A stretch of 64,000 bases of DNA from contig JAGIQG010000016.1 in the NCBI GenBank assembly GCA_024679065.1, forward strand, positions 12,648,001 through 12,712,000, given 5' to 3'. The notes under the pieces were generated by a model. It saw nothing but the letters and a program-made list of their open reading frames with translations, was not told the DNA's origin and did no database searches. Positions 1 through 64,000 of the stretch are shown here, piece by piece. The stretch is from Sphyrna mokarran. Its lineage: Eukaryota. The first letter of the stretch is position 1. The number at the start of each line of letters is the position of its first letter. The translations under genes were made by a program, and so were the position numbers.

Positions 1-182
1 TGGACTGCGCATCTCTGTTTTCAAGTGATCTCTTGTATTCAAAAACATCAGCAAACGATATATTGCTATCCGAATACGTTTCTGATTTTTTTTTCCTCCT
101 GTTGTCCCATGCAGTTGTGTAATCGTCTTATTGAAAATCCCCCTTCTATTTTGTTTTTCCTTCTTGCCACGATTTTCTTCAC

Positions 183-905
183 CACTGGGACGTGGGCTTC
201 GCTGACTGGCCAGCATTTATTGTCCATCCCTAGTTACCCTTGGGGACGTGGAATTGAGCTGCCTTCATGAATTGTTGCAGTCCCCGTAATGCAATTTGAA
301 CCACAATGCCGGTATGAAGGGAATGACCCAGCGACTGGGAAAGCACGGCTATATTATCCCAAGGGTGGCTTGAAGCGGAACATGCACGTGCTGGTGTTCA
401 CATGTAACTCCAGCCCTTGTACTTCCAGATGGAATTTGTCGTAAGTTTGGAAGGTTCTGCCGAAAAATATTTGTGAATTGCTAAGTCCATCTCGTCTGCA
501 GTGGCAAACTACCGCTATTGAGTGTCGGTGGTGGAGGGACTGAAATTTCTACATACTTTGCCAATCAAGTAGCTTTTTTAAAAAAGTTTGGATGGCATCA
601 AACATCTTGAGTGTTTTTGGAACTGCACCATCCAGATAAATGTGGCGTATTTCATCACAATCTTGACTTACGACTTGTATATGGTGGGTAGGATTTGGGG
701 AGTCTGGAGATGAGTTAGTCGCCACAGTATTCCTCGCCACTGAGCGCTATATATAGTTTCTGTATTAATGTGGCGAGTTTTTGGCCAACAGTAACCCCAG
801 CATTTTGATATGGAGAATTCAGTGATGTATCATCACTGAATGTCAAGGGATAGTTGTCATGGTGCTTCTTTTAGGTGCTGCCATTTGTGTGCCATGAATG
901 TTACT
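183..905 (-). mobile_element. Decayed 3' fragment of a shark-type LINE (CR1/L2 group)
   Basis: Starts with 'GGCCAGCATTTATTGTCCATCCCTAGTTACCC', which I recognise as a common elasmobranch LINE 3' end in reverse. A similar motif ends the SINE at ~43250. No intact ORF. Confidence 0.45.
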
Positions 906-2446
906 TTTTGTTCAGTCATTCTTCATTCATACACCGAATCACGTTGGTGCTAAATTGGCCCAAGCCTGCTTAAATTGAATTGCTGACTTTAGATTTTCCA
1001 CATATCACAGATCTGGTTGAAATATACAAAATTGCATAAGATTTTCGTTATCGTTCGAGTGGCAATTGCATTTTTATACATCACATTACACATTTTAACC
1101 TTAGTTCCTATTATAAGTTGCAAACTGGATAGAATGTTATGCCAAAATATAATGGTTTCTTGGTCATAGTTAGAACTCTAACTTAACATTTCTATTCAAC
1201 TCGAATTGCACCACTGCCTCGTTCGGAATCAAAACGCTGTATAACCCTTGATTTAAGAATATATACCCAATGACAGCACAATTACCCCAACCACTTTGAA
1301 AATCGACATATCTACACACATACTTCATTGTCAAAAATTGACGAATTATTCTTAATATGTCATGAACTTTCCATTCAATAATTCACACATAAATTTGGAA
1401 GTTCATTGGGGCTACCTTCAAGAGCCTACTTGTTAATTTCCGAAATAAAAGGCATCGCCTTTATTTAGCATCTCTAATTTTCATCAATACCCCTGGTGTT
1501 AATCATTGTTAGTAACCAACACCGCTGCCGCCATCCCAGAATACTGAGTACCCATCTAATCGGAGATTCAGCACTCCAATTTGGCTGTCTGAACTTTGAT
1601 CCGAAGAGTGAAAGTATTTTCTGCCGAGGACGGCAATTTATAATCCCATCTCCCCCACCAATGCACAACCTGTACGTTGTCGCAATCGCAGTGGAGTAGG
1701 ATGGATGTGCTTGAACTCCCCAATTGACACGTGGTTTTGATCATTCTACAGATTTTTTTTTTCCATCCGGCGAACCACACGAAACATAAGCTGTTTCGGC
1801 TTATGTCAAAGATGTCTTGTTCTGTTGACGAGATCGTTTATAACAGATTCTGCGCCCTGTTAAACTGCAGATTAAACATTCCTATTCTCCTGTTTGACAC
1901 GGCACTCGCCCAGAAATTTAAAATAATCAGGTCCTGCACTTCAACATACTTAACGGTTATCTGCTCAATAGCACATCCGTTCCCATCTTTATGCTATGCT
2001 TCATTTTCATAGGTCGGACCTCCTTCACATTCCGCTTGAAATGCCTCCTCGTCTGCCTCTTAATTGAGTGCGTCATTCACACGCACTCTGCCAATCGGCT
2101 GTACGATATCACGAGGTTTGTTATGCTTCAGAATGAACTATTCTTATCGTTACAAGTAATGCACTGTGTAACTCAGAACTTGTTTTGAATCCAATAACTG
2201 AATACTGTTTAATACTGAATACATTTAATACTGGGCAGATTCGAAAATTATTCTGATGGTAGCGACTAATTCGCTTGGAACAACTGCTCCACTTCTTAAA
2301 AATAATCACGTAAAGTTCGTTAAAAAAATGAAAAGAACGCACCGATTTCCTTGAAATGAGGCATGCAATCATTATTTAATACGTACCCTTTGATCTTAAC
2401 TTTTCATTGAACTCTTCCAGCTCTGAAACACATGCCGTGGCATTGT

Positions 2447-2935
2447 GTCATACAGTCATAGTGTCATAAACGTTTACATCATGGAAACAAGCCCTTCGTC
2501 CAACTTGCCCATGCCGGCCCTTTTTAATCTCTAAAATACTCCCAATTGCCTTCATTTGGCCCTTATTCCTGAATACGCATCTTACACATGCAACTTTCTG
2601 AACGTTTTTTCTTTAACTTGTACCCGTGTCTATCACTGCCTCTGATAGGTTATTCCAGGCACTCACCACCCTTGTGTGAAAAGAACGTGTCCCTGTGAGC
2701 GCATTTGCCAGCCTCCCTTCTCGTCCTCAACCTACATGTACTAGTTTTAGTCACCAGTACCTTTGGAAGAAAGTATTGACTATCATGCTGATCAGTCCCC
2801 CTCGTTATTTTATGGCACTCTGTAAGAGCTTCCTTTGCTCCAGAGAGAAAAGAAAAAATGTCCCCATCTATCCATCCTCTCCTTATAACGCAAGCTATCA
2901 AGTCACGGCAGCTTCCGAGTAAATCATTTCTACGA
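2447..2935 (-). mobile_element. CR1 LINE 3' fragment (decayed)
   Basis: Reverse CR1 tail: (GTCATA) repeats, then 'ATGGAAACAAGCCCTTCGTCCAAC'. 'TTCCAGGCACTCACCACCCTTGTGTGAAAAG' is the reverse of the FFTQRVV..WN C-terminal ORF2 motif. Confidence 0.75.
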
Positions 2936-3334
2936 ACATACTAGTAAGTCTTTTAAAACATTATGCATTGACTAATACGATATTTACATTAGCATTGCTG
3001 CAATTTCCCACGACAGTTAAACACTTATATCCTAATCAATTTAAAACAGGTTTATACTTTGGGCAAATAATCTAAAATAAAACATTTTTTGTTTAATTAG
3101 TGTTCCCTTCAGCAAATGAAGCGGAAATTAAAGAAATGATTTAACATTGCTCATACCAATTATTGAACGGTATAATGATAACTTAGGACAGAAACAAAAT
3201 ATCATTTCAATGTTAAAGTGTAATGTCAGATGGGAAATCTCGACGGGGGATGTGCATCTTTGGAGTCACTCACGAGTTAGTCTAAATTTCAACTTGAATG
3301 TCAGTGGCAGATATTGTGCATCTGCAGTTAGGTA

Positions 3335-5960
3335 AGCGTGGGAATTCCAGGAAATACATCGCATTGATGTGGACTTGTCTGCTGAGGTAGTGTGGGCTGA
3401 GATTAGAAACAAGAAAGGAGAGTTCACACTGTTGGGAGTTTTTTATAGGCCTCCAAAAAGTTCCAGAGAAGTAGAGGAAGGGATTGCAAAGTTGATCCTG
3501 GACAGGTGTGAAAGTAACAGGGTAGTTGTAATGGGGGACTTTAACTTTTCTAATATCGATTGGAAAAGCTATAGTTCACGTAAGTTAGAGGGGTCAGTTT
3601 TTGTTCAATGTGTGCAGGAAGGTTTCATGACTCAGTATGTAGGTAGGCCAACAAGAGGTGAGGCTTCATTGGATTTGGTATTGGGTAATGAACCAGACCA
3701 GGTGTTAGACTTGGAGGTGGGTGAGCACTTTGGTGATAGTGACCACAATTCGGTTACGTTTACCTTAGTGATGGAAAGGGATGGGCATGTACCGAATAAC
3801 AGTAGTTATAGCTGGGGGAAAGGTAATTATGAGGCTGTTAGGAGAGATTTAGGATGCATAGGATGTTGCAGGATATTGCAGGGGCTGGGGACATCTGAAA
3901 TGTGAAGCATATTTAAGGAACAGCTTCTGCATGTCCTTAATGAATATGTACCTGCCAGGCAGGGAGGAAGTTGTCGAGTGAGGAAACCATAGTGTACTTG
4001 GGAAGTTGAATCTCTGGTGAAGAGGAAGAAGGAGGCTTATATAATGATGAGACGTGAAGGCTCAGTTAGGGCAATGGAGAGCTATAAATCAGCCAGGAAG
4101 GAGCTAAAGAGAGAGTTGAGAAGAGCTAGAAGAGGACAGGAGAAGACGTTGGCGGATAGGATTAAGGAGAATCCTAAAGCTTTTTACAGGTATATAAATA
4201 ATAAAAGAATGGTAAGGGCAAGATGAGGGCCAGTCAGAGATAGCAGTGGGAAGTTGTGCGTGGAGCATGAGGAGATAGGAGAGACACTGAATGAGTATTT
4301 TTCTTCAGTATTCACGCAGGAGAAAGACAATGTTGTCGGGGAGAATACTGCGATACTAGGTTGTAGACTGGGCAGGATTGAGGTTCATAAGGAGGAGGTC
4401 TTAGCGAATCTTGAGGGTAATGAAAATTGATAAGCCCCCTGGGCCAGATGGGATTTACCCCAGGATTCTCTGGGAGGCTAGAGAGGCTTTTGCAGAGCCT
4501 TTGGCTTTGATCTTCATGTTGTCGTTAACTACAGGTATTATGCCGGGGAACAGGAGGATGGCAAATGTTGTCCCTTTGTTCAAAAAGGGGAGTAGGGACC
4601 ATCCTGGAAATTATAGACCGGTGAGCCTGACTTCTGTTGTGGGCAAGGTCTTGGAAAGAATTATAAGGGATAGAATTTGGAAGCATCTAGAGAGAAATAA
4701 ATTGATTAGGGATAGTCAGCACGGTTTTGTGAAGGGTAGGTCGTGCCTCACAAAGCTTATTGAGTTTTTTGAGGAGGTGACCAAAGAGGTAGATAAGGAT
4801 AAGGCAGTTGATGTAGTGTATATGGATTTTAACAAAGCGTTTGATAAGGTTCCCCATGGTAGGCTACTGCAGAAAGTGCAGCTGCATGGGATTGAAGGTG
4901 ATTTAGCAGTCTGGATTAGGAATTGGCTAGCTGATAGAAGACAGGGGGTGGTGGTTGATGGGAAATATTCAACCTGGAGTGCAGTTAGACGTGGTGTACC
5001 TCAAGGATCTGTTTTACTGCTGATTGTCATTTTTATAAATGACCTAGATGAGGGTGTAGAGGGTTGGATTAGTAAATTTGCTGACGATACCAAAGTGGGG
5101 GGAGTTGTAGACAGCGAGGATGGATGTTACTGTTTGCAGAGGGACGTAGATAGGTTGCAGAGCTGGGCCGTGAGGTGGGAAATAGAACTCAATACGGATA
5201 AGTGTGAGGTGATTCACTTTGGTAGGAATAAAAGGCGTATGAAATATAGGGCTAATGGAAGGACCCTTAATAGTGTTGTCGAGCAGAGGGATCTTGGGGT
5301 ACAAGTCATGTCTCTTTGAAAGTTGGCACCCAGGTTGATAAAGTTGTTAAGAAGGCGTACGGTGTGTTAGCTTTTATTGGTAGAGGGATTGAAATTAGGA
5401 GCCGTGAGGTTATGTTACAACTGTACAAAACTCTGGTGAGGCCGCACTTGGAGTATTGCGTACATTTCTGGTCACCGCATTTTAAGAAAGATGTGGAAGC
5501 ATTGGAAAGGGTGCAGAACAGGTTTACCAAGATGTTGCCTGGTATGGTGGGAAGGCCTTATAAGGAAAGGCTGAGGGACCTGAGGTTATTTTCATTAGAG
5601 AGAAGAAGGTTACGCAGTGACCTAATTGAGGCGTATAAGATCATCAAGGGATTGGATAGGGTGGATAGTGAGAGCCTTTTTCCTCGGATGGTGATGACCA
5701 ACACGAGGGGGCATAACTTTAAATTAAGAGGTGGTAGTTATAGGACGGATGTCAAGGCAGGTTCTTCACACAGAGGGTGGTGAGGGCGTGGAATGCCCTG
5801 CCTGCAGCAGTTGTGGACTCGCCACTTGGGGGGCATTCAAATGTTCGGTGGATAGGCATATGGATGATATTGGAATAGTTTAGGTTAGAGGGTCCACTGG
5901 CCGGCGCAACATCGAGGCCGAAGGGCCTGTACTGCGCTGTAATGTTCTATGTTCTATGTT
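3335..5960 (+). mobile_element. CR1 (HER1-like) LINE, 5'-truncated, ORF2 (APE endonuclease + RT) broken by stops and frameshifts
   Basis: ORFs 3369-3905 (YRPP, MGDFN, LDLVL, SDHN endonuclease motifs), 4411-5319 (PGPDG, NYRPVSLTS, KAFDKV, GVPQGS, KFADDTK) and 5316-5783 (LYKTLVRPHLEY). 3' tail 'GGCCGAAGGGCCTGTACTGCGCTGTAATGTTCTATGTTCTATG'. Confidence 0.96.
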
Positions 5961-6372
5961 TTATCACCTGAAAATATACCTCATATTGAACGATACCTAA
6001 AATAATTCAGGCTGAGGGAAGTACACAATCTAGTTCTCCCTGTTGCATACATCAAGGAAATTAATTTCTGGCAGATTGAAAGTGATTGAAAAAACTATTA
6101 TGAAACAAAATAATCTATGAGCGTCAGTGAAACCCTCAAAAACGCAATCAGCACGTGAATATTCGGTAAACGGCGGACAATCGCTACCAGCAATGTTAAG
6201 TGATGGAAAACACACAATTTCTCATACTCTGAACTAATCATACATGTGTGCTAGCTGATGAGAGTGGTCACCTTGGATTAATTAAGGGTGGATGTTAATT
6301 AAATAAACTCTTGATATTTTGCCTTAAAGTTTAGCAGTCTTTTCTTGGTAATTAATGGGTAGACATTCCAGC

Positions 6373-9300
6373 CCACAAGACCATAAAACATAGGGGAGAA
6401 TTAAGCCACTCAAACCATTGAGTCTGCTCTGCCTTTCAATCATGGCTGATGTCCTTCCCATCCGCATTCTCCTGCCTTAACCCCATAACCCCTGATCCTC
6501 TTATTGATCAAGATCATATTTATCTCTGTCCTAAAGATACAACAATGTATTAAATGACTGGACCTCCCCTGCCTTCTGCAGCAAAGAGTTCCACAAATTT
6601 GCCACCTGCTGGCTGAAAAAGCTCCTCCTCAATTCTGTATAAAGAATCGTCCCTTTAGCCTGATATTGTTTCCTCTGGTACTATTCTGTTTCTTGCTGAT
6701 GGAACCATCTACTGTACGTACACTCTATGAAGCCTCAAAATATCGTGTACAGCTTTTTTTAAAATTAAGATCTCCCTCATCCGTTTTTAATTTTCAATAA
6801 ATGGAACCCGGAATCCCAAACCATTACACAAACGGCAAGCCCTTCACTCAAGGGATTAATCCTTTGAACTTCTTCCGACATTTCCATGGCCCAAACATCC
6901 ATCCTCAGCTACAGGTCCCAAAACTGCTTACAATATTCCAAGAGGGCTCCAACACCAGTCTTAAACAACCTCATAAATGTATCCCTGCTCTTGTATTCTA
7001 GACATTTAGATTTGAATTCTTACTTTGAACCTGCCTTCCTAAGTGCTGGCTGAACCTGAACAGTAACATTAAGAGAGTCTTGAACAATTCACCTCGGGCT
7101 TCAGGTTTCATAAGCATTTCCAAATATTGAAAAAATGATTATGTCTCCATTCTTCCTTCCAACGTGCCTAAGCTCACACTTTTCCGCATTGTAATTCACC
7201 CATGACTTTTCTGCCTACTTTCCTAATCTGTTCATGTCCTTCTACCGACCCACAGCTTCTTCAATTCGAAGTGTTCCCCTCTATGTGTTTGCATCATCTG
7301 CAAACTTGTCAATAGTTCTTTCTTCCAGATCTTTGAAATATACTGCGAAACGTTGTAGTGAGCACCGACCTTCTGTGGCAATCCATTATCGCCGGCTGTC
7401 AGCCTTAGAAAAAAATAACGATCCACTAATCTCTACACGCTGCCTTCTGCCAATAAGGCAAACATCTATCGAAGCCAGGATCTTCACCTTAACACTATAG
7501 GTTCATAACATATTTTAGAAGTTTCCCATACAACAAGTTGTCAAAGTTATTCTGGAATTCCAAATAAATCATGCCCACTCCGTTGTTTAACTTTCCATTC
7601 CCAACTCAAATAACTCCAACCAAATTTCACACACTACTTCCCCTTGACTAAGCCGTGTTGACTCAGCCCTATTTAATCATGAACTTCGAAGTACACCGCG
7701 ATATCTTCTTTAATAACATTCTTAAAATATTGCCAATGACTGAAGCCAGGCTAACCAGCTATAAATTGTCTTCGCTGCCTCCCTTCCTTGTTAATCTTTA
7801 GTGTTGCATTTGTTACTTTCTTGTTCTCTGGGGCCTTCCCTGCCTCCAGTGATTCCTGGACAATCACCATCAAACCACCGAAACTTCCTCAGCAACCTGT
7901 TTTTAATATGCTGGGGTGTCGTCCATTCGGTCCTAATGACGTATCCATCTTCAGACCATTCAGTTTCCACAGAACCTTCTCCTTAGTGATGACCACTGCA
8001 CTTAGCTGTGGCCCGTCATGCTTCTGGAGTTTTGGCGTCCCACTGCTGCCTTCCACCATAAGGAGTGATGCAGAGAAACTATTTAGCTCTTCTATCATTT
8101 CATTGTTTATTACTATTACTTCTCCAGCGTCGTTTTCCACCGTTTCAATGTTTATATTTGCCTCCGTCTTAAATCTTATACATCGAAAAAATGAACTCTT
8201 GTTTGTTTTCATATTACGAGCTAGCTTAAACTCGCATTCGATCGGCTCATTTTTTTTTCAGATATCCTTTGCTCGCTTTTAAAGTCTTCCAATCTCTGGC
8301 TTCCCAATGGTACTTTCAATGATGTGCGTTTTTGTTTTGGTTTGCTTTTATCCTGCCGTTGAGATCCAATGCCTATCATAGATGTTCACACTCCCCACAA
8401 TATGATTTTGTTTTTCCTCCTTCGGCATAATGTTTGTTGCGCCTCCTGAATAATATTCCAAAACTCTTGTCATTGTCTTCCGAATTCTTCCCTATGAGGC
8501 TCCCTTTCCAAGAAACTCTGAGCAGCTCCTACCCATGCCTTTATAATTGCCTCTATTTATTTGTAATACCGTTGCATCTGTTTCCAGCTTCTTCCTCTCA
8601 AAATGGCAGGTGAACCTTATCATATTGTGGTAACTGCTACCCAATTGTTCCTTTACCTGAAATTCCCTTACCAAGTCTGCCACATTAGCATCAGCAAATC
8701 TTGAATTGCCTGTCCCATGTTAGATTTTGCCCAAGCAGCTCCAAAACAAAATCTCGTAGAATATTCGATAAATTCATTTTATTGGTAACAACGCTACCTG
8801 ATTTTACTAGTCGACCTGCATACTGAAATCCCCAATGATTACCTGAATATTGCATTTGTGTGTGCTTTTTCTATTTACTGATGTATTTGCTGCACGGCAT
8901 ACTGGCTACTGCTAGGTGGTCTGTACGTAATTCCCATCGAGATCATTTATCTTTGTGATTCCACTACTCTACCCATAAATATTCTATGCCTTCTGATCCT
9001 ATATCGTTTCTTGCTATCATTTTAAATTCAGTCCTTACAAAACAATGCAATCTCGCCCTTTTTCCCATCTGCCTGTTCTTTCCATAGAAATTATACTCGA
9101 ATATTTAGATCAGAGTCCTTATCCCCTTGCAAACTTGTCTCTGTGATGTCCATGACATCGTGCCAGCTAATTACGATTTGCACAACAATCTCATCTAACT
9201 GTTCCATATTTTGCACGCATTTAGGTACAACAGCCTCAGCCTTGAATTCACAACAGCCCATCATATATTTGATATCTTCTTTGCAGGGCTGCAGATAGAT

Positions 9301-10490
9301 TCCTGTCAAATTTGATATTCTCTGTTCTTTTATGTGTTCTGGAAACTTTATGAATCTCTTTTGAGACCTCGGCTCCTTCAACTAGTTGAAAACCGCCATC
9401 GGTAACCTGCACTTCGACAATTTCCTCTCATTTCGTTTCTGATATTCCATACAATTGAACAATCCTGGGGATGGGGAGGAGGTTCAAATCACTATCTGCA
9501 GGCCTAGTTGTACGATTCGCCAGGAACATGGTCCCAAAATGATTCAGATGAAGATCAACTCATCAAAGCAGGTCCCCTCTTTCCCAAAACTGCCGCCAAT
9601 GTCCCATCAAATCAGCCCGTTCGTTGCACACCAATCTTTGAGCCATACATTAACATCCTTAATCTTATTGAGCCAGTGATATTAGATCAGAGCTCATATA
9701 GTGATCTAGTGAATATTGTCTTTTCGACTCTGCTTTTTAATTTAGTTCCTAATTCTTCATTCTCCTTCAGCTGAAGCTCTGTTCCAGTTCTATCTATGAC
9801 GTTGGGACACAACAACCAGATTTTACCTTTTCACTCCAAATTCTTCTGTAGCCGAGATGAGGTTTCACGAATCCGAGCACCAGACAGACAGTACAACTTA
9901 GTTTATTCTCGATCCTGATCACAATGCTCTTGACTATTCTCTCCCCAATTACGACAGTTTTTTTTTTTCTCCCCCCACTTGAACGGCTCCCTGTACCACG
10001 CCTTTCCTGCAGTACTCGATGCCCCCATATAGGGAGCAATAATCTCGCCCCCGCCCACCCCGCACCCCGCAATTGAATGGCTCCCTGCGCCACGACGCCT
10101 TATTTTGTTTACTCACCCTTCCTGCAGTATTCGATGCCATTCATATAGGGAACAATAGCCTCGGATCTGTTGGACACGGTCACGAACTGAGGTTCTGAAA
10201 ACCCCACATCCTGGATCGCTCTAACTAATTCACACGCAGCCTCGCTTTTCGATCGCTGAGCAATGGCTTAATTCATGATATTTAATCTAAGGAGTTTAAC
10301 TTTGTTATGGACACTTTCTCCCACTTCCACTGAAGTGTCGCAGTGTCCGAAGCTCAGGATCCAGCTCATCCACTCTGAGTCGGAGTTTCTCAAGGAACCA
10401 TCACTTAGTGCCGACGTACGCATTGGGAACCCGAATGAAGTCCGTCAGTGCATGAACAACGCATCAACTGACCATCATCTCAGTCTTATC
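6373..10490 (-). mobile_element. Old, near full-length CR1 LINE including an ORF1 esterase-like region
   Basis: Reverse tail 'CACAAGACCATAAAACATAGG' at the left end. Minus ORFs 7889-8212 (KTNKSSFFRCI...ELNSFSAS...SLGPNG.HP.ILK) and 8492-8683 (LGSSYHNMI) match CR1 ORF2. 'VVIGERIVK' (in ORF 9794-10093) resembles the VVIGDSIVR SGNH-esterase motif of CR1 ORF1. Confidence 0.85.
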
Positions 10491-12511
10491 TAATTATTTT
10501 TAATTGTTCTTTTATTTTTTTTAATTTATCTTGTCTACTTTTTGTTATTTTCTCAAGTTTACCTCGTTATCAATACAAATTCTAACCAGTATTTAAGTGG
10601 ATTTTAAAATACAATTCAACTGCCTGTTAGTCAACCAAACCTCTGTGATATCACTTTTAGCTTTTTTAAAAAAAAACAAATACAGTGTCTTAATTCAGGG
10701 AATCAGCAGTAGTGTTTCGTACAACTCATCTCTTTCCGTTGTGGCTTCAGCTGGCTATTTCAAATTACTCCCCGTTTCTGCCAAACTCCAAAACACTCTC
10801 ACACCGTCAGGCACTACTCACCCTGCAGACAGAATAGCAATAATTTGTTTCTGCTTTTATAAATTTTAACCTGCAATGCTCGTTTGATTCAATTATACAA
10901 TTGAGCAGACGGAGTTGAATATCTTTTAGTCTCAGAGTAAGAAATCATAGACATTATCTTGCTGTAGAAAGTTTGGAGAGCTGAGAGGTGAATTTCAAAA
11001 TGTTTGAGAGTATTGTTGAAACAAAGGAGGCCGTGGACTTGAATGGAAGCCTCAGAATTTTAATCTGCATGTACGCATTGCCAGCGGAATATACTGATCT
11101 GGAGTTGAGGTTAGTATGGGAGTTTAGCAAAATGGAGAATAGTGGTATTACTGTTTCCTGTTCCATACTTTGCACTTTGAGGGACATTCCAAGACCAGAA
11201 TAAAACATAGTTACGATAATATGATAAGGTTCACTTGGCACTTTCAGGGACATTCCAAGACAAGGCTAAAATATGGAGTAAAATCACTCTGAAATTTTGG
11301 AGATCCAGATAGGCAGACACAATGATATGATGCAAAGAAGTGAACACCACAGTGCCATCATAGGAAAACTATAACAACATTGGTTAATATAAACCGAATT
11401 TAAAATGTCCTCTCTAAATTACTGTCAGATAAATGTTGAATAGATGAATTATAAGAAACTAAAAAAAAATCAGGATAACATTTAATAGAAAATTGAAACA
11501 AAATAGTGATTCGGGGTCAGTTGATGATTTGTACCAGGATTGATAGGCTGGTAGCCTGGGCACACAGATGGCAGATGGAATTCAATCCTGATAAATGTGA
11601 GGTGATGCATTTCGGGGGAAAGAATGTAGGGGAAAGGTATATGATAAAGGGTAGACCTATTAAGAATATAGAAACGCAGAGGGACGTGGGGGTGCAGGTG
11701 GACAAGTCTCTGAAGGTGGCAGAGCAAGTGGAGAAGGGTGAGAAGAAAGCATATAGTATGCTAGCCTTTATAGGAAAGGATATAGAGTACAAGAGCTGGC
11801 CTTTAATTTTGCAGTTATATAAAACACTGGTTAGGCCTCATTTGGAATACTGTGCCCAGTTCTGGTCGCCTTGCTACCGGAAGGACGTGAGGACTCTGGA
11901 AAGAGTGCAGAGGAGGTTTACCAGGATGCTGCCTGGTATGGAAGGTCTGAGTTACGAGGAGGGGTTAGGCAAATTGGGACTGTTTTCCTTAGAGTGACGT
12001 AGACTTAGTGGAGATGTAATAGAGGTGTACAAGTTTATGAGGGGTATAGATAGAGTAAACAGTGTTAAGCTTTTTCCTGGGATGGACTCGAATAGCACGA
12101 GGGGTCACGGGCTTAGGGTGAGGGGGGTAAGGTATAATTTGGATGCTAGAGGGAGTTTCTTTCACACATAGGGTGGTGGGGGTATGGAATGCGCTGCCAA
12201 GTAAAGTGGTGGAGGCAAGTACTCTGGAGTTACTTAATAAGTACTTAGATAGGCACATGAACAGAATGGGAATGGAGGGGTATAGAAAACTGATTTAAAG
12301 TAGGGATCGTGAGCCTTGGGAGTCCCTGGGAAGTGTGTAAATAGATGATGATATTGATGTACTTGTTCTTATCCTACAGGTGCCTTGGTCCACCTTGTTG
12401 TCTAACGAGGGGCATACACGCGATGGATCGTGAGAGGACTCCTGTTGGGCCTTTTTCAAGAGTATCCTACTGCTTCACATCGTTAGTGTATGCTTGACCT
12501 GGACCATCTGA

Positions 12512-12705
12512 TGGGCAACATGACAGCGCAGTGACTATCTGCACTGCTGTGCTGTGCAGATACATGGATTTGGGCCTGAGCCTGTGGTAGTTTGCGCATT
12601 CTCCCCGTGCTTGCGTGGGTTTTCTCCCGGAGCTCCGGTTTCCTCCCACATCACAAAGATGTGCTCTTAGGCTAATTGGCAAAACAAATTCTCCCTAAAT
12701 TGTCT
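12512..12705 (+). mobile_element. HE1-like SINE domain (degenerate tRNA head + central domain) inside the CR1 3' UTR
   Basis: 'GTTTGCGCATTCTCCCCGTGCTTGCGTGGGTTTTCTCCCGGAGCTCCGGTTTCCTCCCACA' is the same central domain seen in the free SINEs at ~32195, ~40812 and ~59348. Confidence 0.85.
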
Positions 12706-12750
12706 CAAATTTGGTTTTTAATCCATAGATCTATAAACATGGACAGGGGT

Positions 12751-12884
12751 AATGTATTTGTTGTAGTACCTATCATGGCCTCGGCGTAAAGCCGCCAGCA
12801 TGCCGTTGGGTGTGATATCCCGTGCAGTGATCCATCGGGAAAGTTCCCCCAGCTTCATGTCCATCAACGCTTCTCGGCGACAGG
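12751..12884 (-). pseudogene. ATP5MF: Fragment of ATP synthase membrane subunit f coding sequence, probably retro-processed
   Basis: Minus strand reads PVAEKR/(1-nt frameshift)LMDMKLGELSRWITARDITPNGMLAALRRGHDRYYNKYI. This matches subunit f as I recall it (human ...KKLLEVKLGELPSWILMRDFSPSGIFGAFQRGYYRYYNKYINVKK). Start, C-terminal transmembrane part and stop are missing. Confidence 0.9.
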
Positions 12885-13782
12885 TTGAAGTGGGAACATC
12901 GAGGTGGCGGCGCGGGCTCGTTGGGCCGAAGGGCCTGTTTCCCATGCTGTTTTGTTCTTTGTTCTTTGAAACATATGAAACTTCTGTACACCATGAGAAT
13001 GAGAAGGAATTCAACAAGTGTTGTATTATAGAGGAACTATGGCTAAAAATTATGATTTGGTGCCAGGTCCACAAATATGGAGATGTGTCAGGGAAGGGAG
13101 CAGTTCAATTGAGGCTATGTTTCAGAAGACAATCAAACCGCAAAGAATAACAACCATGAATTCGGCAAGTAGTCATGGGAAATATACAGTGATTACGACT
13201 CAACCAGGAAGAGAGATCCACACGCTTGCGTTACAGAGACTCCACCCTTGTCCATGTTCAAACGCTTTGTGATTCATGGACACTATCCGCAGAATTCTGA
13301 TCATAATGCCATGGTATCAGAAAGAATTCAGGTCGGGTTAGAAAGATGAATTATAAGTTAATTAATGATCCGTTACTTTTAGAGATAGACAGTATACACT
13401 TTGGGCCTGATAGAAATTCCGTTTATATTGTCCGGCCACTGCCAGTGTTCAGAACATCCAAAATAATGCTCAGAGAACTGATGAGGGATGAAAATATGGA
13501 TTGTTGTTATACTGAATGAATGAGCGCAGCCAGAAACTACATTACGTGACATAACAAAAGCAATAATAATAATATCTAAACGACGAGATAATTCCTATGT
13601 GTCAATAAGAATATAGAGGCAAATGCGTGGTTCAAACTTTCGCGTAAGGGAAATGTATTCCATTTATTGATAAAATAACAACCGAATATTTCACTTAGGA
13701 GCATCCCAATTGAATCATATTGGCACAAGTGTCCAGGTAAATCGCAGAACTCTGATGATAGAGATGTTTTTTTTATAAACTA

Positions 13783-13784
<2 letters not shown>

Positions 13785-13851
<67 letters not shown>

Positions 13852-13910
13852 GGAGAAAGAGAGAGAGTTTGTGCATGTTTCTATGTGTGTGTGTGCGTGT
13901 GTGTGTGTGT
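13785..13910. repeat. Compound (GT)n(GA)n microsatellite
   Basis: Directly visible dinucleotide runs. Confidence 0.97.
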
Positions 13911-15009
13911 GAAGTAAAGTTGTATGTAACAATAACGGGAATGACTTTTAAGGGGAGATAGAACTGAATGCTTGTGATTAGTCTTATTGTTGGCAATAAA
14001 TGAAATGAAATGGTAGAATATGTCAATATTGCTACACATCAGGGAATCACGTAAGTGAAATGAGTCATGGTCATTAATTAAAGTGTAAAGGATCTGGATC
14101 AGAATGTTGGACGCATTGGAGAAAAAAAGAAGTCAGTTAACACGATAAAAGTAGGCAATTGGATTGATTTGCTGATCTTCACTGATCTTCACCATTGCCA
14201 GAAAACAAGGTTTGGTATTTATTATCCAGCGGGGCTCAGCACCTCGTAAGCATAGACTCAAATTGATTTGAGGCTCTGCTGCTTTGGTAACGAATAAAGA
14301 GAGCAATGTTGCGGTGAAAAATATATATATAAATAAAAATCCGGAGCGCGAAATGCAGAATAGTTTTGGAAGTGTTAAGACAAAAAACAGACAAACTATT
14401 GTATTTCTAAAATAGTCATCAGACTCTGCATTTGATTTTTATACGAAGCTGAGCAAACAACGTATTTCAGAACAGGCATGAATCAAATGGCCCACTTGGC
14501 CTCTTATAACATTTAAAATACATACACAATATAATTAAAAAAAACACTATAACGTTACAAATATTTTACGTTTGACCTGGCAATGTATAATCCTTAGTAA
14601 CTTTCAGTCTTTTTTGTTCCTATGTGCAGCGGTCCATATACTTAATCCTATGTCTGGAACAAGTTTACCTATGAAAATAAATTATTACGTTGATGTTGTA
14701 TCTTCATTTTTTATTATTATTGCTGGGTAATGGCAATTTTGAAAACAGAAACTCTCGGAGAGAAATCCACACTCATAGAACAGTACTTCAAAAGAATATA
14801 CTGATTCCAGAACGCACTCCAATGAGAAACGTCAGAGAGGTAGAGAAAACAAAAACGCAGCTTTTTCTCAACTGGAATTGCCGAATTTGTTCTTGAACAT
14901 GCTCTGTCAACCCAGCTTCCCCGTCACATTGCTAGAACCGCAAATACTGTCATCAAGCCTCACACGACAATAGCTCAGTGGAAATCAGCAGAACAACTTT
15001 AGTTCAGAT

Positions 15010-15600
15010 TAATATTGACATTCGAGACAGTGGGAGCAATTGTGCTGCTGCAATGAAGAAATAGGTGGGAGCTGCTGGACAGAAAGAGTCTGAGTGCATT
15101 GGACTACTGTGTAATAACATATCTCAAATACGCTTTTAAAATTTACAGAATCATTTCAGTAGCAAAAAGCATGACACATTCCTGATGGTAGAAACACACT
15201 AAGCGAGAAAAATAAAAAAAAATGTAGCGGTGCAGATCATAGATTAGGAATTGTTAGGTGTTTGGAGAAAAGGTGGGGCAATAATTATGGCTGATTTTAA
15301 AGTGAGGTTAGATTAGTTAAACAGCTATGAATTGATCGTTTTGATGATAAGTACATTGAATTCATTGGAGATTGGTTGTGTGAGGAAATGAACCACAGAA
15401 CAAACTTTTCTAGATTTGGTATTGTATAATGAGGAGGTATCAATTTATGATCTCAAAGTTCAACATCACCTAAGGACGAATGATCATGACATTCTGGAAT
15501 TTAAAATTCAATGCAGAGTTCAAATTGAGATTTCCACTTTAGTGTTCTGGTCTTAATCATAGGCTATTGCAAAAGTTTGCGGAAGGATTTGACACCAAGC
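15010..15600 (+). mobile_element. Highly decayed CR1 endonuclease-region fragment
   Basis: 'GCAATAATTATGGCTGATTTT' (IIMGDF-like), 'CTAGATTTGGTATTGTATAATGAG' (LDLVL.NE) and 'AATGATCATGAC' (SDH-like). Confidence 0.6.
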
Positions 15601-16439
15601 CCCTACATATTAAGTACCACTAGATTGCTTTAGAACTGTTTCATTGATATCCTCAAGTTTACCTTCTTGGCACCTCCAATATCTATTCTCCTCCAATTTT
15701 TGTATTAATCTATTTTCATCTTACCAGCTGGCTGATTCTCGATGATCCGCAAGTTTGCCTTCAACAGTCCGGGCAATAAACAGGGGAAATTGATTCCAGC
15801 ACATGGTGTTCACTCACATCAAATGACGTTATTTCTAAAATGTGGTTCTTTGAGGAAACGTAGGTCATGCTTTGCTGCATTTTAACATTTTCTGATAACT
15901 GCAAATGTTCGATAGACAACATTAATATCAGTAATTTGTCTTAGTTTTCACAGTGCAGGTCCAGAGTAACGCAAGATTGATTGACAAAACAGGTAACAGA
16001 GATGAAGGTAATAAGGGCAATTGCTTTCATAAGATCAAAAATCTGCATTGAACGATCTTTCGAGATTAAAAGCAAACAAGTTCACAGAACTGATGGCCTA
16101 AATCTGTGCTTGTTAAATTAAGTTTTTCCAGACATAATGGATTCCTTAGTTTTACTATTCCAAAAATTTCTTATTTGGGAAATGTTCCAGTGACCTGGAT
16201 ATAACAGCTCATTTTTTTTTCTTATTCAAGCTGCGAGATTGTCATGAGGTAGAATACTTTCGAGCAGCAGTTTAGCATCTGTGTTTGGCAACTTATTATA
16301 AAGAAAAATGAAATAATTAATAACATAGCACATGGAATTTCAAAGTGCAATTCATTAGCATGATCATAAGCATATAAATGATAAGTTATGTTCCACAAAT
16401 TTGCTCGAATCATCAACAAATGTTGCAATCAAAGTGAAC

Positions 16440-16850
16440 AGTAAGGATATTGGGTGCAAAATGGACTTCCTGAAAGCATTTGACTAGGGGCCAAACGAAA
16501 GATCACGTGGAGTTAGGAATAACCTTTTAGCTTATTAAAAAAAAACAGAACACAGAAAATTAGGATATTTGGATCATTGTTTTCCTTTAGCAAGAGGGAA
16601 CACCTAAGCAGTCATAGTATTAGTTCCTGGACTACCGAATAATTATGCTGAGTGAGATTGACATGGAGGCGAGGATGTAAGGTAGCATAGCTAATTTGTA
16701 GATAACACAAACGAAATATAGAATTGAAATCATAAAACAAAGTTGCATTTTGAATTTAACAGTATTGGTGGATGGGTCAAAATTTAATGCATGGAAACGA
16801 AAATTGAAACAAATGAATTTATCGATTTTGGTCGGAAAAATAACAAGTTC
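16440..16850 (+). mobile_element. Highly decayed CR1 RT fragment
   Basis: 'ATGGACTTCCTGAAAGCATTTGAC' (MDF.KAFD), 'AATTTGTAGATAACACAAAC' (KFADDTK-like) and a FN..K...+HFG-like stretch. Confidence 0.6.
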
Positions 16851-16964
16851 AGTGAATTTGTTTGCTTTCAATCTCAAAAGCAGAAATAACGAGCAGCTGG
16901 CTACGAAATGTTTGATCAAGCTGTCCAGCTACAGAGATTTTGGTTATGCTCTCTATACATTGCA

Positions 16965-19190
16965 ACAAACTTGTAACCAAAAAAAAAAAGAATATTTCAG
17001 CAAATCTAGCAGCATCTGTAAGGAGAGAAATAAAAAGCAAACGTTTGGAGTCCAGGCCCCTTGTCAAAGATAAAATGGATACAAAATGGGAGATGTTATA
17101 CTGCAGGCTGAAGGAATAAAAAAAATAAAAAAAATCATAGATATAAAAAGAAGAGTAAAAAAAACTGCTAATGCAGCCCATTGTGAAATAGAAGGTGTGA
17201 TTGACCAATCAGGGACAAAAAAATGAAATTAGAGAGTTAGGGTGGCAAATGATAATGTATGGGGATGAGTGTGTAAAGTTGAGAAAATGGGGGAAAAGAA
17301 GCAAAAGGGGAGAAATTATATGGAAAGTGGGGACACGGGGGCTGGGGAGGGAATTGTAGCTGGAAGAAAAATAAAGAAAGGCAATAATGAAGGAAAAGTA
17401 AGGAACAGTTAAAATAAAAATAAATTAAAAAGAATGGGGTCGAGATGGGGTAAAGCCAATCATCAGGAGTTGTTGAAGGTTGTAATGTGACGAGCTGAAA
17501 GGCGTTAGCTGTTTTTTGCCCCTGAACGTGCTGAGCTTCACTTGAACATTGCAGCAAGCCAATGACAGATGTGTGGGCATCGAAGGAAGATTCTGTGTTA
17601 AAATGTGAAGTCAGGTTCATGATTGTGCATAGACCAAATGTGCTCAGAAAAGAGATCACCCAGTCTATGTTGAGTCTCCCCGATATAGAGAAGACCATAT
17701 GAGAAGCTGTGAATGCAATAGGCCAATTTGATGGAGCTACAAGCCATGCTGCAACTTGAATGAATAGTTGAAACGTGCGTGATAAGCATTGAAGAGGTAA
17801 AGGAGCAGGTATTGTAGCTTTTCTGATTCAATGAGAAAATACCATGGGTAATGAAAAAGTTGTTATTTATCGTGGAGGACTAAATGAAGCTATTTCGAAT
17901 GGAACGATATTTGTGGAATTCTGATAGAGAGAGTGAAGTGAAGGCGCGTTTGACAGTGGCATCAAACTAGGCAAAAATTGTGGAGGATTATGTTTTGCAA
18001 ACTGTGGTTGGTTGGGTGAAATGTGAGAACAATGAGGACTTTATCACAGTTGTGGGAGGCAGGGGAGGAGTTGACGGTCGGGGCGCAGGAAACGGATCGC
18101 CTGCTGTTGAGAATCTTGTCGACCATATAGTGGGAAACCATAGTTGTGGAAGGAGCATATATCAGATGCACCACTTTGGAAATTGACATCGGCTGGACAA
18201 ATGCGACAGATACAAAGAAGCTGAGGGAAATGTTTATGCAATATTCAGAGGATAAAGGGTGCAATGAATGTGGTCCAGATATTTCTGGATATGATTGGGC
18301 TTTTAATGAGTATTGTTAGACAGAGTGTTGGCAAAAATAGAGACAGAAATGCCAAGGAAAGGAAGGCAAGTGTCTGACATGAACCAGGTTAAAGTGCTGG
18401 ATAGGTGGAAACTGGAAGCAAAGTTGATGTTTTCGTCCCCAGGTACCGGCGAGAGCATTAATCAGCACTAAAATAATAATTGAACTACTGTTAAAGGAGT
18501 TTTGGGAACGTAGACCTGAAACAAGCAACGTTTCCCGCACTCCGTAATTAAAAAAAATACAAACATAGCTAGGACCTAGCGGACACGCATTGCTTCACAT
18601 TTGATTTAGACAAAGAGGGATCAGTTACAGGAAAATTTCTTCAGAGTAAAACGAGTTAGGCCAGGCCGAGGACAGTGGTTTTGTGTGAGAATTGCTCGGA
18701 CTTCTTCTAAAAAAAAAGAAGCGAGAAACACTCAGGTTATCATGGTGTGTGATGGAGGTGTGGAGCGATTGCACATTGGTGGTGAATAGGAGGCGCTTAG
18801 GTCCTGCAAACTGGAAGCTGTCAATATGGCGTACATCATGCGAGGAATCACAGATGTAGGTGGGAGGGATTGGAGCAGTGGAATGAGAATGCAGTCAAGA
18901 CAAGAGGAAATTAGTTCTATGGGGAGGAACGTGCTGGCACAAATGCCTATCAGAACAATCCTGTTTTGTGCATATTCGGAAATAGGTAGGAGCAGACTGT
19001 CCAGGACTGGACATAAGGACATAAGAATATAAGGTTGAACGGTGTGGGGGGAGGTCAACCAGACGAAGTGAGATAATGGCTTGATGTTCGGTGATGTCAT
19101 CATGGTCCAGAGGAATGCAAAATTATGCACTTAAAATTTGGCGCTCAGCTTCTGCGAAATGGTGGTCAGCTGACAACAACACCCACTTAT
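16965..19190 (-). mobile_element. Penelope-like element (RT + GIY-YIG endonuclease), decayed
   Basis: Minus ORF 17598-17831 'YCIHSFSYGLLYIGETQHRLGDLFSEH' matches the GIY-YIG motif (YCI.C..CGLLYIGET.R.L..RF.EH). 17962-18264 resembles the post-RT region (HP...IP.SQ.LR..RIC, LVLTFHP). A typical terminal repeat ('ACAGATGCTGCTAGATTTGCTGA' on minus) lies at ~17000. Confidence 0.8.
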
Positions 19191-19339
19191 ATGCAGCAAA
19201 CGTGTATATAGATTTTCTAGTTAATGAGGAAGGAAAATTGAATTTCAGCATTCGATGCTAAAGTAACGTAGGAAGAAGGTAGGGGAGTTTTGCTGAAAAA
19301 GTAGATAAAATTACAAACAGCTCACGTGGAGAATTGTGC

Positions 19340-19850
19340 ACATTTTTGTGATTGTACTTATTAATATGTAATTGTACTGGATGCATTTCAGAGAAGGGTC
19401 ACCAGAATGAATTTCAGAGATGGCTGACGTGTCTATTGATGATAGTTTGAACCTTGCGTCCCTCCAGTTTAGAAGTGAGGGACAATTTGATCAGGATCGA
19501 TCAAATTCTACAATGCATTGCAGAATTTATGCAGAGAGGATTTATCCTCTTGAAACAATTCTATCAATCTCGGAACAAATGGTGTAGTTATAGGATAAGC
19601 TCTAGATAGCTTAAAAACATAGGTCATGTGAAAGTAATTCATTCAAGGCGCATACAACTCTGTACTTCAATATCTCAAACGTCAGCTAGATATCAGGACA
19701 GTCAGTGGATGTAAGGAGGAGAAGGACGGATATGCAATTCGTAATTGGTTGAAATGTAATTTTGGAAGAGAAGACATATCGTGCAGAGATCAAAAGAAGA
19801 TAAGCCACAATCGTATTGAATGGTGGACAAGCTTCTCCGCTCATTTTCGC
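19340..19850 (+). mobile_element. Decayed CR1 3' fragment
   Basis: 'CAGAGAAGGGTCACCAGAATG' (QRRFTRM) and 'AGAAGTGAGGGACAATTTGATC' (RRLRGDLI-like), followed by a decayed 3' UTR. Confidence 0.6.
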
Positions 19851-20418
19851 TCATTACATTAAATTTTCTATCTTGTATTATGTTTTTTTTCAACCATTTT
19901 AATGGATGTTGCCAGATTTTTTGAGCTTTCTCAATTTCATCATTTGCTGTAAAATGCAAGAATCTCATGTTACATTATGTTACGCAATTTATTTGGCTCT
20001 TTCTAATTACCACTTAAGCCTATATATAATAAAAAAAAAACTGCTGTCAATTTTCAAAGATGCGATTGAATTTTAAGCTCGGGGAAGTTAAAGGGAAAAA
20101 AAAATATGGTTTCTCCCCTGAAACATGTGATTCCCATATGCTGGTAACTGCATCAAACGCTGTTTCCAGAGACAGAGAGAGAGTTTTCCTAATATTCACT
20201 ACGAACACCAGCACAAAGCGGTTGTTCTTCAATCTCCAGTCCGTTTTATATATTGAATTTGGCATTCTTTATGATAGTTCCTACAAGAAATGTGTCCTAA
20301 TTTGCAAGAATACGTCCACAGATGGCTCTTGCGTTGTATATACCCTATTCCTTCACAACTCTTACGTGAGTAACATCATTCTGTTCCCGAACCACAAGCC
20401 GAGATGAACTATTCTTAC

Positions 20419-20463
20419 CTGAATGCTGCTTGGCAGGGCCAGTTTGTCCCATCAAATTTCTCT
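20419..20463 (-). other. Candidate 45-nt internal exon of an unidentified transcript
   Basis: Acceptor TTTTAACTTTACAG and donor CAG|GTAAGA. Flanked by an upstream donor G|GTGAGT (20550) and a downstream acceptor ATTTCTTGTAG (20281). No recognisable protein homology. Confidence 0.35.
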
Positions 20464-22344
20464 CTGTAAAGTTAAAATATATTTATATTCTGAAATTTCA
20501 ACTGCAGAGAAGAATACATTTGCTAACATGGCTGAATGTCGAGCACTCACCCATTTTGTTAGATGGCTCGAAACTTAAGCTATACAATTGCACAGGTGAC
20601 TTCAAATTTCTGTCGTTGACATTCCTGTTACTTCGCTTCACTGAGAGAACTTTAACGGCCAGACCAATGTGGCTCTCCGATTGAAGGGTGTCCTTGTCAC
20701 CTATTCGACTTCGCACACATGACTTTGCAGAAGATCAGAGTCTACACGAAAGAAAACGTCTCGAAGTTGACTTGTTATTGAAAGGAAATATGTTCAGGAT
20801 GAATTATTTACCACCCTCTTTCGAGATATTTCGGTTTGTTGCAATGAATTGAATTAATGACATGATAGGAGTGCACCCTATCAGTTCATTTCATGCATAC
20901 ACCACTGACACGTTTTAATTCTCATGTATCATTTGCGTTCGAAATGGAAAAAAAAAGTTCGGAAAATTGCACAATGTCACTGACTAAATTAAATGTCTTC
21001 TGTTTGCAAAATTCCGCAGAAAACCTGCAACTCGGTGGGATTTTTTAATCCATATTTTCTAGTTCTCTTCAATGAATTGTACATTTGCTTTCAACATTTT
21101 GTTGTTAGATACGGGGAATGCATTCCAACCTATGGTGTTCATTCGTCTCCTTTAACATTAATTCTAAAAAGATGTATTCTTCGACTAAACGTTAGTTATT
21201 CATTGTTGCCTCTTCACCTATCTCTTTGCTGACCAATGTTGTTGACATAAAACAACAGAGGTTGGTTACTGTCTGCATTGTACTCTGCAAATTGACTTAT
21301 AATTGTGTGGTTGTTTCCATATTGCTAGCATGACAATCAGCTATGTGACAGTAATATTTAGTTAAACTCCTTAAGCAGTGTTATTTTCAAGTTTCTCCAT
21401 TTCCTCTACTGTCATCCTAATCGTGTTTTCCCCTAAACATCAGTTTAAATGTCCCATTGAAAATCAGAATGTAAAATTCTGCGATTTATGAATGGACTGT
21501 GTAACTATGGATACAAACGTTCCACTGGAAAATATTGCAGGGGATGGCTGACTGAGTCCAGTCATGTCGTTCTCCTTTCGTATCTAGTCGACAAGGGGGA
21601 GGACAATGGCTGCCAGCTATTTTGGGATGTGCAATAGATTGGAGGTCAGCAGGATTCAGAGGATATACTTGAGAAGGTGTCGGCTTGAATGAATTTGTGC
21701 CATGTATGTGGTCAACCTGGTGGGTGAGGGGGGGGGGGCAAATCTCATCATGTGGTGGGACTTTGTGTGGGCAATTTGAATTCTAATCGCTGCTTGAAGT
21801 CTATTCAGTTTGACGCGTGTTGGTTCTGACAAGTGTTTGGGTCGGGTGGAGGTTCACGTTCCTCTTCGGGATGGTATTTTGGGGGTTCATGCGCTTCCAG
21901 GAGGATGCTGATGCAGTCACTTCTCGTAAGGTGGATCACTTAATCGGACTGCGCCGCGGTAGCGTTCATGCATTCAGGGCTGTGTGCTGCAATGTCGCAT
22001 ATTCGGAAATATGCGCGAGAAGCTTAGAGTTATTTCGATGGAAAGGATTGGATGCTGAGTGATATAATCGTTAGGAATACCATGGGGGTCGAGGCGTTAT
22101 TTTGCCGAATGTTGGCATTGTGGGCTGGGCACAGCATTAAGTATCCATTCATATTTGCTCTTCATTTCAGGCTGCACTTTAGATTCAACTGTTACTTTGG
22201 CGGATCTGGAGCCACATTTGGGCGAAACTGGAAATAAATGCCTATTTAACTTCTCTAGTGAAGTAGTTTTGTGTGTGTGGGGCGGGGGGGGGGGGGGGGG
22301 CAGCATGGGGCGGGAGTAAATGACGATATTTTTTATGGTCATCT

Positions 22345-23749
22345 TGGTCGTTAAGAAAGGGAACAGGGATAGTCCAGGAAATTACTGACCTGTGAGTTTG
22401 ACTTCAGTGGTTGGTAAGCTGATGGAGAGGCTTCTGAGGGATTTGATATATGAACATTTGGAGAAGTTTGGACTGATTAGGAATAGTCAGCATGTTTTTG
22501 TCAAGGGCAGGTCGTGCCTTACGAGGCTAGTTGAGTTCTTCGAAAATGTGACTGAACACATTGACGAAGGAAGGGCGGTGGGCGTAGTGTACATGGACTT
22601 TAGTAAGGCGTTTGTTAAGGTCCCACATGCAAGGCTTCTGGAGAAGGTGAGAGCGCATGGGATATAAGGGGCTTTGGCTTCGTGGATCCAGAACTGGCTT
22701 GCCGGCAGAAGGCAGAGAGTGGCTGTGGATGGGTCTTGTTCTGCATGGAGGTCGGTAACCAGTGGAGTGCCCCAGGGATCTGTTCTGGGACCCCTGCTGT
22801 TTGTCATTTTCATAAATGACCTGGATGAGGAAGTGGAGGGATGGGTTAGTAAGTTCGCCGACGATACGAAGGTCGGTGGTGTTGTGGATGGTCTGGAGGG
22901 ATGTCAGAAGTTGCAGCGGGACATAGATAGGATGCAAGACTGGGTGGAGAAGTGGCAGATGGACTTCAATGCAGATAAATGTGTAGTGGTCCATTTTGGC
23001 AGGAATAATAGGATGAAGGAGTACAATATAAGGGGTAGGAGTCTTAGCTGTGTTGTAGAGCAGAAAGATCTCGGGGTCCGGGTCCATAGGACTCTTAAAT
23101 CGGCCTCGCAGGTGGAGGAAGTGGTCAAGAAGGCGTACGGTGTACTGGCCTTCATTAATCGAGGAATAGAGTTTAGGAGTCAGGAGGTAATGATGCAGCT
23201 CTATAAGACTCTTGTCAGACCCCAGTTGGAGTAGTGTGCGCAGTTCTGGTCACCTCATTATAGGAAGGATGTAGAGGCTATTGAGAGAGTTCAGAGGAGA
23301 TTTACAAGGATGCTGCCTGGATTGGGAGGCAGGCCTTATGAAGATAGGTTGAGGAGCTGGGACTCTTCTCACTGGAGAGACGTAGGTTGAGAGGTGACCT
23401 GATAGAGGTTTATAAAATGTTGAGAGGAATAGATAGGGTGGACTCTCAGAGACTATTTCCCCGAGCTGAAATGGTCATTACGAGAGGACACAGATTTAAG
23501 GTGCAGGGAAGCAAATACAAAGGAGATGTCAGGGGTAGGTTTTTCACTCAGAGGGTGGTGAGTGAATGGAACCGACTGCTGTTGGAGGTTGTTGAGGCAA
23601 ACTCACTGGAGTCTTTTAAGAGACTTCTGGATGAGTATATGGAAAAGAATAGGATAGGGGGTTATAGATAGGTCTGTGGATTGGTATATGTGATCGGCGC
23701 AACTCGTGGGCCGAAGTGCCTGTTTGTGCTGTATTGTTCTATGTTATAT
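22345..23749 (+). mobile_element. CR1 LINE, 5'-truncated RT and C-terminus with tail
   Basis: ORFs 22392-22667, 22674-23234 (GVPQGSVLGPLLF, KFADDTK) and 23387-23671 (RGDLIEVYK, FFTQRVV.EWN). Tail 'GGGCCGAAGTGCCTGTTTGTGCTGTATTGTTCTATGTTATATG'. Confidence 0.96.
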
Positions 23750-26700
23750 GTCGTCATTAGATTTTAATTACACGCGTTTTGTTGAATTATAATTTTACCA
23801 TCTGTCACAGTTCCCCAGAGCTTTATCTTAGGTGGCTCGATTTTAGTATTGTGAAAATACTACTGTGTCACTTCCTCTCTGATCGAATTACTGATGTTTC
23901 CGGTGATTATCATGGTCCACTTCATTGTTGCGGAGTGGTGGCTCTACTAACAATCGCTTGGTGTGCGTTTTTAAAGTAATGATGCGGTTTGAAATCCAAG
24001 TTATTTTGCATCCGCATGGTAATGCTTGTGGGAGCCATTTTTTTAAAAACGCGTGTTCATTGTGAGACGTGAATACATGATCGTGTTACTTCGAGATTGG
24101 TGTTTGCTTGAAACTTTTATTCTTCCTTTCTAAGCTGGAACATGGATTTCGGGCATTTGTTTTCTTTTATGTCTTTTTTGTTGCATCTGAATATCGACCG
24201 GTTCATTCTTTGACGGCTTCGACATATACATTTTCAACCTCCTTATTTGGAGACGCCAAGTTAAATTTCTCAAAATTCGTTTCTTAATTTATTTACGGAA
24301 AAGAAAAAAATAGTTATATTAAAGAGCTGTTTGGCATTATCACTTAGTAGGTTGTTCAGCAGTGAAGTGTAAATACAGGAACAGTAGATTCAATTCAATA
24401 ACATCGGACCTCGTTGATGAGTTAATGATCCCAGATTCACTCCCACACTAAGGCAGCCACATTTAGATTATTAAAGTTTCACCAACAGGCCAATACCACT
24501 TTTGCGTCAGAAAATGCAGTGAGAATTAAAAATATTTAGGCATTTTTTTTTAATATCTGCCAAAGCACACACTAATAAATAAAAGGGGGATCAGGAAGAA
24601 AGTGTAGATATAAACATGTGTTTCGCATGGATGTTATATTTCATTGTCAGTTTTCTGTATTTGTCTGACTACGCATACGTTTTACTTTTATCTGCCATTG
24701 AGTTTCGATAATGCCAACCAATTAAAAAAACAGAGCATGCTGGAGTATTTTGATGAAAGGTGGCAAAAACTGTGAAAAATAAATCTTAATACATGCATGT
24801 GGGGCAGAATGAGTCTTGTGAGGCGCAATGGATCAATGCAATCGGGACCCAGGAATGATGTAACTAATTATAAAATCAAATACAATTACTTAAATAATTG
24901 ACGTTTCAAACTGTTGTGGGCATCAAAGTACATCAACAATGAAAATCATAGAAGGTGAGGAGAGGGGAGGATTATTAATCCCTGCCTGCCACTTTGTATA
25001 TTTAATACAACGTGGCAGAAGATTTAATTTCAACAAAATATACACGCTCCATATGCCATGCAGAATGCCAGAAATGTGCACCTCAAAATAGAGAAGCACA
25101 ATTTAGTTTCCAGTAGTGCATGCATTTCTGACAGGCAGTTATATTCAATAATCGGGAAATTCGGAATCTTCATTTGGCATTGTGCAAATTCATATCTAGA
25201 AGTAGATACTTACAAGAAAGTAAATGATTTTTTTTTTAATTAATTTGGCGATGTTTCTCCTCGTAAATGGTGTCGCAAGTTTGTAGGTAAATTCGATGGG
25301 AGATTTGCTGCTCCAACTCATCTGGATCAAATTGTGTTATTTGAAGAAAAATCACATTTCTATCATAGGTACATTAAATGTGAAAGCATATTCAATGGCG
25401 TAATTATCATATTATTCCTCTTGTAAAGGCATTTCATCTGGCCCTAGCTCAAGTCAGTTGTATCGAGTTTACCGAATTGCAACAAAGAACATTTCATGGC
25501 TTTTGTTGCACTCTTCCATATAGATGTCTGGCTATTTTTATCAGAAGTACGGCCTGTCGGCTTTACTCCTGCAAAAATACTGCGTAAGAGGTTGGCACAG
25601 TGGCTGATGGCTTAACATTATGAGAGCACAATGCTGAAATACCCTGTGCTCCCTGGAAGTTACCTCAACAAAAGAACCTCCAGGGTTACAATCGAGAAAC
25701 AAACGGTTGAATTACGGAATAAAATGGTAACGTTAGACTGAGACAGAGATTTGCTGATCGAAATCAAAACGATTGGAAAAGTGTTGGTCATTGCATAAGA
25801 ATGTACAGAAATGCCCATTGAGTGAACCTGGGATGGGTGTACTCGGCTGGCTTGTCAGATTGTTAAAAAAAAAATGAAGACTGGACTCTATTTCGGCGTG
25901 ATAACATAATACGTGCAATTATTGCAACTGGAGATGTTTAAGTCATCATTTATATCCAGCAAAAAAATGATGACGTCAGATTCCACATCGAGCAAAGCCA
26001 GCATATCTATGTTGGATGAGCTATCAATGATCTAGAATAATTGTTTCGGAATGGGTTATTATATCTAATGATTCATTCTGGAGACAATGTCAATGAAGTA
26101 ACTCTAAACAGGATAACGTAACAGAAGAAGTCCTCATCAAAATGAAAAATCTCGAGACATGCAATAAAATTGGAAGCTAAAATTTGCATGTAAAATGTAC
26201 AACAAATTGAGAAATCTCTTCCATTGAACAACTGGGTAGCTATAGATGCAAGCAACACACTGCAAGCGTGCTCAACGGAAATTAAGCACCAATCAACAAC
26301 AACATATTAAAATACTTTCCTACATTTTTTGGAAAGCCATCCCACACTTTCTCATTCCTACATAAACAGAACTGCAATTACTTGAGAAGGTTTCTTTAAC
26401 CATCACTCAAACTTGCACATCTTACATCTTTCTACCTGAAGCTATGTCAGTTGAATTAATTTCTAATAAATGTAAAAGAAACTGCGGCAACTACATTTTC
26501 ATAATGAGTAATTGATACATGAGCATCACGATGTATTCTGCATCTTGGAAATTTGTTTGGTTATTGGTTTGTCCTTTAGAATATGAGTGTGGGAACCTAC
26601 AGGAAATACTGGAACAAAAACTTCACTTTTAACATATTCGTCGAGCTTAGCACCGATGACACTTCAAATTTTCCTACGAAAATAAAGAAAACACAATCTT

Positions 26701-27404
26701 TGAAAATATGTTAATTTTATAGTATAATTTGATAGCTTATTTTGATATGCATTTATTTGTTCAGGGATTTCATTCCAGGACCAACATTCTGACGAAATCT
26801 ATTACTGATATGACGTTCGAGGTGTTGAAACTATATTGTGGTTACTCTCTAATGTTATAGACATTCTGGACGTGTCTAGATCAGCATCTCTAAACGTTGA
26901 TTATATGGAAGAACAAATAACAACGTTTTGAAAGAGAAAATTTTTCAATGAGATTGATACTATTCTACCATGAAGTTAAATAACTGTACTGAGTCCTTGA
27001 AATTTAGAAATTAGCAATGCTATTGCCATGGATCGGGATCATATCATTAAGTTGTTTCACATAGTTAGCGGTATAGGAATCCTGCACGCGATGGCTTCCT
27101 AATTGCATTTTAATTGCATTAAAATGAATTATTTCTGTCATAGTGATTTTTATCAATGTATACATAAAATTGTTGTGCTTCTGTTTCCAAGGAAATTATG
27201 AAATGTTTTGGGACAATCCATATAGCCTTAAAATGCCTAGAGTGGCAAGACTGAAGGGTCCTCCTGCCTCCGAGGCTTCCGCGATTCTCTGGAAGAGAAA
27301 ACTATCCAGATCCATACACATTCTCTTACAGTGACTCCGTCCTAATCCAAATTACATAAATACCGTTTCATATTAAAAATGGGCTCTGGGTAGGGGGGAG
27401 GGGA

Positions 27405-27555
27405 GGGGGGAGTGTGAAAACTGGAGGACAGAAACAATTTCAGTCAGAGGTGCACGGGATGTAGAATCCCCACACAGATATTCACCAAGGCTAAAATCGA
27501 AAGATGATCTCTGGCGTTCTGAGCGAGCAATGCTAATTAATAGCCACCATCCAGG
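27405..27555 (-). mobile_element. Decayed tRNA-SINE 5' fragment
   Basis: The reverse of 'TCTCTGGCGTTCTGAGCGAGCAATGCTAATTAATAGCCACC' resembles the tRNA-derived head of the other SINEs. Confidence 0.45.
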
Positions 27556-28350
27556 CCAAGTGGTGGAGTTTAATTTGCTCTCTAATGATGTGAGTTAGTG
27601 GGAATTTGCCTCAGAAAGCACTCTACATGGGGCCACACATCCTGTTAAGAAATATGTACATAATGTTAGTTCTGATAAGACGCAATGCTCACGCCCATAA
27701 ACGTAACAACTTCGCCTCATAATAACTTAAACACGTATGAGATGGTGATTTAACCTTCACTAACATTTAGTGGTTGATTAACATAAACACGTGGCATTTT
27801 TTCAAACGTTCAACAGTTTATATATTTAACAGAGATAAATTTTAAATTAACATGCAACATAATGAATAAAAAAAAATTTCTTAAGGAATGTTGTTCAACT
27901 TAATGCAATACCCATTCATTACGCAAAAATATAGAAATTGAATTCCACCGGTCTCATTAAATATAACTTTTATTTTTATTTTACTTTGAAAACTTCGGAG
28001 TTCTCTAGGAATTCCCTCTGTCTCTAAGTTCCATTTGAATTGCAATATTTCACTGGATCGATGGTGTGATGGATATATTTAGCTGATAGAGGGGAGAATT
28101 GCTGTCTCGCTCCCGACTTGAAAGGTGGCATTTTTCGCCACAGTTTTCTCTTGCACTCACTTTTATACTTTGATAACCCCATCAACTTTCCTTCAACATC
28201 ATTGGTCTGAAATGTTCAACATCACCAAACTTGAATTCTAAAGTTTCGTGGTGACGTGTTTCTTGTTTTAAATTTATTGGGCAAAATTAAAAATAAAAGT
28301 GTCTCAAGCCTATTGCCAAGGCCATCAGGTTTTCTGGTCTCGGATTTGGA

Positions 28351-28524
28351 CATGATGTAGAGATGCCGGCGTTGGACTGGGGTAAAGACAATAAGAATTC
28401 TGACAACATCGTTTTAAATCCAACCGATTTATTTGATAGTAAACTCGCAAGTTTTCGACTCAAGCCTGCGAGTTTACTATCAGATAAATTGGTTGGATTT
28501 AAACTAGCTTAGTCAGACTTCTTA
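28351..28524. mobile_element. Short palindromic insertion (Penelope terminal-repeat-like) with a 12-bp flanking direct repeat
   Basis: Inverted arms ~28412-28451 and ~28464-28504. CTCGGATTTGGA is repeated at 28339-28350 and 28525-28536. The start 'GATGTAGAGATGCCGGCGTTGGACTGGGG' is a common shark repeat as I recall it. Confidence 0.75.
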
Positions 28525-28959
28525 CTCGGATTTGGATACAGATATCTGATTCCCAGGCATTGTAGGCACTTTACATTTAAACCACCAATGATTTGGCCCA
28601 ATTATTTAAAGGGGCCAAATAATCCTTTGTCTTTCTAGCATTTTGATAACATCCATTATATCTTTACACCTATAAATTCCAACACATTCCATTTAACTAA
28701 AAAAAAACATCATTATGAAAAGATGGCTATATTATGTAATACTTTTACGAAACGAAAAAAAAAGTCGCCTCGTAATGTCTGGAATGTTTGTGAGGTGAAA
28801 TGGATTCAGCGATTTTAATGGATTATTAATAGAAACACCTGATAGTACAAAATGAACATTCAACTTTTTTTGTTATGTAAAGAGCATGGACGTTGAACTA
28901 AACAAGTGATATTGTAAATAAAATAATATTATAATGAAATGCATTTCAAATAAGAACAA

Positions 28960-31900
28960 TGCTCATTCATTTAGCAAAAATGTAAGGAAAAAACGCCAAC
29001 TAAATAGTTATAACAACAGTTACCAACGAAATGATCCAAAGGTTTTGTCCTAAAATATTGCCACCAATGAAAGTATCGACATTGGTGTACGGAGTAATCG
29101 CCAATGCACTGGTTTAAAACATTTTAGGTCGCTATTAAACTCAATCACATCTTTCAAGAGTGGATTTTTTCATCAGTTGGCTGTGTGTTCTTTGTTTTCC
29201 GAAAAAAATAGCCAATTGGCCTTGCCATTTCACAAATATCCACATGTAACAACATGGCTCAAAAAACTATTAATTGGCGTAGATGGCGAACTTTAAATCT
29301 TTCAGGATGTCGATTGTGTCAAAAAGACTTGCGAAGCTAATACGGTTTCATAATCCTCAAATGCATTCTTTCAGTCCACCGAAGTGTCATGCTCTTTTTT
29401 TTAAAAAAAATCAAATCCCTAATCTCCTCTGACCATCGTCTTCATGTTTCTCAGTTTCACCCATCAGTATCAAGTGTTGATTCCTAAGAAAGTCACTCCT
29501 GCCTTCACGAATTCTGCCTTTGCCAAACTCAAGTCCAACTTTGACTTCCATTGTCTCTCGAAAAGTTCTTTCCAGGAATCGTTGAATATGACTATGTTAT
29601 TTACTCTAGTCAGTCAATCCTTAAACAACTCCCTTCATAGTCTTTGACCTGTGATCGTTTTTTGTTGTTGTTGTTCAATGTAACATCACTACTTTAAACC
29701 GATATAGCCAATTTCGGTTTAAAATAAAACAAAGATTTTTTTTTTGTTTTTTTTCGAAAACGTAACTTGTCGTAATCGCGAAGAAAGCCCAACTCCTTGA
29801 TGTACGTGACTTGTCCTACATTTTTCCAAACAATCACCTAAACGTGGAATTAGGAACGGTCCTGATTTAGTCAATGCGTTGATCTTTCAATAATCTACAC
29901 AGAATCGTAAAGTATCATAAGGTTTGGGACACAACACCATCCTTGAACTTCTCTTGCTTTGATTTGGCATGGCATTTGTCTTCTTCCCACATTGCTCACT
30001 CTTCCTTCTGATTCTATGCTGTTTTGAACAAATTAAGCAGAACGAGGTGTTATTTATTTAATCAGAAGAGCATTCCTTACATCAACCTTTGGCACAATGA
30101 CGATCGTCTTCTCCATCATTTTTCTGTCTAGGTCTATATCGCACTATAGCTATTTTTTTCACTTCAGTGCTGTATTCCGGGGAACGACATCTCGATACAA
30201 TTCCGTTATTTAACTTCAGTTTAGGTGCATCCTCATCCACATCATCAGGATTTAATTGCACACTCCGAAAGACATATTTCTCTGGTTTTAGCATGTTTAC
30301 ATAGCAGCTCCTATTGTTGATTCCTGTTTGGCATCAACGTTTTTTGATTTACCGAACTTAAGTTTTTTCTCAATAAGGTAAGGATCACTTAAGCTCGCCT
30401 TGAATGCATCTCATACCAATGCTAACTGCAGCAATATTTTCTTCCCACCTGAATATTTCCTTTTTTTTTATTTTAGATATCTGCTTGTTGCTTCCTTCGA
30501 TGTTATGCCATCTGCAAACGTTGCTTAGCTAATTCACCAACTCTGTGTAATCTTTACTTCTCAGCTCAGGCTCATAATCCAACTGTGAAATATTTCAGTT
30601 CGGACCGACTTTTTTTCCCCTTAGTTAATTGCAAAGGATCTCTGATCGTGTTTGTACATTAACGTAAATAGAGAAAACTGAGTCCATTAATTTGAAGCAT
30701 CTCTCATACCAAATAAGATAAATGAAATATATTATCCCAATTTGTGCGGTTATCTTGAAAACATACCTTCAATGCGGTCTTTGGGGTCTGATGCCAGCTT
30801 TCCAATGCTCCCTGCGAATCAGAATGGTAAAGAATTGCGTTAAATTATTTGATACCTAAGGTATCTACGACCTAGTAAATAACTCGACTCTTGATCTGAC
30901 TGAATTTCACTGGGTAATGCATAAAGTGCAAAAACAAACGTCCACAGCTTTAAAGAAACACCGTCTAAATATCAGGTTAATGAATTGCCTTGGGAAAACT
31001 GAGAGGCACATCCATTTAAGTTAGGAGATATTGCTTTCAAATTTCCATTTTTGATGGAACCATTGAAAAAAGTTCTTCAAATGCAGGAATTCGTATCAAC
31101 CTTTGTGATCAATGCCTTTGTTTTTACTGCACTTTAAAACATAACACCGGGTGTAATCGAGGCCAATAAAATTCTTCTGCATCTTAGCGTGAGTCTTCCT
31201 CATACTTAATGATCTCTCACAGGTAATTTGTGCACTATACGCAATAATTTCTGCCGTCAACCTACCAACATCACAATCTGGTTAGTTTCCACCCACTCCC
31301 TATTTGCACAAATCTACGAAGATCTCAATTTCTGTCATAACGTGTTTTTCTCCTTACGGCATTAGCATTCTGAGATACAAACTGATTTGTTTTCTGCACA
31401 GACCTTCTACTATAAACCTTTTGCAGCCAGTCTATATAATGTAACTCAATTTAACTTCCTCAATTGAACACGTTTACTTAATGCTCGGCCTGCTTAGTTT
31501 TTTTTTTCCTTAACACCTCATCAAACAGAGTGACAGTTAACGTGACCATAATTCCGCCAGCTTTCTGTGTTTGACTACATTCCTGTTTTAACGTACTGCT
31601 GTAGAATTTGCTCACCACACCGCCAGGGAAAAAAAAATATATATATATAATCGAGGGATTTCTTTTCAACTCCTCAGGTCTCCGGTTCATATTTTGATTC
31701 TGTATTACAATTACAATTGATACAGCGGTATCATTTCCACGAAAAAATAACTTACATATCTGGCATAGCCAGGTTTTCCATCACTCCCACGATCAATTCC
31801 AGAGACTGGATTGGATTTTCCAGCCTGATCTTGCACAAGGGAACACTGCTTCTCTCTCTGCTATTCCAGAGATGACCATTCACTCGGCAATATTTCAAAA

Positions 31901-33825
31901 GAAGGACTTTTTTTCATTATTTACCGTTGAAACAAAATTACCTCATTTTTTAAACTTTCTTTATTTTCACCCTGCTGTATCTGGGTAATCTTCATCAACA
32001 CAATTCAATTCAATGATTTATATTATCAACCAGCCTGTCTCTAGATTGTCCACGTTCCATCATTTCATCAACGTCTGTCGGATTTTATTATAATTATTAT
32101 ATATCAATGCCTGATTTATTTCCTAGGGTTGAATCTCTTTCACGACATTTTTTGTTTGTGTGTGTGGCGGGGTAAGTGGTGTGTGGTGGGAGGGACAGCG
32201 AGCAGCAGGGTAACACAGTGAATAGCACTGCTACCCAAAGCGCCATGGAACGAGTTTCGATTTCCGGCTTGGATAACTGTGTGGAATTTTCAGCTTCTCC
32301 TGGTGCCTGTGTTGGGTCCCTCCTTTTTTTGTGTGTTTACTCCCACAGTCCACGTATGTGCGGGTTATGCAGATTGGCCATGCAAAAAGTGTGCTGTCGA
32401 ATCAATGGGTGTGCAGGGTAAATGCGTTGGGATTTGGGGAGAAGACTTGGTGGAGTTCTGTTCAGTGCAGACTCAAGGAGCGGAATGGCCTCCTACTGTA
32501 ATTTATGATTCCTTAAATCTTTGTGATTGTCCCTACTAAATACAATGAAAACATTTGAGGTCTTTCATCTCTTTGGCAGACTCTTGAGTGCCTTTATTCA
32601 CTGGAGGTAAACTGTTGCCAGTGTGAGCTAAATTCTGTTTCTTATCATTGAATAAATTTTCTTTTTCTTCTCAATATCGATCCAGCACACATTCAAATTG
32701 TTGCCAGCAAACAAATTTGTGCACTAACGTGCAGGCATTCATCATTTCTACAGCTCTTGTCGCTGCGTTACTTCTGTTAATTTTATGTTACTCAACATGA
32801 ATTTTATCACTCCTGAAAGTTAGTTTTTAAATTTCCCCCAGCATTATACTATCACCAAGGCTTGCTTATGTCTCTTCCATCTTCAATGCTCTAACACATC
32901 TATTGAAGTTGTACTGTTTAATGATTTCAACCTCGATACATATCTGATCTAGTTACTTCCTTAAACTTCGGTATCGTTTTATATGTGCTTCTGGTAGCAA
33001 TTGTTAAGGACTGAAAACGTATATCATCACTTCCTCATATCTTCCTGTCATCTTCCAAAAAAGCATAGCCTTCAGCAATGCCTAACAACATGGTGTGAAT
33101 TAACCCATACCTACTGTGGTGAGCTCAACTGTGCAGCCAATTCATTTTTCAATGGATATTAAAATCATACCTGTGTGTTTTTCATCAAATTTTAGACATG
33201 TGTGGACATAGTTGCATGTATCTTTGCCAAGCGGTTGCAAGGGCGACACTGCTGGTTATCTGTTCGACATGGTACTCATCCTTCTGTCATTTCAAATCTT
33301 CTTGATTCAGCATCCAAGTTCAGATTTCTCTGAAACAAGCCACCTCGACTGTTCCCTTATTCTTCTGCTGGAACTTCTCTTTTTTTTTTTCTCTCTCTCC
33401 CCTTTATCTCTCTCCTTCTCTCTCTCTTTCTCTCCCTCTTTCTTTCTCTTTATTTCGCTTCTGCATTCTTCTATTTATTTTTCCCCTTTTGCCAAGCTTC
33501 TAGCGCATAATTCTACGTTCACGTTCTAACTAACAGTCTTGGTTGCTTTTATGTTTTGTTTTTAATTCCACTGCAGCAGACTGTTTATCGGATATAGTTA
33601 AATGTTTCGTTACAATTAGAGATACCTTATTACCTATGCATAAACTCAAGACGCCTGTTTGCTACTTCTACGTTTGCCATCTTTGTCCTTTCTCTGAAGT
33701 GTATTTGTTTATGTTGGCAAGTATCTTCAGCACAAAATCTCTTTAACATTGCTAATAAACATTTAATCACTTTGAAGCATTTCAAATCCAAGAATGTTGA
33801 GATCCCAGACCCGAGTCCACAGCAC
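28960..33825 (-). mobile_element. Decayed Gmr1-type Ty3/Gypsy LTR retrotransposon internal region (gag-PR-INT-RT-RH)
   Basis: Minus-strand motifs in order: tRNA-Pro-like PBS (33802-33821); E/K/R-rich gag then 'LLPEAHIKRYRSLRK' (~33450-32830); PR 'VPLCKIRL..LIVGV..GND' (~31900-31720); INT 'MRKTHAK..FYWPRLH', 'IPAFEELFS', 'EIQSDQ', 'YHSDSQGALESWHQT', 'DPYLIEKKL', 'YVNMLKP' (~31260-30280); RT 'PKPYDTLRFCVDY*KINALTKS.PFLIPRL', 'LAKAEFVKAGVTFLG' (~29940-29440); RH 'RPIGYF', 'STLE' (~29400-28980). Confidence 0.88.
32195..32520 (+). mobile_element. HE1-like tRNA-derived SINE inserted in the Gypsy element
   Basis: tRNA-like head 'ACACAGTGAATAGCACTGCTACC...GTTTCGATTTCC', central domain and tail 'GCGGAATGGCCTCCTACTG'. 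Confidence 0.8.
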
Positions 33826-33895
33826 ATTACGATGAGTAGGCTGTTCCTCTTGAAGACATTCTGTTGAAAGCCCCAAAAATAATCACCTCGCCAAC

Positions 33896-33960
33896 ATATA
33901 TATATATATATATATATAATATATGTGTGTGTGTATTATATATATTATGTATATATATAT
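33896..33960. repeat. (AT)n/(GT)n microsatellite
   Basis: Directly visible. Confidence 0.9.
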
Positions 33961-35479
33961 GAACAATAAAAGTTCATCGCTGTCAAAAAATACAACCAGG
34001 CTTGGTGTCTTTTGAAATCTTTAGGATTTCTTCCGTGTACCCCCTCTGTTGGTGAGTTATTTTGTTCTTTTTGATTTGATTGATTTTGGTGTTTTGCTGG
34101 TGTGTTCTCGTGAGAGATATGGACAGCTGAAAGGATAGAGAGCTGTACTCTTCCTCTCCACCTGCGAGGTGGGTTTTGCTGACCCCTGAGCTCCGCTTGC
34201 AATCGCGTTTATCCCTGTGGTTACCTGTATTTTTTTGTCGACAACAGGATAGTTCAGTTCGTTTTTCCCCAACATCATCACATTCTAATTCTATTGGTTC
34301 TTGTATGGCGGGTGTTTTCATTAATTGATTAGGAAAAATCGACTATTCAAATGCCTGAGACATTTTGCAATGGCAAAACCGTTTTCTGGTCTTGGATTTC
34401 TATATAAATGATTCATTTTGGACCTCTTTAATACTTAGTAATTTAAGTCTCTAAACACTGAAACCAAAAACTGCTTTTAAAGTGGCCACATAATGTTTAG
34501 CCGTCAAATATTTTCTCTACGTTCTTTTACTCGTTATAAACTCAACAGTCGAGTACTGACAACTTTCGTCTTAAGAATCAAACTGATATGAGCTTGAGTT
34601 GGAATTCTGAACTCAAAAAGATACAATAGTCACAGTTGCATTACATCATGCAGTATTGAGGAATGAATGAGCTCTAATTGTCTTCTACACTTTCCTTCCG
34701 TGGCACGTGATTCACCCCTTTCCCAATAACCATGTTCGCACATGATTTCCTTGTTGTTGAACTCAAAATGTGCTGTTGTGCGAAGATTTCAGAAACATTA
34801 CTGAATCATTTCTTACTTATGTTCTGGTCATTACCATCAAAATCTGTTTTCGATTGCGTAAATCCCCTCTTCATAGCTACTTTATTTCATTGCGGACTAT
34901 GCACATTTTGTTTCATCATATCCTTAACAGTATTTAAAATAATGAGGGTACTGCGTGCGGCATAGCTTTTTTTTTGTACTAGCCAAATATATTGCGTCCA
35001 TGAATCAGCTGGAAGAACTTTTTCCCAATAATGAAATATTCTCTTCAAGGTAAACCCTCATCCTCCCTGTTTTCATAACAGGCAATGGGTCGCGAATACA
35101 TTGCATCCACTCACATCTTATATTCATTCCATACCTCCTGAGAAGGAGTCATTAACATCCAGCACTGTACAATTCTGCAGTCATTTGATGATTTGTATTT
35201 TTGTTTTAATTAGCACACGATGGCTTGCATATCAAATGTTATTCTGAATATTCCTGCTGTTATCTTATGGTATTTTTTTTTATTCCGTTGTTCTTACCAA
35301 ACTAGTTCTGTTCTTCCCCACTAACACTGCCAAATAACCCAGTCCGTGATTTGTTCCGAGGATGTTTAGATTGAATTGCAAACGTCAGGTTGACAAGTTT
35401 CAATGTGTTGCTTGAAATATTTCTTGTAATGGTATGAGACCATCGCTGTCTTTCAAAAGGCAACCACATAGCTGTACGT

Positions 35480-36780
35480 ACCTGATGGCGCCCATTCACT
35501 CTCGGAGAGGATTGCAGTAAGGTCGGCCCTCTCCAGCTATCTGTATTCTATATGCATGGAATTATTCCTGCATCTCTTGCGGAGGAGTTTGTCGTATTTG
35601 ACCCTGCGCGACCCAGGCGCAGAGGTGGAACTGTCCGCTTACGCGAATGATGTGCTCCTCATGTTCACGGACCTGACTGACCTGCGGAGGATGCAGAATG
35701 TCAGCTGGTGTATTTCGCGGCATCCTCTGCCAGAATCAATTGAGCCTAGCGTTCCGGGCTCCTGGTCGGTCCGTGGAAGACAGACCCCCTTCTGGAGGAC
35801 CTCACGCCTTTCATCTGGAGCAGGATCAACCTCCTCCAGCGGATGGTCCATCTCTGCCCAGCGGAGGAAGCCTAACCAGAGAACTGGCGGTAGCTGGAGG
35901 CCAAAGTCATGGCCGCCTGAGCCGCTAAACGGGACTGCTCCAAGTTTTGCCCTACTGGGCAAGAATTCTTATTACAAATCAGTTGGTTGCTTCTATCTGT
36001 TTTACCTGCTGGTCACTATGACTTCTCCCCCTGATTTTGTCGCTAATATGCAAAAAGAAACCCTGCGTGGTTCTCCTGGGACAACCGACAGTATTGGGTT
36101 TCTGCCAAGGTTCTGCATCGCCTGCTTGAGGAGGGAGGCCAAGGTCTCGTGTGAATTCTCACACAGGTAGCGACCTTCCGCCTCCAGACCCTGCAGACAT
36201 ACATTTACATCGAGCCTACTCTACGATGGCGTGTCCTGGCGACGTATTTGTTCCGTCAGTTGCACGGCCTTAATTATGACATACTGCTCCCGCATATCAT
36301 CTTGAGGCTTATTCGAACCTCCTTTTGGGAGTTGTTGGTCTTTGATCCGAAACTCCTCACGATCTGGAACCCCGTTCACATAGCAACGCAGCTCTCCCCG
36401 TCAGGAGTAGCGGCTCTCCTGTGATAGCGGCTACTTAGGAATCCGCAGCTCCAGCCCTACAACTTCAGGTAGCTGGCGGAGAGTAGGGTCGTGGACGCCA
36501 GGGTGATCAGGATCGGGGACGTGCAGGATGAAGGAGCAGCTAGAGGCTGACCGCACGGGGGTGGCCGTGTGGCGCGCGGGATAAAGGCAGTCAAGAACTT
36601 GCGACGGTCGTCCTCTGCCCTGAGTGTGCGCACATTACTTATCACATTGTTATTTGATGTTTTATGTTCCGTTTCAACTTTGTTTTTTGTTCGGGCTGTC
36701 CCCTTTTTAAGGAGCAGCCACTTTTAATCTGTCCCTAAGTTAATTGGTGTTTGTGTATTTGGTTGATATGAAAAGAGATA
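35480..36780 (+). mobile_element. Tx1-type (L1 clade) LINE 3' fragment with internal deletion
   Basis: Decayed RG..QG.PLS..LYS.CME.FL.LLRR and 'LSAYANDVLL' (LSAYADDV) RT motifs, GC-rich body, and a T-rich 3' UTR ending '...GATATGAAAAGAG'. Confidence 0.8.
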
Positions 36781-37799
36781 CTGTTATACATGTTGAGCAC
36801 GTTAAGTGTCATTACATATAATCCAGGTGTGATATTACGTCAAGGATTATGTTTTCATCATCACTGCTATTCTGTTTTATTTAAGTCGAATTCCAACACT
36901 TGGCATGGAAGGATTCAAAACTGTGTGTTGCCCTTTGTCTGAAATTAACTTCCTAAAGAGAGAACCACTATATTGACAACTCAAATATACGACAAATCAA
37001 TGTAAATCTCCTTGACATAATTTGCCTATCCATTACTAATATGCCCAGGCCTTTCACTTCAGTAGCTTACACTTCAATTTGGGAGTACATGAGCCTAACC
37101 ATTGAGAGGCTACTTGTTAATTTTCCAGACATCAACTGCAGTGTTTGTGCAAGATCTTACCCCATTTACCAACTCCATTATTCATGAATGTCAGGGTGGT
37201 CCTGCAGTATTGGCAAACTGATGCCATTTTCGTCATTCAGGAGTACCATGTAGAATTACTGAAATACCAGCACTACAATAGATTATACCAACCTAGCCGC
37301 CTGAAATTTGACCCAAATACTAAATACAGAATAAGTATTGGTCCTTGCGTATTGCTTTTTGCCTTGGAACGCAATTTAAAAACACAACTGCCCAACTAAT
37401 CCACTAAATGTACGCCGTATTACTCACAGTGTACTTAGTTTGGATATCTAGGAACTCCCCAATTGAGTGATTCCTCGTTTAATTCGTGAGATTTTTTTAG
37501 AGTATGATGTGTGATGCGGCTTATGCCATTATTGCCTTGACCTGCTGGATAGCCCGTTTGTAACAGATTAATTATGTCTCTATATCCTGTTAATTTGCAG
37601 AATTTCCACTTAAGTTATCCTGCTAGACATGAATCTCTCTGAGGATATGTAACGAGAGTCCGTCCAGCAACTTCGAAGATCATACAGTAAGCAGTCTGTT
37701 TTAGCACACAACTGTTGATCCAGGAAACAATGTGTATGCCAAATGTGGAAATTTTTCACAATCTCCTTTTCTAAGGAACATATATTTTTTTTGTAACTT

Positions 37800-37995
37800 G
37801 CACACATGAAAACGTTCACACACACACACACACACATAAACACTAACAGTCACATGCACAAATGCACAGGTGAACGTGAAACACACACGGACACATACAC
37901 ACAGAAGCACAAGCGCACATACGCAGAGGCGTGCAAACTCAGGTGCGCCCGCGCACACACCAGACACACAAGCATACAAGCATTCACATATACTT
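37800..37995. repeat. Degenerate (CA)n-rich tract
   Basis: Directly visible. Confidence 0.9.
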
Positions 37996-40811
37996 GAGAA
38001 TAAGTATAAATAGATTTTCATTCATTCACTCGCTCAAGCCTGGGATGGTCTCCAAAAAGTATATTCAAACGATGATGAACTCATACGTACACTCAGTGAG
38101 GCAAATACTGAAAAGCTAATGCAACATGCAGCATATTGAATAGATTACATGCTTAATAACACAGGCTTTCAAATCTTCATGCTGTGCTTCTGTTCCATGC
38201 ATCCTATCAGCGCACTAATCCTCCACGTCCCTCCTGAATAATCTCCTCCCGAGCCCGTTATATTGATAACTTCACTCACACATGATCAGTCAATCAGCCA
38301 TACACAATCATCTCGATTTACCATGTTCTAGAATCAATTGTTCTTGTTATTACGTGCAGAGGACTGTGAGTCGCTCAAACTTGGTTTTGAAAAGGAATAC
38401 TGAATCTTAACATGAATTCAATGCATTTAAAACTGAACAGATGAAGGAATGAACCTGATTGCAGCGAATAAATGTTCCCTAACTAGTATCTCAATTCATC
38501 GGAAATACTCGCTGAATGGTCGGAGAAAAAATGTGAAATAAACAAAATGTCAATTTTCTGCCAACGAGAAAGGCATTTTTTGTTTTTTTATCTGGTGAAG
38601 TACTTTTTGATCTTAACTCTTCTTTCATTTTTTCCAGCTCTGAAACATTATCCATCATATTATTTCTTGTGTTTTTTTTCAGTTGTGTTAATCCGATGTC
38701 TACGTTGTCGTCGAAATAAATTACACGGCAGTTAATCTTCACTATTCCCAATAGTTTTCAACAAGTTTAGGTTGCGTGTACAAATTATGAAATACGTTTT
38801 CTTTAAATCAATATTCCCTTCAACAAATTAAGCAAAACAAAAATGAAGAAACATTTTGGCATTGAGCCAAAACTTCATTTGAATAGTCAGACCATAATTT
38901 GATCCTGAACGGAAAACTCGATGCAAAGTTATAATGAAATGTCATATGCTGATTTCAACGAGAGATTCTTGAATAGCTCACACAGGTCTCTCATTCAAAA
39001 AATCATTCTCTATAAATGTGAAAGTGAGTACCAGAGTGTACATCTGTCGCTGAGAAATGCGTACGATTTTCAGAAACAAGATTCTATTATTTTACCAGAA
39101 TATGTACCTAATATTGATGACAGTTGATAGTTGGGCTTCATTTTTTTCAGGCGAAGGAAAGTACGAAAACTAATATCCCTGGTTGCAGAAAACAAGGAAA
39201 CTAATTCGGGGAGATGGAAATTGATTTAAAAAGGTAAACATAGGAGAGGACATGAAAAGCGCATTCTGTTCGTGATGTTCAGTGTACGATTGGCAACCGG
39301 AACTAGACATGTTAATTGGTGGAATCACAGGCAGCTCACAAAGCTATTGCAGCGTGTACTAATTATACTCTATCTTTCACGCGTGTCCTAGATGCTGAGA
39401 ATGGATACACTGAGTTGTCGTTAGTGGGAGCGTTAAATAAATTAAATGTTGAAATTATGTCTTAAAATTATCAACAACATGTGATAACATATTGCTGATT
39501 ATTGATCAATAGACAATTAATTGTTATTTTGCAAACTGTATGAAATAAAAGCAAAGGGAAATATTGTTTTTGTCCTCATTAATTTGACTTCGATTATCTG
39601 GTAATTGCAACGCAGGCTTTTTTTCCAGGCCTGTTATTATTTGTTTTGTTTTTGTTCTGAACGTCAGCACAAACATGTCCGTACTTCAATCGTTAATATG
39701 TTTCAAACATAGAACTTGATGAGAGCCTCATGCCAGCCCTCACAATGAACGAGGCATAACTTGCAATAATGTGGCGAAAATGTTTCCTGCGTACCAGATA
39801 CCCTGCGTGTTTTCAAAACAATGTGAGCAGGACTGTCTGTTGACAAACCACATGCCAAGATTAACTCTTCTTAGCCCCATACGGTTTTGTGTGCCCCGCC
39901 TGCCTCACGGAATTGTTATCTGTAAAGGGAAAAAAAGCAAATGTCAGCACTCGCCAACAACACGACGAAACTGTTTTATGTTAACTGCAGAGAAGGATTC
40001 ATTTGCTAAAAGTGGTGAATGTCAAGTATAATCCATTGTAATAATTTTTTGAACTTGAGCGATAGAATGGCTGATGTGACGTAGAATTTGTGTCGCCAAT
40101 ATTCTTAGCACGTTCGATCACTTAGAGGATGTTAATAGACAGAACATAATGGCACTCAGTGTGGCTCACCCAACTGAAGATTGCATTTGTCACCCTTTCA
40201 GAGCTACACATATAATTTTACAGCTGATCAGAGGCTAACATATAGAAAATGCCTAGATTTTTTTTTTCTCTTTCCCACGTGAAAGAAAAATTCTGCAGGA
40301 TTAATTTGCCATCCTCTTTCAAGGCATTCAGTTTTGCTGCAATAAAATATCGGTAAATTAGTTTCATGATAGGTAAGTTATATCAGTTGAATTTCACTTA
40401 TCCTTAATTTTAACGTGAATGTAACAATTCAGTTAGAACACTTGTTCTTACAATAAAAAAATAGAAAGGATCAAATAAGTTCCGGGAATGTGACTAAATG
40501 TCATTTAGTCTTCCATTTCTGGATTCGCCCAGAAGCACATCATCACATTGGGAATGTCTGAATCCATATCCTCCAGTTTCGCTTCATGGTGACCGGTCTT
40601 TGATGAATTGTGCATCTGCTTTCAACATTCTGTATTTATGCAGGAGAAATACACTCCGAACTCTGGCGTTCACACGTCACCTTTAACATTGATGCTAAAA
40701 GATTGTTTCTTTGACTAAATATGTCACTGATTTTTGCATATTTACCTGATCAATAACTGCATATGTTTGACGGTGATAGTTATTCGCAGAGCAAATCCGA
40801 TGACTTAATTG

Positions 40812-41040
40812 AACGGCACTTGGCACAGTAGGTAGCACTGCTGTTTCACAGCACCAGGGACTTGCATTTGATTCCCAGCTTGGGTCACTGTTTGTATGGA
40901 CTTCGCACATGATTCCCTGGTATGTTCCCTCTAGGTGCTCCTGTTTCCTCCCACAGTCGAGAATTTGTACTGATTAGTTGAATTGACCTCAGCGGGTGTC
41001 TTACTGTGGTGAATAGGGAGATTTCACAGGAATTCCATTG
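40812..41040 (+). mobile_element. HE1-like tRNA-derived SINE
   Basis: Head 'GGCACAGTAGGTAGCACTGCTGTTTCACAGCACCAGGGAC...TTGATTCCC' plus central domain 'GTTTCCTCCCACAGTC'. Confidence 0.85.
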
Positions 41041-41521
41041 TTGATAATGCAAGCCTTGCTTATAACTAATAAATATAGTCCAAAAAAACTCAGACCCCGC
41101 CGAATAGAACCGCAAAAATTTGCGAGTTTCATAACGTTTCTTTATTTAAGTCATTGCACGCGCCTTTATAAAACATATAAAACTCTGTTGACTCAATTTG
41201 ACAATGCAGATTGACTTAAAACTGTGTTTCCAGTCAATTTGCGGAAATTGCTGTCAAAGTTTGCATTTCTAGAGGCAAAAGAGTAAAAATCAGAGTTAAT
41301 ATTTGGAGTTCACATGAATTTGTCATATCGAATTTGTAACATTCCTATCTGTTTCTACAGATGCGGACAGATGTGCTGCGAGTTTGCTAGCGTGGCCTGA
41401 TTTGGTTGCAGATTTCCAGTAGTTAAAAGGTTTTCATGGCACCAATTTAGCCTTCATTTAATATCAAGATGTCGGCTCGGAATTAACAACAGCCACACAG
41501 GGTGATGAGGAAGATCGACGT

Positions 41522-41563
41522 ATTGTGTTAATGGTGTTAATTGTGTTAATTGTGTTAATTGTG

Positions 41564-41599
<36 letters not shown>
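41522..41599. repeat. (ATTGTGTTA)x5 nonamer minisatellite followed by (AT)n
   Basis: Directly visible. Confidence 0.95.
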
Positions 41600-41602
<3 letters not shown>

Positions 41603-42779
41603 AGAGGAACTGAAAGAAAATCTAAGAAAATTACATCTCTGGGATAGGGCAGCACATTGGAGGGGGGCGGGGGGAAGCAGTGTGGGAGGCAGCGAGTGTG
41701 TAAGTTGTGTATGCTTATCCAGAGCGATAAACTGGTGGAAACTGAACTACACTTTTCTCAAGCTCTGAACACACGTCCCCTTGCAATTCACAGTGAACAT
41801 AGGGCTGCGTGTCAGCAGGTGCCCACGTCTTCAAAAAAAGTGTGACGAATACAGCATAAACACAATTTCACCTGTCAAAGATATGAAAAACAAACTGTGT
41901 ATTGGAGCAGGTGCTAAACGTTATTGGAAATTTAAGGAAGTAGGCAGGACATCATGCGAGGTTACATGTTTCCGAGGCTTTCTTATTGGACCGATCGAAG
42001 ATTGTTTTTACCTAACGCAAGCCAAAAGGAAATATGTGCCCCTCGTTTAAACCTACGAGAATCAATACTTCAGTTGGGCACTGGGTGAGCTGGGCATTAT
42101 AAAATGACAATAAGAAACAACATCCAGTGGGGGAAAAAAAACAGAAACGACAATAAATGCGACTTCAAGAAGCAGCGATTCCCGAAATTCCTATCTCAAC
42201 TATATGTGCATTGGTGTTATTTGGACCGAGCGGTTGGTGCAATGGAGGAAAGAATGTTTTGTTCCTTGGTTTCAGGCGTCTTTGGGAGACTTATATGTAT
42301 CATTTGTTCAATCTGACAGTGATTCCTCTTTAGGTATTCCCGGAACTTTCCCGTTAAACTTAAATGGTTGCTAAAATTTGCTAAGAGTCTATTTAAAACA
42401 AAACTAAAATGAAAAAAAAAAATGCACTTGGAGTGCAATTCGAGCAGGTCTTTGAAACTCACTGGCGGGGGCTATATGTTGGAGACAGTGGAGAAGGGTA
42501 GGGGGGACATAGACTGTGAATGTTCATCCAGAGTGTCAATTTGCTAGAAAATGAGAAACACTGTCTTAAGAAACGAACGTCCCCGTGCCATTCACAGTGA
42601 AGTGTTGCAATCCATGTTTCTTTTAAATGCTGCTGACAATAATTTATTTGGCACCTGTCTGTTCATCCTTATAAATATGATTTCTGACATTTTTCTGGTC
42701 CATTCCATGTCTCATAGCTCTTTCATTCCTGATATATTTATGAAGACTTTGTGATTCCCTTTAATATTAGATTTCAGAC

Positions 42780-45560
42780 CACATTGGTGGAAGTCACTTG
42801 TATTCTTAAATTTGGACGGCTTTGCAAGATTTAAATTGATTGTTACTCTGATGGAGACAGAAGGTCACTTCACAACCTGCCGTAAGTATCTAACAGCCTG
42901 ATACAGCCATAAAATAACGCATTGCCCCTGCATTGTCTCAAGTCGAACGGTCACTGTGAATCTGATCCACTTCATCCAGTCACACACACACAGCTCTATT
43001 CCCACTGCATCTCTCCTCCTAGACCGAACCTGCATCACAATGCCTCTCTGGCTTTAGTCCGACTGTCCCTGCATGCACCTAACGAATCTTGTTCAGGCCA
43101 ATCCTCTCCCACCCTACTTAAACCCGAATGGTCTATGCATCAGGCCTTTCTGTCAACAGTCGAACACCTACTCCAGGCCTCATACTGATTTTGACTCTGG
43201 GGCAATTCTTCTCTTTTTCGTCTTAATCGTGAACTACAGGCGCCGCTCGCTGGCTAGTAGTTATTGTCCTTCCTAATTGCCGGAAGGCGTTTTAGAGCCA
43301 AGCCCATTGATGCGGTTCTCGAGACAGATGTAGGGCAGACCAGGGAAGGACAATCAGTTTCCTTCCCGAAACAAGAAGGACAAATCAGTTTTTTTTTCAA
43401 CAATCGATAATTGCTTCACGGTCAACAATAGAATCTCGATTAGAGATTGTTTTCACTGAATTTTGATTCCACAATCTGCTGTGGCAGAATTCGAACCCAA
43501 ATCCCCAGAACATTGTTGAATTTCTGCATTAATGGTCTAGAGATAATATCGCTATGCTATGCCCTCCCCGATGTGATATGTTTCCCCGTCCCGTCTGCTT
43601 GGTTCATCTGTCAATGAAGTCCAACACTCCCGTCGATAACCCTCTCACCGTTTTGCAAACAGCGATGTTCCTTTACAATTCTGACAGCCTACTTTGTTAT
43701 AATTCAATTCTACTTCTCAGACAAACAGCCAATCGTGCTTCAACTTCTCCAGCTCTGATCCAACAAGACTCCAGATAGTTAAAACCCAACAAATTCAACC
43801 TACCAGTGCTGTCCAACAAGGATCTGCTTTGTTCAATTGCCCTTCATTCTCATTTTATGAACGCACACCTCCCCACCGAACTCGGGCTATTTTCCTCACC
43901 CCATTCCAACAGTTTCCTCTTCTGGTTTGAATATGTACGACCCTTTTAGTTTGATATCGTAACACGTCCCACCTTGAAACCCCCCTTAAATTTTCGTAAA
44001 ACCCTACTGAAGTTATTCTCCTTTAGATATTGTCTGAAAACCAGTTAGCTTTGTATCCATCCTTTCCAGCTTAACAAAGCAACGTTCCCCACCCTGGTCC
44101 AAAATCCACCTCCAGCTGTGTATTCCGTCTGATATTACAGCCCCTTGTACTCTGCGTCGACCCACTCCCTCTCTGCATAATCGCCCAGTTTTTTTTTAAT
44201 CTGTAGATGTTCTTTTTGTTGACTTCGACAAGCTGGTCACATTCTACCCGGTACCCCATCCCACTCAGGGAGGAATCAAATTCACACCACAACATCCCCG
44301 CTTCCTTTAAGGCACTAATGCCCTCTATCCAGCTCTTTCCAGGGGTTCCCATCTTCCAGAATCATTGTCTCACTTCCTGTCTTCCATCCCACTAGTTCTT
44401 GAATTGCTTAACAAAGGAAAATGCCTACGCATCTATTCATTTATACGCAGCCATTACAGCAGGCACAACTTCTAGATAAAGCCAAAATAAGTGACGTCGT
44501 TGCACATCAGTTACTCTGCACTTACGCTGCTAAGGACACGCTGCACATATTTCATTTTTTTTTTCCAGGCTGCGTCTAGATGTTTGGCCAAGGCAGGTAC
44601 TGCCGAATTACAGCAACGGCAATTATTTGTTGTCTGTTATTCAGATGGAGGTGGCCGTTATGCTGAAATTACAGGGAAGAAACTTGAGCTGGAATGTCGA
44701 AGCTTTGCGCTGCTAGCTACAGCTAATAATAATTTTTAAAAAAAAGAAATGTGGAAAAATAAGCCGACAAACATCAGATCCAGCGTCACTAATTATCTTC
44801 TCGTAGCAAGACGCATCATAACACACATATCTCAAATAAAGACTTCAACTCCATCTGTATACTTTCATAGACCAAGGCAAGCTCCAATCCTCTAGAATTG
44901 GTATCCCTCTCTAGCCAGCGGGGCTGCTCTGCATCTGACATCCCACAGCGGAGAACCTCCTTCCGCCTCTGCATCCACCGTGCGTCTGAAAAAAAAAACG
45001 CTGATTTGCGTAGCATTGGCACACGTTATCTCACGCTCCAATTACGATCTCAAACTTAACTCTACAGACACTTACCCTCCTTCACAACTGTCTTACTGCG
45101 TTCGCCTCAAAAAAAAATACGAGGAACGTGGTGAACTTCGGCCCTGGACCCGCGGTATGATTGGATCGACGCGTGACGTGGATTCCTCTCTGACAAAACC
45201 CCACCACACTATCCCTTACCGTGCCTCAGTTGGGAAACACCACTGACAAAATCTGAACACTTCCCATTCCAGGTTGGGGGGCAGGTCCCTCCTGTTCGGT
45301 TCGGCCAGCCGCATCCCCTGTTCCATGCGTAAAGTTCTGGGGTCAAGCAAACACATAGCGTCCTGCCTGTCAAACCCAATAACCTTCGAAAATCTATCTG
45401 CCCCTCTTCTGCATTCTTGATGTTATACTCCACACGGCAGCGCATCTGACTCTTGGTCACCATAGCCCACCAGTTTCTCCTATGCAATATCCTCTCATCA
45501 TCCTGCAAATTAATTCTGCCGACAATTTGGGCATCCTATCTTTTCTTGCTTTCGTTCCTA
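42780..45560 (-). mobile_element. Possible decayed retrovirus-like/LTR gag-pro remnant, interrupted by a SINE and other sequence
   Basis: Purine-rich minus strand with ORF remnants (45209-45508, 44071-44352), a protease-like 'LLDST' at ~43815 and a weak RT N-terminal-like stretch at ~42800-42900. Motif support is weak. Confidence 0.3.
43250..43570 (-). mobile_element. tRNA-derived SINE, second family
   Basis: Minus-strand head 'GGGGAGGGCATAGCATAGCGATATT...GGGTTCGAATTCTGCC' with Pol III A/B boxes. Its 3' end resembles the LINE tail at ~200-240. Confidence 0.75.
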
Positions 45561-46299
45561 ATTTTCATTCCCCCATCCCAACTGCCCAGGAAATACGGAA
45601 ATTAGAAGTTTTCTCTTCCATTATTTCGGTAAATAGCATCATTATGGAAGATCCTGCTGTAAAATGCGTGAGTGTTTTTCATCGTTATGTTCATTTAGTT
45701 ATGTTTGATACAGCTGAGACACGCTGCAAAAAGCTTGCTTGGTGATTTTTCGTCGATTTTTTTTGTTGAAATTACAGTGATAGATGTATACAACATTGTA
45801 CCATAAAACAGTTCCATGGCATCACTTCAACATGTAACACAGTGACACAATTTGCTGGATAAAGTGCATAATTCATTTCAGAAATGAAAACCATTTCTTT
45901 GTGATGAGGTGGGTTGAAATATTTCCATTTCGCTCTCTCACGTGTTCCGCAGTCAATGTTCAAGATGTTGTCAAAGGAATGGAATTGTGGCATAGTCGCA
46001 GGCACTGCTGTCTCACATCGCCAGTATAAGGGGAGGCACTAATAGGTTGAAAATTAATGCGCGCAACACAATTAGACATTAGCCCAACTATAACTCAAAT
46101 TATAGATGTAGGTGATTCAACGGGAAACGACTATTTGATTTTGCGAACATGGCTATGAAAACAGAATCCAAAAATTATCGTAAACCTCAAATACAGATTG
46201 ATCAGACGCAACCAAGTTTCTTAAAATGTGTTCTCTCTGAGGAAAGCAAGTAACATATTACTGAAGACTGCTGAAGCAGCCCCACGAAAATAAAAATCA

Positions 46300-47900
46300 G
46301 TGTGAAAAAGACAAAGTAACAAAGAGAAGTTATCATATACAAATGTTTTGCGCAAAAATTGGGGACAGATTAGAGAAGCCCAATTTCCCAAGAAGGCAAA
46401 TTCATCAACCGAAGTTCAAATCCAGAAATCCGGAGGAACACAACATTTGCCAAAGACAGTATTTCAGATTTCAGCAGCAGAATTATAGAATATCTTCAAT
46501 CTCAAATGACAAGTGATAGATCTCGAACTACACACAGAGATTCCTGAATGCATGTAGAAACATTTTCAGAGAGTCACAACTGCACGATGTTGGTAGACAG
46601 CTGGGCATCTCTGTCTATGACGGATTTAAATTTGCCGACATATGATCGGAAAATATGATTGCAAGGAGTAAGCGAGGAGATTAAGATTCAGTTATTGACT
46701 GAACTTACTGGGTGAAGAACAGGTCTTGACTTGTACATGTTCGACGGAGGACGAAACCAATTTAGGGACACACGTGTTGTAACAATTAGGACGTATAATT
46801 GACACCAAAGCACGTAATCTATGGTTGTTTAGGTGTACTGGCGACATTAATGGATGCAGCAGAAAAGTTGCAATGTCTCTAGAATATCCATATCTCGGAT
46901 AAAAAAAAAATGGAACAATACCGGAAAAGTTGGCTGCACTGTACCGTCAGTGTTTGGCCGAATACAAAGAGAATCGTGGGTCTTCCGATGTCCCTCTGAT
47001 AACGGTTCCCAGGAAATTCATCCGCCACATCAGCAATATGCGACCAAATGACAAGCGATGGAGGCAGTGAAAACGTGATTGCAGATCAGAAAAGCAACAC
47101 GTAGTAATCAAAATCACTTCTGAGGCGCATTCACCCGTTAGGCCAGTAAGGAAGCCAAATGACAACTGTCGATTAACATTTGATTAGACAGCTTTATTCA
47201 TTATTCGACTCGAGTGCACACCATGTTGACGAATCCTTCGAACATCCTGGACACTATTCGCATACAGCAGACCGTGTTTACAACACTGTATATAGCCAAT
47301 GAATGTTGATCGATTTCTGTAAATGGCCAATACCTCATTTAAAAGGATTCTGTAAGTTTGCACTGACGCTCGCAAATCAGCAATAGACTTGGACACGTCT
47401 CTACAGGTATTCCATAATAGTACAGAGAATATGTTTTTTTTAAAAAAAAACAGAATATGGGACTGCCACAATAAGATCATTTTAGTGTTAATGAAAGCCT
47501 ACTTCTGACAGGAATAAATAAACTAATGTGCTACAATTGGCCAGAGGTTTCAAAGTTGTTAGTGGGTTCAAATTTGGCATTAATAATATCTTTCCTGGAA
47601 GTTTAGCAGCCAGGCAATAAATGTCGTTCGTTTACCACTAGCAAATTATTGACAACGCGCGAAAGCAACATCTAGATGGTATTTTTTCTTCCATGAGAAG
47701 CCCCGAGTCCCATTTGTACGACCTTCAGTTGTTGCTCAATCATTCCTGAGCGACAACAATTCAGTCAAGTCATATGAACGTGCAATGGTGGTACATTCAG
47801 ATACAGCATCTTCACCAATGAAATTATTGGCAGCAGGATTCCCAGTCATGAAAGTATATGGGTTTATTTGGGGGATGGTGAGGACGATGTCAGACCTGCA
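46300..47900 (+). mobile_element. Decayed endogenous retrovirus-like gag-pro-pol fragment
   Basis: Zinc-knuckle-like remnant (~46340); protease site 'TMLVDSWASLS' (46584-46616, a DSG-type site with G>W); RT 'PPHQQY', 'HSPVRPVRKPNDNCRLTFD', 'FTTLYIAN', 'KFALT..QQ*TWTRL..FHNS' (47020-47420). Confidence 0.75.
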
Positions 47901-50055
47901 CAAACGTCTACCTTCCGTGGACCACTAGAGGCACCCATCATGATTTGACACCTTAGAATGTGCTTGTAGGCCGAAACAGTACAAATGACAGTTACAAGGC
48001 ACAAGAGACTTTGATGGGTCAAATCAGGTCACAGAGGGAAAATGCTGATCCAAAGTCACGTTCAGAAGTAGTATTTTTCCATGGCGATTTTCATTCACAA
48101 TCGACATGATTAAATTTTAAGTCTTCCTTTAACCTGGGATTTCTGGATAAAAACAGACCTGCCAGAATTAGCAAACAATGAGCAAACGCTCACGATTTTG
48201 AATTACCACTGGAAGAGAGAGAGAACGCGCGCGCACCATAATTCCCACGGCCCCGTGCATTTCCTCGTCGTCCTACGGAAAAAAAAAAAATACTTTCATA
48301 TGGTTCACCTGAGCTCGTATTACTAAAGTACTCGTCCCTTTAGATATAGAGCAGACTGGGGTAGTCCGGATCCGTTTTTCAAGTTGCGCGAAAGTATATA
48401 TACAACATATTCTTACTGGTAAAATATGCTCTGCGCTTAAATCTACATCGAAAACTCCTTTTCTCAGGCCTGAAAATGTCCTCCGTCTCATATTGTTGAT
48501 TCGAGATTTGCCCGTGGATGGAGACTAGAAATGTCAGCGTTTAAAGATTTCTACCCGGCTTTTACTTTCCAGGATTGACCACCAACAAACGCTCTCTTCA
48601 TCCTCTCCTCCGATCCCTCCCCGCCCCTGGATCCAGGTACATTTTATATTTTAAGAGACTGCTCCTCGAAGAATGCGATTATTAAAGTTTTTTTTTTGTC
48701 CAGGCAATGTATCATTATTCAGAAATTCTTCCACATAGCATTTTTTTTTCGAATATAGCGAGTTATCCTCCAGAGAGCGTGTACTTTGAAATTGTCCGAA
48801 GGTAATGTGTAATGTAAATATGTAATATTTATTTTCACAAGTACTTTGTAGTGGTTTTCATGTTGCTGTCGGGATCATCTCAATTGGTCGAAAACAAAGA
48901 CAAGGATTTGATCTCAACTTGATCGTTTTGATGTGCAGCAAAATGTTGTTTTCACATCATTTGATGAAAAGTAATATTTTACTGTTGCTAACAGAGGGAT
49001 CTCGTCATTTGAACGATACACCTTTTAAACAGGATTTTTTGACTGAATTGCCCATGACGTACATTTATGTTCTAGCATTTATTTCTCACTAATAACCCTG
49101 TGATTGAAATAAAACTCATGAATGAAGGAAATGCTTGATGAGCCTTGCCTGCTACCTGAATTCATTCGTAATTTTGGGGCTACACATAAATGTGTCCATG
49201 CCATTTCTACTCAGAATATTAGTTATGTTGTTGCTTTCTCGGTTCAGTATTTTATTAGTTTCTATTTCGGTTCTGGTAATACTTCAGTTACGTGCTATTT
49301 TCGAGGGAAATGTGCCCATTCTGATGCAGAGTTGAGTGTTTCATAGTTCCTAAACCTATGCGAAAGAAAAGAGTTTCTTACATTCAACTGCACTCCAGTC
49401 AGAATAGGTATCTCGTTGGAGCCTTTTGAACAGTTTCAGTTATATCTAAGTTACCTTATAATCAGACAGTATGTGACAGTAAGGGACAGAGATAGAGAAA
49501 ATTGTAAGTGAGCGATTGGTTGTGGTTGAAAGAGAGGGAGAGAGATTTAGATGAAGTTGCGTATAGGAAGATGGAGGGAATGTCTGAACATGTATTCGAG
49601 TGACTTTAGGAAACTGGTTGAGTATGTGTGAATGCGATAGATTTTGCACGTACATGATCTAGAAACATTTGCAGGCTTGGTGCGTGAGCTGAATTTTCAG
49701 TCGTCTATTGGAAGATATTCGAGAGTATGAATGACTGAGACTGTGCACACAATTAGAATTGATTTTGCTTCAAAGTTAATGAAAACACTGCATCAAGTCC
49801 AGAACTGAAATTTCAAATGCAGTTCAAATGGTGGTGTGGGAAGCGTGGGGAGTGCGGACGCGTGGTGGGATGGTGTACACTAAATAGATTAAATTTAAGA
49901 TTAGAGAGAGGTATGATCTGACATAAGACATCGTCTGAGCATTGACATGCTAGGAGTTCTTCCTGACTTTGACATATACTTGCAAAGAATTAATTATTAG
50001 TTAAATTGACAGTGAACAATCATGCTATTTTTTTTTGCCTGCTCAATTTTTTTTT

Positions 50056-50390
50056 AAGAGCAACACAGCACGGGAAACAGGCCCTTCGGCCCAACGAGCC
50101 CGAGCCGCCGTCATAACTATATAGTAGCAATTCCATTATCCTATTATAGATTTAGGTTATTCCTAATATGGAAGACTCTCACTATAGGGACAATTTGTTT
50201 CCCAATCAGCCTAAGAGCGAAGTTTTTGGTTGTGGGAGGAAACCGGAGTGCCCGGAGAAAACCCACGCAACCACGGGGAGAACGCGCAAACTCCCGCAGA
50301 CACCGGCCCAATTCCAAGTGTCTGCACAGCCACATCGATAGTCTCTGAGCTGTCATGGTGCCCTTCAGATGGTCCACATAAAGCACTCAC
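50056..50390 (-). mobile_element. 5'-truncated copy of the composite CR1 3' UTR / SINE-like element
   Basis: Same tail (CAGGCCCTTCGGCCCAACGAGCCCGAGCCGCC), central SINE domain and 'TCAGATGGTCCA' extension as 12470-12967. Confidence 0.9.
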
Positions 50391-52899
50391 TCAATTGTTC
50401 AATTGTTCAATAAGGAACCTAATAGCATTTTGTTTTCCTCCATAGAATGTTTTGTGTATATTTTGTTACGGAGGAAATAAAGTTGTATAAGAATCATGAC
50501 AGGCTCCTTTTTTGCCAATTTTGTTACGTTTTCATGAAGCTGAGTAACCGAATTGCTACCCGTGATTTGAGTGTTCTTTTGTAGTTTATCGGATTGTCTT
50601 CCATAATATTGTCATCACTAATTCTGCAGCAGCACTGAAAGGTCAGCAAATGCCACGTCCCAATGAATATTGAATCGATGCACAAATAGCTGCAGGCAGG
50701 TTGCACATTGTGCTTGATCTCTCTCTCTCTCTCTCTAAACCTGACTTTTATTGCCACGTGATCTTGAATGCGTTGGATTAATTTTGCTCATTTATAATTC
50801 ACATAAACATTCATCAAGGGTATACATGAAATTGGCGTTTGCAATTCTGACTTAAATTGTTCACACTGGAGCACGTTATTGGGTATATTCCAAAGAATAA
50901 TAATTTTCCATTGGATATGCAAATACCGTTGGAGGAATGGTGTGACATAATTCGGCTCCTCAGAAATGAATGTCAGAGTGCGGCCCTGCAAAATTTACGT
51001 CCACTATTGAGCGACGCTAGCAGACATATTGACAGTGTGTTCATGTGTATGTTTCTGCTATTTTCAGAGATAGTAGTAGTGAAGTTTTTGGAACAACTTG
51101 TCTCAAATTTTCAGAGAACTTCAAGACTTTATTTGGCAAACCACGACTAGTGTGGACGAATGATTTATTTTTTCTTACAACATTGAAGAGCATACAGACC
51201 AACTTATCTCGACGGTCTTGGAGGTATTTCTTCAATGCTTTAGGAAAAGCACTCTGCTAATAAAATGAAGGAGATTCAATCCACGTCTAGAATTCCGCCC
51301 AGTGATGGTGAGGAGCTTCTCGATAGTAATAAGGTTATTTGAGCTTAATGTGACACAGTTTCTTATCAATTCGAAATGACACATTATCAATATCATTGGA
51401 ACAGTTCGATTTATGACGAAACGTGAAGCATCGGGCGGAAATGAGCTGGGGAGTCATCGATGGCGATAAATTTATAAATGTCACACTAGAAGATGCATTT
51501 TTACTCTTTAATAAGTCTGTTGTCTGAAAATAGTGTGAAATGAATCTTCGCGGATACTTCTAAACTCGGTTCTGACTGTATTTTCTGCTTTGCAAGCGAT
51601 TATGAGCTGATTACACAACTGTGGGTCGAATAACATTGTTATTCTGAACGTCGTCTTAATGAAGCAAAATGATCAACTTAAGATCCACAACTAATTTCAT
51701 TTTTTTTTTTCTGTAGCATTGGTCATTTCAAAAATGTCAGGTCAGTCAAAATCCCAGTCCAAAAAACAAAGTAACAAGCTGAACGCTCGTAGCAGCTGAC
51801 ATAATTCAAAATCAACGCTGTTTATCGGAGGGATAATTGTCCAATGACAATGAAGGAATATATTATTGCCATTTTTTAGTATGTCGTGGTGATAAACTCG
51901 GTTGAATAATTGAGTAAAATTATAGTATTTTAGACTTTCTTCTCATTATCAATGAAACTTAAAAAAACGTGGCCTGAATACGGGAGCGTTCATCGCTAAA
52001 GGTTATCAAGTAATTCAAAGAATTCCAGGTCAACCATGTATCGTTTGATTAAATGCACAGCCAATCTCCAAATGCCAACCCAGTGAGGTGCAGAGAGGAA
52101 GGCATGTTTGTAGCAAATCTGCCACATGCAATTTGCAATTAATTATTAAGGAATATTCCTTTCATGTTGATATTCCTGAAAAAGTGAATGTTTTAAACTG
52201 GTCTGAATGATTTCAATAATAAAAATCGAATGTGCAAAAATACGAAATAAAGAATATATGACACATATGTACTGGAGTATCTCTTGACAAAGTTGTACCT
52301 GCAGCAAACGGTACAACCGAGATCAGTAAAGAGAACAATGACAATATTTTAAGAAAACAAAGATGTTTCTGACGTGGAGGATCTTATTCTACCCTGTGTC
52401 GACTTCTCACCCGCCTCGCAACCCGTGCCCCGCAAATAAAAATGCCCAACAGGCAGGAACAGTGGGGATTTTCTCTCTCTTTTTTTGGTGTGGCGGGGGG
52501 GGGGCGCTTATAATAGACCGAAGCTGTGGAACTGTCTCGGGGAGGCACATGTCAAAAACAGCGGGGCGAACTTCCTGACTACGCATACCCATCAACCGTC
52601 TGCTGTCCAAAGTCCACATCACCCCATTCCACAAACTGTCGTGCAAACTTTTATCGTCAGGACCTTGTGTAGCTACACCAGAAATTTGCAAAAAAAGCAA
52701 AAAAAAAATTGAAATGCAAGATTTGAGAAATATGTAACGAGTTAAAAAGGCATGCTGATTAGTTAAGTCGCTGCAAAAATGTGGAAAGAAATAATATGTG
52801 AAACATGAAGTTTGATGTTTTTGGACAGAAATGTCAATCTGAGACATAAATGGAGAAAAGCGGCAGAACCTGTATTATAAATTATCTTTGCGGAATTAT

Positions 52900-53540
52900 A
52901 TATAAAGCAATGAATACTAGCCCTCAATAGTAACGCAGGAAGCTTAATATAGTGTTGTTATTCAAACGCATTTGAGTATGAATAAGGAATTCTTGCTAAA
53001 AGTGTACAACGCACTACTGAGTATCGTGAGATTTTCAGTCCCCTTATTTAATCGGATATATCATACCTTCAGAGGGACTTCAGATAAGTTTCACCAGGAT
53101 GGACTCAATGACGAAACGATTGTTTTATGACGAAGTGCTGAACAGATCGGACACTATATTTTGAAAAAAAAAATATTTTTGCGTTAAGTTAGAATTAATC
53201 TTTTCTAACCTGCTAACAGTACATATTCTGAACAGATGTTTTCACTCAAGAAGAGTCTGAAACCAAAGAAGCCAGATTCAGAATGTGCGTTCGCTAGTTG
53301 AAGGCTGAGATGCAGCACAGTTCCCTTCTCTCCGAAGTGATGCAAATTATTCGGTCTCCATACCAAAAGTAGATATCCCGGAATTGTGCTTCTCTGTCTC
53401 TAGGACTCAGAATGGCAAGTTTTGATGAGGAAGGGAATGAAGCTGAATGTCTAAATGTCCAGCAATTGAATGTGAGGAATGTTGAATAAACCATGATCGT
53501 GTTCAGTGTTGGAAAAAAAAAATCTCAAGCGGCATAAATG
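52900..53540 (+). mobile_element. Decayed CR1 3' fragment
   Basis: 'TTTGAGTATGAATAAGGAATTCTTGCTAAAAGTGTACAACGCACT' (EY...LL..Y.AL) and 'CAGATAAGTTTCACCAGGATG' (QRRFTRM-like). Confidence 0.6.
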
Positions 53541-53639
53541 ACCAACTCATTTATGAGTAAACCTTTCACGTTTATATGACGGGCGGCACTGCGGCGCGGT
53601 TGTTATTATTTGCAACATCCAGAAAGCCAACACGCCACC

Positions 53640-54170
53640 AGTCGTCCGTCCCCTTATTTGCGAAAGGATATATTAGCCTTGGAGGGAGTACGGAAGAGGT
53701 TCAAAGGATTGATACCAGCGTTGAGCGGGGTCAGCTTATCAGGAGAGATTGCGTAGATTGGGCCAGTACTCATTGGTGTTTAGAAGGCTGAGGGGAGATC
53801 AGATCGAGGCATAAAACTTAATGAAAGTTGTAGACAGGGTAGAGGCAGAAAGTAAACAAGAACGAGAGGGCACAGCCTCTAAATAAGGGCGCGGGGGGTC
53901 AATTTTAACAGGATTGGGGAGGAACTTGTTCTGTCAGAGGGTAGAGAATCTTTGGAATTCTCTGCCCTTTGAAGCAGTGGAGGCTACCTCGTTAAATGTG
54001 ATTAAGTCAGAAGTAGATATGTTTCTGATTCATAAGGGAATTAAGGGTTACGGAGAGCAGGTGGTTAAGTAGAACTGTACCACTATCAGATAAGCTCTGA
54101 CCTTATTGAATGGAGGGGCAGGCTCGAGTGATCAGATGGCCTATTCCTGCTCCTAGTACTCATGTTTTAT
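53640..54170 (+). mobile_element. CR1 3' fragment with tail
   Basis: 'AGAAGGCTGAGGGGAGATCAGATCGAG' (RRLRGDLIE) and 'CAGAGGGTAGAGAATCTTTGGAATTCTCTGCCC' (QRV.NLWNSLP). Tail 'GATGGCCTATTCCTGCTCCTAGT'. Confidence 0.85.
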
Positions 54171-54960
54171 TCACTCTATGCTCCCTCAATTCAGATCCAT
54201 CAAGTCACTAACACTCATTGTTATACCAAAATCATAGGCATACGCTCACTCAGAGTTACCATTCCTTCATTGTTATTTCAGTCCCCCATAATTACTTCTC
54301 ATGCAGCCACTGATGCAGTCTCATCATCGGCCATTCAACTCCACAAGTTCTCACATACCCAACTGATGACACTTGGCTGTCAAATACTTCTTCAGTGTAT
54401 GACGTCATGGTTTATGCACTTCGGCCTTGAGTCACAGACCAACAGAAAATTTCAATTATGTTTGTGCATAACGAAACTCTGATCAGTTGCTTAACAATAC
54501 CTTCGTTGGAAAATCGTTCAGATGTATAAAGTGAATCATCATATGCTCTGAAATAGCGTTACAACGTTCTTTTTTTAAAAAAAAGAGAAGCAGATTGTGT
54601 GGTAATTGTGTGACCTATTCCATCAGAACCTACAGAGCATATGCTGAAACTACATCAGTTTTTTATCTCCAAAGTGAATATATACCTGGAAATAGTGATG
54701 CAAAAAAAAAAAGAGAATTGCGACTGCATCAAAGAGAAAAAAAAAATCCAGGGTGCAATTGAACGCCAATTTGGCAAGTGCGTTTTTACAAAGATCGACA
54801 AGTAACTGCATTGTGCGTCTACGGTTTTCCTTCCTCCCTTGACAAATTGTTACCCTATTTTTTCTTCGAAATGAGGTGTTTACTTTTCCAATCAGTTAGG
54901 AGATAGGATAAAAGAAATAATCAGGACTTTCCTCTGCGACCCTGCCACAGTGGTGGCAAT

Positions 54961-55337
54961 AAAGAACAAAGAATAAAGAACAAAGAGCAACACAGCACGG
55001 GAAACAGGCCCTTCGGCCCAACGAGCCCGCGCCGCCGTTCTAACGTCTTAATGACATATCCAAGACTTTAGGCTATGCCTATTGTGGAAGATTCCCATAT
55101 AGGGACCAATATAGGGACAATTTTTTACCCAATCAGCCTAAGAGCACATTATTGGGATGTGGGAGGAAACCGGAGCACCAGGAGAAAACCCACTCAACCA
55201 GGGGGAGAACGCGCAAACTCCCGCAGACACAGGCCCAAATCAATGTGTCTTCACAGCAACAGCGATAGTTTCTGAGCTGTCATGTTGCCCATCAGATGGT
55301 CCAGTTTAAGCATACACTAACGACTTGAAGCAGGACA
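54961..55337 (-). mobile_element. 5'-truncated copy of the composite CR1 3' UTR / SINE-like element
   Basis: (AAAGAAC)n tail, CAGGCCCTTCGGCCCAACGAGCCCGCGCCGCC, central domain, and the extension 'TGTCATGTTGCCCATCAGATGGTCCAG..GCATACACTAACGA..TGAAGCAG' matching 12470-12525. Confidence 0.92.
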
Positions 55338-55734
55338 TCCTGTGGAATCTAATTTCCTTTGCTTTTTCACCGACAAGTCATCTTCCACTCGCTGGAGACA
55401 GAAAAGAAACTCCCATGGGGTGCAGTTTTTTTTTCTAATGCATTGCCAATTTCTTCCCTGGTCGATCATTTCTTTCAGTTTTTATATTTGTCAAACAATC
55501 GAAAAAAAATCCCTCCACATTGAAGAGCATGTTCGTAAAGCATTTCGAAAACAGGGATTCCACATCATACTAACAGGTCTATAAACCTTTGGGTCTCTCC
55601 AACGCTGAAGAAATTAAAAAAAAAATGCCATTCATTCCAATGTATCTGCACTGACTCTCTATTGAAGCTCAATAAACATATCGGTGGTTAATCAACATAA
55701 TCTACACGTTTTCGGATACTACAGGGAGAGTTGT

Positions 55735-55915
55735 CATGGCCAAAGCGCCTCATATGCAGATCATTGAACTGTGGGAAGAAACACGGATGCTTAGAAGAAA
55801 CCCAAATATCGCAAGAACACACAACTTTCATAGGCATAGTCATCTAAGTTTGGAGTCGAACCTCGATCCTTCGGCACTGCCACACATCAGTGTTAATCAC
55901 TCTGCTGCAGCGATG
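55735..55915 (-). mobile_element. Decayed HE1-like SINE fragment
   Basis: 'CTGTGGGAAGAAACACGGATGC..AAACCCA' is the reverse central domain, followed by a decayed tRNA head. Confidence 0.55.
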
Positions 55916-57289
55916 GCTGTAACAATTCTAATATTCATACAGCATTTAGAGCACAGACGGAATTATGCATTTACCTGTCATCGCTCTTCAAATTTGCCCC
56001 AAGTTCCGGTAATTAATTCTACCCAATTCATCTTTTCTCCCGCGTGAATTTCTCCATGGGAACGCCATAAATATAGTTCCTGATTGTGGAACTCAGATCG
56101 TACTGGTTCGTTGTGCAGAGGTACAAATTCGCATGTCACAAGTGCGCATTGTGGCATTCCAATTGGACATGCACTCCTCTGTTCTGTAATCTAAACGGTT
56201 TTTTTTGTCTACTCTATGGAGATTACTGGTATTTTCTATCTCGATATCGTATGTCATGTTCCGCCTTATATTTCCAAGAAAATACACCAGACTTCTCCAA
56301 TCTCTTGTTGCAAATATCTGTTTTATTGCAAGTACAATTGTCGTGAATCTTCATTTTGTGATTTTTTTTTTTCAATCTGCTTTCCTATGCAGAATCAAAA
56401 CCAAATACTAACACCAGGTCATATGCACACCATGCACGGACCTTCCTCCAGTCTAAGTTAATTCAAGTACTAAGTTAATTCACGACTGTATTATTTTTCG
56501 TATCTGTTAGTCTCCTCTGGTATATGAATTGCCCCATCGCACGTGTTATTTTTGTCAGTTAATCGGATGCGCTTTTCAAAACTAAGAGTATCGCAACCAT
56601 AAAATTGCACTCATTTGTAATCTAGTTGAACTACCCTGACTTTTATAAAGTTGTTTTCTTCGATATCCATGATCGTTTCTCTTAGTTTCCCTGTCTGCTC
56701 CCCGGCAAAAAAAAACTACTCATGTCATGAAATATTTTTTTTTCTCCAAGCCAAGACGCGGAAATGAATTAATTCTTATAACCTTGACCTCATGCATTTC
56801 ACATTTTTTTCTATCATTTTGTAAACATAACGATGAATGAGTCATCTTAAGAAATTTAAAATTAGTCCCATGCTCCATGTGATCCAATGACACTTCCCAT
56901 TTAAGCATTGGATTCATTACATCGGATCCTGGTATTAATCAAATTGAAGGGAGGCCATTGGGCAACTTGTCCATTGTATTGGATTGTTGAACAACCTGTC
57001 TTACTTCGTGATGTTACTTCCAGTGGTGCGCACTTATTGCACACAAATTCTCTGTGTGCTCGAAATGACCTACTTTTACGTGCCAGCAATTCTGTTTCAT
57101 TCGAAATTTCACCATGTGCTATGGCGTTGGTACTCGACTTATATATTTCAAATCAGTACAATCACGCGTATATAAGACATAACCACATGAAATCAAAAAT
57201 ATTTTCTACTCCAACTAAATTTCAACATAATCGGCAAGACGGCAGTAAAGTCTGAACTTAAGTATAATACATACATCGGGATGATTTCG

Positions 57290-57570
57290 GACGTTACGAT
57301 CCCATATGTCCTGGCATGGAGATTCGAGATCAGTGTCCGTCCTAAGTAAGGGCTGGAAATCTGGAAATATATTAGGTCTTGGGATTAGAATTGAAGTTGT
57401 TATCTATTTTCATTCTTAACGGGGTGTAGAGGAGTCGAAATGTTCTTCGGTAGTTCTGGTCACGCCTTTACGGTACTTTTTTTTTTAGGTGAGGTTGCAA
57501 TGGGAACTTAAGAGACTGCCATTGGATCAAGGATATCCATACGACAGTAAGTGGACTGACCGATTTGTTC
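57290..57570 (+). mobile_element. Decayed CR1 fragment
   Basis: 'GGGATTAGAATTGAAG', 'GTAGTTCTGGTCACGCCTTTAC' (QFWSP-like). Confidence 0.45.
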
Positions 57571-59347
57571 ATGGAAATGCTGCTATATGATCGTACTTTA
57601 TTTCAGAATTATGCTTTGAATGTGAAGTATCGCCCAGTATTTTGCAGAAGTTTGGCCATTTCACGTCAAGGGATCTCTAGAAGGATGTCATGTTCACTAG
57701 AATCCACATGGAGTTTTATCAAATGCAATACGTCAGTGACTCAGAAGCTAGACTTCGTTTTGAATCTTGTCAAGTGCTATGCGCAACTATTGTTGTTATG
57801 CAAATGGAAACATTTGAACCGTCGAATAAATGTCAATTAAGATCTCAATTTCGGACTTTTTGTATTGCACTTTTTTCCAAAACAGGTGTAACTTCCTGTT
57901 ATACAAATTCATTTCCCTGAGACGAATCGTGTCCAATACTCACCTGAAATATTCTGCTGTCTTCGGGGTGAGTTTTTTTTCTGAATCTGCCTATGGGCCG
58001 AGGACTGTCCCGACCACAATTCTCGGCAAATCGAGCGACATTCAGAGCTTGAGCAGGTATGTTACACTCTTATATTTCATCATGGATTAAGATCTGCACA
58101 AATAGTAAATCCAGTTCACAAGTATATGCATCGTGCCCCTGTTCTGCCAAAGATATCCATTCATTACCATTGACTGCTTCTAGCGACTTCTAAATTTTGC
58201 TTCCATTTCAATTTAACATTTCTCTAAAATATTTGATGCCTACTTGTGGGCTATCTTAATAAGACATATAAATTGTCGTCTTATTTAGACGAGCTCCAGA
58301 GTGCTAAATTATTATAAGATATGCCGAAAGACATGATATTTTACCATTTGACTTAACCTGTTAAACTGCTCATTGTTTTGGATTTTAGTTCATTCAACTT
58401 CTATTTTTTTGTCTGGAAATGGAGCTACATTGTGACATAACTATGTTTATTTTAACACATTTCATTAATTTGTTGATATTTCGTGTTCCTTGGCATGTCT
58501 GGATTCAGATCCGAGGTTCAAATCACATTTAACTATTACAGAAAATACAGGTGGTATTACAGACCACCCACATAGTCAATAATCCAGGACCATTATTCCC
58601 AGTGTTTACTCGCGAATGCCATTTGTAGTTTCTCGGAACAAACTGACTTTACCCTGGACTTTGTCTATTCCAGAATTGATCCATAAGCAATATCTAACGT
58701 TTGGCTGCCGTACATCTGCATTTTGGGAGGATCACAATACTTTCTTGCTAGCCAATGCTGATGTCTATTTATAAAAAAAGATGAAACCTACAGGCTGCTT
58801 ATCATTCACTCCGGGCCCATTCCGATGCTATAGAAGAAAGCAGGAGATCAAGTCACCGCTACATTGATTCGTTTCGAATAGAAAGTTTTTTTTTAAACTT
58901 TTTTTTAGCGATGTGCCGAGGTTGAGTACAGTGCAATAGTTCAGTCAAAGAATTGGAATTTCACCTTTAGTTTTGGCTTCACATTTATTGATGACAATAT
59001 TTTAATGGATAAAATCTGGAAGTAGTTGCAGATATCACTTGCATGGAGATATGCATATTTATGTGTTTTGCATTGATTTGACATAATTAAATTCCACAAT
59101 AACCCCTGCATTTCGTGATATACATTCAGATTCTGCGCTGGCACACGCTTGAAAAAAACATAGAGCAGTCTGTGATTTTTTTTTCCAGAATTTGTGCAAG
59201 GTAAATGATGCAGGAGAAATGTGTTTTCTCTGTGTATTGACTGCATTTAACCTGAATGTAAGAATTAAGAACGATTTCAGTACAAGTGAAATTCTCTAAG
59301 CAGAGGAGATCAATTAATGATGGGTATATTCTTAATTGATACATTTG

Positions 59348-59690
59348 TGGCACGGTAGCACACTGTTTAGCACTGCCGCTTCATAGCTCCAGGAACCTGG
59401 GTTGGATTCACTTGCGCCACTTAGTGTGCGGAGTTTGCACATTCCCTCGTGTCTGCGTCGGTTGCCTCCAAGTGCGCTGGTTTCCTCCCACAGCATGAAA
59501 ATGTGCGGGTTAGGTTTATTGGCCGGGCTAATCTTGCCCGTAATTCTCTGAGATGCATATTTTAGAGGGGTTGGCGGGAAAATATGTAGTTATGTAGGGT
59601 TAAGGCCTCATTGGGATTGTGGTCGAAGCAGACTCGATGGCCCAAATGATCTTTTTCTGCAATGTAGTGTTTTTATGTTTCTTTTTATGT
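59348..59690 (+). mobile_element. Full-length HE1-like tRNA-derived SINE
   Basis: Head 'GGCACGGTAGCACACTGTTTAGCACTGCCGCTTCATAGCTCCAGGAACCTGGGTTGGATTC', central domain, and CR1-type tail 'GCAGACTCGATGGCCCAAATGA'. Confidence 0.9.
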
Positions 59691-62074
59691 ATACAGGAAA
59701 AAATAGCCGTTTGAAATACCATGCATGTGCACGCGAGTTAAAGAAAACGTATTTTAATAATTTTATTTGACCTCAAGATTACAAACGGTGTAAAGCAACC
59801 ATGAACGACTTCTCCGGATCTAGGTCCGTTGAGAATTGCAACAAAATTTTGACTGAATTAATGACTGTGGAAGAATATTTAAAGGGTGCGCCAAAAAAAG
59901 AAAAGAAAGATCATTATACTTTGAATTGTGATTAACGAATTTTGATTTTGTAAATGCAGGTAATGTTATCAGCGCTGTTTTTATTAATGAACTGGGAGAA
60001 GTGGATAGGTTGTCGGAATCTATGTTCAGCAGATTGGAAAGTAAATAAAGGGAGGGTGTTATATTTTATAAGAAAAGACATATCTAAAAAAAAGACCTGA
60101 CATTTGACAGTGTGGTCTCTTGTAAATTGTATTAACAATTGGGTATTCCACTGAGAAACACACTGCCCGATGTTTCATTGGATCCTGGGTACATGGTACG
60201 ATATGCATATCAATTGCACAACAAAAAGTTGCATTTCAAATTCTAAATAAAAGGCTGATGATTTTATATCGTCCAACGGTGCTCCGGTATCTGCAAATTG
60301 TAATGGCTCTAAATGAAAGTAATTGCGATATTTTGAAGCGTACTGCACCCTGAATAATCCAGCATTTCATCGCACAATGATGCACTATATCCAACCTGAT
60401 ACAACATTTTTCTTACCTGAAGTAGTACGAGATGCTTTTGGTCCTGCTAGAAACATTGCAAATATTGATAAATGCAGGAGCTATCATATGCACATGAAGA
60501 AACCATGATACATACGAAATAATTTTATTCTCTGATGCATCGAACATTGGAACTGCCGAGGCAGCTGAAACATATCATTGACAAGAACGAAGAAAAAAAT
60601 ATTTTTTCGGATATTGTAGGCGTTGCAGAGCGATGCAAACTAATGTTAGAACACAGTAATTTATGATTTAACATTCTACCCAAACGGAAAAAAAGTGGTA
60701 ATGACGCACTCAAAAAATACAAAATCGGTTTTACGGTATTTTCTTTTTTTGTGCGAAATTTCAAGGAACAAGTAAATTATTATCCATTTTTGAGGAAATT
60801 GCTTAACATTATGGCTTGAACGGATACATACATTCTAATTTAATTACACTAATTTGGACATCGCATGCATCAAAACTGATAAGATTCCACAAAGGACATC
60901 TTTCTCATGAAATAACCTGTCATATTGAGAGCAATTTGCTTGGCATTTCTGTTCCCTGTCAGGTTAATATCAAATAAATACGCATCCAATGGTCATAGTA
61001 GGTGGTTTGACTTTTTTGATCTCGATGAAATTTTAGTAAGAAATAACCTTGATACTGAGAATCATATTTGTCGAATCATTTAGTGTTGCATATACACGAG
61101 CTTTCCTTGTTTATGCATTTCCATCATTTTAATGCCACGTTTTTCTTGCAGAAGCTTTTTTTTTCGGGATGATACACATGCACAGCTTTAATCTTTTTTT
61201 TGACTAATGTCAAGCTTGTGTATTTTTGCCCTGATCTCTACCGGTCAAGATGAGATGATATATTGACATCATGTGGAACGTTCCACTTCACGTTTAATTG
61301 ATTTAAGTTCTGTCGACATGATGGGAAATGTTGTGTGCATGATTATATGATTGCACCGCTACAAGAAAAGTATGTTTATGTTGAAAGTGAGGATGAAGTA
61401 AGAACATAAAACGAAATATCAAGTGGCAAAATTGTTATCTTGCTGCAACAAAATACATGTTCTGGGGTACGAGGTGCTACGGTGAGAACAGTTACGTTCA
61501 AGCAAAATTAATATTGGGAATATCTTCTCCATAAATCCTCGCTAATAACTGATATATGAATGGTTTTATGTTTTTTTTTCTCAGACTAGATGGAATAGTT
61601 GAATTTAAAACAAAAAGAAAGATTGATGCTCAGAAATGCTGTGCGTAAATATCTTTGAAAAGAGAGCGTTTTATTTCGGAAAATCAAACGTACGATTTGA
61701 GAACATGTTCAACAGTATTTCTGCATTTTTAAGTTTTCCGTCCTGTTTTCTCTTCTCAATTTCAGGAATGAAAATGTAAGGTTTAATCAGTATTACATGT
61801 GCATATGAATATGTTGCTACACTCGCACAACAATTTATCTCTTAATTTGTCTTGTTCAGAATTGAAGTAGTACTGTTTCATTAAGCGCACACGGAAATGC
61901 CTGAATAATGTAACGAAAACTATGATTTCACTTATTTTGGAGATCTAAAATGATTGATTTATCCTCGTGTTTGCACAAGTCGTTATGGGTTTGATCAATA
62001 GTTATTCACAGCTCTTGATACATGTTTAAACAATACGAGAATACAAATGCTGCTTTATGGCGGACTACTTTGCA

Positions 62075-62260
62075 GTTGGCACAGTGCTACGTTTATTGAC
62101 AGAACTGCCTCCGTGCATGAGGGACCAGTTTGATTCTAGCCTTGCCTGGAGATTGTATATTCATGTTATGTGTACGTATATTGTCTTGAGGTGTTCTGGT
62201 CCTCCATCACAGTGCACAGATGAGCAGGCTGGGTGATTTGGTAGGCGTTTATTGCTTATT
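62075..62260 (+). mobile_element. Decayed HE1-like SINE
   Basis: 'GGCACAGTGC...ACTGCCTCC...GGGACCAGTTTGATTC' head and decayed central domain. Confidence 0.55.
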
Positions 62261-62269
62261 AGCGATGAC

Positions 62270-62910
62270 AGAATTTGGGTGGATTCCCAATACTGATTTC
62301 CAGGGCTAGCTGTTTTGGTTTACATATTGTTTCGAAGAGTCGACTCTGATTTGATGCTCGGGTTATGGCTGAATTGATGATGTCCTGAACGCCTTGCGAT
62401 GCATTACTGTTGAAACAAGATAACTTTTGGAGCAGAGAATTGTTGAGCTGGAGATGGTCGAAGTCATTGCGGCTTAACATGTATTTGGGAACGTAGATAT
62501 TCGTTAGCGAATTACCTATTTAATGGCACGTAATGATCTTAAAGGGTGTTACAACAATATTCCGAAAGAGAGAAGTCTTCATATCAAAAAAAAGAGACAA
62601 GTTGCAGTGCAGGAAACGATTCAATCAAAACAAAACTATTTGCTAAGTTTTCACCAGGAACTTCATGGTACAGAGATATGTTGGCAGGCACCAGACGTTC
62701 ATGGCTTCCTTCAAAGTCACAGCATATCCTGATTTTACTCTGCCTCACGCTGTTTTCTTTATCCCAACAATTCTGGTCCAGCGAATTTCAACATGCTGTC
62801 TATTCAGGAATTAGCCAGGAAAATCCCTTTTTGGCTGCCTCTAATATTATTTTTGTTTTCAAAACAAGGTGATCAATTTGTACTCAGTGGTCCAGTTGAT
62901 GCCTAAGCCA
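62270..62910 (-). mobile_element. Decayed LINE RT fragment (CR1/L2 group)
   Basis: Minus ORF 62259-62480 ending 'LEISIGNPPKFC', plus 'GTACTCAGTGGTCCAGTTGATG', the reverse of a YRP+SL-like RT motif. Confidence 0.35.
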
Positions 62911-64000
62911 TACTGCGCACAATTGCAACAAAACCTCCATATACCTAAACTGGTTAGCAATTAATGCAAACATGGCTTTTATCTTTTAAAGTTGTTGTTG
63001 GGCTGGTTAGTAGATCTTTTTGATGAATGCACGATTACGCCGAAATCAATCCACACTTAATTAAGCTCAGTCTCCACATTTCGATGTTGATTTCTCCTAG
63101 CAAAGTGCAAAATCTCACGTTTATTCACGTTTATCTTCAATTGCCATGTTTTCACTCAGAAAACAGTCCATTTATATCCTGTTTTAGAAACACATTATCA
63201 TCATAAAAGCATGTCCTTCCATTTATATTGTTACCATCAGCATGTGAGGGTGAATACAGTATTGGGCTCAGTTTGCAGCTAAATGCACGTACTTGAACAA
63301 TTTCGTGGAGTTTTACAGTTTCGGGAGGGGACTTGGACTAATCTCATTTGCTGCAATCTCGGGAAGAGATGAGGTCTACCTGTATGACAACTGTTCTAAA
63401 CATACATTGAACTGGGAGTAGAAACGTTAACGATAATCTAAATATGGTTTAATGAGATCTACTATTGACATTTTTTTTTATTATCACAACACAATATCAA
63501 ATCGCTTGTGTGTACTATCGATTTAATTTACGATTTCAAATCGTTTCCATTTCAAAACAATTCAGATCATTCCTGCAAAATACCGTTCAATCTTTATTTC
63601 GGTTCCACAGAGGGGTATGAAATAGATTGAGATGGTTCTGCAGTGCGAACTTATCTTGTTAATGATTGATTTAGTGTTGAGATATTGCATTCAATCCTGG
63701 CAGGAGACAGGGAAACTAACCAAGTTAGCGGAAATCCACTCAGGAAGATGCATTTCAGCTCCACTTCCAGGAGGGAGAGCATAAGAGAAGATCCGTCGAA
63801 CGAAAAATAGCTAATGGTGAAAAGAAAACTGACGCTATGGCTAATGTCACATGAGTAAGAAAATAATACAACAGCCACGCCCAATAAATGACTTTAAAAT
63901 GTGAATGCAAAGAAAACAAAAGTAGAATGGCACATAACATAAATGGGAATCCAAAAGTTTTCAAAAGTTAAGTCAGTAACAATCTCTGTGATGCCCTCAT

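Follow-up and report, generated by a model that had tools for sequence, protein, structure and literature searches.

Within the window analysed here, a 64,000-nt stretch of the Sphyrna mokarran genome, the segment 11535-12967 (copy A) is a 5'-truncated elasmobranch CR1 LINE. It probably belongs to a high-copy CR1 family whose 3' UTR has captured a V-SINE block with a dead promoter. That the SINE-derived head and V-domain in this UTR move with the LINE as one unit is supported by level depth over the junctions, by contigs that bridge them, by heterogeneous flanks at the 3' end only and by a dead Pol III promoter. The modules of copy A lie in the order ORF2, 215-nt spacer, head, V-domain, 68-nt segment, 136-nt insert and tail (Table 1), and the block from ORF2 to the tail is predicted to form a single transcription unit.

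Table 1. Modules of copy A and the two related short copies in the window
Feature	Position	Strand	Evidence
CR1 ORF2 3' third (RT end and C-terminal region)	11535-12298	+	Translations, 57-69% identity to shark/ray ORF2 proteins
Spacer, 215 nt, part of the family 3' UTR	12299-12513	+	Repeat-level depth; bridged to ORF2 in other copies
Decayed tRNA-type SINE head	12514-12583	+	Alignment with V-SINE locus L009; free-head profile; box scan
V-domain (conserved central SINE domain)	12584-12680	+	61-77% to three free V-SINE copies
Family-specific post-V segment	12681-12748	+	Repeat-level depth; contig joints
Private ATP5MF insert, outside the family	12749-12884	-	Single-copy depth; Pfam; PDB
CR1/HER1-type tail: stem-loop and short T-rich repeats	12887-12967	+	Matches to copies B and C and to CR1 tails
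Copy B: spacer end, decayed head, V-domain, different post-V segment, tail	54961-55337	-	Sister lineage
Copy C: same layout as copy B, starts ~15-30 nt further 3'	50056-50391	-	Sister lineage

The coding part of copy A places it among the CR1 LINEs. Its translation starts at 11536 and ends at a TAA stop codon (12296-12298); in between, the frame is interrupted by a stop near 11998 and shifted by one base near 12159. Homology to CR1-clade ORF2 extends over the RT and C-terminal regions. Among 310 candidates, 93 relatives were found at E <= 1e-30, the best of them at 66-69%, and a tree of 31 rows placed the piece on a long branch in a group (99/95) with shark and ray proteins and the CR1 copy at 22345-23749. 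No Pfam family was found for this short ORF2 piece. The 5' truncation point lies at about 11535-11542; other copies, seen in contigs of public sequencing runs, run on 5' of 11542 in ORF2-like sequence, and copy A is therefore 5'-truncated. ORF2 scans of prokaryote contigs returned one short irrelevant match, and those of viral contigs none. Two CR1 ORF2 proteins of shark-like type that are recorded as bacterial (P0090 and P0092, on contigs of 1.6-3 kb) are most likely host contamination of bacterial assemblies. Elsewhere in the window, a 232-codon open frame at 35472-36170 (+), for which Pfam gave no family, reads by eye like the decayed reverse transcriptase of another LINE clade, and another old repeat occurs in two copies (20500-21219 and 39983-40747) that are 65-74% alike in two blocks.

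It is the 3' UTR that sets copy A apart from its neighbours. At the DNA level copy A is 66-68% identical to the two other well-kept CR1 copies of the window (3335-5960 and 22345-23749), whose stops at about 5883 and 23671 are followed by the end of the element some 80 nt later. These distances, obtained by translation and alignment, bear out the sequence-only reading, which had placed the tails of both copies within about 100 nt of the end of ORF2. It had also put about 670 nt after ORF2 in copy A, and the distance from the stop at 12298 to 12967 is 669 nt, as against the short UTR of the neighbours. Since the insert at 12749-12884 is private to copy A, the UTR of the family comes to about 540 nt. 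Tail-like sequence directly follows ORF2 in four other CR1 copies of the window; two of the four, judged by eye, are older copies that the sequence-only reading did not name, at 53610-54165 (+) and about 8734-6375 (-). As in CR1 elements, copy A ends in a 3' stem-loop with a short tandem repeat and has no clear target-site duplication: the longest repeat shared by its flanks is 5 nt, lies off the ends and is not convincing. Upstream of copy A, a 42-nt sequence occurs twice in direct orientation within 11167-11274 (66 nt apart, 86%), and 8597-8635 matches it in part.

Evidence that these modules form a repeat family came from public sequencing runs, 20 of which contain part of the stretch. Contigs of four of them (X1, X2, X9 and X10) were aligned at 85% likeness, and summed depth, which does not equal copy number, was used only to tell repeat from single copy. 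Run X1 matches both flanks without difference at a depth of 14.3-14.7 (flank range 14-25). Its summed depth rises to 1.25-5.0 million in ORF2, 2.5-3.0 million over the spacer and head (12260-12579), 5.8-6.6 million in the V-domain and 7.5 million in the tail, from 193,038 contigs. Run X2, which carries another organism label, shows this profile too, with 21,908 contigs. The contrast between element and flank is thus about 100,000-fold over ORF2, spacer, head, V-domain and tail. Runs X9 (85 contigs) and X10 carry the element at trace depth only, and for this reason we make no claim about host range or horizontal transfer.

The junction between ORF2 and the spacer decides whether the LINE and the SINE-derived block travel together. 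The block could instead be a SINE-like family that starts at or near the ORF2 stop and landed beside a tail-less CR1 at this locus only, a coincidence that we consider highly improbable. Bin depth does step up at 12260, in the bin that contains the stop, by 1.5-fold in X1 and 1.8-fold in X2, and no listed record spans the whole element (32 of about 131,000 pieces were listed, and some X1 pieces are uncounted). Part of this rise is explained by private differences of copy A clustered at 12218-12251, and site-wise depth is alike across the stop, at 1.7-2.2 million over 11962-12090 and 1.55-2.6 million over 12300-12384. Moreover, 3 of the 32 pieces listed run across the stop and extend 31 letters or more to either side of it. 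They come from three runs (X9 record 31, X10 record 14 and X2 record 23) and have 20, 5 and 15 letters that are not those of copy A, which makes them other copies of the family; one of them is an unbranched path of 503 nt (11916-12419). At the listed variant sites the same majority letter holds on either side of the stop, and none of the 24 loose ends listed, out of 1863, falls at 12299, 12470 or 12514. The boundary between spacer and head is crossed by one listed piece, which extends only 25 letters past 12514. At the other end of the element, heterogeneous flanks start at 12968, where 586 unrelated flanks were found with an agreement of 0.37. A SINE inserted beside a tail-less LINE was the case that the sequence-only reading had itself set as its refutation, and repeat-level depth, the bridging contigs and the lack of a listed 5' end at the head all contradict it.

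The spacer, described earlier as some 210 nt of unique or structured sequence, is indeed present, at 215 nt, but is neither unique nor specially folded. Its X1 depth is 2.6-3.0 million compared with 14 in the flanks, and its folding (z = -0.99) was equalled by 32 of 200 shuffles. This comparison, together with the Rfam search, in which no meaningful family was found in 11400-13100 or in the head of the free copy D, leads us to reject the spacer as a structured RNA. It was also considered as a decayed original tail, and comparison with four tails gave nothing significant (285-1489 of 2000 shuffles). The last 30-55 nt of the spacer are common to copies A, B and C. A pyrimidine-rich run at 12355-12381 (+), ending CAG/G, resembles by eye a splice acceptor; the spacer could come from a gene, or the UTR could be spliced.

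The proposal that a SINE head and central domain lie in the 3' UTR held up in comparisons with free V-SINE copies. Three such copies, decayed, with tRNA-type heads and without ORF2, occur in the window at 59345-59670, 40815-40990 and 32200-32500 (all +); the second seems to lack a tail. With a profile matrix built from their heads, the heads of copies A, B and C each reach a score that none of 200 shuffles attains, and of 384 window tiles only 1, 0 and 1, respectively, score higher. Against the head of L009, a fish-type V-SINE locus, 12514-12537 is identical at 17 of 24 positions, and the differences are 7 transitions and no transversions. Pairwise homology is weak, as copies B and C show no significant match to free copy D, and copy A owes part of its score to 5-6 nt inserted near 12540 in this copy alone. 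A hidden Markov model of 49 mostly invertebrate heads missed copy A and also the positive control, free copy D. Mean head identity between composite and free copies is 56% (9 pairs), compared with 67% among the free copies (3 pairs), and the corresponding V-domain values are 69% and 70%, both from a small and decayed sample.

The head retains a remnant of the A box and is about 15 nt shorter than free heads: the distance from A box to V core is 58-63 nt in copies A, B and C and 72-77 nt in the free copies, and which letters were lost is ambiguous. Free copy D has a B box within one substitution of the consensus, whereas no match within two substitutions was found in copies A or B, and copy C has only one off position. 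ARAGORN predicted 0 tRNAs. A run of four T can stop Pol III, and such a run lies in the V core of copies A, B and C; it was found in 4 of 123 metagenome V cores. The composite thus lacks the intact A and B boxes of a V-SINE head. It is also no independent unit starting at the head, since there is no depth step and no listed loose end at 12514 and copies B and C extend upstream. The head is a relic, in keeping with a SINE that travels within the transcript of another element.

The central block at 12584-12680 is what we take to be the V-domain. It fits the descriptions given in PMC4824008. A central domain of about 80 nt is present, as judged from the free copies of the window and L009 rather than from a published consensus; copy A aligns with L009 across it, and identity among copies A, B and C is 85-88%. 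The V-core pattern was found at 122 metagenome loci and 1 viral locus, none of which matches copy A outside the V core or carries its ORF2, and a head-specific pattern matched 0 stretches in the metagenome and viral contigs. Loci L001-L122, mostly from one marine metagenome assembly, belong to an abundant SINE of invertebrate type, present there as host DNA, in which the A and B boxes are intact and the V core is represented by its 3' half.

Copies B and C, read earlier as truncated copies of the composite LINE, share its decayed head and 30-55 nt of its spacer, but have a post-V segment unlike that of copy A and no ORF2 upstream. Copy B matches 12470-12702 at 84.6% over 234 nt (E 6e-69; tail 95%) and copy C matches 12485-12697 at 80.8% over 214 nt (E 1e-51; tail 93%), so that both extend 5' of the head, as first reported. 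Head identity between copy A and copies B and C is 87-89%. Behind the V-domain, B and C are alike (0 of 2000 shuffles), and neither resembles copy A there (822 and 340 of 2000). Copies B and C are thus a sister lineage of copy A, and they likely arose by 5' truncation.

Alternatively, these short copies could be a separate non-autonomous element, derived from the composite 3' UTR or ancestral to it, with a preferred 5' end near 12460, dependent on outside promoters and mobilised in trans. We hold this possibility tentatively; it is compatible with a composite LINE for copy A and competes only with truncation as the origin of B and C. Their 5' ends lie only some 15-30 nt apart, their post-V segment is common to both and absent from A, and depth in X9 steps up at 12452 from 38 to 173. 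That step is absent from X10, and from X1 and X2 (about 10%). Directly upstream, B and C resemble each other over 28 nt. In 60-nt windows, chosen after this similarity had been seen, 26 of 2000 shuffles do as well; in 200-nt windows 1399 of 2000 do, so that it is not significant there, and it does not run on into the rest. Neither a Pol III promoter nor target-site duplications marking a defined unit were found in these copies, of which there are only two.

What had been called a variable segment before the tail is mostly a private single-copy insert; the part at 12681-12748 belongs to the family and is absent from B and C. Depth over 12749-12884 is 21 in X1 and 0 in X2, X9 and X10, and contigs of the family join 12748 to 12883, 12887 or 12890, with about ten letters between. 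On the reverse strand the insert codes for part of ATP synthase subunit f (ATP5MF; Pfam PF10206, E 1.3e-8; PDB subunit f structures, E 9e-12) that is 88% identical to a shark protein, with a one-base frameshift near its start. Of 65 homologues 53 were scored, and 29 of these stop at one common glycine, as expected of open frames taken from unspliced genes, whereas the insert reads straight through. The insert would thus most likely be a cDNA patch from spliced mRNA, running across an exon junction. It looks like a product of RNA-templated repair or twin-priming.

The tail matches those of copies B and C and, weakly, both neighbouring CR1 tails. Its scores to the CR1 tails are 58 and 66, compared with 43 to the tail of a free SINE. 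An inner hairpin is predicted in the tail just as in both neighbouring CR1 tails, and is not above shuffles. We presume that 12887-12967 is the recognition site of the reverse transcriptase. The SINE-derived block is present, as described above, but the earlier wording, of a LINE that took on a SINE for its 3' end, may go too far, given that the terminal tail is closer to the neighbouring CR1 tails than to the free SINE tail. A further weak tail-like match lies at 2477-2520 (-; E 0.017).

CR1/L2 LINEs are described as recognising their tail and copying by target-primed reverse transcription (PMC3747384), and from this known working we infer how the composite would have arisen and spread. A founding copy of a high-copy HER1-like CR1, in a shark or ray, would have gained the spacer, the V-SINE head and the V-domain between its ORF2 stop and its tail. 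The resulting master copy would be transcribed from the LINE's own 5' promoter, and the ORF2 protein would bind the tail hairpin and prime reverse transcription at that site. Copying would then proceed through V-domain, head and spacer into ORF2, and variable stops would leave staggered 5' ends.

The modules would have flowed into the LINE from a SINE: the head is what remains of a promoter, V-SINEs are by far the older, and the block is missing from related CR1s. The reverse, with head-like and V sequences native to an old CR1 3' UTR lineage from which the shark V-SINEs derived, is very unlikely. In other clades SINE bodies did originate from LINE UTRs (PMC5786205), and the tail here is of LINE type. 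Nevertheless, a decayed tRNA-type promoter stands in the right place before the V-domain, V-SINEs with intact heads are reported from cnidarians to fish (PMC4824008), and the ORF2 nests within elasmobranch CR1s, whose member in this window has a short UTR. For a SINE-to-LINE capture we favour, with about even confidence, a template switch or an insertion just upstream of the LINE's own tail. No significant old tail is found in the spacer, the tail is nearer to CR1 tails, and the region before the tail has been replaced between lineages and appears mRNA-patched in copy A. Read-through into a downstream SINE, which should have left an old tail in the spacer, is conceivable though rather unlikely.

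Each component has known relatives among elasmobranch elements. HE1 is a V-SINE and HER1 its partner LINE in sharks and rays (Ogiwara et al. 1999, 2002, as listed in PMC3747384 and PMC4824008), that is, a CR1-type LINE and a tRNA-headed V-SINE with a common 3' tail, and the composite contains modules of both kinds. As these papers describe them, HER1 and HE1 are two separate elements of which the SINE borrows the tail, whereas the composite carries head and V-domain within the LINE 3' UTR, with the Pol III promoter dead. The composite shares the tail of a V-SINE's partner CR1 LINE, yet lacks the promoter and the independence of a V-SINE; it behaves as a CR1 and belongs there.

Comparable exchanges are known from other systems. 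In Alu/LINE-1 chimeras (Law and Burns 2026, PMC13174262), a template switch or RNA ligation links a SINE to a LINE within a single retrotransposition event, mostly in sense orientation. By analogy, this would be a likely route of capture for the composite, but those chimeras are 452 single insertions in mammals and not an amplifying family. The MER6 MITE with a headless V-SINE (Luchetti et al. 2019, PMC6887750) likewise carries a V-domain as transposon cargo after promoter loss; its carrier is described as a non-autonomous Mariner DNA transposon, in contrast to a coding LINE with the V-domain in its RNA. Kojima (2018, PMC5786205) compared Repbase SINEs with LINEs and reported SINE bodies from the UTRs of RTE and Vingi LINEs. 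Module exchange between LINEs and SINEs is seen there in Ingi-3_AC and R4-1_ADi, with a Ceph-like piece, and in RTE-1_DAn, with a tRNA-like piece; in the excerpted text the direction is from LINE to SINE or the location is the 5' UTR, and a CR1 with a V-domain in its 3' UTR is not reported. LP-SINEs are described as having taken the 5' end of a LINE as their head (PMC4758252).

Excerpts of PMC13343379, PMC5499810, PMC11481361 and PMC10468316 do not describe a composite LINE with an embedded SINE domain. In the literature searched, we found no description of a CR1 with a V-SINE block in its 3' UTR. The element is probably present, unremarked, in automatic repeat libraries, and the consensus table of PMC13343379 may contain it.

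It is still an open question what has preserved SINE central domains such as V over hundreds of millions of years. One speculative and rather doubtful proposal is that selection preserved the V-domain within the LINE RNA after the promoter died, with a role in the RNA of the retroelement or in its protein complex rather than in Pol III transcription; its capture may then have helped this CR1 to become one of its host's most abundant elements, and the 3' end may in turn have spawned the B/C elements, a path from SINE to LINE and back to SINE. The identities given above, reduced between composite and free copies for the head but hardly for the V-domain, hint at such selection in a few decayed copies. 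According to a 2016 paper, LINEs do not contain SINE domains of this kind, and the CR1/V-SINE family would be a counter-example, showing a flow of modules from SINE to LINE. Many matches to the V-domain in such genomes will be mis-annotated as SINEs. By separating the V-domain from Pol III transcription, this family makes the role of the domain testable.

Follow-up and report, generated by a model that had tools for sequence, protein, structure and literature searches.

An antisense piece of spliced ATP5MF mRNA inside a CR1-type LINE copy of Sphyrna mokarran, probably left by break repair

How does a piece of a housekeeping mRNA come to lie, in reverse orientation, inside a retroelement? This question is raised by a locus in the stretch of 64,000 nucleotides of Sphyrna mokarran DNA that was analysed here as a whole (the window). 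An original prediction placed an antisense fragment of ATP5MF, the gene for ATP synthase subunit f, inside a SINE-type retroposon and had it acquired internally from mRNA and possibly spread with its element. Here we describe the fragment, its host and its joints, and weigh the routes by which it may have arrived.

Results

Identity and origin of the fragment

The unambiguous ATP5MF insert comprises 131 nt on the minus strand (12751-12881), with exon 2 joined directly to exon 3. The extent first proposed, 12751-12884, thus holds a real fragment but overruns it, since 12882-12886 belong to the junction. Translation of 12751-12884 gives PVAEKR in one minus-strand frame and LMDMKLGELSRWITARDITPNGMLAALRRGHDRYYNKYI in another, the peptide frame being split by a 1-nt deletion at 12866. 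The peptide matches the Pfam family WRW (PF10206, E 5.7e-8, above the cut-off) and eight subunit f sequences in PDB (ATP synthase subunit f, E 4e-11). Together with a parent gene on another contig (C927), this result confirms the predicted identity.

The parent is a four-exon gene with an open frame and a matching mRNA contig; the donor is intact. Fragment and parent are about 95% identical overall (Table 1), with six substitutions and one deletion separating them across about 134 nt. The parent's 1,334-nt GT-AG intron is precisely missing from the fragment. An RNA contig from run X2 (same organism; its RNA label is a guess) spans 12750-12881 with the same splice and differs by five letters and one gap, its loose ends running on into exon 3 and exon 1. 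The exact join of exon 2 to exon 3 and the matching RNA contig therefore show that the fragment derives from spliced mRNA, in agreement with the proposal that it reads through an intron at the R-G position.

The insert also lies opposite to its host element, and neither a poly(A) nor a target-site duplication (TSD) of its own was found around it, both as predicted. It does not look like a classical processed pseudogene: the mRNA piece stops within exon 3 and lacks the mRNA 3′ end.

A DNA search of the same genome gave seven matches among seven candidates, namely the window, two pieces of the C927 locus and four diverged copies, and a protein search with exon 2 recovered the same six loci. The four diverged copies (L003-L006) are older ATP5MF retrocopies, 74-81% identical to the fragment compared to 93-100% for the parent gene. 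Two of them, L005 and L006, retain exon 4, the 3′UTR and an A-run; L005 is interrupted by a tRNA-headed SINE. Retrocopying is therefore ordinary in this lineage, contrary to the expectation that processed pseudogenes would be rare here. According to a preprint (10.64898/2026.06.26.734816), the genomes of cartilaginous fish contain 14,081 retrocopies. At one codon (LMDV/MKLG) the fragment and three of the four older retrocopies encode Met and the parent Val, which may reflect a recent change in the parent.

Table 1. Features of the ATP5MF insert, its host LINE copy and the parent gene (positions in the window; parent exons lie on contig C927)
Feature	Position	Strand	Details
Candidate 8-nt TSD of whole LINE copy	11493..11500	+	Partner 12966-12973; weak; about 0.1 expected by chance (estimate)
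ORF2, C-terminal part	11539..12297	+	In-frame stop 11995-11997, frameshift near 12159
LINE 3′UTR	12298..12750	+	Unique part, SINE head, central domain, linker; colinear in siblings
Decayed tRNA-like SINE head	from about 12516	+	Aligns with tRNA-headed SINE in L005
V-SINE-like central domain	about 12583-12690	+	Aligns with SINE in L005; putative V-domain
Left junction	12749..12750	.	1-nt microhomology at 12750; 12749 is G
ATP5MF exon 3, first 29 nt (3′ part of mRNA piece)	12751..12779	-	32/32 nt to parent; boundary AG/GCCATG
ATP5MF exon 2, nearly whole, spliced to exon 3	12780..12881	-	100/107 nt to parent; RNA contig
Right junction, 5 nt	12882..12886	.	Mismatch to mRNA at 12882, to element at 12886; 12884 common to both
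Family 3′ tail, ending in TTCTTTG repeats	12887..12968	+	Subfamily letters match left arm
Parent ATP5MF exon 1			16 coding nt; then 2,107-nt intron
Parent ATP5MF exon 2			108 nt; then 1,334-nt GT-AG intron inside Gly codon of RRG-HDRYY
Parent ATP5MF exon 3			117 nt; then exon 4

The host is a dead LINE copy

The host is not a SINE, as had been supposed, but a 5′-truncated, dead copy of a LINE: ORF2 lies colinear upstream as far as 12297, as it does with the 3′UTR in siblings, and the SINE-like unit sits in the LINE 3′UTR. We tentatively take the LINE to be of CR1 type on its motifs and the type of its tail, and the central domain of its 3′UTR to be V-SINE/HE1-like. Eight longer siblings, sharing about 1.4-2.4 kb pairwise, have the RT region in the same frame together with RT motifs. 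A related copy in the window has RT and endonuclease Pfam matches, while the focal C-terminal piece of ORF2 has none. Changes in the focal ORF2, 8 synonymous and 26 not, are neutral. An Rfam search of 11000-14000 gave nothing above the gathering score, and no tRNA gene was found at the default threshold.

Exact linker matches put the family at 11,154 copies or more. Its 3′UTR is about 540 nt long and closes with a complete, decayed tRNA-headed SINE-like unit, which is missing from the short UTRs of older CR1-like copies in the window (about 5700-5960 and 23300-23750). Judged by its sequence, the family looks like a LINE-SINE fusion that later amplified. In sharks and rays, HE1 is paired with the HER1 LINE in a table of PMC3747384, and a search of the largely open-access literature returned no paper on a LINE with a V-domain 3′UTR. 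Two short copies elsewhere in the window, at 50056-50391 and 54975-55333 (minus), share the central domain and tail around a different, shorter linker and represent a related subfamily.

At the 5′ end of the host copy, the 38 nt (11501-11538) that separate the candidate TSD from the start of the LINE are only loosely like the expected family sequence, and no source for them was found among the loci compared. The part of the element around the insert, 12589-12962, is nearer to the family majority (2/214 sites) than the part upstream (45/983; P 0.01, with the boundary chosen post hoc).

The window also contains a 232-aa frame (35472-36170) with no Pfam match at E 0.01, which by its motifs resembles a decayed Tx1/L1-type reverse transcriptase, and a 63-nt inverted repeat, 81% complementary with a 7-nt spacer (28392-28524). 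For a host exon, we scanned the 100 longest non-repeat frames that follow the first, out of 459 with a length of at least 45 aa; none of these frames gave a Pfam match above the cut-off, a scan that would miss short exons.

One element, interrupted once

The left arm and the tail carry the same subfamily letters and therefore belong to one interrupted element; a mosaic of two subfamilies is ruled out by the same agreement. The host element picks up again at 12884-12887, so that 5 linker bases are lost if 12884 is counted to the element and 8 if the element starts at 12887. One base common to both parents on each side is what chance would give. Positions 12749, 12882 and 12886 match neither parent. 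Three mismatches at about 10 joint-adjacent sites correspond to P 0.006 at a 3.9% background, for a window of sites chosen post hoc. At 12749, where the host copy has G, the first 100 family copies listed have A in 98 and G in 2. A 6-nt repeat (12742-12747/12879-12884) was considered as a TSD and rejected, as it is not flush and hinges on one base.

Each chimeric junction matches once genome-wide (pattern search with up to two mismatches; controls 0), compared to 11,154 genome-wide matches for the empty linker, 13 nt between exact anchors. When gaps of 25-250 nt were allowed between these anchors, 32 matches resulted, of which 30 were fetched: in 8 the downstream anchor was a chance match, 12 were tail-after-tail duplications, in 3 a short stretch of tail was duplicated and in 7 the linker was altered. 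The altered linkers consist of two nested tails of another CR1 family, four local duplications and the ATP5MF insert itself, and the two unfetched rows start with the normal linker. The insert is absent in 47/47 similarity-picked siblings with a mapped tail (48 picked, one without a mapped tail), and the linker is empty in 7/7 neighbouring copies chosen by position. In run X1, possibly the source sample, the insert has a DNA depth of 14.3, compared to 14.3-14.7 for the unique flanks. The ATP5MF patch is a single-copy event that was never amplified. Amplification with the element, as originally proposed, is contradicted by junctions that occur once each and by one such case among 32 long-gap matches beside all the empty linkers.

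A hotspot for inserts in the linker was not seen within these gap lengths and the 30 of 32 matches fetched, nor was a close sister subfamily of the host copy (of 9,758 candidates 40 were scored, the best at 95%). In the 12 tail-after-tail loci, another short unit of linker plus tail sets in directly behind a complete tail, suggesting either that the RT re-initiated or that insertion was targeted to the tail repeats of the family itself. In L127 and L130 (about 1500-1700), the same linker harbours nested short 3′ tails from a second CR1 family; these carry short flanking repeats, unlike the ATP5MF patch.

Age and expression

Private non-CpG changes number 2/109 (polarised) or 4/109 (unpolarised) in the fragment and 47/1197 in the LINE copy (P 0.43-1.0), the polarisation, by the four older retrocopies, being uncertain. 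CpG decay is likewise similar (1/11 versus 7/33, P 0.66). The ages of fragment and element overlap, and their order of insertion is inseparable by these counts. A LINE-bearing, patch-free allele or ortholog was not found; runs X20 and X22, from two other organisms, did not contain the locus flanks.

The host copy is 3.9% diverged compared to 1.2% in similarity-picked siblings, with an A>G excess (P 0.014). The apparent 3-fold excess arises because these siblings were picked by similarity, a selection bias: eight neighbours sampled by position show 3.6-11.4% divergence (rows at 12% or above filtered out). The idea that the host copy had been hypermutated or RNA-edited was discarded, as the signal is gone with position-based sampling.

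In X2, the insert is covered by a single contig, that of the normal mRNA, and nothing covers the unique flanks. Contigs with a chimeric junction were not found in this one RNA run, nor were the antisense element transcripts that had been anticipated, with the proviso that contigs show presence and not absence.

Discussion

A probable break in a resident LINE copy

We consider that the antisense ATP5MF piece was probably copied into a germline DNA break in a resident LINE copy and sealed by end joining. The break would have occurred after insertion of the LINE copy and exposed a top-strand 3′ end at 12750. This end could have primed reverse transcription inside exon 3 or captured ready-made cDNA. 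Copying of about 131 nt towards the mRNA 5′ end would then have been followed by joining to the right arm, with a LINE RT acting in trans or a repair polymerase as candidate enzymes. The patch is predicted to be functionless and to have decayed neutrally.

Orientation speaks for this route. A top-strand 3′ end priming on mRNA directly gives an antisense piece, so that a break in a resident copy explains the orientation in one step and matches class 2 insertions and RT-product-mediated repair. In the model in which reverse transcription is target-primed (TPRT), as set out in PMC2912911, the strand made first runs antisense to the LINE RNA. If the RT had switched to an mRNA while making it, the piece would consequently lie in sense orientation, and the antisense piece argues against an ordinary first-strand template switch. 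CR1/SINE-like DNA makes up at least 8.5% of the surrounding 464 kb, so a patch landing in such an element needs no special link. Against break repair stand the overlapping ages, the LINE-bearing, patch-free allele or relative that was looked for and not found, the small share of the host LINE family itself in the local DNA (about 1.4%), the position of the patch just some 80 nt from the LINE 3′ end, and the 3′-end tandem duplications of the family (12/30 loci), which hint at a jump-prone RT.

Possible capture during LINE insertion

Internal acquisition by template switching, as first proposed, survives as a minority rival: its first-strand form gives the wrong orientation, and only 1 nt of microhomology is present per side. 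In its second-strand form, which we regard as possible though unlikely, the CR1 RT would have paused in the linker during LINE insertion, jumped to ATP5MF mRNA, made 131 nt of antisense copy and gone back to the first-strand cDNA at a point 5-8 nt beyond. This form fits the antisense orientation, the overlapping ages, the closeness of the patch to the LINE 3′ end, the tail-after-tail duplications and the untidy 5′ end of the host copy with its 38 nt of non-family sequence. Nevertheless, it requires two switches at 1-nt homology and fixation of a looped heteroduplex, and it has to account for one such insert against 11,154 empty linkers. The double-switch retrocopies of LTR elements described in PMC5131818 replace part of the element and show a median microsimilarity of 6 bp.

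That a stringent CR1 RT jumped to a cellular mRNA and back in second-strand synthesis, leaving an internal antisense capture upstream of the tail, seems to us a shade more doubtful again. If true, such a jump would be fossil evidence for second-strand synthesis by CR1 RT itself and would offer tail-dependent LINEs a route to gain host sequence; the same route could have supplied the SINE-derived 3′UTR of the host family.

Other routes

A DNA-level copy, by gene conversion or a DNA patch, from an ATP5MF processed pseudogene that has been lost or is unassembled appears improbable. The genome does hold four other ATP5MF retrocopies, with which the fragment shares a few letters against the present parent. 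Those letters read as ancestral states, the retrocopies are far less similar to the fragment than the parent is, and no closer donor was found among the 7 DNA and 7 protein candidates scored.

An assembly artefact or cDNA contamination is very hard to credit. It could draw on X1, the only DNA run with the locus, being possibly the source sample, and on an X1 contig that reaches just 29-31 nt past the right joint. Neither the parent gene nor the mRNA contig, though, has the frameshift and substitutions of the fragment, and DNA contigs from short reads agree with the fragment at 0 differences and at the depth of the flanks.

Least credible of all is a fragment that joined a mobile element, amplified and yields antisense RNA against a housekeeping mRNA: its place, with the central domain on one side and a 3′ tail that looks intact on the other, invites the idea, which is refuted for this assembly by one copy per junction and faces a truncated, broken host and the X2 contigs described above. 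A twin-primed second insertion into an older copy was also rejected, as it would leave two tails and only one is present.

Comparison with known systems

The ATP5MF patch is one event with no sign of function. If RNA-templated break repair is the right reading, as is most likely, the patch would be a natural germline case outside mammals with an empty-site control from thousands of siblings, and high-copy young LINEs could gauge the frequency of such patches. Should antisense mRNA pieces be shown to be enriched near CR1 3′ ends, this would bear on second-strand synthesis of LINEs. In the largely open-access literature searched, no report of a CR1 3′UTR containing an mRNA piece was found.

Intron loss is shared with L1-type processed pseudogenes, and top-strand priming on RNA gives inverted sequence in twin-primed 5′ inversions as well, as described in PMC2912911. 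Compared with both, the patch lacks the mRNA 3′ end, poly(A) and TSD, and its inverted piece is internal, with sense LINE sequence of 1.2 kb on the upstream side and a single tail downstream. An internal mRNA piece with one retroelement on both sides also recalls LTR-mediated retroposition as reported by Tan et al. (PMC5131818). In contrast to the double switch of that report, the host here is a non-LTR element, 5-8 nt are replaced, the homology is 1 nt, the piece is antisense and no further cycles followed.

The class 2 templated sequence insertion polymorphisms (TSIPs) described by Onozawa and Aplan (PMC5110952) have no TSD and no poly(A), and show microdeletion, microhomology and extra bases. 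The patch resembles them in all these traits, the extra bases being at the joint, and also in its distant-locus template and spliced exons. Those insertions, as characterised in that paper, are polymorphisms in humans and cell lines, whereas the patch is old (a few % diverged) and lies in a LINE 3′UTR of a fish. Similarly, breaks in mouse zygotes captured partial spliced mRNAs, one of them in reverse orientation (Ono et al., PMC4516963). This RT-product-mediated repair of double-strand breaks shares with the patch a spliced mRNA cut at both ends, short microhomology and reverse orientation; the breaks in that report were CRISPR-induced, while the one proposed here is natural and inferred. The ATP5MF patch is a genuine one-off event, and the kind of event is already known.
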